Assembly (NCBI GenBank): GCA_019704295.1
Contig: AP024596.1
Location: 1,600,001 to 1,664,000 of the forward strand
Length of the DNA: 64,000 bases
Direction: 5' to 3'
Source: Sulfolobales archaeon HS-7
Lineage (GTDB): Archaea > Thermoproteota > Thermoprotei_A > Sulfolobales > Sulfolobaceae
The notes under the pieces were generated by a model that was not told the origin of the DNA, did no database searches, and saw nothing but the letters and a program-made list of their open reading frames with translations. The translations under genes and the position numbers were made by a program. Shown here piece by piece: positions 1 to 64,000 of the stretch (position 1 is its first letter; every line of letters begins with the position of its first letter).

Positions 1-198
1 AGTAATAACGGACTTTACGATTTCTCTAACAACGAGGCAATAGGTTTCATAGCGGTAGAGCAACTTTCGAGTAATATTACTGGAATTTCGAATCTAATGA
101 TATTCTTTAATGTTAACGAGGGTAATCCCCAATACCTGCCATCTAATCAGAAGTATACCTCAGGATTTAATATAGGCGTAAACAATACTGTGTCGTGA
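1..198 (+). CDS. 3' end of a gene truncated by the window edge; N/S/G/T-rich, probably a secreted/surface protein
   Basis: Frame 1 is open from base 1 to TGA at 196-198 (SNNGLYDFSNNEAIGFIAVEQ...GVNNTVS*), 4 bp before the next ATG. Confidence 0.55.
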   Translation, partial: SNNGLYDFSNNEAIGFIAVEQLSSNITGISNLMIFFNVNEGNPQYLPSNQKYTSGFNIGVNNTVS

Positions 199-202
199 TG
201 AA

Positions 203-655
203 ATGAAATTAATAATTGCATATGATGACGGGAGAACTCAGGAGTTAGAACCAAAAAAGGTCGAAATTATATCCTCACGGGAGGGAAATATCGCCCACTA
301 CAAAATAGCTACTCGTGGAGAGATTACCATCATATTCCATGCCTTTGTGCCCACCACCGAAATGGTAACCCTTACGCCAAAACTGCCTGATTTAAAAATA
401 GAGGAAAAGATCGATTCCTCAAGGAAATATCAGATGTCAGCCAATGAAATGATAAATGCAGCAAAGAGTCGGATTAGGGGTTCACCCGAGTACAATTGCG
501 TTTACTGCGGAGAACCCGCCTCTAATAGCTATCAAGGAAAGAGAGTGTGTTCTGAATGCTTTTCACAGCTATCATCAAAAGGCGAATCGGAGGAATTCCT
601 TCGCTACGTCAATAGAAAACTTATGAGGAAATTAGTGGGGAATCAACAACGTTAG
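203..655 (+). CDS. Hypothetical protein with C-terminal C4 zinc finger
   Basis: 150 aa; CVYC-x13-CSEC motif. Confidence 0.7.
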   Translation: MKLIIAYDDGRTQELEPKKVEIISSREGNIAHYKIATRGEITIIFHAFVPTTEMVTLTPKLPDLKIEEKIDSSRKYQMSANEMINAAKSRIRGSPEYNCVYCGEPASNSYQGKRVCSECFSQLSSKGESEEFLRYVNRKLMRKLVGNQQR

Positions 656-2698
656 TTGAGAGGGAAGGGAAAAGAAGTGAACCAACTCCGGTCTTAAGAT
701 GATGAAGGCGGTTATTGAGATAGTGGCTGCAGTGAGCGATTCCATGGCTAGACGCGAATCGGCTGCAGTACCGGTAATAGCTCTTGCCAACAAAATACCA
801 AGCAGTAAGGCAGATATCTCGATAAAGACGTAGACTATCTGGTACTCCATAGGGGTAAGGGATTGGAACGTAAACGGTAAGATCGAGCCTGTGGGCAATA
901 ACGAACTCTGGAGCTGATTAGAACCAAATGAACTTAGGACCTGAACTGTTAAAAGTGAGGAAAACGTTAACATTACCGGTGTCAGTATGCCAAGGAAGTT
1001 GTAAACCCTTAGCCTTAGCACGGCCTCTCTTTTGGACTCAGTGTATTCTTCAGTAAAGGAATGAAGTTCCTCTAGGAGCGTGGGAGAGACGTTCCCGCTC
1101 TCGTATAAAAGCTTTAACATAAAGAAAACGAACTTCCCCAACCAGCTTTTCGTGTTTATCTCAAGTTTCGACATTGGAACGCCTCTCTTTAGCTGCTCAG
1201 CGGCGCTCTTTATTACTACTCTGAATTCCGGTTCGTAAGATTCGGAATTACCCTTAGATATTATTGCCCTTCTTAGATCATAGCCAATCCTTCTAAACTC
1301 AGTTACCTCTCTGATGAACATTGGAAGAGAACGTTCAACTCCGTTGATATCCCTTATCTGTCCCCTTATCTGCCAATAAAGTGCCAAGAGTAAGACCATG
1401 GAACCTGCGTAAATCGAGATATATGGATAGTAAGGGAACAACAGATACGTAATCAGAGCTACAGCAAAACCCGCTACTGACGGGAGGAATATATCGTACT
1501 CTATTTTGTCAGGGCTTTTGGGTCTTCCCCCTCTTATAACTACGTGCATGACTATAGCTGAAAGGAAAGGCATGACCAGTAATATCGGTACGCTCTGCGG
1601 ATCCGCGAGGGCTACGAAAACTATGAATAGGGTCGGAACTACTAAGAATAGGATCACTACGGATTCACCTATAGAACCTATTCTTTCCGCGTAAAGCTTC
1701 CACTTCAGGCTTAACCAAGTGGAGAACTCCGCGGCCTTATCATTCAGGTATTTCTCTAAGTCCCCACCCCCAGAGAAGACCGCTAAGTAACCGAAGAGGA
1801 AATCGGAGTACTTCTCCGATATCTTCGCTCTAGCTCTATCTCTTATCGAGTCTGCCATTGATCTACCGAAGGTGTAGAAATCCCGAAGAAAAGCCCTAGA
1901 CTCCATTCTGAGAGCTGAGAACAGGTCCGATTTATTGACCTTTTGAAAGATATAGTTAATAGGTAGACCAGAAGACGACGCTATTGAAACTAGGGACGCG
2001 AAGAAGGGCAACTCGTACTCTATAACCCCCTTTGAACTCGCCACCTTCGACTTTATTTCAATCATGGGATAGAAGAACAGTATAATGGGAATAAGGATTA
2101 TAACGACGTAGAGAATTATGAAAATCGGTTGGGGGAAAAAGTTAAGGTTAAACCTAGGTAAGAGGTAATTGGTAATGCCGAATAATAACGCTATTAGCGT
2201 AATACTTATGGGAATGTAATCTATTCCCCTTGCAGCGTAATCCATTACTCTGAACACCGCATTATCATACCCTCCTATTACGGAGAGATCCCCCTGTACT
2301 CTCGTTACGTACCAGTTGACAATTCTCTTAAACCTGTCATTACCCAGAAATACCTTTACCACCTTTACGGATAAAATACCGTGCATCGAGTTAAGCTGTT
2401 GATATATTGACATCTTGGTTTTAGAGAGGTTAAAGTAAGAGGCTATAACCTCGTACGCAATTAAACCTATGAAAGCGGCAACCAGGGAGAACCCTATAGC
2501 CAAAGAGTATACTTGATTGTGAACCAATCCGTCAAGAAACACATCAACCGGAATAAGAAACAGCCCAAGTACGATGTCAACAACTGCAAACAGTACCAAC
2601 CTAACAGTATCCCTGTTCTTTACGAAAATTATAGAGTAGAGTAGAAAGAGGAGTGCTGGATCCTTCCCCTCCCTTGCCTTATCACTCAATCTATCCAC
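632..2698 (-). CDS. Type IV pilus/T2SS-F family membrane platform protein (TadC/ArlJ-like)
   Basis: 688 aa, polytopic; two repeats of the T2SSF-type signature (IEYELPFFAS..., VERSLPMFIRE...); overlaps the ATPase stop. Confidence 0.85.
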   Translation of the reverse strand: MDRLSDKAREGKDPALLFLLYSIIFVKNRDTVRLVLFAVVDIVLGLFLIPVDVFLDGLVHNQVYSLAIGFSLVAAFIGLIAYEVIASYFNLSKTKMSIYQQLNSMHGILSVKVVKVFLGNDRFKRIVNWYVTRVQGDLSVIGGYDNAVFRVMDYAARGIDYIPISITLIALLFGITNYLLPRFNLNFFPQPIFIILYVVIILIPIILFFYPMIEIKSKVASSKGVIEYELPFFASLVSIASSSGLPINYIFQKVNKSDLFSALRMESRAFLRDFYTFGRSMADSIRDRARAKISEKYSDFLFGYLAVFSGGGDLEKYLNDKAAEFSTWLSLKWKLYAERIGSIGESVVILFLVVPTLFIVFVALADPQSVPILLVMPFLSAIVMHVVIRGGRPKSPDKIEYDIFLPSVAGFAVALITYLLFPYYPYISIYAGSMVLLLALYWQIRGQIRDINGVERSLPMFIREVTEFRRIGYDLRRAIISKGNSESYEPEFRVVIKSAAEQLKRGVPMSKLEINTKSWLGKFVFFMLKLLYESGNVSPTLLEELHSFTEEYTESKREAVLRLRVYNFLGILTPVMLTFSSLLTVQVLSSFGSNQLQSSLLPTGSILPFTFQSLTPMEYQIVYVFIEISALLLGILLARAITGTAADSRLAMESLTAATISITAFIILRPELVHFFSLPSQLTLLIPH

Positions 2699-4289
2699 CC
2701 CTGGAAATTATCGAGTCCAGTCTCTCAGGTTCAAGGTAGTACATTCTTAGATAAGTTGCCAGTTCCTGGTAATCCCTTATATTCATCCTAACTAAACTGT
2801 TGATAACCTTTTCCCTTTTCCTTACCTCTAATTCCAGTCTCGAATTACTCCATGCTAAGTACCTTGCCGCATCCTGGAGTTGATGGGAATTCCTCAAAAG
2901 GTAGGTCAAATCGGATGGAGAAGTCTCGTCCGTCATCGGATCGTAATCGAAAACTTTAGAAAATTCCTTGGAACCGCTTGTAGCCAACCTGTTCTCCCAT
3001 ATCCCGATCACTCTCCTGTACTGTTCCCTTGTCGCCAGATCGCTAAGCTTATTTACCGAGACTATAGCAGCTAATAGTTGTTCGAACTCTATCGCTAGGA
3101 TCTCAGGAAGTAATCCCAAAATCCTCAGTTTTACCTCCTCCGGGGAGACGCCGTGAAAAGTGGTTAACCCTCCATGACCCAGAGCGGATGCCTGTACGAG
3201 GTTCGATATTTCCGAACCCCTGACTTCTCCGACTATTATGTAATCGGGCCTGAACCTGAGGGAAGTTTTAAGGAGATCCTCCATCTTTATTTCCTTACCC
3301 GTCACGAATGAAGTGGTTCTGGTAAACAGTCTATTCCAGTATTGATGGGGTAACAGGAGTTCAGGTGTGTCCTCTATCGTTAATATTTTAGCGCTTGGAT
3401 GAAGGAGGGTTAACAGGGCATTTAGGACGGTTGTCTTTCCAGAGCCCGTTGGTCCTACGATTAGCATGAACTTCTTAGCTTCTGCGAGAATCCAAAGGTA
3501 GACCACCTCCGGTACAGTGATCATTTTGGAATTGATCAGATCTATTACGGTAAAGGGCTTTTCCGGATGTTTCCTGATATCTAACGTAGAACCCGGAAGG
3601 GAGACTTCGGAACCGTATATCATTGCGACCCTGTGACCCTCCTTTAAGATGGCGTCCTGGATTGGGTTAGCCAAGCTTATAGATTTTCCGGACCTTTCAG
3701 TGATCTTTTCAATTAAATCCCTTACCTCCTCCTCATTTTTGAACCTTATATTAGTATCCAGCCTTAGAAATTTAGTATAAAGTTTATGGACTACGGTAAC
3801 GGGCTTATTGAATCCCGTTAACTCGATGTCCTCTATCAACTTGTCGTAAACAGGAGGCGTTAGGGCCGAGTAGGACATCTCCCTCACTACGTAGTAAAGT
3901 ATCCTGTCAACCCTACTCGGGTTATTCTCTACCTCTAAATTTTCGGCAATTTTCACTATGTAATCCCTTATGAAGTCCTTGAACATTAAGGGAGTTCCCA
4001 TGTTCTCAGGATCTTCTGAGACGGGAAGAGAAGTGTACATGTAACGTAAAACCTGTCTGATGAATTCCAGATCCTCCGGGGTTATTTTAGGTTCGGATAT
4101 AACGTAATATCCCTTTCCGTTACTCTCCATTACGCTTACCTTTACCTGGGAAAGTAATGGATCGGCCTCCCCAAGATCGTATGAGGTTAACACTGAAGCA
4201 CCTGTAGGACCAGGTTCTAATTCAATAAATGAAAGTCCAAAGGTATCCCCTTTATTATTCTTTCTGGTCGCTTTGCCTGGCATTTTCAT
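2691..4289 (-). CDS. Type IV pilus assembly ATPase (TadA/ArlI/VirB11 family)
   Basis: Walker A GPTGSGKT, Asp-box TIEDTPEL, RFRPDYIIVGEVRG Walker B, GHGGLTTFH His-box. Confidence 0.93.
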   Translation of the reverse strand: MKMPGKATRKNNKGDTFGLSFIELEPGPTGASVLTSYDLGEADPLLSQVKVSVMESNGKGYYVISEPKITPEDLEFIRQVLRYMYTSLPVSEDPENMGTPLMFKDFIRDYIVKIAENLEVENNPSRVDRILYYVVREMSYSALTPPVYDKLIEDIELTGFNKPVTVVHKLYTKFLRLDTNIRFKNEEEVRDLIEKITERSGKSISLANPIQDAILKEGHRVAMIYGSEVSLPGSTLDIRKHPEKPFTVIDLINSKMITVPEVVYLWILAEAKKFMLIVGPTGSGKTTVLNALLTLLHPSAKILTIEDTPELLLPHQYWNRLFTRTTSFVTGKEIKMEDLLKTSLRFRPDYIIVGEVRGSEISNLVQASALGHGGLTTFHGVSPEEVKLRILGLLPEILAIEFEQLLAAIVSVNKLSDLATREQYRRVIGIWENRLATSGSKEFSKVFDYDPMTDETSPSDLTYLLRNSHQLQDAARYLAWSNSRLELEVRKREKVINSLVRMNIRDYQELATYLRMYYLEPERLDSIISRGG

Positions 4290-4326
4290 TAAAATTTATT
4301 AATGAATCTCCCCTATTTAAACATAT
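4290..4326. promoter_or_regulatory. Compact bidirectional promoter between the ATPase and pilin operons
   Basis: 37-bp gap; TTTATTAA (4295-4302, +) and TTTAAATA (4314-4321, -) each lie about 25-32 bp upstream of the respective ATG. Confidence 0.6.
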
Positions 4327-4845
4327 ATGAAAGGAGTATCAGAGATTATAGGAACGGTATTACTTATAATGATAACCCTGGCAGCCTTAGCCTTCGTGGT
4401 TGTTTACTTTTACGGGAGGTTCAGCAGAGATAACGCAGGGTTAACGATACAAAGTAATCAGATCATATCCCAGGCAGGTTCAACACTCGATTTGGTATAT
4501 AGCTATCAAAACTCGTCGGAGCGCTACGGGACCATCAAAAGCGATTGGATCTTTTACATAGAGGATACAGGAGAGTATCCCTTAACGATAAGCGGGATAT
4601 GTTGGATTAACGGTGGAAAACAAGTAATTAACATTAATACTGTTGTCGAAATTGCCAACTCCACAAAACCAGATATTTACGAGAGTTTTCCATCTAAAGG
4701 TCTCACCTTAACCCCCCACGTCGTCTACTGGATAGTAGTTACTAACGCTACACCTCCTTTTCCTCCTTATTTTCCCATCCCCTGTATGATTGACTTCAAC
4801 GGAGTGATAATAATTCACACAAATGGGGAGTTCATTGAGGTGTGA
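4327..4845 (+). CDS. Archaeal type IV pilin (class III signal peptide)
   Basis: MKG|VSEIIGTVLLIMIT PibD-type cleavage site followed by a hydrophobic helix. Confidence 0.88.
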   Translation: MKGVSEIIGTVLLIMITLAALAFVVVYFYGRFSRDNAGLTIQSNQIISQAGSTLDLVYSYQNSSERYGTIKSDWIFYIEDTGEYPLTISGICWINGGKQVININTVVEIANSTKPDIYESFPSKGLTLTPHVVYWIVVTNATPPFPPYFPIPCMIDFNGVIIIHTNGEFIEV

Positions 4846-5279
4846 TTATGCGTAACTCCAGGGGACAGTCATCAATAATAGTAATGATAGCCATAATAGC
4901 AATATTCTTTCTATTCCTTTCGTCAATTAGCTACTACGAGTACGAGTTCTCACAAATAGGAAACGCCTATAAGAACTCCCTCCAGCTACAACTGGATAAA
5001 TCGAAGGAAGCACTCGAAGTGCAAGTTTTCAACGAATCGACTTCTCAAACGAATTGCCATTACAAGATCGTAATAACCAACATCGGCACTATAGGCTCGT
5101 GTATAATAGGGATCTATGCGATTTACAACCAGAGTAGTTACGTTACACAGGAATACGCCAATCCCACCTTTCTACCCGTTAATCAATCGGAAGAACTCCG
5201 CATTACCCTCAATCAAAACGGAGTTACTGCTTTCTTCTTAGTTACCGCATATGGTAACGCCTTCATATCTCCGGCATAG
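4842..5279 (+). CDS. Archaeal type IV pilin-like protein
   Basis: SRG|QSSIIVMIAII class III signal; ITNIG core; GTGA overlap with the upstream pilin. Confidence 0.8.
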   Translation: MIMRNSRGQSSIIVMIAIIAIFFLFLSSISYYEYEFSQIGNAYKNSLQLQLDKSKEALEVQVFNESTSQTNCHYKIVITNIGTIGSCIIGIYAIYNQSSYVTQEYANPTFLPVNQSEELRITLNQNGVTAFFLVTAYGNAFISPA

Positions 5280-5356
5280 TCTGGAAAACATTTTTAGTTA
5301 TTCTAGAAGCGACCTCTAAAAAACCCCAAAACGTTTTTATATAAGTTTTGTAAAAC

Positions 5357-5833
5357 ATGTCATTAATGATAAGGTATAAGTCAGAAAATAGGAGGAAAAA
5401 AGGATTAGAAAACATTTTAGGAGCGATAATGCTGCTACTAATAGTTGTGGTAGCAGCTGCGTTTCTTGGATATTACGTGTTCAGATTAATAGGTTCACAC
5501 ACGGAGAATACAGGTGTGCGTATTATCAGCGTTTCACCGTTAGACTATCAGGGTTCTGCCTATTACTTAATAGTCGGTGTACAGAACACTGGAGGTACCA
5601 ATGAAACGATTACCGTTCGCGAGTTCGCCGGCTCGATTACGGGCATTAATAGTAATTCAACTTCTGGTGTCTATAAATATGGTATTACGCCAGGGGCAGA
5701 AACGTTAATATGGTTAAGCTTAGGTTCCGGCATCCCAATAGGTACGACCATCACAGTTCAAGCATCCGCAAGCACTGGAGCAAACCAAGCCGCTTCTGGT
5801 GCGTCGGAATCTGTAAGCTATACAATACAGTGA
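5357..5833 (+). CDS. Archaeal type IV pilin-like protein
   Basis: RRKKG|LENILGAIMLLL class III signal; VQNTG core. Confidence 0.85.
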   Translation: MSLMIRYKSENRRKKGLENILGAIMLLLIVVVAAAFLGYYVFRLIGSHTENTGVRIISVSPLDYQGSAYYLIVGVQNTGGTNETITVREFAGSITGINSNSTSGVYKYGITPGAETLIWLSLGSGIPIGTTITVQASASTGANQAASGASESVSYTIQ

Positions 5834-6475
5834 GATATATAGAACATGTTACGGCTGTGTTATAGAAGTTTATACCTTCTTTTTTCACTTCTCTCATACA
5901 TATTTTGAGGATCGTCACTTCGATTAAGTTTTACCTCATTCTCACATAACCCTATGTTTACCTCTTACAAAGAAAACACTTCTAACGTAAATCTCATTTT
6001 TACGTGATTTGCGTTCCCCGCGATTGTAGCGATTAACTTAACCATTTCCCAATCGAAATTGATCAAATTGTACAACCTTACATCCCTCCCAGATATAGGA
6101 TTCTTATATAATATGTAAAAAACGATATGAGTTTAGAGAACCACTGCGTTATATATCCTTGAACTCTAAAGATCAATATTTTCCCCTTTGTTAATAACCG
6201 TTTCAAGGAATGATTCTGTAGGAGGAAATCGCATCCTTAGAATTGTGAAGAACTGTGACACAGGAATAAGGATGGCAGGGAAGAAGTGTTGAAACGGGGA
6301 TGTAGATTAATTGAGGGCGTAGGACGGAATTTATTCTTCTCAATAACGTATTGAGAAGATAATCATTCTCTCTTTGCAGGATGACTGACGTTAAATACCC
6401 TCATCCAAATCGGAGTAGTCATTGAAAGGCCAACCTGTATAGGAGAGTCTAATTATCAAGGAATTAAATATCCCC

Positions 6476-7582
6476 TTAAGTGAGGAAACCGTCTAGGAGA
6501 GCGAAAACCTTTCTTCTAAAAGTCTCGTAGGAGAACTCCCTGGCACGATTCAGTGATTTCTGGCTAAGAATTGAGAACTTCTCCTCGTCTATAATGATAT
6601 TCATGATTTCTTTTGCCGCCTCCTCTGTTGTGTTATAAAGAACGCCGTATTTCCCTCCATCGGAAATGTCAATCAAGGAACCAGTTGCGTTGTACATTAC
6701 GGGGACGGCACCAACAGACATGGCCTCTGCAACCCCTAGTCCAAAATTATCGTTTCTCATACAATGTAAAACGACTTTTGCGTGACTTACTATCTCCAAT
6801 TTTTCCCTTTCAGGGACATCAGTTAATAGTTCTACATCTTCTCCTGCCATGTTTTTGAGTTTTTCAAAGTATTCCTTAGAGGACCTAACTTTGTCTAGAC
6901 CTCCTATTATCTTAAACTGAACTTCCTTATTTTTCTCTCGGACCAATTTAGCTATGTTAATGAACTCGTCCCAATGTTTAGGTTCAACATACTTCCCTAT
7001 ACCTACTACGAGTTCCTCCTTCTCTCCAACCACAGGTTTCCAGAATACGTCCACGGGTGGATATATAACAGAGCATTCGTAGTTATATTCATTCCTAATG
7101 AAGTCCCTAATATAAGAAGAACTACAGACGAGCCCCTTGGAGTTGGCTGATCTTTGTATTAAACTCTCGACTACATTTGCATAAACTCTATTCAAACCTG
7201 ATCTCCTATTGACTATGTCATTCCTAGACATTAATGCCGTCGGCGGATATATTATATATGAAATGTCTAAGCCAACTGGAACGTCTACGTAATAGAGGTT
7301 AATGGAAATGTCGAATCTCCCCAAAACCTTCTTGGCATTTAACATGATGTAATCTAATGGACCAGAAACTAAAGGACCTGTCAGAATGGGCACTGATGAA
7401 CTCTTTACGCCCTTAACTGCATCCACCATATCCTGAACTTGTGGCAATTTTCCTAAGTTGGGCGTAACTGAAACTATTTCTGAAATACCGTACTCTCTCA
7501 TGGCTTTAATAAACGCTGTCGCAGTCTTTGCCTCACTGTTGAATAAAAGAGGAGGTAAGACTACCAGCGATTTGAAATTCAT
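6476..7582 (-). CDS. Glycosyltransferase family 4 (GT-B)
   Basis: VIYPPVD, IGKYVEPK and DNFGLGVAEAMSVG motifs. Confidence 0.85.
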   Translation of the reverse strand: MNFKSLVVLPPLLFNSEAKTATAFIKAMREYGISEIVSVTPNLGKLPQVQDMVDAVKGVKSSSVPILTGPLVSGPLDYIMLNAKKVLGRFDISINLYYVDVPVGLDISYIIYPPTALMSRNDIVNRRSGLNRVYANVVESLIQRSANSKGLVCSSSYIRDFIRNEYNYECSVIYPPVDVFWKPVVGEKEELVVGIGKYVEPKHWDEFINIAKLVREKNKEVQFKIIGGLDKVRSSKEYFEKLKNMAGEDVELLTDVPEREKLEIVSHAKVVLHCMRNDNFGLGVAEAMSVGAVPVMYNATGSLIDISDGGKYGVLYNTTEEAAKEIMNIIIDEEKFSILSQKSLNRAREFSYETFRRKVFALLDGFLT

Positions 7583-7955
7583 TACTTCTCACAATGTTAT
7601 AGTGAGGAAGCCTATAAATCTTCATATAGGTAATTAGGCTCCCCTTATGAACTTGGTTTGGAAAGTCTCGATTAGCTTAAGAGAAGCAGTCGTTAGACAA
7701 TTCTGGTCTCATCATGAATTTACTTCGAACGTTCTTATCGGTTAGCTACGTGTAAGACCACTACTAGGGCAAAAGGGATAGTAATTATCCGATTAAGGTA
7801 ATTCTTCGTATTTACTATTATTAAATTTCCAAAATACGAATTAAGCACTGCAGACACTTTTATATATTCATTTAATTTTATTAGCAATAAATTTACTGTA
7901 ATATTTTTATCTAATATGAATAGATTTTTATACTACAGAGTCTATATTACTCCTA

Positions 7956-8987
7956 GTGAAACCGAAAGTATCAATTCTTGTGGTTCATTTCAATTCGATG
8001 AAAATTAGCGAAATAGTAGAAAAACATATCAAAGCCCTTTCTAACTTAAACTACCCAGAATATGAAGTGGTTGTGGTTGATAACGGTTCTACAGACTCCA
8101 CATTAAAATTTCTAAGGGAGAGAATCTCCGATTCTAAGTTCAAAGTAGTCAGATCCGATGTCAATACTTACTTTGGCGGTGGAAACAACGTTGCCTTTAG
8201 GCATGCGTCTAAGGATTCAAAATACTTTTTCTTGGTGAACCCTGACGCTATACCTAATCCTGACTCAGCCGATATATTGGTTGAACTCATGGAAAGCGAA
8301 CCAAAGCTTGGCGCCATACAGGGCAAGTTCAGAACTGATAAAGGAAGAATTGATACGGGGAGGTTCATTGCAGACGATGGAAACGTTATAAGACTACATA
8401 CCACCAACCTAGACCCGAATAAGGAGAGCATGGTAACGTATGTATCTGGAGCCATGATGATGCTCAGGGGCGAGGTACCCAGGGCTCGCGGTTACATCTT
8501 CCATGAAGTGCCGTTTCTCTACTTCGACTCCAGCGTACTTGGCATGGAACTTTATCATGAGGGGTATGAGGTTAAGTACTTTCCTTATGAAACGGGATAT
8601 CACAAGGGAAAAGGAACTACAGGGGATAACGTGAGTGAAACCCATATACATATATCGAGATTCATGTTCATGATGGTAACTAATTCCAAGTTCAGGAGAT
8701 ATCTGGAAATGTATTTCATCTCCAACTATGCTAAGGAAAATCTGAGGAAATTTATGGGGAAAAAGTTAGCTTCCCCAAGGAATTACTTAATGGCGTATAG
8801 ATTAGCACGCAAATACAGCAAAGAGTTTCCCGTTAAACTTAATATATACGGTATTCCTCACGCTGAATTCCCTTACAAAAACTTCTTTGTTGATATCGTT
8901 TCAGCTAAACTCAGGAAGAGATTTGTTAATGATAGCTACAAGATAGTAATACCACAAGGAAGTAAAGGCACTTCCCTCAATGGTTAA
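7956..8987 (+). CDS. Glycosyltransferase family 2
   Basis: VVVVDNGSTD, FGGGNN and LVNPDA (DXD-like) motifs. Confidence 0.88.
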   Translation: MKPKVSILVVHFNSMKISEIVEKHIKALSNLNYPEYEVVVVDNGSTDSTLKFLRERISDSKFKVVRSDVNTYFGGGNNVAFRHASKDSKYFFLVNPDAIPNPDSADILVELMESEPKLGAIQGKFRTDKGRIDTGRFIADDGNVIRLHTTNLDPNKESMVTYVSGAMMMLRGEVPRARGYIFHEVPFLYFDSSVLGMELYHEGYEVKYFPYETGYHKGKGTTGDNVSETHIHISRFMFMMVTNSKFRRYLEMYFISNYAKENLRKFMGKKLASPRNYLMAYRLARKYSKEFPVKLNIYGIPHAEFPYKNFFVDIVSAKLRKRFVNDSYKIVIPQGSKGTSLNG

Positions 8988-9550
8988 AGTGCGCTTCTTT
9001 GAACTCTAAACATCAACGTCCTTTTACGTTAACCGTGCCAAGGAATGAACCCTGAGAAGGTAAAATTGAGTACTGTCCTTTTAGAGAGTGTAGTTAAACC
9101 TGCTCAACCCATTCATTCTTTGACCTTTGAGTTATACATAAGACTTCCCATATATTTCCGAAGACTCCGTACAAAAAAGAGGGCTGCGATTATACCTTAG
9201 GTAATACAAAAAGTCTCCTTTCTAAATCTCCATAACAGTCGTACCTCGTCCCGCTCTGAAGAGTTAAATTTAATTCCTCTTAATCAGAAGAAATTCAATA
9301 CTCCTAAAGAGGAAAGCAGTGGATTAATCTTCATTGGTCTCTAGCCTATGGAGTGGTATGCTCCGAAAGATCTAAAAAGGAGGTAAAACATATAGGTATA
9401 ACTTTCACAATTTCATCGTCTTCAAATTTCACGTAACTTGATTAATACTTTTTAAAAGTATTTACTAAAATTAATAATATTAAATTATTAAATATAAAAT
9501 AAAATTCTCTAAAAGCGATTACGGATGAGAATGGGATTCAGAGTATTACG

Positions 9551-10462
9551 TTAATAAGGTTTTACGTTTCTGAGTACGTCGTCCGTGGCCTTCGTTATAT
9601 CCTCGCTCGAACTGTAGTTCACTTTCACGCCTGCTTCTAGCATCTTCCTTATGTCGAGGAGCATCTCCCTAACGTCCCCTTTCCACCCCCTGCCCTCTCC
9701 CGCATCCCTGAACTTATGTTGAGGGTTTAGCCCCATTTCCCCCTCTACAATTGAGGCTATCTCCTTAACCGTTACCCAATCGGAATTGCCCAAATTGTAA
9801 ACCTCGCATTTCCCAGTTACTTTAGCTAAGTGGATCATGGCGTCAATGACGTCCGAAATGTAGATGTAGCTTTTCCTCTGTTCCCCATTTCCCAGTATCT
9901 CCAAGGTGGTGGGATCCCTCATGAGCTTCTTGATGAAGTCGGGTACGATTCCGTGGGTTTGCCTGCTTCCCCCAACAACGTTAGCCAACCTGAGAATTAC
10001 GGTCCTTATCCCGTAAACCCTACTGTAGAATTGGAAGATCTCCTCCGCCATGAGCTTGTAAACTCCGTAGTAGGAGATAGGAGAGGTGCTTGATTCCTCT
10101 GGTGTAGGGATTACCCTTGTCTCCCCGTAAACTGTTGAGGAGGAGGTGAAGATCACCTCCTCGCAGTCGCTTTTCCTGCAGATCTCCGCGACGTTAAGTG
10201 AGGCTCTTACGTCCTGATCGAAGTGCTCCCCAACGCTCTCCATTGAAGTCCTTACGTCCGGATTAGCCGCCAGGTGGTATAGAGTACACCCCTTTTCTAA
10301 CTTGATATCGCTCGTAAGCCTTAAGTCCTCCACAAGGTAAGTTGCCCCTTCTACCTTGAAATTTCCCGACGAGAAGTTATCCACGACAAGGGGTTTCTCC
10401 TTTATCAGCCTCTCGGTAAGGTAGGAACCTATGTAGCCTGCTCCCCCAGTTATAACTACCAT
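9551..10462 (-). CDS. NAD-dependent epimerase/dehydratase (UDP-glucose 4-epimerase-like)
   Basis: TGGAGYIG, SSSTVYG and YGVYK motifs. Confidence 0.88.
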   Translation of the reverse strand: MVVITGGAGYIGSYLTERLIKEKPLVVDNFSSGNFKVEGATYLVEDLRLTSDIKLEKGCTLYHLAANPDVRTSMESVGEHFDQDVRASLNVAEICRKSDCEEVIFTSSSTVYGETRVIPTPEESSTSPISYYGVYKLMAEEIFQFYSRVYGIRTVILRLANVVGGSRQTHGIVPDFIKKLMRDPTTLEILGNGEQRKSYIYISDVIDAMIHLAKVTGKCEVYNLGNSDWVTVKEIASIVEGEMGLNPQHKFRDAGEGRGWKGDVREMLLDIRKMLEAGVKVNYSSSEDITKATDDVLRNVKPY

Positions 10463-10649
10463 GAGATCTGAGATGCCGTGAAGTATTAATGTCTTGTGAA
10501 ATTAACCCTCGCTACTTCTATACGTCTTTAGGTATTTCTTATTTCGTTCAACTTCAGTTGTTAAAGAAGTGTTTTGCGTTAATTTCTATAACAGTAACAG
10601 CAGTAGATACTCTCTCTTTTTTAATCACGGGAGTGGACAATTCATGTTA

Positions 10650-11539
10650 CGAAAGTCTTAATGGGGGTAGTTGTTTCTCAGGGAGCCACCTGATTACTTA
10701 ACTAGTCAAATAATGGGATTTCGATAGGGTATGATCCTACTACACCAACTGTTCTTCGCGGAGAAACTAACTGATTAAAAGGTCAAATTGAGGAACTGTG
10801 ATAGAAGAGAATAGGGTGTGTCGTTTTTCACTTGGTTGATACTCCTACCCCTGAAGATTGCGAGGATTTCCGAAGCGAGAGTGCATTTTTTAACCCTTTA
10901 AGTAGCGATAAGATGCTTAAAATTACGGGAAAGAGCGGGACCAACGTTCATATACCCTTTTTGTCAAGTCCGTGCACTTATAGGGACTACCCAATTAACG
11001 AAAAGTTAAGGTTGATGTAAATCCCGTAGGTCTACGTAACTGCTACGAACACAGCAGGAGGTTTTCAGAGTCCCTTTCCTCGTCATTTTATGGGAGTATC
11101 GACTTGACGTAAGAATCAAGAGGCTGTTAAGCGTTTACGGTCATAGGCTAAGAGGTGGTGGCGGTTACGCAAGCATTTATTCCAGATTTATTATTCAGAC
11201 TCTCGCCGAATATGACGCCATAGGGAGGGGGGATCAAACGAGGTCATTTCTATACGTAGACGATCAGATTAAGGCGACAATTCTGATAATAGTAAGAGGA
11301 ATTTCAAAATGTGAGATATTTATTATAGGATGCGATAGGGAGATAATAATCGTTTAACTACTCTATTTAATTAGGAATATCACATCCTAAAAATCGAAAA
11401 TAGTTAACTTGAATGGTAAATCAGACAATTGGTTAAATGTAGCTAATATCTCAGAGGCACGGAACTTTTGGAATGGGAGCCCAAGATATGACCAGCGGAA
11501 GGACTTAGGTCCGCAATAAACCGATTTAAGGGCGTTTAG
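10650..11539 (+). pseudogene. Decayed UDP-glucuronate decarboxylase / dTDP-glucose dehydratase-like SDR gene
   Basis: Interrupted fragments in order: NGGSCFSGSHL (TGGAGFxGSHL), VVFHLVDTPTP, VNPVGLRNCYEHSRRFSE, SVYGHRL, GDQTRSFLYVDD; several stops and frameshifts; boundaries approximate. Confidence 0.7.
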
Positions 11540-11880
11540 AAGTTAAAGTCAACGTAGTGAAGTTAGGTTACGTGGGGCGCATCACATTACTTGCCTCAAG
11601 GGGATGCCGTAATGGGTATTGATGTAGATCGAAACAAAGTAGAGGATCTTGAGAATGTAAAATTACCACATACATGAACCTGGATTAGAAAATTTTCTCA
11701 GCCTAGCAAGATAGAAGATTGAGCTCTCAGCGATAAAAAGTGCTCTTGAGTTTAAATTAGTCTTCATAACAGTTAAGATGGAGGGAGACGACTTCAGAGG
11801 TATTGAAACCTACTCAAGTCGAAGAAAGTAGTGGATATGCGAAGAGTGCTTAACCCTAGGTACTTCAGCTTACTGATGCA
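11540..11880 (+). pseudogene. Decayed UDP-glucose 6-dehydrogenase, N-terminal part
   Basis: Fragments KVNVVKLGYVG, VMGIDVDRNKVEDL and HEPGLENFL, broken by frameshifts; end approximate. Confidence 0.65.
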
Positions 11881-12017
11881 ATAGGCAATTTAATTAAGAG
11901 GGGAACGAAATTTCACGCTAAGAGAATTCAACAAGCCTTTGATTTAGGTAATATTAATGGATATCTCAACTACCTTAACACCTTACGGGAAAACCGATTC
12001 GATTGTCATGAACTTGT

Positions 12018-13172
12018 TTAGGAGGCAAGTCCGATCACTCCCATCAGGAAAACGAAGACAAGCGTAATGAAATACACAATACTTCTCGCTGATGAGTAAG
12101 CGTTACTCCCCATTATCTTACGATTGGAAACTACTATACCAAGGATGAGAAGTGGAAGGGTTATCACAATAGGTGAAACCGAAAGTATAGAAACCGCAAA
12201 ATTCATTAAACCTAAGAAGTTTCCGTAGATGGCCACGATTACTAGAGCAGGAAAAGATTCAAGGACGTAGAGTATTAATGCGTTTTCTCTCTTTCTATTA
12301 CTGCCAAAGATCTCCAGAACGCCCCATGAGCTGGCCAAGGACACCACAACAAGTGCTAGAAATCCCGCTACAACTAGGAGAAAACCTAAGATGAAGTTGC
12401 GAGGAAGAAAATCGGGGGATAAGACGGCTGTTGGGAATCCCCTTGCCCCGAGAATTTCCGCAAATACTATTATCCCTTCGGTAGCCACTGATCCCAATAT
12501 GGTTTCTCTACTTAACCATGATAGCTTCTCACTAGTGTTTCCCCTTATCGTACCGTATTTAACCGCAGTAGAGTAGCTCTGATAAACCGGCATACACGGC
12601 GGAGTTACCACTGCGCCTACATTGACCGCCATGAACAGTAAAAATTTCTCTGTAGGAGAAAAATAAAATATAGAGGTAACAGGATGGAAGGGAAAAACGA
12701 AGATCAATGAAGTCGTCAGAAGGACGCCAGAAATTCCAATTAGAATCCTCTCCGCATCCGACAGTTTACCTGAAGTGAATACTAGCAGGTGAAATATAAA
12801 TGCCAAAATTATTCCCGTTATGGGGTTCAATCCCATCAGCATGAAACCGATTCCTATTCCCGCATATTCGCAGAGGTAGGTGAACAGGTCTACCGAGAAA
12901 ATGGGAATTATTGACGTCAGTGCGAGTTTGGCGGAATACCTCTCCCTTATTATTCCCCCGATCCCAGAGCCCGTCACGGCTCCTACTCTGCCTGACGCCT
13001 CTTGAATTACGTATAGAGGTATTGAGAGGACCATTATGAACCAAACTAGCCTTAGACCGTATTCGAGTCCGGTAATATATCCTCCTATGAAACTGGCGGC
13101 GTCTGCATTAGAGAGAAGTGCCACCCATGCTGGTCCAAACAGGTTCATCTTTTCCCTTATAGACATTGTCAA
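12018..13172 (-). CDS. NRAMP-family divalent metal transporter
   Basis: FGPAWVALLSNADAAS, QEASGRVGAVTG and GAVVTP motifs; polytopic. Confidence 0.85.
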   Translation of the reverse strand: MTMSIREKMNLFGPAWVALLSNADAASFIGGYITGLEYGLRLVWFIMVLSIPLYVIQEASGRVGAVTGSGIGGIIRERYSAKLALTSIIPIFSVDLFTYLCEYAGIGIGFMLMGLNPITGIILAFIFHLLVFTSGKLSDAERILIGISGVLLTTSLIFVFPFHPVTSIFYFSPTEKFLLFMAVNVGAVVTPPCMPVYQSYSTAVKYGTIRGNTSEKLSWLSRETILGSVATEGIIVFAEILGARGFPTAVLSPDFLPRNFILGFLLVVAGFLALVVVSLASSWGVLEIFGSNRKRENALILYVLESFPALVIVAIYGNFLGLMNFAVSILSVSPIVITLPLLILGIVVSNRKIMGSNAYSSARSIVYFITLVFVFLMGVIGLAS

Positions 13173-13175
13173 CCA

Positions 13176-13505
13176 CTATGGGAGGTCCAAGCAGATCTGA
13201 TTATCTCTAATCGTTGGTTTGTAAACTTCCAAATTTCCCGTCTCCCTCCACTTACCGTAAGCCTCGCCGTATGGTATTTTCAGCGGTACACCCGTGTTCA
13301 GATCGTACACGTAACCGTGCATATAGCAGGTGATCGTCTCGTTTTCGACTTTTCCCTTTGACATATCGGCTCCTTTATGCGGACAGCAGGGAGAGATCAC
13401 CCATATCCTACTATCTGACTTATATATTACGAAAAAAGTATTGCCTATTAGCTCTTTCTGTAACACGTTGTTTTTTACCTCATCTTTGGGTATACATCGT
13501 ATCAA
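13176..13505 (-). CDS. Rieske 2Fe-2S ferredoxin
   Basis: CPH...CYMHG ligands; start placed at TTG 13505 just after the dpsL stop (the ORF track start at 13583 overlaps dpsL). Confidence 0.82.
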   Translation of the reverse strand: MIRCIPKDEVKNNVLQKELIGNTFFVIYKSDSRIWVISPCCPHKGADMSKGKVENETITCYMHGYVYDLNTGVPLKIPYGEAYGKWRETGNLEVYKPTIRDNQICLDLP

Positions 13506-13509
13506 CGGG

Positions 13510-14091
13510 TTACTTACTTCCTTTTTTCGATAGCGGTCCCTCACCAGGATAAGATCTCCTGAAATGTCCTGATGGTCTGCCATATAGAAGTTCCAAGAAC
13601 CACGCCTCGTGCTCTATTTCCTCCTGTAAAATCCTCTGAGCTAAATCGTAAGTTCGTGGATCTTTTCCTAACGTCATCTCGCATACCTCATTCCACGTTC
13701 TTATTGCACACTGTTCCGCCTCTAGAAGGACTTTGAGTATTGTTTTGGGATCCTTCCAGTTCTCGGGAAGATAGGGATCCGCACACGCTGATACATCTGC
13801 AACTTGCCTCATATCCCTGGGTAGCTCTCCTCCTAGTTCGTAGACTCTCTGTGACATTAATTCAAAGTGTAATCTGTCCTCAAGACGGGCATCTTCAGCG
13901 ATCTCCTTTAATCCCTCTCCTTCCAGCCCAGTTAGGTGCATTCTCAGTATAGTATAGTAGTAGTAAGTGGTAAACTCGGCTGCAGTAGCCTTTACCAGCT
14001 TATCTATTAACTTATTCACATCAAGTCCAGACTTCCTGACTTCCTCTACTCCAACTACTTCTAATTCATCTCTTCTCTTATTCTCCGACAT
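13510..14091 (-). CDS. dpsL: DPS-like (DpsL) ferritin-family oxidative stress protein
   Basis: [24 protein letters not shown] and EIEHE motifs; NRAMP/Rieske neighbours. Confidence 0.93.
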
Positions 14092-14234
14092 ATTTTACCT
14101 GTTATATCATAGTTTATATCTATTAATAAGTCTTTCTATTTAATAGTTAGTCTAAACTAAGACGTATTAATTACGTAACGATTCCACAAGATGTTCACTA
14201 AAAATTTAAATAGTGGGAAAATGAATAAAAAATA

Positions 14235-17200
14235 ATGAAGGAAATCATAGGAATGTTAGGGATAGTATTCTTAATTATAGTGATGGTAGAGGTGCTCTCA
14301 ATTTACAGTTCCACATCATCGCAGATCCAAGCGTCGTATATCCAGTCAATATTGACGATGGCGCAAAACTATCCAGAACTAACGTCTACATGGGGAAACG
14401 GAACTCTTGCCTACTATGAGGACTCCGGTGATCAACCCGTCTGTATAGTAGGGGTTGTGTACTTTCCGACGCCGTATGCTCAACCTTTCGTGCTGGATTT
14501 CAACTATACGGATTCCAGCATTCCAGCGTTCGCCTCTCCAAGCCTGATCCCTTCAAAGTGTTACGCTACGTTCCTTAACGTTTACTCAGTGCCTCAGGGA
14601 AGCGGATTCAAACTATTAACGAATGGGGTAGTTGAGAAAGGCAAAGTACTTCTCTCTCCAGGAGATATAATAGCCGTTCCCTACGAATCCGGATCGGTGG
14701 CCTTCATATCCTCCACTGGGTTATCGTTTTATTACCCCAATTTGCCTAGAGAAGTAACTATAAATGGAGATCAGATTGAAAAGAGCAACAGTCTTGTTTT
14801 AAGTAAATTAAATACAACTCTTAACAGTGTAATAAAAGAGGCTGAGAATTCGTTTTACTCAAAGGATTTCAGCTATCTCGAAGTTAAGGTATACAGCGTT
14901 AATAATCAAGGAACGAAAAGCCCTAGTGTAATAGTATATCTAGGTAATGGAGCTCATTACGTTGTTAAAACAGATGAGAAGATACTAGTGGATCAATGTA
15001 CCTTGGTTACCCTTGTAGCGAACACCTCGCCCTGCTATTCGTTTTCTAGATGGGGGGGAATTCCCTCAAAAACACTTAATAATCATGGACTGATAGAAAC
15101 GTTCATGTTTAAGGGTCAGCAAACGGTATGTGCGTATTTCAACCAGTTTTCTCCGAAGACTTTCCTAAACGGAAACTTTTATTCAAACGTAAGCGTAGTC
15201 TTCGAATGGCCGGGCACAGGAGCTCCCATAGGAGGATACGCCACGATATCAAACGGAGGAAAGAGCTTAAACATATCGAATAACGCGACTTTCTGTGCGA
15301 GCTTAGATACCAAGTTAACGCTAACTCCTAACTCGTTCTGCCTTGGACTCGAATCGAGCGGTGGATATGGAAGTTTACGATTCACCCCTGGGGTTACAAA
15401 TAAATTGACTCACGTTGATTACCATCAAGTACATTGTTATGAAAGTAAAACTTCGAAAAAAACCATCAAGTACGACATAGAGAAGGAGGTGGTCTGCTAC
15501 GTCCTTTATGATTCGGCCTTACAAAGCGTACATGCGGGTCTTATAGGACAGAAGAGTTCTAAGAATTGCATTGAATATTGCTTTGTTAACGAAGTTTGCT
15601 TTTACTTCCCATATGTGTACTATAGTATACAGTTTAGAGATATAGCGACTGGTCAAATTGTTAATGCGTCAGGGTTCGATAATACCAGTTTAGTCTATGG
15701 AGCTTACGCTCACGGTCCGTATAGTGGCGTACCGAGGAACAATTGCTACTGGGGACAGGCATCGGTCTTTCAGAATCAAACCTCCCTGATATTCTTTGAC
15801 TCCCTACCAGGAAAACAAAATGAATCTACATTAAATGAATTTAACTCTACTATTACAGCCATTCCGGGAGCGTACTTCAGGAACAACACGGAATTTTCGT
15901 GGATGAACCCCGTTTTTGGAACTACGGGTACATATCCGTTTAAAAACGACACGTGCATATCTACGGCGGAGGTCATTCAGTGCGGAGTAACGCTCTTCTT
16001 CAGGCCCATTGAATTAGTGAAAATAAAGGCTAACGGTGAAGGCTACGTAACGTCGAGTTTCGTAAATGCCCTATCGGGAAAGAATCAGACCCTTGGAATT
16101 AATCCTTATCAATGTGCAATAGCATTAGTTCCATACGGTTACACCCTTAATGTCAGTTCTGACTCCTGGAATTCCCACATTACGTTTAGTTCCGTCACAG
16201 TATCTAACGACTCTCCTCCGACGGAAAGCGTCGTTTACCCAGTTTTCAAGAAATTCAATCCCAGCGACGTAGCCAGTCCCTACTGTTGGAATGGGACAGT
16301 TCCAAGCAGGATCAAAAATGTTATGAATATCAAAGAGGATTCCTTCATAAGCATACCTATCCTGGACTGGGCTACGGTAAGCGTTCAATACAATGGAGAG
16401 GAGACAGCTAAGATAGTACTTGCAACAAATACGGGGGGATTGTTAACTTATACCAACGGAACTCAAGCGGGAATAGTTGTAACTTCGGGAGTTTACGAAC
16501 TTCCCGTTAACTCCATGCTCTACTTCAGTGGAGCACCTTATTTAGGGAACACGTTTTCAAATTGGTCTGGGAACATAACGGAGGTAAGTCGAACCCCATT
16601 CGAGTTATTTAATTCTACGGGAATGGTTCAGAGTTTGCCCAACGGACCCGCGGCATTTTACGTTCCCTCCTTTACGGTAGTGTTAAATTCCAGCATGGGA
16701 ATAACCGCAAACTTCGTCAAAATACCTCCAGCCCTGTTGAATTATTCGGTCAAATTAACGTTTAACCTGCCCGGAAACTACAACGTTACGGGCGAGAACT
16801 CGATCGGCGGAATATCTTATCCCATAGACATTGCTCATTCCCTCAGTGATAGTGATTCAAAAAGTCAAACGTGTTCTTACGTTGACCTCACTGCAGGGAG
16901 TATGGGTTCCGTATTGGTTACGGGGTTCTTTGACGCAGGTAGTAACTACAACACCGGATTCAATGTAGGCCTAAAATCAAATGATAAGAGCTTTTACAGT
17001 TGCACAGTAAGCTTCACCAATTCCCCTAGTAATAATTACGCGATAGGGAACATAAGTTATACTTATATTACTGGATACTATATTGGCGTAATTTACGTAA
17101 CCAGAGGTACAATGGTTAGACCCGCAATAGTTCCAATGTTCTATGGAACGGATTACTCGTCAGTTTTTGACGTCCATAATACGGCATCTGCAGGAGATTG

Positions 17201-18137
17201 GGTACTCTTCTTCATAGGGTTATTAGTGCAGATAGTGCTAACGGTCTTATCGGATGGAGCTACGGATGAGGGGAGTTTTAATATAGGTGGAGTTTTGAGC
17301 ACGTTTTTCCTAGGGGCAGACATTACCGATTTAGGCAGCACGACGGAGGATCTGGCTTTCGATGTTATGAATAGCTTATCAAAAGTATTAGGTTTAATTA
17401 GTAAAGCCGTTTTCTACGCATCGCAAATACTGGAGATTATAGGAGAGGCAACGAATAACGTCCAACTCGTTAATGAAGGAACCTATCTGGGTATAGTTTC
17501 AGCCTTCGTAGGTGTTGCTTCATCCGCTCTTGACACGGGGGCAACCTCAAGGCAATTGAATGGAGTCGTCCAGGAAGTGGAAGATGAAACATCGGCCGAC
17601 GATCTGTCACCAGCCGTGAAATTCCTAAAGAACTATGCTGGAAAACCGCAAAAGATAGTGAGCTTAATCTCCGACTCTGCCTCCACCATTGGCACAGTCG
17701 CCTGTTGTGTGTATACCTTTAAGTCGATCGCCAGTTCTAATTCCACTGGCGCAAATTTCGAAACCGGTGTTGGGGGAACCATAACCCAGTTCTCTACGAT
17801 TACTTATAATAGCATGACGACCCTTACAGAACTGCATTTCTCCTCATATATACCGCCTGTCATATCTGTAGTAACAGGGCCACTCAACTACGTGCCGGCT
17901 TATCAGAAAATAGGCGGAGAAGCTCCAAATGGGAACTTCTGTTTAGGCTTAGCCCTCCTACAGGGATTCTCAATGAATTTCGCCGAACTGTATTACTTCG
18001 CAAATGGATATAATGAAGAAGACTCTGTAAGTTTCGTAACAAATAGCTATATGATCAGTCCAATTATAGCTTACTCAAATACACCCCAAGGGATATACGA
18101 AATAAATGGACAGTGTCTAACGATGAGTATACAGTAA
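14235..18137 (+). CDS. Large Cys-rich surface protein with pilin-like N-terminus and hydrophobic C-terminal region
   Basis: 1300 aa; N-terminal hydrophobic helix (MKEIIGMLGIVFLII); many N-x-S/T sequons; FSRWGG and FSNWSG...ITANF repeat-like motifs. Confidence 0.75.
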   Translation: MKEIIGMLGIVFLIIVMVEVLSIYSSTSSQIQASYIQSILTMAQNYPELTSTWGNGTLAYYEDSGDQPVCIVGVVYFPTPYAQPFVLDFNYTDSSIPAFASPSLIPSKCYATFLNVYSVPQGSGFKLLTNGVVEKGKVLLSPGDIIAVPYESGSVAFISSTGLSFYYPNLPREVTINGDQIEKSNSLVLSKLNTTLNSVIKEAENSFYSKDFSYLEVKVYSVNNQGTKSPSVIVYLGNGAHYVVKTDEKILVDQCTLVTLVANTSPCYSFSRWGGIPSKTLNNHGLIETFMFKGQQTVCAYFNQFSPKTFLNGNFYSNVSVVFEWPGTGAPIGGYATISNGGKSLNISNNATFCASLDTKLTLTPNSFCLGLESSGGYGSLRFTPGVTNKLTHVDYHQVHCYESKTSKKTIKYDIEKEVVCYVLYDSALQSVHAGLIGQKSSKNCIEYCFVNEVCFYFPYVYYSIQFRDIATGQIVNASGFDNTSLVYGAYAHGPYSGVPRNNCYWGQASVFQNQTSLIFFDSLPGKQNESTLNEFNSTITAIPGAYFRNNTEFSWMNPVFGTTGTYPFKNDTCISTAEVIQCGVTLFFRPIELVKIKANGEGYVTSSFVNALSGKNQTLGINPYQCAIALVPYGYTLNVSSDSWNSHITFSSVTVSNDSPPTESVVYPVFKKFNPSDVASPYCWNGTVPSRIKNVMNIKEDSFISIPILDWATVSVQYNGEETAKIVLATNTGGLLTYTNGTQAGIVVTSGVYELPVNSMLYFSGAPYLGNTFSNWSGNITEVSRTPFELFNSTGMVQSLPNGPAAFYVPSFTVVLNSSMGITANFVKIPPALLNYSVKLTFNLPGNYNVTGENSIGGISYPIDIAHSLSDSDSKSQTCSYVDLTAGSMGSVLVTGFFDAGSNYNTGFNVGLKSNDKSFYSCTVSFTNSPSNNYAIGNISYTYITGYYIGVIYVTRGTMVRPAIVPMFYGTDYSSVFDVHNTASAGDWVLFFIGLLVQIVLTVLSDGATDEGSFNIGGVLSTFFLGADITDLGSTTEDLAFDVMNSLSKVLGLISKAVFYASQILEIIGEATNNVQLVNEGTYLGIVSAFVGVASSALDTGATSRQLNGVVQEVEDETSADDLSPAVKFLKNYAGKPQKIVSLISDSASTIGTVACCVYTFKSIASSNSTGANFETGVGGTITQFSTITYNSMTTLTELHFSSYIPPVISVVTGPLNYVPAYQKIGGEAPNGNFCLGLALLQGFSMNFAELYYFANGYNEEDSVSFVTNSYMISPIIAYSNTPQGIYEINGQCLTMSIQ

Positions 18138-18498
18138 GTCACTTCAGATTAATTCTAATCCCGTTTTTCATCCGTCTTAACGCCTCCTACCCTGGGGAGG
18201 TTCCTTCATGTATTCCCTCGTCATCCTCTCCTAGTCTTACAGTTATCCCTAGATACTGAAAATTGTCCAACATACATTGGTTTACGTTGTGGTGAAATAT
18301 TAGAGCGACGAACAATTAAGGACCAAATTACCATCGAGTTTTACTCTTACTAGGTTTAATAACCTCAGTGGAAATTGTTTTGATAATTATTATACAGTCG
18401 TAATGGACGATTATTTTATTCATTTTCTGTTCCTCTTAATCGAACCTATAAGAATGAGCTCTAATAGTAGGTTTAAAACTTCCCACCGCCTTATCAAG

Positions 18499-19476
18499 TT
18501 ACTGGACGATTTCCCTTAATTTATCCCTTATCCAGGCTGGGTCTTTTTTGTCCTCTATACCCTCCTTCGCTAAGCGTACTCCGAGCTTAAGACCTTTGAC
18601 TTTAGCCATCTGTTCGGCATCAGCCTTCATCTCCCATAATGCTGTCCTTATAGCAATATCTGCCATTGAGAAGTGTAGATTTACTTCATATTGCTTAGAT
18701 ACGTAATATGGGGACAGGGAAAATTCGGCAAACCTCTCCACAATTCCCTTAACTTCTTTAGGGCGACTTAGGGAATTTCCGTCATAATGATGGATCTTAC
18801 AGGTGTCATCTTTCAACTTAATGCAAGGATAACCTTCCTCATAAGCGTGAAGACAGAGGTAAGGTTCGTTTCCTATTCCCCTTAATGTAAATGGTATAAG
18901 CCTAAAGCCTCTATACACTTCCCTCTTTACGCTCATGTTCACCCCGATCGGATTGAAGGTGTATGAGAAATCTCCAGAAGAAAGCGGGTGAGGATTGTTT
19001 ACCAGTAATCCTCCCTTACTGAAGTAATTCCCGTATTTACGCATACCCGCATCAAGAGGTTGCTCCAATATTCGAGAGTACGCCATCTGAAGTATACCTG
19101 TTTTATTGGAATTTCCTTGACTTCCAGGAGAAATAACCCCTGCCTCAGGAATTTTAACATGAGCCCTTACGTGATCCTGAACCCAAGTCCTACTAGGTAC
19201 AGCATCCCCGTCTGTAGTTATGAGTAAATCAGCATTACTCCTTGAGTAGAGTAAGTTTAACGCTTCGTCAAAGTAACCTTCCTTCTGGACTATCCTTTGC
19301 AGTTGAAGAGAGTCCTCAAACTTACCCAATAGTTCCTTGATACCATCATTTGGAACTTCCTTATGAACGAGTATTACGTTAAAATTTTTAAATGTCTGCC
19401 TACTTAATGAGGTCAGAAGTTCCATTAATATCGAAACGCTATTCTTGTATAAGGGAATACCTACGGTTACCTCCAT
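18499..19476 (-). CDS. Glycosyltransferase family 2
   Basis: VTVGIPLY, SLSRQTFKNF and TTDGDAVP (DXD) motifs. Confidence 0.85.
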   Translation of the reverse strand: MEVTVGIPLYKNSVSILMELLTSLSRQTFKNFNVILVHKEVPNDGIKELLGKFEDSLQLQRIVQKEGYFDEALNLLYSRSNADLLITTDGDAVPSRTWVQDHVRAHVKIPEAGVISPGSQGNSNKTGILQMAYSRILEQPLDAGMRKYGNYFSKGGLLVNNPHPLSSGDFSYTFNPIGVNMSVKREVYRGFRLIPFTLRGIGNEPYLCLHAYEEGYPCIKLKDDTCKIHHYDGNSLSRPKEVKGIVERFAEFSLSPYYVSKQYEVNLHFSMADIAIRTALWEMKADAEQMAKVKGLKLGVRLAKEGIEDKKDPAWIRDKLREIVQ

Positions 19477-19810
19477 TCAATTGAGATCGTATTGGCCTTA
19501 TTAAATACGTATAATGATTTACCTTAGACCTTCTATATTGTCGAATGATAGTTTTATACTTCTCCGCACTTTAAAGGGCCGGCACAAAAGCTCTCAACGT
19601 CATTCCTTGAATACGGTTAATGCCAAAGGAGGTAGAGGAAGATACGTTGATCTTTGGAGTCTAGAGGAAGTATACTATATAGATATTACGAGAATCGTCC
19701 GGGAACTTTTGATACATTTTAGGGTTTACAACAGAGTTTGATGCAAATCACACCGGACAGCCAGGTATCGTTTGATCAATCTTTTAATATTTAAACAGGA
19801 AGGTGTATCT

Positions 19811-20275
19811 ATGGAATTTCCTAAATTCGATTGCAAGATAACTAACGCAAAGGAGGGGTACGATTCCGAAATAGAGATGTACTTAAGTACGGAAAGAATA
19901 TTAGCAGGAGTTTTGGGTCTGCTAAGTCGAAGGAGCCCTAGATATAAGGATGATTATGCTAAGATGGTGAAGTTCTTGGACGATATAGAGGATTTCCTAA
20001 TTCTAGGCAAAGAATTACCGGATTCCACTTTCCTCAAGGAAATAAACCAAGGAGACGATTAGGAGTGGAGCTTTACCCCTATTCTAAATAACGATGAAGC
20101 TCTTCTCTTATCTATCGCGGGAGGAGTGGCTAATCAATTGTTGTTCTGGTTCATAAGGGTTGGCAATAATGATAAGTTTAAAGACAGGTTCACGCCAGAT
20201 ATATTTATGAGAATTCAAACGTTGCATAGTGTAATACTTAACAGAATGACGGTTATTTCTAGAAATACTAAATAA
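19811..20275 (+). pseudogene. Hypothetical helical protein gene with one in-frame TAG (20060-20062)
   Basis: ATG at 19811 behind GGAAGGTG; 83 codons, then TAG, then 70 more sense codons to TAA at 20273-20275. Confidence 0.55.
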
Positions 20276-20513
20276 GTTTAAGCTTATCCCGATATAATAA
20301 TCAAAAAATTATATTGTACATCGGTACATGTCGAAGCTATTTAACTAATATTCGCCAAGATTGTTAAAGAAAATCCTTTTATCCACTGCAGAGGTTTATA
20401 ATAATTATCTCCAATCCTCTATATGATTAAGAAATTACCACAAGCGTCGTACCATTATAATCATCATATACAATAACACGCGGATAAAATTAAAAGTGTA
20501 CATGGTTTATGTG

Positions 20514-22211
20514 TTATACATTCCCTTCAGTGATTAGGTACTCGCTGGAACTGCCGAGTTCAGCTATTATTCTAACCCAGAGTTCTAAAAACTTATAATA
20601 CGAGGTCTCCTCCCTCCTTAATAGGGAGTTGTAGAGTTCGAATTTATTGCCGAGTATATCCCATGTCGGAAAGTATGGATCCCCGCTAAGAATCCTTCCA
20701 ACTATTTCCTTATATACCTCATAACCCTGTGGATCGAAGTACGATATCCTTTTTCCTATACTTACTAGCCTCTTCGCCACCTGCTCTTTAAAAAGTAACG
20801 ACATGAGAATGGCAAGAACCGTCACTATTAACTGTATACTGTCCCCCGCTAGATCTCCTGGACGCATTATTGGTACACCTGTTTGATGGGACTTAACCAA
20901 AGGATTATTCGTAGATTCCCTCGTCCTTCTCTTAAGGGGAGTTAACTCGCTGTATACGGTTTCTATACGTTCGCCTGACGCGGTACTAACGTAAGCTATA
21001 ACGGTAGGGTTTTTGGAGTTAGGGGTCAGGTAGGTTTTCATTACCTCGCTCAATCCTAAAATAGACGCATCAGGGCTACGTAGAAGGAAAGAAGTATCAA
21101 ACGCTTTGCCTTTTTTCGAAGCGTAACTTATAATTCTCCTGAAGCTTTTATTCTCAGGTATTTCAGTTCTTACCCTTTCACCTTCTAGAGTTCGCTTAAA
21201 CCTATCAAAGAGGAAGTTGTGGATGTTCGCCAGCTGTTCGCTAATATCAAAAGCGCTCATACCTCCTATTAATCCTGAATTATATGCCTCTTCTATGGGG
21301 AAATCTAACGCCGTGTTCGCGGCGTTTATCAATTTAACTCTGCTCACACCAGAATTAAGATATCTCAGGCTTAGGTCCAGAATGTCTTTCGCTATTTCGA
21401 AGCTATTTTCAGGAAGAGATGAGAAATACATCTTCAAGTATTTTTCCTTATTCTCTACATACTCTCTCTCTATTAAGGCCCACGTTAAAGTTTCCACTAG
21501 GGGCGATATAACGGCGGGATAGAAAACCGTAAGGGCGAAATGATGAAGTATTAAATCGTTAATAGTATCTATTATCCTATCGTCCGTTGTGAGGGATTCT
21601 AACGACTGCTCTACTGAAGACAAATTATCCTTTATCCATTTCGAACCGTCATTCATCAAGTTCCGAGGAATCCCAGTTCTTTTGTAAATCTCCTCACCGA
21701 TGAGGAGTTGGTCTAATTCAACTCTCCATGATACCGCCGATATTATTGCAGATAACGAGGACCCGTTGAGAATTCTCCAGTGGCAATGTTCGTGGACTAA
21801 TGTTCTGAATAGTTTAACATTCAAAGCGTTATCGACAGTACTATTTCCCTCCTCTATCGCAAAAGCAGCAGGAAGGGCCACACTATTTAGCCAGTTCCAG
21901 AATTGTTTAGCTGCCTCATCACTATCCCCTGAATTTATACCTATCTCTGAGAGAGAGGTACCCGTCTTGATAACTATCGAATTACCCGTATAGATTCCCT
22001 CGTCAGAGTCGAGTTCTATAAAGGGAATTCCACCTACGTTCTTTTCCTTAAAGGAGTGCGAAAGATTTAGAGTCGTGTTATCGTCAATTATTCCCCTTGA
22101 AATCATCTCTATGGCTTTCAGCTTTAGTGAAGGCGGAGAATTCAAGAGAACGAGACGAGTAAGGGAAGGAAAATGTCTAACGAACCTATAAAACAACGAT
22201 CCTTTACTCAC
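20514..22211 (-). CDS. Hypothetical protein with HEXXH zinc-metallopeptidase motif
   Basis: 565 aa; FRTLVHEHCHW motif. Confidence 0.7.
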   Translation of the reverse strand: MSKGSLFYRFVRHFPSLTRLVLLNSPPSLKLKAIEMISRGIIDDNTTLNLSHSFKEKNVGGIPFIELDSDEGIYTGNSIVIKTGTSLSEIGINSGDSDEAAKQFWNWLNSVALPAAFAIEEGNSTVDNALNVKLFRTLVHEHCHWRILNGSSLSAIISAVSWRVELDQLLIGEEIYKRTGIPRNLMNDGSKWIKDNLSSVEQSLESLTTDDRIIDTINDLILHHFALTVFYPAVISPLVETLTWALIEREYVENKEKYLKMYFSSLPENSFEIAKDILDLSLRYLNSGVSRVKLINAANTALDFPIEEAYNSGLIGGMSAFDISEQLANIHNFLFDRFKRTLEGERVRTEIPENKSFRRIISYASKKGKAFDTSFLLRSPDASILGLSEVMKTYLTPNSKNPTVIAYVSTASGERIETVYSELTPLKRRTRESTNNPLVKSHQTGVPIMRPGDLAGDSIQLIVTVLAILMSLLFKEQVAKRLVSIGKRISYFDPQGYEVYKEIVGRILSGDPYFPTWDILGNKFELYNSLLRREETSYYKFLELWVRIIAELGSSSEYLITEGNV

Positions 22212-22247
22212 TCGTATTTCCTCTTTACTTAAAGTATGTAATATAAC

Positions 22248-22607
22248 CTATTTATTTTTTATGATTTTTTTCTCTATCAAATCTAGGAGTTCGATCTCCT
22301 CTTCTGTTAGCTCATCTACGTGCCTTGCTAATGACGCAGTGTAAAGCTTGACTCTCTTCCTCTTATCTAAGATTATTTGGTTTACCATTTCCTTTCCTGC
22401 ATCAGTAATGGTGTAAACATCAAATTCGTCTCTCACTACTAATCCAGCGTCGACGAGACGTTGTAGCGCTTGCCATACGCTTTTTGGGTTTAGGCCCGTA
22501 CCTCTTGCAATATTAGTTGCTCTTCCCTTTTCCTGTCGAGAGAGAAAGACCAATATCTCTACATCTATCGAACTGGGATCTAAGGCGGAATTTCTCATCT
22601 TGACCAA
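22248..22607 (-). CDS. Winged-helix transcriptional regulator
   Basis: ATNIARGTGLNPKSVWQALQRLVDAGLV...YTITDAG wHTH pattern. Confidence 0.85.
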   Translation of the reverse strand: MVKMRNSALDPSSIDVEILVFLSRQEKGRATNIARGTGLNPKSVWQALQRLVDAGLVVRDEFDVYTITDAGKEMVNQIILDKRKRVKLYTASLARHVDELTEEEIELLDLIEKKIIKNK

Positions 22608-22774
22608 TTAACTATTGTAGGAGGAATTAATAAGATTTTCTATGAAACGAATCTATCTACATACAGAGAGATTTATTATGATATTACGTTAGATCTCTAG
22701 CTACATGTTACATGAACATATACTAAAATAACGCCTTATCTTCCTAGTATAATTTTATTCTTTATTTCGTCATG

Positions 22775-22804
22775 GATTCTATATATAGAAAGATTCTATA
22801 TATA
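22775..22804. promoter_or_regulatory. Direct repeat and palindrome between the divergent wHTH genes
   Basis: GATTCTATATATA at 22775 and 22792; perfect palindrome TTCTATATATAGAA at 22777-22790. Confidence 0.45.
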
Positions 22805-22848
22805 CATAAGCTTTTTAACAGTCACACAATAAGAGAGGTGAGATATAA

Positions 22849-23136
22849 ATGGCATACGGTAAGAAAAGGGATAGGTATGAGCTCATTGGAGATATATTAG
22901 AAACCATCAGACCCGGAGTAAGGAAGACTAGGTTAATGTATCAGGCTAACCTAAGTTTTGACTTAGCAAACAAGTACATAGAGGAGTTAGAGATGAAAGG
23001 TCTCATAATTAAAAGGGCAGACATGTTTTTCTTAACTGAAAGAGGAAAATTAGTTCTAGATAAGTTAAGAAAGTATAATGAGAATAAGCGAAGTATAGAT
23101 CAGATTACAGATTCTCTTGAATATGAGCTTAAGTGA
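22849..23136 (+). CDS. Sso10a/Sac10a-family winged-helix chromatin protein
   Basis: KTRLMYQANLSF...LTERG wHTH followed by a C-terminal coiled coil; 95 aa. Confidence 0.82.
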   Translation: MAYGKKRDRYELIGDILETIRPGVRKTRLMYQANLSFDLANKYIEELEMKGLIIKRADMFFLTERGKLVLDKLRKYNENKRSIDQITDSLEYELK

Positions 23137-23225
23137 AGATTCGAGTTTTCTTTACTTAAGTTATCCTTTAGATAATTCAGAAACGAATACAGTTATCTAT
23201 TAGCTCATTGACGAGAGGTAATTTA

Positions 23226-23380
23226 CGGGTCCTTCGCTAATTAAGTTTATTTAAAGAAAGAGGAAGAATTTAATTGAATGATGTTGCATCTGTAGGTAAG
23301 CATTTACGATCAATAGTTTACATTTATTATATTATCTTATTTGCAAATTACATTTTGCAAAAAACCCTGATCCACCCCTA
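23226..23380 (+). repeat. Dispersed ~160-bp intergenic repeat, copy A
   Basis: CGGGTCCTT.GC.AATT.AGTTT, GAATTTAATTGAAT and ACCCTGA are colinear with copy D. Confidence 0.7.
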
Positions 23381-23723
23381 ACGTGTTTTCATAAGATTTA
23401 TTGATATTCCTTTATACTTTAAACGACAGGGGAATTTCAGATAGCAATATGGACTAGGTTCGTCATAACTCAGCATGTGCAAATCCCTAACACTCTTCTA
23501 GATCGAGCAATGGATTCTATTGTCCCCTTTAGGTTACTCGAATTCCGTATATACTTCGGAGTAAAACCTGTTCTTAGGTAACGCTTAATATCCCTTCGCT
23601 GAACTGTTATACGGGAATAATGATGTAGGTACACTACGTTAACTCAGTATTTCTCTAAGAATTGTAAACTAATTTATAATTTCCTATATTGAAGGTATTA
23701 TCAAGGTTCATATTTAATGAATA

Positions 23724-23745
23724 GAGTATACTCAAGACTCTAGAC
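23724..23745. promoter_or_regulatory. Putative SegB binding site at the segA start
   Basis: Palindrome GAGTATACTC, then GACTCTAGAC directly before the ATG; SegB is known to bind sites upstream of segA. Confidence 0.6.
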
Positions 23746-24405
23746 ATGATAATAACAGTAATTAACCAGAAGGGGGGCGTGGGAAAAACAACTACCTCTG
23801 TTAATTTAGCATATGTTTTATCTAAAAGTAAAAAAGTTGGACTACTCGATCTCGACCCTGAGGGAGGTTCTACAATCTCCTTAGGAATAAGAAAAGCAGA
23901 ACAGGAATTGCCAATAGGAGCGAACTTCATAAACATTCACGGAATCGATCTATTCTACGCTCATGTAGGATTGCTTAATAAAGAAATGAATGGAGAAATA
24001 GATGAAGTTACAAAGGAAATAAAGAGTTCTGAGAATAACCATGATGTTCTTATCATAGATACGCCTCCAAACCTTGGAACGCTTTCCGTGTCCGCTATGT
24101 TAGTAGCAGATAAAGTGATCGCTCCAGTTACTCCTCTATTCCTTTCAATAGAAGCAGTGAAAAATCTGGGTTCTAGACTCCAGAGTCTAGAGAAGAGAGC
24201 CATAGCTTTTACCAACGCTTCTAATAAACCAATTAAAGTCGACCTACAGTCGATTTCGTTTATCGATACATATATTCCGAATTCAAAAATATTTCAAGAA
24301 GCCGTTAGGCTAGGAATACCAGCAACTAAGTATGAAGAGGTAAAGAGCAAAAAAGGTAAAATTTGGAGTTCTTATGATAAATTATCTAAATATATTATAG
24401 AATGA
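23746..24405 (+). CDS. segA: Chromosome segregation ATPase SegA (ParA family)
   Basis: Deviant Walker A KGGVGKTT, DLDPEG and IIDTPPNLG motifs; close resemblance to Sulfolobus SegA; followed by segB. Confidence 0.93.
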   Translation: MIITVINQKGGVGKTTTSVNLAYVLSKSKKVGLLDLDPEGGSTISLGIRKAEQELPIGANFINIHGIDLFYAHVGLLNKEMNGEIDEVTKEIKSSENNHDVLIIDTPPNLGTLSVSAMLVADKVIAPVTPLFLSIEAVKNLGSRLQSLEKRAIAFTNASNKPIKVDLQSISFIDTYIPNSKIFQEAVRLGIPATKYEEVKSKKGKIWSSYDKLSKYIIE

Positions 24406-24417
24406 GGCTATAAGAAA

Positions 24418-25176
24418 ATGAGTGATATATCTCTTATTTTAAACAAAAAACGAAAAAAGGAAGAGAAGGGTCTAGAGTCCACACTGAAGAGAGAGGAAGA
24501 GAAGGGTCTAGAGTCCACACTGAAGAGAGAGGAAGAGAAGGGTCTAGAGTCCACACTGAAGAGAGAGGAAGAGAAGGGTCTAGAGTCCACACTGAAGAGA
24601 GAGGAAGAGAAGGGTCTAGAGTCCACACTGAAGAGAGAGGAAGAGAAGGGTCTAGAGTCCACACTGAAGAGAGAGGAAGAGAAGGGTCTAGAGTCCACAC
24701 TGAAGAGAGAGGAAGAGAAGGGTCTAGAGTCCACACTGAAGAGAGAGGAAGAGAAGGGTCTAGAGTCCACACTGAAGAGAGAGGAAGAGAAGGGTCTAGA
24801 GTCCACACTGAAGAGAGAGGAAGAGAAGGGTCTAGAGTCCACACTGAAGAGAGAGGAAGAGAAGGGTCTAGAGTCCACACTGAAGAGAGAGGAAGAGAAG
24901 GGTCTAGAGTCCACACTGAAGAGAGAGGAAGAGACCTCTCCAAAGAGTGAGGGTTCCGAAACTTATAAAATTATGTCGACCCTCATTGGTAAGGACCCTA
25001 AGATAGGAGTATGGAGTTATCCCTCATATTTGGTACTTCAATACCTATATTCTACAAAACCTGGATTTAGAATAGGGAAAACGGCAAAGGAGGCACTTGA
25101 ACGAGGGCTCATGCAAATGTATCCAGAGCTTTTTTCAATTGCAGAGGAGGTAGTTAAAAAACACAAATTCCAATAG
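24418..25176 (+). CDS. segB: SegB centromere-binding ribbon-helix-helix protein with a 13x12-aa repeat insertion
   Basis: C-terminal KDPKIGVWSYP..LVLQYLY.T.PGF...AKEALE.GL..MYP.LF signature; directly downstream of segA. Confidence 0.9.
   Translation: MSDISLILNKKRKKEEKGLESTLKREEEKGLESTLKREEEKGLESTLKREEEKGLESTLKREEEKGLESTLKREEEKGLESTLKREEEKGLESTLKREEEKGLESTLKREEEKGLESTLKREEEKGLESTLKREEEKGLESTLKREEEKGLESTLKREEEKGLESTLKREEETSPKSEGSETYKIMSTLIGKDPKIGVWSYPSYLVLQYLYSTKPGFRIGKTAKEALERGLMQMYPELFSIAEEVVKKHKFQ
24460..24934 (+). repeat. Perfect tandem repeat, 13 x 36 bp plus a 7-bp partial unit
   Basis: Unit GAAGAGAAGGGTCTAGAGTCCACACTGAAGAGAGAG; no spacers and no variation seen. Confidence 0.97.
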
Positions 25177-25309
25177 ACGATACAATATACTGAATCAGTA
25201 TTTTCTCTATTATCTAACAACGAATGAAGTAGCTCATTTACTGAACTACAAGTTAATCCAGGCAAAAACTCTTAGCTAATCTGTAATATTTAGCTTAATT
25301 TTTGCACTT

Positions 25310-25730
25310 CAAGATAGATATTCACTAAATTTTGACATTTAATTTCTTAAAATGTTTTTCGTCAAAAGTGTAAATCTACTCGATATAATTTTTTCATTAT
25401 AACATATGCGAGAGCATCGTTAATGTTTACGTCCTTCTCATTAGCCATTTTAACGACTACAGTGTAATCTTGCACAGTGACTTCTTTAATGAGAATGTTC
25501 TTATTGTTAATCACGTTTTCAATAACCTTAATTGAGCTAGTGAGGTTAGACAAACTCTCAATTACATTAGCAATTTAAGAGATGTGAACTACAGCAGTTA
25601 GAACTCTTTCATCTCCATAATCAATTCTTGTCAATACTCCGCTTGCGTTGTCTTTGATTTTCACAATCTTTTAATTAACAGTATGTTTTGGTTTTAGTAG
25701 TGCGTAAACGAACACGTTAGAGTCTATTAC
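25310..25730 (-). pseudogene. vapC: vapC (PIN-domain toxin) pseudogene
   Basis: VIDSNVFVYALL N-terminus and VNINDALAYVIMKK, interrupted by stops/frameshifts; 3' end approximate. Confidence 0.7.
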
Positions 25731-25742
25731 CTTTACTTTGAG

Positions 25743-25940
25743 TTAATGCCAATCACTCGGCAATTCTTCAATATTAACGCTTTCAATGAGTTTTGTTAAG
25801 TTCGAAACACGTGGGTAAAGCTCGATCCTATCGTCTTTTAGAATTAAGATGAATTCGTCAGTGTTAAACTTATTCCTCCATTCTTTTGGTACAACTATCC
25901 TTCCCTGGGTGTCAACGCTCTTAATTACCTCTTTTTCTAT
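25743..25940 (-). pseudogene. vapB: AbrB-type antitoxin (vapB) pseudogene
   Basis: (I)EKEVIKSVDTQGRIVVPKEWR AbrB motif; begins at ATA rather than ATG; directly upstream of the vapC remnant. Confidence 0.7.
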
Positions 25941-26009
25941 TTTTTACCAGAAACGTTTTAATTACTAATAATTAAACTTAACTATCAGAATACTATGGGA
26001 GGAGTAACA

Positions 26010-26172
26010 GGTTGTTCACACGTGCGTTGTGAATTCGGTTTATATAGAAAAATGGAATTAATTTAATTGAACGCTATCGTATAAACTAAATAGGGATTCG
26101 CACTTAATAATTTCTTTAATTAATCCATCTTTGCCATAATTACAATACGCAACGGACCCCTGAATTATCCCC
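26010..26172 (+). repeat. Dispersed ~160-bp intergenic repeat, copy B
   Basis: GAATTCGGTTTAT, ATTTAATTGA, TAGGGATTCGCACTTAA, TTTGCCATAATT and CCTGAATT, colinear with copy C. Confidence 0.78.
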
Positions 26173-26341
26173 ACAGGTTGCTTACCATATTTATTAGCTA
26201 TAATAATAGTTGGTTAAATATCATATAGGGAAAACTATATTGGGTCTACCGGTCAGGAAGGGGTGAACTTACAGCATTTAAGTAGTCTTGAACCTACCCA
26301 TTTCGAAAAAGTTTATTAGTTAAGTTTACAATAGAAAATTA

Positions 26342-26782
26342 ATGACTATAAAAATTTTCACTATAATAGCGGTCTTTACTATAGCGCTCGCAGGAGTCTT
26401 CGCCTATAATTCTATATTAGTACACTTGGTCCCGACGTATTTTTCTAAACATGACGACCCATCAGTAAGTGTCTGTTACGTAGGAGTATATGATTATAAC
26501 GTGTTTATAGTTACGACACAGCCCTTTTCTCAAGTGAGGATCCTTAACCACACCTTCATAAGAGGAGGCCCCATTACAGTCAACCCTAGTGGAAATGCGG
26601 ACTTTATAGCAAGTATTTACAGTCCGCTACTATCTCAGAAGATAAAGGGAATGACCCAAGTCCAGGTAACTATATACTTCAACGGTACCCCAGACACCCT
26701 CCTAATGCCGGTTAAGGTATTGAGTTCACCAATCCAATCAACGGGAGAGTTTTATCCACCGACTGGCCCTATTCCGTTGTAA
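26342..26782 (+). CDS. Hypothetical secreted or membrane-anchored protein
   Basis: 146 aa; N-terminal hydrophobic segment; TATA-like TTTATTA about 25-30 bp upstream; T-run downstream. Confidence 0.65.
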   Translation: MTIKIFTIIAVFTIALAGVFAYNSILVHLVPTYFSKHDDPSVSVCYVGVYDYNVFIVTTQPFSQVRILNHTFIRGGPITVNPSGNADFIASIYSPLLSQKIKGMTQVQVTIYFNGTPDTLLMPVKVLSSPIQSTGEFYPPTGPIPL

Positions 26783-26842
26783 CAATTTTTTTCGTATCTA
26801 ACCTTCTAACATGCGCAAACCTGAATAATTTTATCTTCGTTG

Positions 26843-27005
26843 TGGGTTTAAAGAAGGTGGAAGACCCGTGAAGGTGGGGATAGATAGCCCCCCTTACATA
26901 AGTTAAAATATTTGTGATTCAGGCTTGGAGCCTACACGAGTGAAGAAACGCAAAGGGAGTAAAAGGCCTAGCTAAAGCTTAAGTGTGAGGTGTATAACGC
27001 TCTAA
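26843..27005 (+). mobile_element. Degenerate IS200/IS605 left end with tnpB 5' remnant
   Basis: GGGGATAGATAGCCCCCCTTA matches the left-end motif at 37030/60830; downstream remnant KLKCEVYNAL resembles TnpB ARVYNAL. Confidence 0.55.
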
Positions 27006-27720
27006 TCAGTGAGATTCCTAGTGCTGTTGAAGGAATTGAAAAAATTTAACTTGAGATGAGTTGAGGCAACTCCCTCAAGATCTGAGGAAGCTGGAGGAAG
27101 AGTATGAAAAACTGTACTTTCAGGTTGCCTAGAATGTTGAAGAGGGGAGGTTCTCTCATACGGTCATCTTATTCAATATGTGCCTGTAATATTATATCAC
27201 AATTATCTCTAAATTATCTCTACTATAACGCATCCCCCTTAGACAGGTCTGGTTTAAAACAGTTTCCTCTCTGAAAATGCGTAACAACTTCACGAGACAG
27301 TGTCCAGTGCACAATTAACAGAATAACTAAATAAAGTAAAAAGTTCAAAAAGACGCATGTATAGAATTAAATTCGTTTAATTGTCGGAAGGACAATAATA
27401 TAAAATCAGTTTATTAGGTATAATCGTAGGTAGCCACATATTTTGACGGATCAAGGCTAAAAATGAGATTTTCAGCCCGATAAGTTGAGCGTTTACTGAG
27501 GGTAACGTAGTATATTTTAACTTAAGGAGATAGCAAAGGAGTTTAATGTCCCGAAACCTCCTGTCCTACCGCCCTAATTGAGCACTCTAGGACGAGTTTT
27601 TCCTATACTTTTGGTTTTTGAATTAACATTTACTACGTATTGTACCCACTTACCATTTGTCAACCTCCTCTAGCGGGTTCCAGGAACTAAGAAAATAGTA
27701 TGACAGACATATTCCTACCA

Positions 27721-28299
27721 TTAAAGTTCTCCGTTAAGATAAGGATTTTGCTGTTTTTCCATACCTATCGTTGAGGGACCGCCATGACCGGGATATATCA
27801 TGGTGTTATCTGGAAGCGACTTTAACTTCCATAACGAGTGTGCCATTTTCTCAACCATTTCGCTTTCCCAAACCTTTCCTATTGTACCTGCGAATAGGGT
27901 ATCTCCAGTGAAAACGTATCCCTCTCCTAACAGGCAAATACTTCCCTTCGTATGACCTGGAGTCGAAATGACCTTAAGCTTTACTTCATTGACGGATATC
28001 TCATCACCCTCATTTAAAACTCTGGTAGGCTTAGGTATATCCTTTACGTTAATACCCAGGTTTTCAAGAGCCCATCCCCTTGATGTCTCAAACGCCTCAT
28101 AGTCGTCACTCATTAAGAACTCCTTATATCTCATATCAGTAACGCCCATAACGTGATCAAAGTGACCGTGAGTAGAGACGATAATCGTCTCCTTGTCGAA
28201 AAACAAAGGTTCTGCGGGATCAATGACTATCACTTTATCTACACCTTCGATTACATAGGTATTTGTATGTAAAGGTCCGGTGATAATTCTCTTAACCAT
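27721..28299 (-). CDS. MBL-fold metallo-hydrolase (glyoxalase II-like)
   Basis: THGHFDH, TPGHT, FTGDTLF and YPGHG motifs; start placed at MVKRII. Confidence 0.9.
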   Translation of the reverse strand: MVKRIITGPLHTNTYVIEGVDKVIVIDPAEPLFFDKETIIVSTHGHFDHVMGVTDMRYKEFLMSDDYEAFETSRGWALENLGINVKDIPKPTRVLNEGDEISVNEVKLKVISTPGHTKGSICLLGEGYVFTGDTLFAGTIGKVWESEMVEKMAHSLWKLKSLPDNTMIYPGHGGPSTIGMEKQQNPYLNGEL

Positions 28300-28304
28300 C
28301 TCAT

Positions 28305-29018
28305 TCACATCCTTTCCATTAATCGTCTTCCTATATATAGGAATATTATTGTAAATGCAACTATTCCTCCCACCCACATAAGGGATTCAAAACTTCCTGA
28401 AAAAGAGTAGTTAATCGCCTGAGAAACGTAAGTGGTTGGTTCGATAAAGGTTAGATACCTGTAAGGAATTGGTATTATGCTTGGCGGATAATAGACTGGG
28501 GCAAAAAACGAAAGGACGAAGGATATTATGCTTGAGTATTGATTAACTGCAACAGTATTTCTTAATGCAAACGCTAAATCCATTCCCATCATGGAACCCA
28601 TGAATGTCGAGGAAATGAGGGCTAACACGAGAAATAAAACAGACTTGATCACGACATGAAAGAAAATTACGCCTATTAAAATGAAGAGAGGAACTATTAT
28701 TAACGTACTAACTCCGTTACTTAAGACTACGCTTATGACGTAAATCTCCCTAGGAATTCCGGAGGCGACAATAAGGGATATCCTACCAGCTTCCCTTTCA
28801 GCAGCCAAAGTCTGAGCCACAGAAGTTATAGTTCCAATCGCTATGTAAAACGTCACCGTTCCAGAGATTATAAAGGTATAAGAGGTTGGAGCGGATATGC
28901 TTCCTAACATTAGTAAAAGGCCGATAGGGAAGAAAAACGAGAAGAATATGAAAGCGGGGAGATATGCTCTTATCGTCTTGAACTGCATTACTATTAAGCT
29001 TCCGAACTCACGAATCAT
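28305..29018 (-). CDS. ABC-2 type exporter permease
   Basis: Six-TM pattern; ERE.G and FAPVYYP motifs; coupled to the ABC ATPase. Confidence 0.88.
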   Translation of the reverse strand: MIREFGSLIVMQFKTIRAYLPAFIFFSFFFPIGLLLMLGSISAPTSYTFIISGTVTFYIAIGTITSVAQTLAAEREAGRISLIVASGIPREIYVISVVLSNGVSTLIIVPLFILIGVIFFHVVIKSVLFLVLALISSTFMGSMMGMDLAFALRNTVAVNQYSSIISFVLSFFAPVYYPPSIIPIPYRYLTFIEPTTYVSQAINYSFSGSFESLMWVGGIVAFTIIFLYIGRRLMERM

Positions 29019-29838
29019 TTTTCACCACCTTGAGGTAGATGTCCTCTAAACTCGGAAGTTTTACCTCGAATTTTCCTTTAAGAGATTGGACGAACTCCTT
29101 TATTTTCTCCTCTTCCACGTAATGGACAGTGCCTGTTGAATAGTCTATTACCTCATATATTGTCGAGAACCTTCCCTTTATCTCAGAGGGCGTCCCACTA
29201 AGAATCACCCGTTTATTTATAAAGTATATCCTGTCAGCCAGTCTCTCAGCCTCATCTAAGTAATGGGTTGTGAGGAGCATTGTCCTACCTTCCCTCTTAA
29301 GCTCTAGGAGAAGTTCCCACACCTCCCTCCTGGCTTCAGGATCTAATCCGACTGTAGGTTCATCAAGAACGATAAATTCGGGTTCATTAACTAGAGCCAT
29401 GGCTATTAACACCCTCCTCATTAGACCACCAGATAGCTCACGAGCGATAATCCCCCTACGATCTTCAAGATCCAATTTTTTTAGGAGTTGATTAGTATTC
29501 TTCTCTGCTTCATGCTTGCTCAATCCCTTAAGTCTTCCCATGTAATACACGTTATCGAAAACCGTCAAATCGCCATACGGGTGGCAATCCTGGGGTATAA
29601 CGCCCATACGCTTTTTTATTCTTCTGTCAGTGGGCTTATTACCAAGAACTCTTATTTCTCCCTTACTAGGACGAATTTCGCCGTATATTTGCTTCACCAG
29701 GGTTGTTTTCCCGGCACCGTTAGGTCCGAGAAGTGAAACTATTTCTCCTTTTTTCAGCCTAATGGTCACATTTTCATTAGCTAGTAATTCCCCGTACCAT
29801 TTGTAAACGCCATTAGTGTAAACTATATCGTCATCCAT
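29008..29838 (-). CDS. ABC exporter ATP-binding protein
   Basis: GPNGAGKT, LSGG, LDEPT and TTHY motifs. Confidence 0.93.
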   Translation of the reverse strand: MDDDIVYTNGVYKWYGELLANENVTIRLKKGEIVSLLGPNGAGKTTLVKQIYGEIRPSKGEIRVLGNKPTDRRIKKRMGVIPQDCHPYGDLTVFDNVYYMGRLKGLSKHEAEKNTNQLLKKLDLEDRRGIIARELSGGLMRRVLIAMALVNEPEFIVLDEPTVGLDPEARREVWELLLELKREGRTMLLTTHYLDEAERLADRIYFINKRVILSGTPSEIKGRFSTIYEVIDYSTGTVHYVEEEKIKEFVQSLKGKFEVKLPSLEDIYLKVVKNDS

Positions 29839-30204
29839 AAGAGTAGTATCTTAGCAGGGGATATAAAGCGTAGAGGTAAGTTCGAATTACTTAACCTAAA
29901 GAGGAGTCAAGGTACTGCGGTGTATTTTCCCATGATACTTCGCTGTTATGATTTCGTAATGACGGAGAGTTGATAACGATAAAAATTTATAGAAGTTATA
30001 CACGAGGATACTCCTGCTAAAATCGGAGAAGAATTAGATAGATAAGCAGAATTTACCCTTTTTTCATATGCCTGAATATACAACTGTTGACGAAGCGATT
30101 ATATCAACACTAAGTAATATCATATATCATGGATAGGAGCGAAAAAATAGGAATCCTTATATTAATATCAATATTTATTATAGGATTTACTTTAATAAGA
30201 TAGA

Positions 30205-30921
30205 TCATAGATTTATACTAATTCCTCCACCGCCGAAACCGATACCTTGATTAGATCCTCCACCAGGTGGAACTTGCCTGTAAAGAGTATGTGCGAATTG
30301 TGCGACTGATATGTTGTGCACCCATACCCTTCCTGGACCAGTAATTGTGACGAAGAATAGTCCCTCTCCGCCGAAAAGCATGGACTTTATCCCGCCCACC
30401 CTTTGAATAGTGTAATTCATTCCTGTGTCAAAAGCAAGGAGGTGTCCAGCCTCTATCTGTAGGGTTTGGCCAGGTTGAAGGTTAAATGCGGAAACACCTC
30501 CTTTAGCATGTACGAAAACATTACCGGTACCGGAGAAATACGCTAGTAATATTCCTTCACCTCCGAAAATGCCGGCCAGTAACTTCCCTAGTTTAGCGCT
30601 ATACTGCACTGTAGATTCCGCAAATAGGAACGAAGTATGTTCTACGCTAAGTCCCTGTCCCTGAACTTGAATGGGTATTATCCTCCCCGGGAAATAACTT
30701 GCGAATTCTACAAAACCCGGACCAGTTAACTCCAGGACAAAGAAATCTCCTCCCGTTAAATCCCTTTCTAACGACTTTAGGATCCCTCCTCTAGCCGTAG
30801 TATTAAGCTGTACGTTAGGGTCTTTTAAAATTAAATGTCCTCCCTCTCCCCATACGGTCTCTCCAGGATTTAAAATCACTTTTACGTGTTGCATATCTGC
30901 TCCTAAAATACGATACTCCAT
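30205..30921 (-). CDS. AIM24 family protein
   Basis: Repeated FGGEG motifs and GPG.V motifs. Confidence 0.85.
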   Translation of the reverse strand: MEYRILGADMQHVKVILNPGETVWGEGGHLILKDPNVQLNTTARGGILKSLERDLTGGDFFVLELTGPGFVEFASYFPGRIIPIQVQGQGLSVEHTSFLFAESTVQYSAKLGKLLAGIFGGEGILLAYFSGTGNVFVHAKGGVSAFNLQPGQTLQIEAGHLLAFDTGMNYTIQRVGGIKSMLFGGEGLFFVTITGPGRVWVHNISVAQFAHTLYRQVPPGGGSNQGIGFGGGGISINL

Positions 30922-31552
30922 ACTTTCTATATTTACTACAACCCTATTAAAAACTTCCTATTGAACCGTATTCAATGATAGTTCTAAGCAAGGTTGAAAA
31001 TTCCAATAATCGCTTGGAAACCGTATAACTCCTAGCGAACTGCCCCCATCTTAGGGATACGGCTTCTACTACCTTGCCCAGAGTCGCACACGGACTAAGG
31101 GCATTGCCCAACATTGAACACAAATACATCGTCTTATTCAGAACCATCAATTTGGGTTTAGGTCGTGTCAGTCCCCCTCAGCTCTTGGTGAGGCTAATTT
31201 CGTCGAACCTGAGATTAATACCTTTTCTTAAACAAGCGTTTTGAGTACAGGATATTCTTACTCAAGGATAGGATACAACGTCCGCTTTGCTCGTGTAATG
31301 ATAAAGTCCTCTCAGTGAAAATGAATGCCTTCCTAGTGCGTCCCAAGGTTAAGTATACAAAAATTGTAAACATCCCCTGTTATCTCCCTTTCTGCATCGA
31401 AAGGGATTTATTCGATCCCTTGCTATTCGCTTCATGAATACGTAGTTTCAGTCATACAGTATTCAATTTGTCTATGATGCCTATATTTGGAAAATATTAC
31501 CGTGAAATTCATATCCGAAAAATATTATATCTTGTAACGATTAAATACTATT

Positions 31553-31867
31553 ATGAAGAAATGTGAAATGTGTTATGCAGACAATCCGGATGATGCAACC
31601 TATTGTATGATATGTGGATATGATTTCACAGGTTTTCAAACGCAACCTATGCAAGCTAATCAGAATCCTATACCGTTCGCCCAACAGAGCATGAATCAAA
31701 TGTCTCAACAACAAAATTTCCCGCAACCTCAGTTTCAGCAAGGGGGTTTTCAACAATATCAGGGAGGAATTACTTGCCCGCGATGTGGAACGGTAAATCC
31801 GCCCGGTGTGGAAGTTTGTGGCAGCTGTGGCGCAGAACTTAAGAAACATAAACATCATTTCCTATAG
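31553..31867 (+). CDS. Double zinc-ribbon protein with Q/P-rich linker
   Basis: CEMC..CMICG and CPRCG..CGSCG separated by a Gln-rich tract. Confidence 0.8.
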   Translation: MKKCEMCYADNPDDATYCMICGYDFTGFQTQPMQANQNPIPFAQQSMNQMSQQQNFPQPQFQQGGFQQYQGGITCPRCGTVNPPGVEVCGSCGAELKKHKHHFL

Positions 31868-32557
31868 AGCGCTAGTTTTGCAACATCAAAGGAAGCCTTT
31901 CTCATAGGAATTAGAAGACACAAGTCTTTGATTATGTAAATAAATGTTATTTACTTTATTAACTACTTCGATATGTAGGAATTCACCCCACATAATCAGG
32001 ACTATAGTACGTGGGAGTTAAGCTAGATTATACTCCTTTTCTGCCTTTCTAAACTTAAAAATACCTAGTTCTACCCTGTACAAACTTCGAACTCATTACA
32101 TTTAAAACCTCTTTTTATTTTTCATTTTCTAGAAATAAGGTTACTTATGAATAAACTCAATAAATTTACTTTATATTATCTTTCCCCGTGATTAAGCGAA
32201 TTTATTTTTGGAGAAAAGTGTTTTATAACTTTTTAGTTTATTTAGTTATTCTATGGTTACGTATTGTACACTACCCCATAAGAGAAATACAATCCTCCCC
32301 TCCCTTTTAGCAACTACTTATGAAACATAGATTCTGGCTAAACGCTAGTGCTTTTAGAGGGTTTATAGCGTTAGACAAAGGATATAGCACTAAATCGTGG
32401 TCTAAGAACTTTTCCAAAACACTAGTACTCTTGTTCCGTTTTCTGTTAGCTTAATCCTAATTTTTGGAGACAAGACACACTAATAATGTCTTACTGACAT
32501 ACGATTCTCTGACAACGCATTGTAGAAAACATGATTCTCAGGCTAGTCTCTTTTTTT

Positions 32558-33355
32558 CTATGTCCTTACTAAAATCATGGACACTACTATTAATGCACAC
32601 CCTATCAACTGCGTTAAGTTAAGCCTATCACCAAGAATAGGCCACGCTAAAACAATAGTGAATACCGGTTCAAGAGAACTAGCTATTGAGGCTACTAACG
32701 GACCAGAGCGCTTCATACCCGCGAAAAACAATAAATAAGCAATCAACGACGATACAAGACCCAGATAAATACCTGCTGCAATTGCGCTAACTGAGAAGTC
32801 TGGGTACAACACAGAAAGCGGAGCTGAACTGAGAGATGCCCATAAAAGGGATATTGCAATAATCTCTAAATCCTTAAATCCCTTTTTTTGTAGGGAATTA
32901 GAGTGTACAATTAATAACGCATATGTTAATCCAGATAAGAGACCTAGTGCCACCCCCTCAACAGTTATGGCGGGAACGTCCATTACCAAATATGCTCCAA
33001 TCAAGACCATTACCGTAGGTATAATCATTGCTATTCTTTTCGTTTTAGCTAAAAAAAAGATCCAAATGGGCGCAGTATACAGCATTACCGCAGATAGTGA
33101 TGCGCCTATCACCGTTATAGAGTACATGTAAATCTCTTCAAAAATTGTCGTCGTAGCTATACCGAGTAGAATGAGATCTTTAGAGAAAATATTTCTCCTA
33201 TCCTTAAGAATTACAATCCCTACAATGCCTCCCGTTAGACTTCTTATAAACGCCTCTACAAATGGACTGTTAGTTTCCTGAACTACGATCCCTATAGTTC
33301 CCCATAATAAAGATGCTAGGATTAAATAGTGAATACCACTATTTCTATAGTCCAC
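32558..33355 (-). CDS. DMT/EamA family transporter
   Basis: About 10 TM segments; LLWG, LYTAPIW and LEPVF motifs. Confidence 0.87.
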   Translation of the reverse strand: MDYRNSGIHYLILASLLWGTIGIVVQETNSPFVEAFIRSLTGGIVGIVILKDRRNIFSKDLILLGIATTTIFEEIYMYSITVIGASLSAVMLYTAPIWIFFLAKTKRIAMIIPTVMVLIGAYLVMDVPAITVEGVALGLLSGLTYALLIVHSNSLQKKGFKDLEIIAISLLWASLSSAPLSVLYPDFSVSAIAAGIYLGLVSSLIAYLLFFAGMKRSGPLVASIASSLEPVFTIVLAWPILGDRLNLTQLIGCALIVVSMILVRT

Positions 33356-33409
33356 TCTCTATGCTGTTTAATGTCAACATAATATCTTTAACTAGCAAAT
33401 ATAGTGAGA

Positions 33410-33570
33410 GGGCAATTCAGGTTTCTATTGCGAACTGGAATTATGGCAAATGGTAATTAAATATGGGAAATCGTTAAGTGCGAATCCCTACTAGTCCATA
33501 ATATAACATCTAATTAAATTCATCTGATTTTTCTAAATAAACTGAATTCGCAATGACGCGTGAACGGCCC
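33410..33570 (-). repeat. Dispersed ~160-bp intergenic repeat, copy C (inverted)
   Basis: Reverse complement reads GGGCCGTTCACGCGTCATTGCGAATTCAGTTTATTTAGAAAA...TAGGGATTCGCACTTAA...TTTGCCATAATT...CCTGAATT. Confidence 0.8.
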
Positions 33571-33803
33571 TCCACTAGTATTAACTTGTAAAATATAACA
33601 GATTTTGACTAAACATATCATATCGTCACGCCTCTCGTGTTAACTTAATCCTATATTTCTATACACGGATTACCCTGAAAATGTCTTACGAACGAGATTT
33701 TACGGCGAAACAAGACAGAGATTTCCCTATTTTACACCTCAACATGTTGAATAATAGAAAAAGGTGTAATTAAAAAATCTCAATACTTATGCTCTTTAGT
33801 CGA

Positions 33804-36026
33804 TTATCTCCTACTAAAGATTAGGACTATGGCTACGATCACGAAGATGACGATAACTACGATGACTATTAACAGAGGATTGAAGGAACTTCTTGAAGTC
33901 GTTACAGGTGGTTTAGTGAAGGTAGTCGAGGGAGTGGTCGAAATGGTCTGAGACGGCTGGGTCTGCGATGTACTCTGGGTAGTAGTTTGCGTTGAACTCT
34001 GGGTTTGCTGAGATGTTGTCTGCGTTGAACTCTGGGTGGTAGTTTGCGTTATCTCTCGTGTGAGCGACAATAAGTTAAAGTAAGTTAGGGTTGGATATCC
34101 TACTAGTGAGGCAGAAGACGTCACTACAAGACATCCAGTTTGAGGGTTTATCGTCCACGCCTCTGGAGTTCCCTTTATCGTGATGGTGGAGACGAAGTAA
34201 GATCCGTAGGGGTAAAAGACCTTTATCTTACCGTTACCATTTACGCCTCCTATTAGGTAAATTAGCTTATTCACGGGGTTGTACAGGAGCATGATGGGGG
34301 TGAAACCCAGAGATACGTTGTACACTATCGTGTCGGTATTAGGGTTAATCGCGTAAAAACACGAGGGATTTTCTGTCGTCACGTAAATATAGCTCGTGTT
34401 GGGATCGTAAACTACATTCACAGGATAAAGGGCCTTAACGCTGATGTTACCAATCTTGTCTCCGTTTCTTGCGTTTATTACGCAAATTTGCGTAGTTGCC
34501 AAGTATAAATTGCCGTTGTTAGGATCGTAAGCCATTTCCGAGGGAGAAGTAGTCGTGTTTACATCGTAGATCACTGAGTTCGTGGTAGTGTTTATCCCCA
34601 CTACTCCAGAGGAGGTGCTCACTACTACCTCGTTCAGGGAGGGAATGTAGTCCACGCACTGAGAGTTAGCGTCGCTGGGGGAATAGGAGATGTTGGTAAC
34701 TACTGAGTCGGTTATGGGATTAAATACTACTATCTCGTTGTAGTAAAGTCCTATGTAGAGGTAGCCGTTCTCGGGATCACATGCTATTGACGTTACGTGA
34801 CCGTTAAAGGGCCCGATAAGTTTTACAATCCTCATGGGGGATAGCTGCTCCTCAAAGAGGTAGTTAGAATAAGGCATCCCTAAGTATAACATGGAATTCC
34901 TTATATCGAATACCACGGAGTCGGGGGTTACGGGATAGGGGTTCGCGAAACCGATTATGCTGTTAGTTACGGGGTTAACCTCAGCGATCAAGAAGAGGTT
35001 CTCGGCGTCAAGGAAAACTAGATTGGCTTGCGGATCGTAAGCCATACTGCTGGAAACAGTGGGAAGCACAGGAATTTTCGCTATTACACTCGTGGTATTT
35101 GCGTTTATCACCCAAGTGCCGTTATTCGTACGAGCGTATATTTCTCCATTAGGCAATGCCATCGCTAGTTCAGTGATGGGAACTTGCAAGTTAGTGGGAG
35201 TTACAGCCCCCGTTAAAGCGTTAACCACATCCACAGTGCAGTTCCCGTAAGTGTGATTCCCCAAGAAAACGTAAAGGTTATCCTTATAATACGTCATTGC
35301 AAATCCGGGTGAAGTATTGGCGACTAAGGTCAAGTTTAGATCGGATGGATTTACGGAGTAAATTTGTCCTAAAGTTTCATTCCGATCCATGAATACGAAC
35401 AGCTTATTTATGTAATTATCGTAAACTATGGAAGTTAGATAAGTGTGGAACCCAGAGGATGATATGTTCTCCATCGTGATTGAGTAATTGTTAGTATTTA
35501 CAGCAACTATCGCATTCGGAAAACCGACGAGAGATTTCTTCGCGAGAAAGTAAATTTCACCGTTTGAGGTGTCTGCAACTGCCCTAGATAATTGATAACC
35601 AAGTTTGAGATTGCTTAGCGAGTTTACTGCCTTTATTACCTTAGTACCGTTAAAGATGCAGAACGTAAAGGAAGTTTGGACGTAAAGTAGCGAATCCTGC
35701 TCATCGAAGAAAATGTATTTTATTGAAGCGTTTGTACTAATGAAATAGTTCGAATCGTTATTGAGATAAGTTATGGTAAAACCTTGCGAACCGTATCGAT
35801 AGGTTATAATTGCGTTAAGAACGGGGTCGTAAAGGATACTTGAGTATAAGAAGTTGAAACTCTGTTGACAGAACTCAGTTAACTTGTAGGAGACTAAATT
35901 ACTGTTATAAGTTGAATTCGTACTATTTTGGGCAACAGCGTAAACCGGTGTAATAGAAAGCACTATGAAAGTAATGGCAAGAAGGGCTTTAACCAAATTA
36001 TTACACTCTATTTTCTCCATTTTCAT
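33804..36026 (-). CDS. YVTN/YncE-type beta-propeller surface protein with S/T/Q linker and C-terminal membrane anchor
   Basis: Signal peptide; repeated YDP.N..LY/INP.TNS motifs; TQTTTQSS tract; C-terminal TM followed by RR. Confidence 0.85.
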   Translation of the reverse strand: MKMEKIECNNLVKALLAITFIVLSITPVYAVAQNSTNSTYNSNLVSYKLTEFCQQSFNFLYSSILYDPVLNAIITYRYGSQGFTITYLNNDSNYFISTNASIKYIFFDEQDSLLYVQTSFTFCIFNGTKVIKAVNSLSNLKLGYQLSRAVADTSNGEIYFLAKKSLVGFPNAIVAVNTNNYSITMENISSSGFHTYLTSIVYDNYINKLFVFMDRNETLGQIYSVNPSDLNLTLVANTSPGFAMTYYKDNLYVFLGNHTYGNCTVDVVNALTGAVTPTNLQVPITELAMALPNGEIYARTNNGTWVINANTTSVIAKIPVLPTVSSSMAYDPQANLVFLDAENLFLIAEVNPVTNSIIGFANPYPVTPDSVVFDIRNSMLYLGMPYSNYLFEEQLSPMRIVKLIGPFNGHVTSIACDPENGYLYIGLYYNEIVVFNPITDSVVTNISYSPSDANSQCVDYIPSLNEVVVSTSSGVVGINTTTNSVIYDVNTTTSPSEMAYDPNNGNLYLATTQICVINARNGDKIGNISVKALYPVNVVYDPNTSYIYVTTENPSCFYAINPNTDTIVYNVSLGFTPIMLLYNPVNKLIYLIGGVNGNGKIKVFYPYGSYFVSTITIKGTPEAWTINPQTGCLVVTSSASLVGYPTLTYFNLLSLTREITQTTTQSSTQTTSQQTQSSTQTTTQSTSQTQPSQTISTTPSTTFTKPPVTTSRSSFNPLLIVIVVIVIFVIVAIVLIFSRR

Positions 36027-36169
36027 AAGAGAAACACGAGGTACTTAGATATAAAGTTTGTCAAATTTCTGAGTCTGAGACAAATTAATTTAATGGGTTC
36101 CAAATTTACATATGATTTCAGGATTTTTAATCTAATGCTTTAGACCACAGTATGTCGTGAATTACGACC

Positions 36170-36800
36170 TTTGTTAGGAACGTCAAGTGGATCCTCTCTT
36201 ATCGACCCTGTTTATGATACGCCCTGTCCTCCTTAAAGGAGATCGGGGACTCTGTTCTCAGGCTTGACTCCTTTATTCCAATGGGCTAATGAACCTCAAT
36301 GTCATCTCGACATCTTCCCTCCATCGATCGTTAAGTTAGATTTAGGTTAAATAGACCTCGGAATTATAGAAGTCGTCAAGTGCAGACTTGCCGTAGTACT
36401 TGTCAACCCTCAAGGAGTCAACTTGCACGGTAAAATCCCTCAGAAACTAGAGGGCCTCGTAAGCCTCTCGCTCTTGAGCGAGTAACTAAGCGATTAAGTT
36501 ACTGCCTAGGTAATGAAGAGTACGCGAAGTGCTTTCCTTTTTTTCACCTCTTTCCCGGACTTCTCACCTTCTTCCAGTAATGCTCACTAGGGAATAGCCT
36601 GTCCATTGACGAAGTCCACTACGCTCTTTGAGAGCATGTTGTAAAGCACAAGGAAAAACATTAAACAAGTCTCTCTACCGTCTTGTAGCTTATCTCCTGC
36701 TTTGTTAGTCACGCTAGTCCTGTGCTTCCCTGTTGGCCTAGGTATTGATTATTGGTACGCCCTGGGGGTTAACTTGCTCTTCCTCCCTTGTTTTCCCATG
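36170..36800 (-). pseudogene. Degraded DDE transposase remnant, probably IS5 family
   Basis: Fragments such as HYWKKVR and VDKYYGKSALD (cf. YGD.AYD) with many stops; limits approximate. Confidence 0.4.
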
Positions 36801-37028
36801 TTTACATGAACTTCCCCTCATTGTGTGACGCCCTAACTCTTTACCGAGGCTTAACCTAGTTAACCTCTTCCCTTTCCTCAATCTCCACCTTACCTACCCT
36901 ACTCTCCTTTTGCGGTGATCAAGTCCTCTATTGACTCCTTGAAGTCCTCGAAGTCCTTCTGAGTCAACTTCTTGTTTACGTGTTCGAAATGGGAAGTAAG
37001 GATTACTTAGAGTTTTTGCTACAGAGTC

Positions 37029-37088
37029 ATAAGGGGGCTATCCATCCCCTTACGGAATGGGACTTTCGTCCCCTTAACCTCCATAAAG
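37029..37088 (-). mobile_element. Solo IS200/IS605 left end
   Basis: ATAAGGGGGCTATCC...GGGACTTTCG.CCCCTTAACC.CCATAAAG matches 60828-60883; flanked by the same TTTAA motif (37089-37093, - strand). Confidence 0.8.
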
Positions 37089-37198
37089 TTAAATAGAGTA
37101 ATACCCCACACATTTAATATACTGTATTATAAAAACTTATAATTTAAATCAAACTAAACGTAAGTTATGAATAGTCGCCAGGACAAAATACATTCACT

Positions 37199-38239
37199 TT
37201 ATATTAACAAAGTCGAAAACTGGTTAGTAAGTATTGTAAGCGTCTCTGTACCTTCGTAAGCGGTTGGTACGCCATTTACTAGTGTATCGTGAACGTTATA
37301 CGAACTCTCCCCTGTATCAGAGCCAAAGGTGTAAAGTGAAGGCATTGGCGTTACCTTTCCAGTAGAATTAAGGTAATATAGCCCCAATGTGTCATTTAGA
37401 TATACGAATTGAGTCGGAGCCCCATTACCGCCACCACCCCACACGAGTTCCGCATCGTAGTAAAGACCGTCTGGTGTGTATGTATTGCCGTTAACCACTA
37501 TATCTGCTGACTTTACATCAGCCTGGGTAATAGTTACCTCATCGTAGTATTGGACCTGTCCTGTAGACTTAGTATTGCCATTCTGTAAAAGCTCGTACCC
37601 AAACCATATGTGTAAAGACGTAGCGGTATAAGACACGTTAATTACGTAGACGTAGACGAAGGGGAAGGTATATGTATAAGAAGGGCCTACATCGTAATAA
37701 AACGTAGTTCCTGAACCCGCAGATGCTACCTTTCCATTACCAGACACAGCAGAAGATGAAAGTACTGACGGATTACCAGTTAAGTTCCATATGTTATCTA
37801 TGAAGGTTAGCTGATCTTTATTTGTCTGAAAACTTCCCACGTCTTGTAACCAATAAGCAAAAGTTCCTGACGACGTGTTCACCTGTAAAACCACGTTCAT
37901 TTGAAGAGTTGCTGAGTACAGATTTACTCCGTATCTTCTAGCCTGCTTATAATAGGCTAGCAAATTGCTTATATTCGTATATCCGATAACTTCATTAGTG
38001 CTTATAATATAAGGCGTGATTTTTCCTGAATAATTAAATAAACCGAATGAGGCTATTCCTCCCGGTGCTGGGGGAGAGGAGTAGTAAAGATAGGGATTAA
38101 CATACTGAGTTACAGTGTGATGTTTTCCGTGAACGGGAGGAAACATTACAACAACTTGCGTTGAAGTTAATGAAAAAAAGTAAACTGGAGTTATGGCCAT
38201 TATGGCCAACATTATTAAACCTGATATCCTCATTGCCAT
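37199..38239 (-). CDS. Thermopsin-family (A5) acid protease
   Basis: PAP.GIA.FG, TLQMNVVL, YWLQD, FIDNIWN, DAELVWGGGGNG and FGSDTGE motifs. Confidence 0.92.
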   Translation of the reverse strand: MAMRISGLIMLAIMAITPVYFFSLTSTQVVVMFPPVHGKHHTVTQYVNPYLYYSSPPAPGGIASFGLFNYSGKITPYIISTNEVIGYTNISNLLAYYKQARRYGVNLYSATLQMNVVLQVNTSSGTFAYWLQDVGSFQTNKDQLTFIDNIWNLTGNPSVLSSSAVSGNGKVASAGSGTTFYYDVGPSYTYTFPFVYVYVINVSYTATSLHIWFGYELLQNGNTKSTGQVQYYDEVTITQADVKSADIVVNGNTYTPDGLYYDAELVWGGGGNGAPTQFVYLNDTLGLYYLNSTGKVTPMPSLYTFGSDTGESSYNVHDTLVNGVPTAYEGTETLTILTNQFSTLLI

Positions 38240-38521
38240 TTCGTGCCTTTTTTACTATAAAAAATTTTCTATATCTAGCCTGGCCTATCTAGGAAACTTT
38301 ATCAATTTTCATAGATTGCCTCGGCATTTGTAGATACATTTCATCTTAACCGGGTTAAGGAGCGGAAGACCTGTAAGGTTAGTCCTCATTAGAAATGGAA
38401 AGCGCCTTTTTGAATTAGACGTAACTAACAGGTATTTAAATGATCTTGCTGGAATTGAAAATCTTCAATTACTTTCCGTTTATCTTCTAAAACCTTTTGC
38501 AACTCAGGAAAGGGGTGACGG

Positions 38522-39079
38522 CTATCGAAATTCCCTTACCGAAAGAGTTTTCTTAACCTCTCGTAAAGTAGGACACTTAGAGTCCTTTTCACTAACTATT
38601 GCATCATTAATAGGCCACTTAATATTAATCTCCTCATCTCTCCAATTTACACACGCCTCATCTGAAGGCGAGTACTCGTTATGAGTAACCATATATATTA
38701 CATAACTATCCTCTAGTGCTTGGAAGCCGTGGGCTAAACCTGGAGGAATATAGAACAATTTTCCATCTCCTTCGCTCAACTCGATTGAAGCGTATTTACC
38801 GAAATTGTCATCGGATGATAATCCCACTGCGACGTCAAAAATACGACCTTTTACTACCATTATCGTTTTCCCTTGAGCTTTACTCCCTCTTTGAAAATGA
38901 AGACCCCTTATTACCCCTCTCTTCGAAAAGCTCATATTAATCTGGACTGGAGGTTCTATTCCGTAATTTACTAATTCTCTACTCTTATATACCTCCTCAA
39001 AGTAACCGCGTATATCGGGGTAGATCGTCGAGTAGATTACCTTAGTTCCAAGAAGGTGATTCTCTACTTTGAAAGGCAT
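38522..39079 (-). CDS. rfbC: dTDP-4-dehydrorhamnose 3,5-epimerase
   Basis: D.RGYF, RGLHFQ and AHGFQAL motifs. Confidence 0.92.
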   Translation of the reverse strand: MPFKVENHLLGTKVIYSTIYPDIRGYFEEVYKSRELVNYGIEPPVQINMSFSKRGVIRGLHFQRGSKAQGKTIMVVKGRIFDVAVGLSSDDNFGKYASIELSEGDGKLFYIPPGLAHGFQALEDSYVIYMVTHNEYSPSDEACVNWRDEEINIKWPINDAIVSEKDSKCPTLREVKKTLSVREFR

Positions 39080-39090
39080 TTCACAAGACC

Positions 39091-40026
39091 CTAAATTTCC
39101 TGGAATCCCCTTATAGGTCTAACTCCTCTGACTTCTAAGAGGTACAATTTACTCTCCTCAATTGCCCACTCCAGGTTTACGGGCTTATTGAAGATCTTCT
39201 CTACCTCTAGCGACATCTCCGCAACGGAAAGAACTTGATTATGGGAAAGGCTAGGTTCCATTGATTTAGGATTCGGTACTCTCACAACTTTCTTACTTTC
39301 GAAATCGAGTTTAACCGCCATTCTCTTTTCAGATATGCGCGACACCACACTTTTAGTATATTTGCTAACTTCATACTGATCTGGTGTAACCAATCCTTCT
39401 GTAATCGCCTCGCCCATTCCGTGGGAACTCTCTATCAGAATTATTGACTCGTCCAAGGTGATCGGATGTTTTGTAAAGGAAGTTCCTGCGCTATCCGCGT
39501 TAACCATTTTCTGAATTAAGAGGGAAATAGGTTCGCTTCTACCGACACCTATTCTGTACGCAATTGCGCGCGGACTAAAGTAACTAGCAATAGAACGCTT
39601 AATTGCCTGAATTAATTCTCCCTCTGATACGAAGAGCATTGTCTGATATTCACCAGCGAAGCTTTCTCCACCCATCGGATATGATACGGTCGGTCTAACA
39701 GCTACGTAATTCAGGCCCATCTTTTTGTAAGTATCGAGTATCTCCGTTTGAATTTTTTCAGGGAACTCTAAGGACATTAACTTCTGATTTATTAAAAATG
39801 TCCGTCTCTCTAAGTCTCCCTGATCGTTTAAATTCACTCCTGAGAGTATATCCTCGATTTCTTGACTTAATGGTTTTATGATTTCCCTGAATGCCTCCGT
39901 AGTTACCACGAATCCGTCGGGAACAGTTAAGCCCACGTTTATCATTTCACCAAGGTATGCGCTTTTTCTCCCGACAAGGGAGATCATGTTTACTCCACAT
40001 TCCTTTAAGGGTACGATATAACTCAT
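39091..40026 (-). CDS. Stand-alone PEP synthase/PPDK N-terminal nucleotide-binding domain protein
   Basis: VPDGFVVTT, SFAGE, GMGEA, PDQY and EWAI motifs; ends before any His or PEP-binding domain. Confidence 0.82.
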   Translation of the reverse strand: MSYIVPLKECGVNMISLVGRKSAYLGEMINVGLTVPDGFVVTTEAFREIIKPLSQEIEDILSGVNLNDQGDLERRTFLINQKLMSLEFPEKIQTEILDTYKKMGLNYVAVRPTVSYPMGGESFAGEYQTMLFVSEGELIQAIKRSIASYFSPRAIAYRIGVGRSEPISLLIQKMVNADSAGTSFTKHPITLDESIILIESSHGMGEAITEGLVTPDQYEVSKYTKSVVSRISEKRMAVKLDFESKKVVRVPNPKSMEPSLSHNQVLSVAEMSLEVEKIFNKPVNLEWAIEESKLYLLEVRGVRPIRGFQEI

Positions 40027-40113
40027 ATAATAATCTCCACTCGTAAGTAATTATGTATTTCCTATTTCACAACTTATCGAAATTTTTATCACTCTTAGAT
40101 AGCCGAAACACTC

Positions 40114-40266
40114 CGGGTCCTTAGCGAATTCAGTTTTCTTAAAGGATAGAGACGAATTTAATTGAATATTATTGCATCCGTAGGGGGTTTTTAGACTCGG
40201 TGGTTTACTTTATTATACTATCTTTTTTACGAATTGTAATTCGTAAAAGAACCCTGAATCATCCTA
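40114..40266 (+). repeat. Dispersed ~160-bp intergenic repeat, copy D
   Basis: CGGGTCCTTAGCGAATTCAGTTT, GAATTTAATTGAAT, TTGTAATTCG and ACCCTGAAT. Confidence 0.75.
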
Positions 40267-40280
40267 CCCTTGAACTACTT

Positions 40281-41219
40281 CTACGGAACGGTAACACCAA
40301 AGAACCTAATCAGCAAACCTAAACCGTGTGTCAGTAAAGCAGCTCCTATGGCTAAAGACATCATTAAAATACCTTTCTTCGTGGGGTTCGCTCCACTTAA
40401 GAGTCCTATCATAAATCCAACGGAAAAAGTGACAATTGCTGTGAGCATATATGACGCGAGGAGTCCGAGGAGGCCTAAGAGTCCGATAGCAAAAGGAATT
40501 ATAGGTACTAACGCTCCTAAAATGTAAGAGACCGCAGTTATTTTAACGCTCTGGTTAACAGTGGAGACTTTGGTGTTCTCCTTGCCTACAAGCATTAGCT
40601 TTCGCATCGCGTTCTTCTTTATATCTTCCTCTGACTTAGCCGATAGGTAGTCCCCGATACTCATAGAGATCATCCCAGATATTCCCACAATAGTACCCCC
40701 AAGTGCGACCAGAAAAGGAGATAATATTATGCCAGAAAGACCGGAAACAGCAGCCAGAACCTCTATAAGGCCATCGCTCACCGCATATACCGCGTCCTTT
40801 ACGTTATCTTCATTTATTTGAGAATTGATCATTAGTTCTTCATGACTTAATTCGTCGTTCATTATCTTCCTTAACTGCTCTCTCTCCTCCACATCGAAAT
40901 CTTCCCTCTGAGATAACTCCTTGTATTTTTCCGCGTCGTCTATCTCTCCGTACTCAGCAAGCTTTAACGTGAGAACTAAACCTAATATTCGCCTCAATAC
41001 CTTAAATAGCACTAGCCTTCTCCTGTTTACTTTTTCCTCGAGATAAATTCCCCTCTTCTGTGCGACCTGTCTCCAGAAATCAGCGTGCGTACCCTCTCCT
41101 TTAGATAGAGTTTCAAGAACCTCTTTGACCTTAACATTCTTCTCCATTTTCGCTAATTCCTTATACAGTTCGCGATCGAAAAGCTCGTCACTGTAATTAT
41201 CCCTAATGAGATTATCCAT
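40281..41219 (-). CDS. Ferritin/rubrerythrin-like domain fused to a VIT1/CCC1 iron exporter
   Basis: E..H pairs (EGTH, ELSH) followed by SDGL and SMSIGDYLS. Confidence 0.87.
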   Translation of the reverse strand: MDNLIRDNYSDELFDRELYKELAKMEKNVKVKEVLETLSKGEGTHADFWRQVAQKRGIYLEEKVNRRRLVLFKVLRRILGLVLTLKLAEYGEIDDAEKYKELSQREDFDVEEREQLRKIMNDELSHEELMINSQINEDNVKDAVYAVSDGLIEVLAAVSGLSGIILSPFLVALGGTIVGISGMISMSIGDYLSAKSEEDIKKNAMRKLMLVGKENTKVSTVNQSVKITAVSYILGALVPIIPFAIGLLGLLGLLASYMLTAIVTFSVGFMIGLLSGANPTKKGILMMSLAIGAALLTHGLGLLIRFFGVTVP

Positions 41220-41299
41220 AGGGATTATTTGTAGTTACTACTATTTAAGAGTTACTATATAATAGACCAATGAAAAAAGGTCTAAAAAAGTTCACTTTT

Positions 41300-41956
41300 T
41301 TAAAAAATCAACTGGGGGGGAACCCATTTTGCAAAAGCTAGAGTATGTTCGAACGACGCTTCAACTCCGATTAAGAACGATAGCACTACTGCGATTACAA
41401 GCAATGCGATAGTTAGCGCGGCTAACCCCTTCCCAACTACGGTGTTCGTAAAGGCTAATGGCGAGAGGAATAAAGCTAACGCTATTGCCATGTAAAGCCC
41501 GAATGCGGCAAGAGGTTCTGCAGTTAATCCGTGAATCAACATATCTATCCCGTAAACGGCGACAGGAATTCCGAGGAATGCGAAAGGTATTGTCACGTAT
41601 TGTAGCTTCCAACCTAAAAACAGTGCAACACCTAGCATAAGGGATGCTATTCCAAACAGGGGCCACATATCAGAGAACATTAAGTTGTAAGAGCTGGGTA
41701 AAGGCCAAGTAATAGATGCCCATATACCTGTGGCCATAGAGTAAATGCCTGCAAATATGAGATACGCTCCCAGTGATCTATTAAGATCCGAGATGTTATA
41801 AACGGACGTACTGGATACAGAACTCTGTAGAGAACCTTTTCTCATAGACATTCTCTTGGGAGATAATGCGTTCGTGTAGACCACGATTGCTGACATCGCT
41901 AACGACGTACCTAATACGTATAACCATATGTCCATCTGATCTATGAATAGGGACAT
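41300..41956 (-). CDS. DUF981-like membrane protein
   Basis: LFID N-terminus; TWPLPSSYN.MF.D motif; about 6 TM segments. Confidence 0.7.
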   Translation of the reverse strand: MSLFIDQMDIWLYVLGTSLAMSAIVVYTNALSPKRMSMRKGSLQSSVSSTSVYNISDLNRSLGAYLIFAGIYSMATGIWASITWPLPSSYNLMFSDMWPLFGIASLMLGVALFLGWKLQYVTIPFAFLGIPVAVYGIDMLIHGLTAEPLAAFGLYMAIALALFLSPLAFTNTVVGKGLAALTIALLVIAVVLSFLIGVEASFEHTLAFAKWVPPQLIF

Positions 41957-42578
41957 GAAATCACCAGATATATTATCGATAATTATAATTATTAATTCGT
42001 AGTGTACTGGTAAACATTGATATGCATTAAAGTAATTTAACCACTAAAGAGGGGAATTACCTGGATTACAGTGCTCTCTTAATATTGTGAAATAAATAAT
42101 GAATATTATAATAAGCCAGATAATCATAATATTCTACTAACGAACAGTCGGAAGATAAGCGAGACTTTAGCTTCACAAAAAATAAAAAAGATACATTCGT
42201 ACGTTATTTCATACGTTTGCATATCTCCTAACACTGAAACTAAGAGTGTTGTATCTATTAAAACACCTTTTTAACTTTTACTTAATCAACGTTAACAACT
42301 ATTTGAAGAGTTATTAGAATTGAAGAGCTTCTATCTTAGTACTGTAAAGTCTCCTGAAGTTCAGGAAAGTGCTGTACTCGTTTCCTGAATTTTTACGAAA
42401 GTCCATTTTAACGTGGATATCGCTTTACGACATTTTCGCAAGAATTGATATATTTAAGAAGAAATTGAAAACTACGTAAGTATCGTTCTAGTTAGTACCA
42501 ACATTATCTTCGCGAATCCTGGAAACTCTGACTTACCTATCGAAAGGCAGGTGCGTCAGAAGGCAATGTGTATAGAAC

Positions 42579-43868
42579 TCATATTATAATGACTCTCTTG
42601 GCCTTCCCTTCATATCGGGGTAATTCTCCAGGAGAAGCAAACTCCACTTGAGGTCTTGCAAATACTACGGACTGTATTTCCTCAATAAGTCTTTTTCTAA
42701 GTTCTTCTGAGGGAGTTTTGGTCTCAACCTTTATTAGGAAAAGACTTGCGTCTTTAGATATCGTTACTTGATATTCTATTACTTCCTTGTGAAAATGCAT
42801 TACGTGAGCTATTGCAGTAGGGTAGATTTTAACTCCACGGTAGAATACGACGTCATCGCTTCTCCCCTTAATAATGGAAATTTTCGGAAAGGGAAGCCTG
42901 TCACTGCTTTCCTCCATCCTAGTTAGATCGCGCGTTCTATATCTCAGGAGAGGCATCCCTTCTCTAGTTAGTGTGGTTAAAACAAGTTCGCCATCCTCAC
43001 CTTCTCCAACATGTTCCCCTGTCTCGGGATCAATTATCTCAACTAGAAAGTGATCTGTCCATATATGCATAAATTTGTGTTCATCCTCAGGACACTCCTG
43101 TGCAACTCCAGGACCTATGGCCTCAGTCATTCCGTAAATTTCCCTGGCTCCGCCTCCTTTCCCCTTTAAGCCGAATCCCTCTTCTATTCTATCCAGTGTA
43201 TCGGGAGACATAGCCTCAGCTCCAGGAATAGCTATCCTTAACTTAGTTTCAGTGGGGTCAAGACCCATCTCCCTCATTTTCTCAAGTATTACAAGTTCGT
43301 ATGATGGTGTCCCGGTTATAACTGTTGCTTGAAAGTCAATTACAGTATTTATTAAGGCCTCGGTTCGCCCAGTGCCCCAGGGGATGACCTTAGCACCTAG
43401 CTCTTGTGCTCCTATATGTAATCCTAAACCGCCAGTGAAAAGACCGTAGCCGTAAATGTTAGCTATTATATCGTCCTTCTTGACACCGGCAACGAGAAGA
43501 CACCTAGCTACTAGTTCTCGCCACAACTTCATATCAGCGGCAGTATAAGCCCCGATAGTGGGTTTACCCGTGGTACCGCTCGTCATATGCCATCCAACGA
43601 TCGTGGACAGCGGAACTGTTAGAAAATCCCCGCCATAAGGGTAACCACTCTTGCGTAGATCTTCCTTAGTAGTAAAGGGGATTTTGGTTATGTCCTTTGC
43701 CACGTCCTCAGGGGTTAGATTTCTATCCCTCATTAATCTATGGTAAAACGGTGAGTCTGCGTAAACCCTTTTTAATAATGCCCGCAATCTGAATTCTTGA
43801 ATGCTTGCTATCTGTTCCTTGTCTAGCGACATAGGTCTGATGTTGTCGTAATCAATCAACCACATCAC
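42579..43868 (-). CDS. paaK: Phenylacetate-CoA ligase family protein
   Basis: TSGTTGKP, YGLFTGGLG, YGMTE and RYRTRD motifs; true start may be 43859 or 43832. Confidence 0.88.
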   Translation of the reverse strand: MMWLIDYDNIRPMSLDKEQIASIQEFRLRALLKRVYADSPFYHRLMRDRNLTPEDVAKDITKIPFTTKEDLRKSGYPYGGDFLTVPLSTIVGWHMTSGTTGKPTIGAYTAADMKLWRELVARCLLVAGVKKDDIIANIYGYGLFTGGLGLHIGAQELGAKVIPWGTGRTEALINTVIDFQATVITGTPSYELVILEKMREMGLDPTETKLRIAIPGAEAMSPDTLDRIEEGFGLKGKGGGAREIYGMTEAIGPGVAQECPEDEHKFMHIWTDHFLVEIIDPETGEHVGEGEDGELVLTTLTREGMPLLRYRTRDLTRMEESSDRLPFPKISIIKGRSDDVVFYRGVKIYPTAIAHVMHFHKEVIEYQVTISKDASLFLIKVETKTPSEELRKRLIEEIQSVVFARPQVEFASPGELPRYEGKAKRVIII

Positions 43869-44229
43869 CTATTACCCTTGTCCCGTCCGTCCTTAACATT
43901 ACTCTCGATCCTACCCTTGGTTTACCAACTAGCCAGCACATTAAATTCAGGTTACCCACATTCACTATCCCTACGATATAGCTAAAATCCTCGAATCCCT
44001 GAGGTTTCGAAAACACCTCAGAGAAGGTCTGCACAATTCCTTCCCTTTTGACCTCGAACCACTCCATGTCGCTCGAACCACAAGTACAATTTACTCTAGG
44101 TGGAAAGTATTCATTTCCGCATCTCTTACACCGCGTCGCCACTATCTCGCCTTTCTTTAAACCTTCCCAGAATCTCTCATATCCCTCTATAGGGATCTGG
44201 TATTTCATGTAAAGAGGTAATCCCTCCAT
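43852..44229 (-). CDS. Zn-ribbon/OB-fold (DUF35) thiolase partner
   Basis: RCKRCG..YFPPR..C.CGS motif; start placed at MEGLP, after the thiolase stop. Confidence 0.87.
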   Translation of the reverse strand: MEGLPLYMKYQIPIEGYERFWEGLKKGEIVATRCKRCGNEYFPPRVNCTCGSSDMEWFEVKREGIVQTFSEVFSKPQGFEDFSYIVGIVNVGNLNLMCWLVGKPRVGSRVMLRTDGTRVIGDVVD

Positions 44230-44233
44230 ACTA

Positions 44234-45394
44234 TCACCGAGAGTATACGAATACATATGCGTAATGTCCTGTTCCACCAACGTTATGAGACAGTGCGATA
44301 TACTTCTTAAACTGATGCTGAACAGATCCTGCCTCATCTCTCATCTGTTTTGTAATCTCATAAATCATTGAAAGTCCCGTAGCACCTAATGGATGTCCTT
44401 TTGCTTTAAGCCCTCCAAAGAGGTTAGTTCCCACTTTACCTCCCTTTTCCGTTTGTCCTTCCCTTAATAGTGATACCCCCTTACCTCTTTCAGCGAATCC
44501 GAGGTCCTCATACGCAATTATTTCCGCTATTGAAAAGCAGTCATGAACTGTTGCGTACTCAACGTCAGCAGGCACGATACCCGCCATGCTGTACGCGTTA
44601 TTAGCCGCTTCCCTCGCAGATCTTAGGGACGTCCACTCCCCTCTACTCGCTAAGGATGACGTATCGCTGGAGTAGCCTACGCCCTTAATCCAGACAGGGG
44701 CATCAGTTATCTTTTTAGCAACCTCTTCGGACGCAAATATTACCGCTGCAGCGCCGTCACTTATGGGAGAACAGTCAAGCAACTTAAGGGGAGAGGATAT
44801 CACTCTAGACTTAAGTACGTCGTCTACCGAAATCGATTTCCTGAGATGAGCCTTTTCGTTGCTTAACGCGTATTTGTGGGCTTTAACCGAAGCGAGAGCC
44901 ATGTCCTCTTCCGTTGTACCGTATAGGGCCATATGTCTCCTCGCATATAGCGCGTAATATGTAGGGAATGTTGTACCGTATAGGTGGAACTCGTATTGGT
45001 AGTTTCCACCTCTACCGCCAATAGCAAGGGAAGTAGCGGTACCTACCTCAGTCATCTTGTCCACTCCTATCGCTAACACAATCTTTGCCAAGCCTGACCT
45101 TATTGCCATATACGCATTTAGGGCAGCAGCCGAACCCGTTGCACAAGCAGCTTCAACCCTAATCGGAGCCTTGCCAACTAGTCCGTTGTACTCCGCAACT
45201 ACTGGTGCTGGGTAAATCTCGACTCCCCTATATGCAGTGCTTCCGATTATTGTCAAATCGATATCTTGAAGAGTTAATCCTGCGTCGTTTAAAGACTCTT
45301 GAACCGCTTCCCAGCTTAATTCCCTGATCGAAACGTCGTCCCTTTTTCCGAACTTGCTGTTTCCTACACCTATAACGGCTACTTTAGAACTCAT
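44234..45394 (-). CDS. Thiolase (acetyl-CoA acetyltransferase, SCP2-type)
   Basis: EAACATG, HDCF, GHPLGATG and HNVGG motifs. Confidence 0.93.
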   Translation of the reverse strand: MSSKVAVIGVGNSKFGKRDDVSIRELSWEAVQESLNDAGLTLQDIDLTIIGSTAYRGVEIYPAPVVAEYNGLVGKAPIRVEAACATGSAAALNAYMAIRSGLAKIVLAIGVDKMTEVGTATSLAIGGRGGNYQYEFHLYGTTFPTYYALYARRHMALYGTTEEDMALASVKAHKYALSNEKAHLRKSISVDDVLKSRVISSPLKLLDCSPISDGAAAVIFASEEVAKKITDAPVWIKGVGYSSDTSSLASRGEWTSLRSAREAANNAYSMAGIVPADVEYATVHDCFSIAEIIAYEDLGFAERGKGVSLLREGQTEKGGKVGTNLFGGLKAKGHPLGATGLSMIYEITKQMRDEAGSVQHQFKKYIALSHNVGGTGHYAYVFVYSR

Positions 45395-45951
45395 AAAGTT
45401 TTTTAGAACTTCTTATTTTATAATTATCTTAGGAAAACATATCAATCAAACTGTACGTGCGAACCATTTCGAATTGTGCCTAGGAGGCTTCCAAGATGGT
45501 CGTAACCCCTCTACTACCTTCATAGTTTCTTGATTCTATTCACAGTATTCCAGTGAACTAACGATATTTACGTATATTGGTGTCCCTGTCATCTAAATAT
45601 CCTCTTCTCGAAGGGATCTCGTAAATGAGGTTCCATGAACCGTTGTGTAGTGCTCAATACGAAAAGTTTACAAAGAGGTTCTATTGGTTTAAGTTGCCCT
45701 ACTCAGTGGGTACGAGTTGGTCCCTTCAGTAAAAGTCTTCGATTTTTTATAAAGAACTTTTGGATCATCCCATGGTCTTCCCCTGACCTAATAAGGATGT
45801 AGGATTTCAAAATCTACCTTTCATTAACTACTTTAAAACTATTTTAGCAAGCGTACAACTTGCGAAAGAGATACGGAAATGTTCTCTCTCGGTGATCATA
45901 GCTTATAAAAATCTTGAGGGGAGGGTACTGCCTCATAGAAGCGTTATCCGA

Positions 45952-46884
45952 TTACGCGGTTACTAGAAGTCCTCTTCTCTCTAACTCCCTTAGGAACAGG
46001 GCGTTTTGCCTTAACTCTTCCTCCCTAAACTTCATTTCCCCAACTAAGTTTCTCATCTTATCGCATGAGAAAATTACTCCTGAGTATCTAAGTAATTGCC
46101 TTACCTCACCGGGTAAAAACGGATTTACGATCCATTTTGGCAGACTCACTTTACTCCACTTAGCTCGAAATACACTTACGAAAGGCGTCAGTAGATCCGT
46201 TATAGTCTTAGGTTCGCATTCCGTAGCGTATAGGTAACTCCTCTTAGGCTTCATCTCAGCCAAGGACTCAATTGCTTTAGATATATATGATACGGAGACA
46301 GGCATGTAACTTATTTTGATATCAGGAACAACGCCAAACTTGGAAATTAGTTTAGACATTGAGTACATCTTTACGAACTGGACGTGGGCAGAATTCGGAC
46401 CGTAAACTAGTGTGGGTCTTAGAATGATGGAATTTTCATTCTCCTTGAGTACCTCCCTCTCACCCTCTAATTTTGATATTTCAAATGGAGAAGTTGGATT
46501 AAGTCCATGACCGTGGGGACTTTCCTCTGAAACTACGCTTCCTTGTTGACCCAACGTAGCTCCGCTGAGATGTATGAAGGTTTTCCCTGAACTTAATTTT
46601 GCCAATAGTCCAGGTATTTCAACATTAGCAAATCTGAGGGTATTTTCATCACCCATAATCTCGCCTATAAAGTTAACTACTACATCAGATTCCTCTATCA
46701 ACTTCCTCATGTCCTCACTCCTCGGCTCTGCTTTGACCACTTCCACCTTATCCTTTAAATCCTCAGCGTAGATTGACGTTACTTGGTTTAATTTCCTGTA
46801 AGTTACTGTTACGTTATGATGTGCGGAGAGGTAAAGCGCAACATTGTTAGATATAAATCCTAGACCGGTAAGTAGAAAATTCAT
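45952..46884 (-). CDS. NAD-dependent epimerase/dehydratase family protein
   Basis: LTGLGFI, FEISK and LRPTLVYG motifs. Confidence 0.8.
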   Translation of the reverse strand: MNFLLTGLGFISNNVALYLSAHHNVTVTYRKLNQVTSIYAEDLKDKVEVVKAEPRSEDMRKLIEESDVVVNFIGEIMGDENTLRFANVEIPGLLAKLSSGKTFIHLSGATLGQQGSVVSEESPHGHGLNPTSPFEISKLEGEREVLKENENSIILRPTLVYGPNSAHVQFVKMYSMSKLISKFGVVPDIKISYMPVSVSYISKAIESLAEMKPKRSYLYATECEPKTITDLLTPFVSVFRAKWSKVSLPKWIVNPFLPGEVRQLLRYSGVIFSCDKMRNLVGEMKFREEELRQNALFLRELERRGLLVTA

Positions 46885-47300
46885 ACGCTATATTTCCCTA
46901 TAGTTTTTAAAAAGTGTTTTAAATTAATTCTTTACGAACGTCGCTGTGAACTCTAGGGAAGGAAGAATCACCCCATAGCAATTCTTTCCATTTTCTTACT
47001 TAGGAACTTAGCATTAGATGATTGTAAACGTGTAAATATGGCTATCTCGATATGCTTCGCCACCATCAAATCCCTCGCCGGATGTTACAAGGTTGTGATA
47101 GTCAAAATTAAGGTAGTTTCAATTCATTTTCACCTACATATTCCTCAAGTCATTACGTCATTAGGATAGGTTCATGCCTCCAGTGTGGGGTAATCCATTA
47201 AGATAGAAACACGGGCTTTAAGCAGTGAGCGGATTGAAGGGTTGCCCTCCTGAGGTGAAGGGAACGTACCGACAAAGGAGATAAATATTTCCTGCAAGAA

Positions 47301-48455
47301 TTGATCGTTATGGATTTCAGTTTTTCTGAGGACGAAAACCTACTCAGAAGTTCAGTAAGGAATTTCTTGACAAGGGAATTAGAACCTATAGCAAGGAGAA
47401 TAGATGAGGAGGAAAGAATACCTCGAGAGTTTGTATTAAAGGCTGGAGAGCAGAAGCTCTGGGCACCAACTGTCCCAGAGGAGTACGGAGGAATTAACGC
47501 CGACTCCCTAAAAGCATGTATAATAGCCGAGGAATTTGCTAGAGCGGACATAAGCATGGCCACCGCTGTTATGTTTCTCCTTGAGGCTAGCTGGGGATAC
47601 GTTTTATCCAAGTACGGTTCTAAGGAATTGAGTAAGAAAGTACTTACCAAGGTGACTTCAGGAGAGTGGTTCTTAGGAATAGCGTCAACCGAACCTCAAG
47701 GTGGAAGCGATGTGGCTAACATAAGGACAAAAGCTGAGAGAATTAGAGGAGGTTGGCATATAAAGGGAGAGAAGATTTACATAAGCGGAGCCGTAGAGGC
47801 AAGGGAATGGGGCGGTGGGCATCTCTTACTAGCCAAAACTGATCCAGAAAAGGGACATAGAGGAATTACAATGTTTTTTGTCCCGGTTACTGAAGAAACG
47901 TCAATAACTAAGCTCAGGAATATGGGAAGAATGGGCATTTCAACCTCAATTGTCAGGTACGACGTGGATGTGGAAGAGGAAAACGTTGTGGGAGAAACGA
48001 ATAAGGGATTTTACTATGCAATGGATGGTTTCAATCATGCGCGTCCATTAGTTGCCGCTGCATCCCTTGGCAGTGCAGAGAAGGTCTTGGAAATTGGCGT
48101 AAATTACGTAAAGGGTAGAGAGGCTTTTGGGAAAAAGCTTTACGAACATCAGGGAATAGCGTTTGAGGCCTCTGAGTTGAAGACTAAACTCGAAATGGCC
48201 AAGCTTTTAACTTACAAAGCTGCTTGGGGTGTAGACACCGAAGAGGGTCCCACACTTGCAGCTATGGCTAAGCTAATAGCGCCTCAGACCAGCATGGAGA
48301 TAGTTAAATCCGTTATGATGTGGATGGGAGGATATAGTTACTCTAAGGATGCCGATGTTGAGAGGGCAATGCGAGGAATCTTCAGCTATCTGGTAGGTGC
48401 TGAGGGAGCTCTCAACGTAATGAAGATGATAATTTCAAAGCGAATCTTTTCGTAA
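47301..48455 (+). CDS. Acyl-CoA dehydrogenase
   Basis: PEEYGG, TEPQGGSD, GEKIYIS and MGGYSY motifs. Confidence 0.93.
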   Translation: MIVMDFSFSEDENLLRSSVRNFLTRELEPIARRIDEEERIPREFVLKAGEQKLWAPTVPEEYGGINADSLKACIIAEEFARADISMATAVMFLLEASWGYVLSKYGSKELSKKVLTKVTSGEWFLGIASTEPQGGSDVANIRTKAERIRGGWHIKGEKIYISGAVEAREWGGGHLLLAKTDPEKGHRGITMFFVPVTEETSITKLRNMGRMGISTSIVRYDVDVEEENVVGETNKGFYYAMDGFNHARPLVAAASLGSAEKVLEIGVNYVKGREAFGKKLYEHQGIAFEASELKTKLEMAKLLTYKAAWGVDTEEGPTLAAMAKLIAPQTSMEIVKSVMMWMGGYSYSKDADVERAMRGIFSYLVGAEGALNVMKMIISKRIFS

Positions 48456-48712
48456 CTTCTTTTCGCGATAACCTTCCCTACCACTGTTTATTGTCCAACC
48501 TAAACTTCATTATTGAGTTAAAGTAGAGCACTGCTCTTCTGAATTACAGACACTAGGTTTAGTGAAGTAATCAAGAACTTTTAATTTTAACAGATTCCTT
48601 CAAATACTATTCAACAACAGTAGAAAAAATTCAAGAAAACCTTTCATAGAAGGTTCCTCTAGGCAAATTACAGAAGTCGTACAATAGATCTTTCTTTACC
48701 CCTCCATCAAAA

Positions 48713-49291
48713 TCAAATTGCGCTCCTTATACCCAATAGGTGTAAATTCAGGAAGGTTAGCACAACTCCGATGATGCCCCCTATTAGCACTTGATCTATT
48801 GAGTGGTTTTTTTCCCTGATTCTCGCATATCCTACGACTGGAGGGATTACGAAAAAGGGAACGAAGAACCAGCCCAACACGTAAAATAGACCAGCTGCCA
48901 TTCCACCCGCTACTGCAGTGTGGATGCTTATTTTATATCTAAGGGTAATTGCCAGAATTATTGTGGTATTAATCGTGTAGGTTGCCTCTAAGGCCGAGAT
49001 TAATACATTCTTTAAGAGAAAAACCGTTAAAACAATAGCAATACCATATCCTAAAATTGAGGGTAAGATAACGAATACTCTCTGTTCCCTTTTCTTGATC
49101 ATTACGTCAGAGACAATTCCTTTTTTCATCATATACAGGGTTATGACAAATGGTAATACGGAGAAGAAAAATGTCGTTACCGCAAATGTTAAGAAACCCA
49201 TCCTTAGCCAAAACTCTATTATAGTAAAGGCGATTAGAGTGGGGACAGATGGATGAAATAAACTCGAAATAGCCCTCCAAACATTTACCAT
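48713..49291 (-). CDS. PAP2-like membrane protein
   Basis: KISIH and ARI....HSIDQV..G motifs; multiple TM segments. Confidence 0.72.
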   Translation of the reverse strand: MVNVWRAISSLFHPSVPTLIAFTIIEFWLRMGFLTFAVTTFFFSVLPFVITLYMMKKGIVSDVMIKKREQRVFVILPSILGYGIAIVLTVFLLKNVLISALEATYTINTTIILAITLRYKISIHTAVAGGMAAGLFYVLGWFFVPFFVIPPVVGYARIREKNHSIDQVLIGGIIGVVLTFLNLHLLGIRSAI

Positions 49292-49908
49292 GTCATACGC
49301 GTTACTAAAACTCCTTTTTAAATATTAGGGGTATACGTCACTAAAAGTCTATGTTCTATGTAAAATAAATGTTAATTTAAAAATTAAATTTAGTATTTAG
49401 GAATAACACGCGTGCGTCATAGACCTTAATTAGGATGACAAACAATCGCGAATGTAAGAGATTGAGCACTTTACTAACCTCATAGACTTACAGTATCAAC
49501 AGGTTCGGAAGTCTCAGTAAAGGATAAACCCGTGTCAGAAAAGGTCGCTAAGGCTGATACTTCCACGGGGTAAACACGTAGCGCAGGGACTACAATAGCG
49601 ATCCATACTATGTTAATATAGTTAGCATTCTCCACTCACTGTTCCCATAGCCATGTTACAGGCAAAGCACTCAATGCCTGGAAAATTACGAAATTATTAT
49701 TACATTTGATAAATCGATTTCATGTTGTACATTACACAAGGAATTTAATTTTAGTATATCTTTTTTACAATTTTTTACTTTACCCGGTTATTCACCTTAT
49801 TTACACATTAGCCATTATCACTGGTCTTCCGCTACATCAAGATGAAACTGTCATTAAGTATGATGTCTTTTAAGCTAATTTTAATTTGATTCACGTAGAG
49901 TAAATGAC

Positions 49909-50631
49909 ATGACTCTGAACATACTGGTTGCATTCAAGATAGTGCCTGACGAAACGCTGATAAAGATCTCGGGCGATAAGGTAGACCTCAACGTGCCGGT
50001 TAAGATAAGTACATATGACAAGAATGCCATCGAAGAGGGGCTTGAATTAAGGGAAAAATATGGTGGAAAGGTTATAGGAATTTCAGTAGGGGTTAACGAT
50101 AGGAAGACTATAAGGGAAGCATTAGCGATGGGATTGGATGAGGTCATATCAATAACTCCTAAAACTTACGCTGACGCTCTAGCGACAGCGAAATTGATCT
50201 CTGAGGAAGCTAAAGGGTACGATTTGCTAATTTTCGGAGAGTCAAGTACTGATGGTGGCGATTCCGCGGTAGGGCCAATGGTGGGAGAGATCCTCGGCTA
50301 TCCAGTAATTACATATGTTAGGAGAGTGGAAATACAAGATGGTTTCCTCGTTGCGGAAAGAAACCTAACTCCAGAAGTAGAGGAAGTGAAGGCTAAGCTT
50401 CCCTGCGTTATCTCAGTAACAGGAGAGGCTAACACTCCGAGGATTCCGACGCTAAAGCAGATAATGGAGTCTGGAAAAAAGAAGGTGGTAGCTAAGGAGG
50501 TCGAAATTGCCTCGAGCTCCCGTCTTGTAAACCTTACTCCGTATTTTGTGCCTAGGAAGAAAGTGATAATAGAGGGTAAATTAGAGGAACAGGTACAAAA
50601 AGTAGTTGAGATACTAAGGGGGAACTTATGA
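49909..50631 (+). CDS. fixA: Electron transfer flavoprotein beta subunit
   Basis: K.VPD, ALAMG.D, G..STDG and N.PRIP motifs. Confidence 0.9.
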   Translation: MTLNILVAFKIVPDETLIKISGDKVDLNVPVKISTYDKNAIEEGLELREKYGGKVIGISVGVNDRKTIREALAMGLDEVISITPKTYADALATAKLISEEAKGYDLLIFGESSTDGGDSAVGPMVGEILGYPVITYVRRVEIQDGFLVAERNLTPEVEEVKAKLPCVISVTGEANTPRIPTLKQIMESGKKKVVAKEVEIASSSRLVNLTPYFVPRKKVIIEGKLEEQVQKVVEILRGNL

Positions 50632-51473
50632 TAGTAGTTTACTCAACTGATCAGGAGAAATTTAAGAAACTTTCAGGATTTGCGCAGACGTTATCAGACG
50701 AAGTAATAGGAGTCGCTCCGTTTCGCGATAATCACGTCAAGAAGCTTATAGTAGCCAAAACGGAGGATTTAGCTGTTGAAACGATATCTGAACAGAGGCC
50801 CTCCCTAGTTCTGTTATCTGAGGGAAAAAGGGAGGTAACTGTAGGCGCTAGGGTTGCTGCCAGGCTTAACGCTCCGTTCTCATCCTCGTGTAATTCCCTA
50901 AAAGTAGAAGGAGGTAAGGTCGTAGTGGAGAGATTGGGATTTGGAGGAGTGGTAAAAGCTACGGTAGAGTTAAGTACTCCTGCGGTTGTTGTAATACAGC
51001 CTCCGGACTCGGAATCAAGGGAGTTCGAAACTGAAATTCACGAATACGAGGGAAAGGGAAAAATGGAGATTCTAAATACCAAGAGGCAAACGTCTACGGT
51101 TAACCTCCAATCGGCGAAGGTCATTGTGTCGGTAGGAAGAGGTATAGGGGGTAAAGAAAACGTTAAGTACGCTGAGGAATTGGCTCAGGTGTTAAACGCT
51201 GCATTGGCAGGGAGTAGACCAGTGACAGCTGAGTTAAAGTGGCTTCCCGAGGACAGACAAGTGGGTCTGTCCGGAACAAAGGTAAGACCCAAGGTTTACA
51301 TAGCTGTAGGAATATCTGGTCAACCTCAACATTTAGCAGGGATGAAGGATTCCGGATTAGTTATAGCGGTAAATAAGGATAAGAATGCACCGATAGTTGA
51401 GAACGCGGACTATACGGTAATTGCAGATGCTATTGAGTTTTGTAAAGCCATTACAGAGGCGCTAAAGAAGTGA
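50628..51473 (+). CDS. fixB: Electron transfer flavoprotein alpha subunit
   Basis: GRG, SRP, QVGLSG and GISGQPQH..GM motifs. Confidence 0.92.
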   Translation: MIVVYSTDQEKFKKLSGFAQTLSDEVIGVAPFRDNHVKKLIVAKTEDLAVETISEQRPSLVLLSEGKREVTVGARVAARLNAPFSSSCNSLKVEGGKVVVERLGFGGVVKATVELSTPAVVVIQPPDSESREFETEIHEYEGKGKMEILNTKRQTSTVNLQSAKVIVSVGRGIGGKENVKYAEELAQVLNAALAGSRPVTAELKWLPEDRQVGLSGTKVRPKVYIAVGISGQPQHLAGMKDSGLVIAVNKDKNAPIVENADYTVIADAIEFCKAITEALKK

Positions 51474-52678
51474 ATTATGACGCAGACGTAGCTATTGTAG
51501 GAGCGGGATTAGGGGGAATATCCGCATCAATATCCGCCGTAAAGGAAGGTCTTAACCCAATTGTAATAGAGAGGGGGGAATACTCTGGCGCTAAGAACGT
51601 ATCAGGAGGAAGGATGTACATACATGCATTGAAGAGTTTAATTCCCGACGTAGAAGAGAGGGCTCCTCTCGAGAGGCCTATAACTAGGGAAACCTACAAG
51701 GTATTCTGCAATAAGGGAAGGGAGTTATCCTTTACCTTTAAGGAAAAAAGTAAGACGAGTTTCTCAGTTCTCAGGGCGAAGTTCGACAGGTGGTATGCAT
51801 CAGCAGCCGAGGAGATAGGAGTGACAATATCATATGGTACTTACTTAATGGGATTACAGGAGGAAGAAGACGGAATTACCCTAAATACCTCTCTCGGAGA
51901 CATAAGGGTTAAGTACGTTATTGACGCAGGAGGTGTGACTGCCCCTGTCGCGAGGTTGTTGGGAAGAAACCTGAAGCCTGAGCACTTGATGCTGGGCGTT
52001 AAAGAGGTGATTTCATATGTTCAGGACTTGCCAGAGGACGAGGGAGAAGCAACGACAGTTATAGGTCTCACTAGAGGATTGAAGGGAGGTGGTTTCGTCT
52101 ATACAAATAAGGACACTACATCGATAGGTGTTACATTGAAGGTTGATTCCCTTCAAAGTGGTTCGATCAAAGCTAGCGAGGTGGTAGAGAATTACAGGGC
52201 GGGATTGGGATTAAGAGGGGACGTGCTAGAGTACTCCGCACATCTCATACCCTATTACGGATGGGGGAACCTTCCGCCACTGTACTATAACAGAGTCCTG
52301 GCTGTAGGCGATGCAGCGGGTTTACTCATTTCTGACGGATTCGTGATTAGAGGAATGGACCTTGCAATAGGTTCTGGCGTAATTGCAGGAATTGCCGTTA
52401 AGAAAGTAATAGATGGAAGTCCGCTGTCGATTTATGAGGAGATGCTAAAGAGAAGTTTCGTCCTAAGCGATATGAGAAAGGCGTGGAAGGCTTTTCAAGC
52501 GCTTTCAAACCCCAATTTCTACGGGGAATATGAGGATGCGTTATGTGAGGCACTATCTAGAGAATTCTTGGTTAACGGGAAACAAAGACCTACCCTGATA
52601 GAGGCCCTCCTAAAATCATTTTACGATAACGGATTGAATTTCTCGGAAGCGGTGAAAGAAATATGGAAAATAGTGTAA
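51470..52678 (+). CDS. fixC: FixC-family flavoprotein oxidoreductase
   Basis: GAGLGG, GAKNVSGG, GDAAG and RGMDLAI motifs. Confidence 0.9.
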   Translation: MNYDADVAIVGAGLGGISASISAVKEGLNPIVIERGEYSGAKNVSGGRMYIHALKSLIPDVEERAPLERPITRETYKVFCNKGRELSFTFKEKSKTSFSVLRAKFDRWYASAAEEIGVTISYGTYLMGLQEEEDGITLNTSLGDIRVKYVIDAGGVTAPVARLLGRNLKPEHLMLGVKEVISYVQDLPEDEGEATTVIGLTRGLKGGGFVYTNKDTTSIGVTLKVDSLQSGSIKASEVVENYRAGLGLRGDVLEYSAHLIPYYGWGNLPPLYYNRVLAVGDAAGLLISDGFVIRGMDLAIGSGVIAGIAVKKVIDGSPLSIYEEMLKRSFVLSDMRKAWKAFQALSNPNFYGEYEDALCEALSREFLVNGKQRPTLIEALLKSFYDNGLNFSEAVKEIWKIV

Positions 52679-52944
52679 TACCCCTTTTGAAAAGACTTTC
52701 GCTGAATAAGTACGAGGTATCCCAGGAATCTCATATCTCAATAAACACAAATATCTGTAAAACATGCGTAGAAAAGCCGTGTATTAGGGTTTGTCCTGCA
52801 GGGACATATGAGGCTATGCCAGACGGAACGGTAACAGCCCACTATGAACGTTGTCTGGAATGTGGTGCCGCATTAGTGGCATGTCCCTTTGGGGCGATAT
52901 CGTTTAAATGGCCTGATAAAGGCATAACTTATAGGTATGGATAA
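52663..52944 (+). CDS. fixX: FixX ferredoxin-like protein
   Basis: CPAG.Y and CLECGA motifs. Confidence 0.88.
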   Translation: MENSVIPLLKRLSLNKYEVSQESHISINTNICKTCVEKPCIRVCPAGTYEAMPDGTVTAHYERCLECGAALVACPFGAISFKWPDKGITYRYG

Positions 52945-53188
52945 CAACGAACGTTGGTTTCAAAGTTTAGGCGACTCTGATGCATTCCTGCAAAGTGATT
53001 GACAAACTGTCAATTCCAAAGATGATGTCTTAAGATATTTTAGCGTCATTTATAAAAGATCGCAGCTTCGTTGCAAGAAAACATCAACTATCACAGCCTT
53101 ATCGTTACCTAAGCTTTTCCCTAGAAGGAGGAGAGCCTCCCTTTAATTCTTAAGAGTTTTTCAACGCGTTTTTCAACCCAGAAGTCTA

Positions 53189-53627
53189 GTGAACTACCAC
53201 GTCCTTACGGACAGGGCATCCCCACCTCTCGATCTCCTGCTTCTTCCAGGGAACTTACTGTACACTCCCTTAGAGAAGGGGATGTACAGCAGAGGTCTCC
53301 TGTCCACAGGCTCTAAGGGCAGTCCCGACCCCGTGTGAAGGATGTTTAGAGAAGCGTTGTAATCGCGATCTACGACCCAACCACAGGGACAGGAAAAGGT
53401 ACGGTTTTGTAAAGACAAATCCTTCTTTACATGCCCACATTTAGCACACCTCCTTTAGGTGTACGCTGGGTTTACTTTGAATACTCTCCTACCAGCTCTT
53501 TCAGCCTTCCTAGGTAGTTCATGAACTCAGAAAAACTGGAATGGAGTATATGCTTCCTCAGAGTTTTACTTTCACCCCCTTCTACTCTCTCCTTCACGTC
53601 TAGATCTTCCACGCAAATCTCATCATA
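53189..53627 (-). mobile_element. IS200/IS605 remnant: right end with decayed tnpB 3' part
   Basis: Near-identical to 59164-59610; [10 protein letters not shown] retained; frameshifts and deletions further in. Confidence 0.88.
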
Positions 53628-53732
53628 GAATCCTTATTACGACACCCTGGGGATTAGATGAAATACAGTTAAACGCTTCCGATATCAATTCATTAGCAAG
53701 GGACTTGTCCACTATCAGTCGATAGTGTAATA

Positions 53733-54784
53733 TTACAGCAATTTCGAGGCATCCTTATACACCCTATCAAGGAACTCGTAATCCTTTATTATACTCATCT
53801 TCTCCAGACTTCGTATTATATTATCTATTACACTGGAAGAAATTGTTGAGTTTTCCTCCATTTCGATGCAACTTTGTAGCCTAGACCAGGAGTTTTCGCC
53901 TTTTGCTAAACATTTCAAAGCATTCTTATACCTACTAGCCGTTAAGGTGGAAACTCTTCTTTTTTCCTCTATTAAGTTAACTAATTCTTGCTTTGCTAAC
54001 AATACCGCCATCTCCTTAACTTCCCTAATCTGCTTACCTTCAACGTACTTATTACCAGCGAAAGTAAGCCAACCTGGTATTCCATCAAAGTAGTCCACGA
54101 TATCTTCTACTACCTTATCCTCTACCTTTATGGAAAGTTCCTCGAAACCAGCTCTTAAGAACTCTTCACTTCCATCTCTATTTAACCTATCTAAGGTTAT
54201 TTCGAAATAGTATCTTCCGAAAATGGGAGAGTCTTTATCTCTACATCAATTAATTCATGGAGTAATCCGACTTCGGAACCCGTTAAAATGAAAGTCAGGT
54301 TTCTGTCATAGTCGTAAGCGTGAGCTATGGCTTCCTTAACCTCCTTACTTATAGGTCCTCTTAATTTCTGCGCCTCGTCCATAGCTATTATTAGCCTTTT
54401 CTCGTTAAGTTTATCGAAAAGGTCGGTGAGTGAGAGATAGTTTCTTCCTCCCCACTTTATTTCTACGTAGTTACCCATAATCCCTATTCCCTTTACCTTC
54501 TTCAGCACATCCTGTAAATAACCCAGCTTAGACGACAACGCGGAAGAGAACAGAGAATAAAGGTCCTTCCTGCCGTAATTTTCCTTAAGTTTTCTGAAAT
54601 CTATGAGTATAAAATTTTCTTTAGCCTCGTTCAAGCCAACTAACAGGACTGAGGTCTTACCAATTCTTCTAACACCAGTGATAACTATTAATGGTCGCCT
54701 TATGTTTCTTACTAGCGCTGATACTTCCTTCTCACGGTCAAAGAGGTCCTCTTTTCTCTCCTTCGGTCTTTCATCAAATAACAT
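53733..54784 (-). pseudogene. Archaeal AAA ATPase with C-terminal wHTH, one frameshift near 54240
   Basis: MLFDERPK, GVRRIGKT, DEAQ and LTGSEVG, continuing in another frame as DKDSPIFGRYYFEI...FDGIPGWL. Confidence 0.85.
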
Positions 54785-54817
54785 ATTCTGCCCCAGAATA
54801 CTAGTTCTGCCCCAGAA
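54784..54817. promoter_or_regulatory. Tandem palindromic boxes at the AAA ATPase start
   Basis: TTCTGCCCCAGAA at 54786 and 54805, each an inverted repeat around CCC. Confidence 0.6.
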
Positions 54818-55327
54818 GTAATAAAAACGTCAGGGAAAACTAGGGAAGGAATTAATTGGATTAGGGATGCAAGAACAAGGATAACGTCTAATGTAAAATT
54901 TATGTTATTTTCTTTATAAACTAAACTCCAAAAGAAAAACAAGTATCGTGAAACATTGCCAGAAGGATAACACCTAAGGGTAATTATAAGTAGGTTATAT
55001 CAAAGGGACGACTAATTCGTACGCAATCACTAAGGGGGAATACCTAAAGGAAATCCTTAAGAAGTTGAGGGTTGTGATTGAGGGAGTTCAAGGGTTTCTA
55101 TCTCCCCAGATACGAATTGACCTACTTCAAGACGCTTCTTATGAAACTTTTCAAAGAGTTGGGAGCAGTGGGGCGATCATTCACTAACGTTATCAAGTGT
55201 TCCCTAGGTACTATGACGATAATTAAGGAGAAAAGGTAAAGCGAATATTCGAGTAAATTGTCGACCATTACTATGTCTATACGTACCTTATTCAGTTCCA
55301 AAACTCCGATACGCGTTATGTATCGTG

Positions 55328-56638
55328 TCAATTCGCCAGGTTACTTATTTCCTCACTTGTCATTTCAATCGGTACGTAATTGGTATCATAACCTTTGAAA
55401 AACCAGTAACCAACGGCAGCTAATCCCAACCCCCACAATCCTAAATTATAGATTGTCCATTGAGGCCAACTTAACGCAGTCGTTAAGTACCCCGATATCG
55501 TATAGGATATTATAGGAGCGCTTCTAACCACCCCTATTAGAAATGCCCTGGCGTTGGTCGGCATAAGAAGGGGTTCCATAATCGTTCTAGTGGCCCATGC
55601 GAACTCACTAAATGCCATATTTAAAGAGAGGAGTATATAGAAAGTGGATAAAGAGAACGGTAATACCCCTGTCGCTAGAAGAACTATCGGAATCATGGTG
55701 ATCGTACCTCCAAGAAACGATAAAATGCCGAATACTCTTGATGAGATCATCACAATAAACAGCCCTATTCCCAGTCCGGCAATTCCCGCGGCGAGATTAG
55801 CTATGAAAATGGAAAAAGACGCAACGCTCCCGGGTATTTGACTCTGGTAGAATTCTGGGGCAACGTATGCCATAAGACCATAGGTAAGGTACTGGGAAAT
55901 TCCAATTAACATGAGGAAGAGAATCCTCGTCTTTAATCCTACTCTCACTTTATTTTCCCTCACCCTTGTATTTTCCTCAGAAAGTGACGAAACCGTCTTC
56001 TTAGCCTCCTCTAACTTACCTTTATGTATATACCATCTAGCGGAGTCCGGAGAGAACTTCCTTATTATTAGCGTTATCCCTACAATAATTAGAGTAAATA
56101 TTCCTAGACTTGCCATCATTATGGTCTCAGAATTAGTGAACTGATAAATCAGGTAAGCTATTAACGATATTACAGCTGCGCCTATGTTATTGAAGTTTGG
56201 GATGAGAGTAAGAGCTTTTTCTCTGTGCTTTAACGGGAATGTTTCAGCAGCATATGCTAGCCCTACCGGAACCTCACCCTCTATGCCGAGAGTTCCAAGA
56301 AATATCCCTGCCATTATTGTTGTGAAAAGCCATGTTCCCTTAGCGAAAAAAGCTCCAGCTACAATTAAGGCTGCCCCTAGACCGTATAACGACATGGTTA
56401 TTACATAGGAGTTCTTCCTTCCCAATCTAATGTCGGAAATATATGGAATGATCAAAGTTCCCAAAAACGTAGCGATTGGAGGAATTATGAAAACCAGAAT
56501 AGTCTTAAATTGAAAATAGGATAGAGGTCCTATCGTAGCGTAAACTCCCCATATGAAAAACCCTAATGATAGTGATGTGAAGAGAAAAGAGTGAGCTTTA
56601 GACCATTTAGCTTTATCAATTTTCGCGGTAATGCTCAT
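55328..56638 (-). CDS. MFS transporter
   Basis: SD.RLGRK, AETFP...R and PDSARW motifs; about 12 TM segments. Confidence 0.88.
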   Translation of the reverse strand: MSITAKIDKAKWSKAHSFLFTSLSLGFFIWGVYATIGPLSYFQFKTILVFIIPPIATFLGTLIIPYISDIRLGRKNSYVITMSLYGLGAALIVAGAFFAKGTWLFTTIMAGIFLGTLGIEGEVPVGLAYAAETFPLKHREKALTLIPNFNNIGAAVISLIAYLIYQFTNSETIMMASLGIFTLIIVGITLIIRKFSPDSARWYIHKGKLEEAKKTVSSLSEENTRVRENKVRVGLKTRILFLMLIGISQYLTYGLMAYVAPEFYQSQIPGSVASFSIFIANLAAGIAGLGIGLFIVMISSRVFGILSFLGGTITMIPIVLLATGVLPFSLSTFYILLSLNMAFSEFAWATRTIMEPLLMPTNARAFLIGVVRSAPIISYTISGYLTTALSWPQWTIYNLGLWGLGLAAVGYWFFKGYDTNYVPIEMTSEEISNLAN

Positions 56639-56699
56639 AATCTAAAATACGTATAGTGAGTTATAAGTGTATTTATAACTAAGTTATAACGAAAAAAAT

Positions 56700-58259
56700 T
56701 CAAGTATATATGGTTCTCGCTTGCTCCCTCATGAACGAAAGCAGGTAATACTGACCGCCGGCGTTCTTCCCAGTATAGCCTGAGTGCTTCCAGCCTCCGA
56801 AAGGTTGTACGCCTGGCATTGCACCGGTTGTCGCTCCGACTTCCCTATTAGCGTAAGCTACGCCGGACTCTATATTGCTGAAGAAGTACTCGATCTCCTC
56901 CTTATCCTCACTGAAAATTCCCGCAGTAAGGCCGTAATCTACATCATTGGCAAGTCTTATCGCTCTTTCTAGTGTGTCGTACTTAGTTACAAGCAGGATT
57001 GGAACGAAAAGCTCGGTCTTCCACAGGCGGCTAGTTAACGGTAGATCGGTAACTACTGTAGGTTCAACGTAAAGATCGTGTAACGCTTTCCCTCCGTAAG
57101 CTATCTTCCCTCCATCTCTTTTAGCCTCTTCAATGAAATTCGTATACTTCTTAACTGCTTCTCTGTTTATAATAGGCCCTAAGAAAGTGTCTCTCTCGCG
57201 CGGATCTCCGACTTTGATTTTCTTTACCCTTTCAACCAGCTTCTCTATGAAAGTTTCATAGACCTTATCATAAACGTAAACCCTCGATGTAGCACTGCAT
57301 TTTTGCCCTCCAAAGCCAAAAGCTCCCCTAGTGACTCCCTCCACAGCCTTATCTAGATTAGCCTTTGAAGTTACTATAACTGGGTTCTTTCCACCGAGTT
57401 CCATCACGACAGGTCTAGGATTAATTGAGGTTAACTCCTTTAATAGGGAATGCCCTACATCCCTACTTCCGGTAAACGCTAAACCGGAAACGTCCTTGCT
57501 ACTTAGCGCGACCTTTGCTATTGTGCTTCCGCTACCTGTTACGTAATTTACAACGTTTTGAGGAAATCCCGCCCTTCTCATTATAGTGACTAGATTATAG
57601 GCGGAAAGAGGTGTGTCAGAGGAAGGCTTAACGATAGCGGTATTCCCAGTAATTACAGCCCCTAAGGTCATCGTAGAGGTTATAGCCAGCGGAAAGTTAA
57701 ATGGGGCTATTATAAGCCATACTCCGTAGGGTCTCATCACTGAAGTCGCGATCTCATTTTTATACATTCTTGCATCCATTTCCTTTACGTATCCTCTGTT
57801 TTCCTGAAGTAGTTTGGCATAATATCTGAAATAATCAATGGTTTCATCTACTTCTGCAACTGCTTCAGCACGCGTTTTACCGTTCTCATAAGCTATAGTC
57901 GCCGCCAATTCGAACTTTTCTCTCTGCATCAATTCCGCCGCTCTCATAGTAATTTCAACTCTAGTCTTCCAATCTATGTCCCTCCACTCGTAAAAACCCT
58001 CCTTTGCTATTTGAATTGCCTTTGACACAGTAGTCTCGCTCGCTAAGTTAAACTTACCTATAACCGTCTTCTCGTCAATAGGAGATTTTACTTCAAATTT
58101 AGAACTCTCATGTATTTCTTGATTTCCGATCAGTATCGGATACTCCCTATTTAATTTCTCTTCTACTTTTTTAAGTCCCTTTTCATACTCCTCGTTGAAT
58201 TCGTCTAACTTGTTTTCCTCTTGATACTTTAATTGGGTTCTCTCGTTTACGAATCCCAT
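56700..58259 (-). CDS. Aldehyde dehydrogenase (1-pyrroline-5-carboxylate dehydrogenase-like)
   Basis: PFNFP, FTGS, MELGGKN, GQKCSA and QPFGGWK motifs; start placed at MGFVNE. Confidence 0.9.
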   Translation of the reverse strand: MGFVNERTQLKYQEENKLDEFNEEYEKGLKKVEEKLNREYPILIGNQEIHESSKFEVKSPIDEKTVIGKFNLASETTVSKAIQIAKEGFYEWRDIDWKTRVEITMRAAELMQREKFELAATIAYENGKTRAEAVAEVDETIDYFRYYAKLLQENRGYVKEMDARMYKNEIATSVMRPYGVWLIIAPFNFPLAITSTMTLGAVITGNTAIVKPSSDTPLSAYNLVTIMRRAGFPQNVVNYVTGSGSTIAKVALSSKDVSGLAFTGSRDVGHSLLKELTSINPRPVVMELGGKNPVIVTSKANLDKAVEGVTRGAFGFGGQKCSATSRVYVYDKVYETFIEKLVERVKKIKVGDPRERDTFLGPIINREAVKKYTNFIEEAKRDGGKIAYGGKALHDLYVEPTVVTDLPLTSRLWKTELFVPILLVTKYDTLERAIRLANDVDYGLTAGIFSEDKEEIEYFFSNIESGVAYANREVGATTGAMPGVQPFGGWKHSGYTGKNAGGQYYLLSFMREQARTIYT

Positions 58260-58443
58260 ATATATATTTTCTATCAATAGAATAAAAATTCTATTCTACC
58301 TTATCCAATTACCCACTTTATTTCGGAAAGAACAGTTTAACAGATAGTGATATTTTCAGGATATAATAACAATTACTACAATTGCTATTCTATATATAGG
58401 AAAAAATATAATCTATGAAAAGGATATATCTTTTTGAGACCTC

Positions 58444-59163
58444 ATGACGAGGGTAATATTAACCGCAGATAGAAGTGCATTCACGGATTACGCTGGAACC
58501 AGTGTACTCGGCTATGTCGCATGTATGCCTAGTAGATTAGTCCCTAGGTACTTTATGGACAAGTTCTTCACCCCTCCCATAAAGGCAGACAAAAACGGCA
58601 AGGCCTTGTATGCCCCCTATTCCCTAAGGAAGCTTGAGGCGTTGCTATCTAACGAGGGATTCGACACAATGGTTACCCCTCCTGAATACCTAAAAAAGGT
58701 AGCTAATGAGGGAGATATAGTGGGTATTACGGCTCATGACCCCTTAGGAATAGAACCCGTTTCCATGAAGCTTTCAATGCTTTTCGGAGGTGGAAAAACT
58801 TGGACTGCAGAGTTCTTTGAGGAATTGGGAGAGCAGGTTAGAAAGGTAAAGAAGGAAAAGGGAATAAAAGTCCTCGTGGGAGGACCTGGGGTGTGGCAAC
58901 TTGAAAGGGAGAGACCTGAATGGATCGATACCGTCTATATTGGTGATGGTGAAACGGACCTTCCCGAAGTATTAAAGAAAATAGAGGCAGGAGAGAAAAT
59001 ACCTGTGGTAAAGGCGAGAAAGGTACGAGATGTCACAAAAATCCCAACAATAAAAAATCCTGCGAGACTAGGAGAGGTTCAGGTGACAAGGGGGTGTCCC
59101 CGGGGGTGTCAATTTTGCTCAATAACTCCCGAGACATTCATGTCAATACCGTTAGATGACGTA
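58444..59163 (+). pseudogene. Radical SAM protein gene interrupted by the IS element; 3' part missing
   Basis: TRGCPRGCQFC (CX3CX2C), after which the frame runs into the IS right end at 59164. Confidence 0.85.
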
Positions 59164-59168
59164 GTGAA

Positions 59169-60311
59169 CTACCCCGCCCTCACGGACAGGGCATCCCCAC
59201 CTCGCGGTGAGGATTTCCTGCTTCTTCCAGGGAACTTACTGTACACTCCCTTAGAGAAGGGGATGTACAGCAGAGGTCTCCTGTCCACAGGCTCTAAGGG
59301 CAGTCCCGACCCCGCGTGAAGGATATTTAGAGAAGCGTTATAATCACGGTCTACAGCGCAACCACAATTAGGACAAACAAACACTCGGTCGGAAAGGGTT
59401 AGGTCTTTTTTCACGTATCCACACCTAGCACATGTCTTTGAAGTATTCCTCGGATCTACCTTCACTACCCTCCTACCAGCTCTTTCAGCCTTGTAGGATA
59501 GGTAGCTCATGAACTTAGAGAAGTTAGAGTGGAGGACATGCTTCCTCAGAGTTTTACTCTCGTTACTCTCCACCATTTCCCTTACGTCTAGGTCTTCCAC
59601 GCATATCTTATCATATTGTTCCACGAGCCACGAAGTCACCTTGTGGAGGTAATCGCTCATCAAGTTCTTCACATGTTCGTGAAGCTTGGCTAATTTTTCC
59701 CTGACCTTCTCGTAGTTTTTAGATCCCTTCCTCTTTCTTGATAGTGATCTCTGCAGGACCTTTATCCTCTTCTCGACATTGTCGAAAACCTTAGGGTTCC
59801 CTATCACTATACCGGTAGACGTAGTTACTAGCTTGTCAACTCCCAGGTCTATTCCGACCACTTTCCCAGTTTTCTCGCGAGGTCTCTTTTCGACCTCAAC
59901 CTGAAAGATAGCATGCCAACCAGTGGCACTCCTCTTTATGATAACTCCCTTTACCTCACCTTCCAAAGGTCTGTGGAAGAGGACTTCCATTTCGCCTACC
60001 TTAGATAGGACGAGTCTGTCTCCCTGAACTTTGAAACCTGACTGGTTATAATTGATCACCTTGAGGAACTTCTTGTACCTCAGTTTCCCCACTTTCCTCT
60101 CCTTCTTCCTAAGTTCGTGAAGGGCGTTGATGTTATACCATAGTAAGTTGTTGACCATCTGGAGGACTTTGGAGTAAACTAGTTCCTTTCCTTCTATTTT
60201 TAGGTCTTTCAACATGTTTTGAGTGTCCTTGGGTGTTATCTTTTTCCCTTCTTTCCTCGCGTTATTTACCGTGTCTAACAACGCATTGTAAACCCTAGCT
60301 TCGATTTGCAT
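59169..60311 (-). CDS. tnpB: TnpB RNA-guided endonuclease
   Basis: RuvC motifs GIDLG, VEDL and DRDYNA; CARCG/CPNCG zinc finger; frame stays open upstream past 60407. Confidence 0.93.
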   Translation of the reverse strand: MQIEARVYNALLDTVNNARKEGKKITPKDTQNMLKDLKIEGKELVYSKVLQMVNNLLWYNINALHELRKKERKVGKLRYKKFLKVINYNQSGFKVQGDRLVLSKVGEMEVLFHRPLEGEVKGVIIKRSATGWHAIFQVEVEKRPREKTGKVVGIDLGVDKLVTTSTGIVIGNPKVFDNVEKRIKVLQRSLSRKRKGSKNYEKVREKLAKLHEHVKNLMSDYLHKVTSWLVEQYDKICVEDLDVREMVESNESKTLRKHVLHSNFSKFMSYLSYKAERAGRRVVKVDPRNTSKTCARCGYVKKDLTLSDRVFVCPNCGCAVDRDYNASLNILHAGSGLPLEPVDRRPLLYIPFSKGVYSKFPGRSRKSSPRGGDALSVRAG

Positions 60312-60381
60312 GACGCGGAGGAGTTTCTCCTCTACTTCTCTTGTTGGATAAACCCTGTACTTGAAGGAGAGTTGAATTTTG

Positions 60382-60789
60382 TTACTCTCTCTCCTGGCTC
60401 TCCACGTATTTCCTCAACACCTCTAGCGTTACCTGTCCACTTGTCGCTAGGAAATATGAGGGAGACCAGAAGTGTCCTTTCCACAGTTTCTCTTTCATTT
60501 GAGGGAATTTCCTCTGTATTTCCCTTGAGGTAATGGTCTTGACCGCGTTTATGTATCTAGGTATGTCCAAGGTCGGTTTTGCTTTGAATAACATGTGAAA
60601 GTGATCCTTATCCACACCAATGTCTATTACCTCGACTTCGAATGTTTTGCTTATCTCCAGGATTTGTTCTTTTAGAAAATTGATTATTTCCTCGTTGTTA
60701 AATACCTTCCTGCGGTACTTCACCACCTGGACGTAGTGGTAATAAAGAGCGTAAACCGAGTGCGACCCTCTCTCCAATCTGTACCGCAT
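60382..60789 (-). CDS. tnpA: IS200-type Y1 HUH transposase
   Basis: KYRRK, DHFH (HUH), FWSPSY and KYVESQ motifs. Confidence 0.95.
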   Translation of the reverse strand: MRYRLERGSHSVYALYYHYVQVVKYRRKVFNNEEIINFLKEQILEISKTFEVEVIDIGVDKDHFHMLFKAKPTLDIPRYINAVKTITSREIQRKFPQMKEKLWKGHFWSPSYFLATSGQVTLEVLRKYVESQERE

Positions 60790-61122
60790 AGTTATGCTTA
60801 TTTTTTTATAACTATAAAAAGATTTCTATAAGGGGGCTATCCTCACGGAAGGGGACTTTCGCCCCCTTAACCCCCCCATAAAGTTAAAAGAGACAAAGGG
60901 ACATTCTGCAATGAAGTATAGCGGAATTCAACTTTCATCAACGCTGGATATGATAAACTCGATCTATAGGCTATTCAGAATATCGGTTTCTAATACCTAA
61001 GTTAGCTCAACTGACATACAAGATCTATACGAGATGATGTATCCCAGATAAAGATGATATCTTTACTATTCGGTGCTGACTCCTTGGATATGGGTAATAA
61101 ATATGTATGAATTTCCAACCTA

Positions 61123-61285
61123 GGCCGTTCACGTATTCATTGCGAATTCGGTTTGTTTAGAAATATAGAATGAATTTAATTGAGTTTAATCATATAAATT
61201 ATGTAGGAATTCGTACTTGTAATTTCCTTTATTTGTTGCTATTTCCAATGATTGTAATTCGCGATGAATACCTGAGACATCCTCC
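61123..61285 (+). repeat. Dispersed ~160-bp intergenic repeat, copy E
   Basis: GGCCGTTCACGTATTCATTGCGAATTCGGTTTGTTTAGAAA, GAATTTAATTGA, TAGGAATTCGTACTT and TTGTAATTCGCGA. Confidence 0.8.
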
Positions 61286-61487
61286 AACCCATTTTCTACA
61301 TCACTAGTTAGTTTCTACACGAAGTTCATAAGAATCTGAACTTTTTCTTCGCGTAGAGCGTATGTAACGTGACAAGAATATAAAGTAGCAAAAGATCCGC
61401 CTAGTAGGACTCTTATTATGTAGTGCTAGTTCATACTCTTCCCAAGGGGAAACAAAGTTTTTTCCTATTAACTTGTTAAGTATTATC

Positions 61488-62252
61488 ATGGAAACTATTG
61501 AACTAGAAGAAAGGGGAAAAATAACCATAATTTACTTGAACAGGCCTGAGAAAAGGAACGCAATAAACATTAAGATGGCTGAGGAGATCGCCTCTGTCTT
61601 AACGGAACTTAATGATAATAGTAACGTTAGAGTGGTAATAATCACGGGTAAAGGGGGATCCTTCTCCGCAGGTGCCGATGTGAAGGAAATGTATGAAACG
61701 CAAGTAGAGGAAATTGTGAGAAAAGGTCATATGCCACTATGGAACGCGTTAAGGAGGTTCCGAAAACCAGTGATAGCTGTAATTAATGGAGTTGCAGCTG
61801 GTGGCGGCCTTGAGTTGGCTATGGCTTGTGATATAATTATAGCAGAAAAGGGAACCAAATTAGGTCAACCAGAGATAAATCTCGGTATAATTCCGGGGGC
61901 TGGAGGAACTCAAAGACTGACCCGGACAATAGGCAAATACAAAGCAATGAAATTGGTTTTGACCGGTGAGTTAATAACCGCGGAGGAGGCCGAAAGAATG
62001 GGACTAATAACGGCTTTAACGGAACCGGGTAAAGGTTTAGAAGAAGCAATCAAGTTAGCCCAGGAAATTACAAAAAGACCCAGCTTCGCAGTAGAACTAG
62101 CTAAGGAAAGTGTATCTAAAGCTACTGAAACCAATCTGGAACAGGGACTGGATATAGAGAGAAGGAACTTCTACCTTACACTGACAACTGACGAAGGAAA
62201 GGAGGGAATGAAGGCATTCATAGAAAAGAGGAAGCCCTCATGGATGAAATAG
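61488..62252 (+). CDS. Enoyl-CoA hydratase/isomerase
   Basis: LNRPEKRNA, FSAGAD, GGGLELAMACD and PEINLGIIPGAGGTQRL motifs. Confidence 0.93.
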   Translation: METIELEERGKITIIYLNRPEKRNAINIKMAEEIASVLTELNDNSNVRVVIITGKGGSFSAGADVKEMYETQVEEIVRKGHMPLWNALRRFRKPVIAVINGVAAGGGLELAMACDIIIAEKGTKLGQPEINLGIIPGAGGTQRLTRTIGKYKAMKLVLTGELITAEEAERMGLITALTEPGKGLEEAIKLAQEITKRPSFAVELAKESVSKATETNLEQGLDIERRNFYLTLTTDEGKEGMKAFIEKRKPSWMK

Positions 62253-62452
62253 GGGGTCAACGTTTTCCATCTTACCTAAAATCACGTTTTTAACTTTACG
62301 GTATTATAATTCCTAAGACTTTAAAGGGCATCAACACCCTCTCATGTGGAAGATTTTCATTTAATTTCAGATATAAGGTGGCCCCAAGCTATAAGTAAGT
62401 GTGAATAACGTTATCGTCAGTTAGCTAAAGTTCAGAAATGCGCTGTTTCATG

Positions 62453-62998
62453 TTATTCCCTTCTAATGAATCTGAGGAGATAAATAACGCTGGTTATGGT
62501 ATATCCTACTAGAGCTGTGACAACCCCAATGAGATAGAAAAGAACGGTAGGAGCTATTTGGGAGTTAAATAGGACTATTATTTCGATTAACAGAGCAGGA
62601 AAAGCCAATACGAAAAAAAGGATCATGATACCTCTCAACCTCTCTTGAAGAACGTCGAGTTCGAATAGTCTCTTAGCTGTCTTTAGCAGACTTTCTATTT
62701 CTCCAACGATATCCTTTATTCTGTAAGAAAGGTTCTCCGATGCGAGCTCTACCTTTTTTTGTCCGGACTCCCCGCTAATCTTGTAATAAGTAATGATTTC
62801 CTCCAGGAAGCTCGCAGTCTCGCTATCCGTGAAAAAGTTAGAAGCCTCCCTGAGGAAAATGGCCATGCTCTGGGCTTTTTTCCTTAGTAAGCGTTCTCTA
62901 AATTGACTTTTTAATACAACGTAAATGAAGATTGTAAATACGACAAAGGATATGGTCGTAAGAACAGTTACGAATAGCAACACTAAATAAACTTGCAC
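62453..62998 (-). CDS. Hypothetical membrane protein (3 TM)
   Basis: 181 aa; one N-terminal and two C-terminal hydrophobic helices. Confidence 0.65.
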   Translation of the reverse strand: MQVYLVLLFVTVLTTISFVVFTIFIYVVLKSQFRERLLRKKAQSMAIFLREASNFFTDSETASFLEEIITYYKISGESGQKKVELASENLSYRIKDIVGEIESLLKTAKRLFELDVLQERLRGIMILFFVLAFPALLIEIIVLFNSQIAPTVLFYLIGVVTALVGYTITSVIYLLRFIRRE

Positions 62999-63078
62999 AA
63001 GAGTTAAGGAGCCTCGTTATTATTAAATAGTCAAGTATTGGCTGTGGTTCTTTCTCTATAATTGGAACCAACCAGCGT

Positions 63079-63999
63079 TTACTTACAAAGGTCGGTATTA
63101 GGAATAGGGATCCTATTGATCTTCCTTCCGATAAGCTTCTCGGCTAAGACGAATGCCGCTGCCATTGCTCCTATAGTTCCGCTTTCCCCTACCCCTCTAG
63201 CTCCATGTGGAAGCTTTGAAGGGTACTCTACTATCTGGGTAGTCACCCTGAAGTTAGCCATAACAGCATCGAACACTCCAGCGTCAGATATAGATGAGAA
63301 CAAAGGTATTCCTTCTTTACCGTATTTTGCCTCTTCTGAGATAACTTCCCCTATTCCCTGAACGACTCCCCCGTAGATTTGCGAAGATATGTCATCTGGG
63401 TTATAAGCCTTTCCCACATCGTCTACCGCATAAATCTCATCGATAACTAATCTACATTCCTCCTCGTTAAGTTTACCCGAAATCACATATGCGCCTGGGG
63501 CGAATATTGCGTCAGACTTAAAGAAAACATCCACCTCAATGGGACCCTCCCTTTTATATGCTTCAAATAAGTTATCTCCAGTTCTTTTCTTCAGCTCCAG
63601 CAGGGCCTGCATTAGTGAGGCCCCTCCAGCTGTAATACTCCTACTTCCAAATGTACCTATTGCTTCCTTCAGATCAGGAGTGTCGGCGAATTTCAATTTT
63701 ATTTCTCTCTTATCTATTCCAAGAACAGTTGAGGCTAAGTTAAGAAATGCCCCCTCATGGTCCTGACCGTGAGGCCTAGTACCCATAATGATCTCTACAC
63801 CTTCACTTGTTAACCTCACCTTGGCGGATTCGCCAGGGGGAGAGGCTATCAGAGCTGAAAAGGTGACTAAGGCAGCCTTTTTCCTATTCCTCTGCATCTC
63901 CCTATATTTCTTTTCCGCAAGTTCGAAGACCCTTTGATAGCCAGCTTCATCGATTCTAAGACCTAGTGGAGTTGTGTACTCCCCCTTTATTAGGTTCTT
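63079..63999 (-). CDS. Xanthine/CO dehydrogenase-family molybdopterin-binding large subunit, 3' part (truncated by the window)
   Basis: HGQ, GTFGSRS, DDVG, QIYGG..QGIG and RGVGESG motifs; frame open to the window end. Confidence 0.9.
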   Translation of the reverse strand, partial: KNLIKGEYTTPLGLRIDEAGYQRVFELAEKKYREMQRNRKKAALVTFSALIASPPGESAKVRLTSEGVEIIMGTRPHGQDHEGAFLNLASTVLGIDKREIKLKFADTPDLKEAIGTFGSRSITAGGASLMQALLELKKRTGDNLFEAYKREGPIEVDVFFKSDAIFAPGAYVISGKLNEEECRLVIDEIYAVDDVGKAYNPDDISSQIYGGVVQGIGEVISEEAKYGKEGIPLFSSISDAGVFDAVMANFRVTTQIVEYPSKLPHGARGVGESGTIGAMAAAFVLAEKLIGRKINRIPIPNTDLCK

Positions 64000-64000
64000 C

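Follow-up and report, generated by a model that had tools for sequence, protein, structure and literature searches.

In Sulfolobales, the SegAB system pairs the ATPase SegA with the ribbon-helix-helix (RHH) adaptor SegB, which binds a 13-bp motif of two TCTAGA hexamers spaced by one G/C; most of these sites are intragenic and cluster around segAB (PMC12284271, PMC12858884). One SegB dimer binds each half-site, with neighbouring dimers stacking into a corkscrew through a loop containing Tyr68 and Pro72 (PMC8682754), and SegB plus site DNA stimulates the SegA ATPase and bridges distant sites (PMC8682754, PMC12284271). SegB ranges from about 100 to over 300 residues, with length varying at one spot, and two 2025 papers addressed this variation at the protein level (i.e., a β-helix, unknown domains, phase separation). 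In Metallosphaera, this position carries 14-residue repeats, read either as a β-helix (PMC12284271) or as domains of unknown function born by slippage at G[A]n tracts (PMC12139799). In the δ-ω-parS partition system of plasmid pSM19035 (type Ib; PMC9499535), a ParA ATPase also acts with an RHH adaptor that binds one dimer per 7-bp repeat; there, contiguous heptad arrays overlap promoters and are not translated, the heptad is nonpalindromic, and at least four contiguous repeats are needed for full ATPase stimulation. In Bacillus subtilis, a parS site lies within parB (spo0J), a centromere site in the gene of the protein that binds it, but this is a single 16-bp site for an HTH, CTP-dependent clamp and not an amplified array making up most of the coding sequence.

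Here, we analysed a 64,000-nt stretch ("the window") of the Sulfolobales archaeon HS-7 genome (GCA_019704295.1; contig AP024596.1, positions 1,600,001 to 1,664,000, forward strand), in which segB holds 13 in-frame copies of what is very probably the binding site of SegB itself. The features of the locus are as follows (window coordinates).

19652-19666 (no strand assigned): isolated weaker motif match upstream of the operon (12.6 bits); others lie at 15625 and 7933
23724-23745 (plus strand): segS/S1-type site directly before the segA start, three 7-bp steps ending at the ATG; joint best matrix score in the genome (18.8 bits), at a position conserved in about 40 orthologous promoters
23746-24405 (plus strand): segA, ParA-type Walker ATPase, 219 aa (AAA_31, E 2e-29), about 58% identical to S. 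solfataricus SegA
24171-24198 (plus strand): putative dual-coding SegB site chain inside segA (codons 142-151), the best three-step chain in the genome; the orthologous position is a ChIP peak in S. solfataricus (B-11) and S. acidocaldarius (peak 13)
24418-25176 (plus strand): segB, 252 aa, with a conserved N-terminal peptide, a 12-residue repeat linker, and a C-terminal RHH domain
24418-24459 (plus strand): conserved N-terminal peptide of SegB (the SegA-contacting region in S. solfataricus; PMC8682754)
24458-24934 (plus strand): 13.2 identical 36-bp units in frame, each being five 7-bp steps plus one base (register starting at 24463)
24470-24484 (plus strand): first copy of the strong 15-bp predicted site (two half-sites, 15.0-15.4 bits), repeated every 36 bp up to 24902-24916, with overlapping weaker sites 7 bp to either side
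24964-25161 (plus strand): RHH DNA-binding domain (residues 183-248)

The array noticed in the preliminary description is genuine. Tandem Repeats Finder (TRF) detected a single array in the window, with period 36, 13.2 copies, 100% identity, and no indels, encoding a 12-residue repeat over about residues 14-172. As claimed beforehand, the 10-mer GTCTAGAGTC is present in each unit and, reversed, at 23736-23745 directly before the segA ATG; it occurs 14 times in the 2,151,177-bp genome (39.6% GC), i.e., 13 times in segB and once at this promoter. The S. solfataricus site cited there was also correct (S1 oligonucleotide in PMC8682754; orthologous promoter in locus L029), with the unit differing from it by one base. 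Two corrections are required: (i) the array occupies only 24458-24934 and not the whole of 24418-25176, and (ii) the property of "spreading" ascribed to SegB holds only locally in vitro, as ChIP peaks are narrow with no long-range spreading (PMC12284271). A Pfam β-solenoid hit on the repeat was below the cut-off and was rejected, as were long minus-strand ORFs (24408-24914 and 24434-24943), which follow from a stop-free repeat, and a sigma-70 promoter scan, which is not suited to archaea. That the array, or its length, comes from the assembler is very unlikely, as the genome is a closed hybrid assembly with 1.0 Gb of nanopore reads (N50 of 6.6 kb) and 301-bp Illumina reads (PMC8459659), far longer than 477 bp, with a neighbouring gene found in run DRR286851; moreover, frame and both flanks are intact, and perfect arrays sit at the same codon in four other complete genomes. 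The exact count of 13 is nonetheless less certain than the array itself. No close relative with the same unit was detected: a pattern scan of the metagenome collection was empty, a homologue search gave two distant proteins, and the exact protein was absent from the protein collection searched.

To evaluate whether the unit resembles a SegB site, we trained a 15-bp matrix on 39 published ChIP peak regions from S. acidocaldarius and S. solfataricus, fetched from genomes G038 and G028, which reproduce the published coordinates (G028 with an offset of 965); peaks overlapping segB were left out. The site at 24470+36n scores 15.4 bits, above the ChIP peak median of 12.4, and ranks 4th in the genome behind the segA promoter site, a site inside segA, and one distant site; matrices from either species alone give ranks 4 and 7. 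With only three positions outside the array scoring as high, a random 36-mer would hold such a site with P about 5e-5. None of the about 20 other tandem-repeat entries in the genome scores above 7.1 bits, against 15.0 for this array; other near-perfect tandem arrays outside the window (contig C1 of genome G000: 1388320-1388657, 1401857-1402324, 1473686-1474212, and 345747-345963) have periods that are multiples of three (54, 126, 120, and 63 bp), but none carries the SegB motif. Relative to the 13-bp consensus, the only three one-mismatch matches in the genome are the segA promoter site (23732; site 23731-23745) and two inside segA (24172 and 24179), indicating that the motif is in use here, while the unit matches at 11 of 13 positions. 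The five steps per unit score -2.3, 10.0, 4.9, 5.9, and -0.9 bits; three are thus good half-sites, whereas two fall below zero on the palindromic matrix. The three best three-step chains in the genome are the one inside segA, the array, and S1. With the peptide held fixed and codons redrawn, the motif match exceeds synonymous recoding (p 0.015), and also codon-order shuffling (p 0.002). The purine-rich half of the unit resembles (12 of 15 bases) purine-rich direct repeats with a 7-bp step that are bound in vivo at S. solfataricus ChIP peak C (locus L062, 9323-9495) and S. acidocaldarius peaks at 160700 and 167624, which are probably the segSR site (PMC12858884); this likeness is suggestive only.

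The protein and operon are those of a SegAB system. A ParA-type ATPase gene lies directly upstream, the last 66 residues of SegB match S. solfataricus SegB structures 7DUV/7DV2 (E 1e-25; RHH domain 68% identical over 62 residues), and the K-D-P-K-I-G-V-W-S-Y-P signature defined in PMC12139799 is present. Residues for DNA reading and dimer stacking are largely kept: K195, W199, Y211, P215, and K224 match S. solfataricus K52, W56, Y68, P72, and K81, while K75 and R78 are conservatively replaced by R and K, and S77 is changed to G, such that three DNA-contacting residues differ. The S1 site before segA and the site inside segA are likewise shared; the latter is kept at about segA codons 140-147 in most Sulfolobaceae and has grown in HS-7 to the best chain in the genome. 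The dispersed cluster of SegB sites over 20-25 kb, typical but not strictly defining of these systems, is however missing from HS-7: outside the operon, 24 of 26 relatives carry 2.7-12.2 sites per 10 kb within about 10 kb of segAB (with none in control regions), while HS-7 carries 1.1, near the 0.6 expected by chance, and no other cluster was found in the genome. The array thus holds 13 of the 55 genome positions at 12 bits or more, and, with the top chains all lying at segAB, this is the unique, densest site cluster of the replicon. Orthologues of the neighbour genes of five relatives lie elsewhere in HS-7, and no SegC was found at E 1e-15; instead, upstream of segA (20514-23136) lie two small winged-helix genes (22248-22607, minus strand; 22849-23136, plus strand) and a 565-aa ORF without a Pfam hit. 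As to closeness to a replication origin, in a search limited to cdc6 genes and leaving out any third, WhiP-type origin, the two copies lie at 751 kb and 2,010 kb, with segAB at 1,624 kb. A general trade-off between linker sites and flanking sites was looked for and not found: Metallosphaera have both array and cluster, while two relatives (genomes G006 and G018) have no cluster and no perfect array, so the HS-7 arrangement is a fit and not a proof.

The preliminary description had proposed a comparison of segB codons with segA promoters across relatives, and this came out positive across Sulfolobaceae as well as in distant cassettes. Linkers were cut from 44 Sulfolobaceae segB genes, using one unit for perfect arrays; one genome (G040) was dropped through a pattern miss and another (G021) is cut by its contig end. 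Of 30 linkers from proteins of 125 aa or more, 21 hold a phased 7-bp half-site chain at p <= 0.02 against codon-order shuffles, versus 0 of 14 short linkers, which give less power. Among 250 E/K/R-rich coding windows of HS-7 the rate is 2.4%, with two of those six being the array in another frame. Column-shuffled matrices never reach the observed mean for long linkers (0 of 500) and do so freely for short ones. Nonrepetitive linkers show excess identity at lags 7 and 14 (combined z up to 7.6), though lag 5 is also raised in some GA-rich ones. The synonymous test combined over nine genus medians gives p 9e-5 for long and 0.59 for short linkers, an overstatement given that genera are kin, and one genus with mid-length linkers (g10) is negative. 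In S. acidocaldarius, a published ChIP peak (PMC12284271 Suppl. Table 2, peak 12) covers the segA end and the segB 5' linker, with its called site in the linker. In genus g3 (loci L014, L018-L020, L026, and L035), a further motif match lies inside the RHH-coding part of segB (Ala-Leu-Glu-Tyr-Gly codons), mostly above synonymous expectation (p 0.01-0.03 in five of six).

The repeats of Metallosphaera-type SegB, a perfect in-frame tandem insertion at the same position after the N-terminal peptide, follow the same step. Four such 42-bp units are exactly 6 x 7 bp with G/C at every seventh base, although their peptides differ, which explains the 14-residue period, 21 bp being the shortest unit to keep both reading frame and 7-bp phase. 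A plain mismatch count against the 13-bp consensus missed these units (4 mismatches); they appear only with the trained matrix and the 7-bp period test and are thus weaker matches than the HS-7 unit, with that of genome G019 not significant (chain p 0.11). An initial notion that the Metallosphaera peptide VESR encodes the perfect palindrome was ruled out, as the Ser codon is AGT. The HS-7 unit does not belong to this repeat domain at the protein level, having 12 residues of unrelated sequence, a predicted single α-helix, and a long separate branch in the tree. It could be argued that the repeat is kept as a long charged spacer of about 165 residues between the SegA-binding tip and the DNA-binding domain, with the motif match a by-product of Leu-Glu-Ser codons. 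AlphaFold2 without an alignment indeed gives one helix over residues 3-170 (pLDDT about 85-92), and a structural role was proposed for the Metallosphaera repeats; however, pTM is 0.27 and long helices are a default prediction for charged repeats. With the protein held fixed, codon choice still favours the motif, and a 7-bp period cuts across codon positions and cannot come from a peptide repeat; moreover, unit length, sequence, and predicted fold differ between lineages while the DNA step does not, which argues that no fold is being kept. Selection at the protein level is thus considered very unlikely.

A profile search revealed distant SegB-like proteins, several with 7-residue-periodic linkers made of other words, and those with enough upstream DNA sit behind a ParA gene. 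In five such cassettes (loci L090, L092, L094, L097, and L102), the linker DNA has a 7-bp period (z 6-12), and a 7-bp array of the same word lies before parA, with TAATTA-like, TTGCAA-like, TCATGA-like, and TTCTAA/TTATAA-like hexamers after a G/C. Matrices built from the last 45 bp of each promoter alone score their own linker highest (55, 168, 57, 59, and 34 bits, respectively), against 5-20 bits on the Sulfolobales matrix (p 0.003 against synonymous recoding); related words cross-score, as expected, with L097 at 59 versus 57 bits on the near-identical L102 word. As these proteins were picked because their linkers looked periodic, they show that the word tracks the promoter and not how common this is. 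The pattern is not universal, as Methanobacteriales-type SegBs (grouped by motif) have long linkers without a 7-residue period (1 of 36; locus L103 also negative), such that the linker also grows without sites.

Taken together, the interpretation offered in the preliminary description, of a dual-coding repeat acting as both a centromere-like array and an autorepression site, is partly supported: dual coding is strongly supported by sequence evidence, and we consider it very probable both that SegB binds the array and that linker DNA is under selection for sites across the family. Our analysis demonstrates the 7-bp stepped build of the unit (G/C plus a TCTAGA-like hexamer), its sharing of register and word with the segA promoter and the site inside segA, and the same construction in long linkers of many relatives, each from its own promoter word; binding by HS-7 SegB, a centromere or autoregulatory role, and any benefit of 13 copies over one are matters of inference. 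We favour (probability of roughly 0.6) a model in which the array serves as a loading platform for the SegAB segregation complex. The linker would tolerate almost any hydrophilic sequence, allowing selection on the DNA to write half-sites into it, with frame-keeping duplications then multiplying them; units of 21 or 42 bp keep both frame and phase, while the 36-bp unit slips one base per unit. SegB dimers would load step by step along the array, S1, and the segA site, stack (via a loop that is conserved here) and bridge, and present their N-terminal tips to SegA; by analogy with ω-parS, each unit would offer one block of up to five steps. With segAB having left its usual neighbourhood and lacking the dispersed cluster, about 39 good half-sites in 0.48 kb would supply most of the local SegB load, i.e., a compact centromere carried inside the operon, with the longer protein mostly a by-product. 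Tempering this model, S. solfataricus and 13 other genomes with short SegBs have no linker sites, so the feature is dispensable, and a protein-coated array in a transcribed gene may be cleared by RNA polymerase.

Alternatively, SegB bound inside its own coding sequence may block elongation after segA has been transcribed and so set the SegB:SegA ratio, with copy number tuning the feedback. Sites at the promoter, inside segA, and densest at the start of segB are consistent with such a role, as is confinement of the word in the distant cassettes to promoter and linker (39-73 per kb, against 3-6 per kb elsewhere); SegA:SegB balance also matters (PMC12284271), and ω binds heptad arrays that overlap promoters (PMC9499535). 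However, repression by SegB has not been shown in any species, with autorepression left open in PMC12284271, and most SegB sites are intragenic in unrelated genes, which those authors read as structural. We thus view autoregulation as unlikely to be the main function, though the two roles are not exclusive. It is also possible, but doubtful, that one ordinary intragenic site in a slippage-prone GA-rich linker was copied 13 times, with SegB binding but the array doing nothing that one site would not. Slippage at G[A]n tracts was proposed for this exact spot (PMC12139799), and with one unit the protein would be 108 aa, the size of the short family members. All 13 copies are identical, so the expansion is recent or homogenised and selection on copy number cannot be read; unit number also varies among Metallosphaera entries (full-length proteins of 157, 171, 185, and 269 aa), through real instability or short-read collapse. 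Neutral amplification does not explain long, nonrepetitive, 7-bp-phased chains with diverged hexamers (up to 21 steps in genome G024; period z 3-7), nor the switch of word with the promoter in distant cassettes, but it can still hold for the copy number in HS-7 alone.

SegB sites inside segAB and repeat expansion of the linker were each already published; what is new, as far as our literature searches for a prior statement reach, is that the linker and its repeats are arrays of the protein's own predicted sites and follow its word across lineages. More tentatively, and somewhat less likely than not, this may reflect a general design rule for SegB-like partition adaptors in which the variable linker is a translated centromere: its 7- or 14-residue period would be the shadow of a 7-bp binding step, and its length would set how many adaptor dimers load. 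The operon would then be a self-contained, portable segregation cassette tuned by repeat number, as in HS-7, where the operon has moved and lost its surrounding sites. The sequence evidence thus points to the DNA in accounting for SegB length, and renders the location of the Sulfolobales centromere, and the control of segregation by site number, approachable through synonymous recoding of the linker. It also warns that segB deletions delete cis sites and that plasmid-borne segB brings them along, and provides a way to read the binding word of uncharacterised archaeal ParA partners from their own genes.

Among the distant SegB-like proteins, one group (P0053, at locus L099, 150-272 and 1083-1295; also P0095, P0163, and P0164) has a 5-residue period in the linker and an 8-bp period in the DNA (z 3.2), with a 16-bp direct repeat of similar words upstream of parA, possibly representing a variant with an 8-bp binding step. 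Distant ParA-SegB-like cassettes at L092 (4630-5680) and L096 (468-926) lie next to ParE-type or HicAB toxin-antitoxin genes, which suggests plasmids or integrated elements. SegB C-terminal domains were also found fused to C2H2-like zinc-finger repeats (P0012, 306 aa) and, by eye, to a restriction-endonuclease-like domain (P0013, 252 aa), while a group of 150-215-aa proteins (P0019, P0027-P0029, P0033, P0042, P0045-P0047, and others) has two tandem SegB-like domains and no linker or N-terminal tip.
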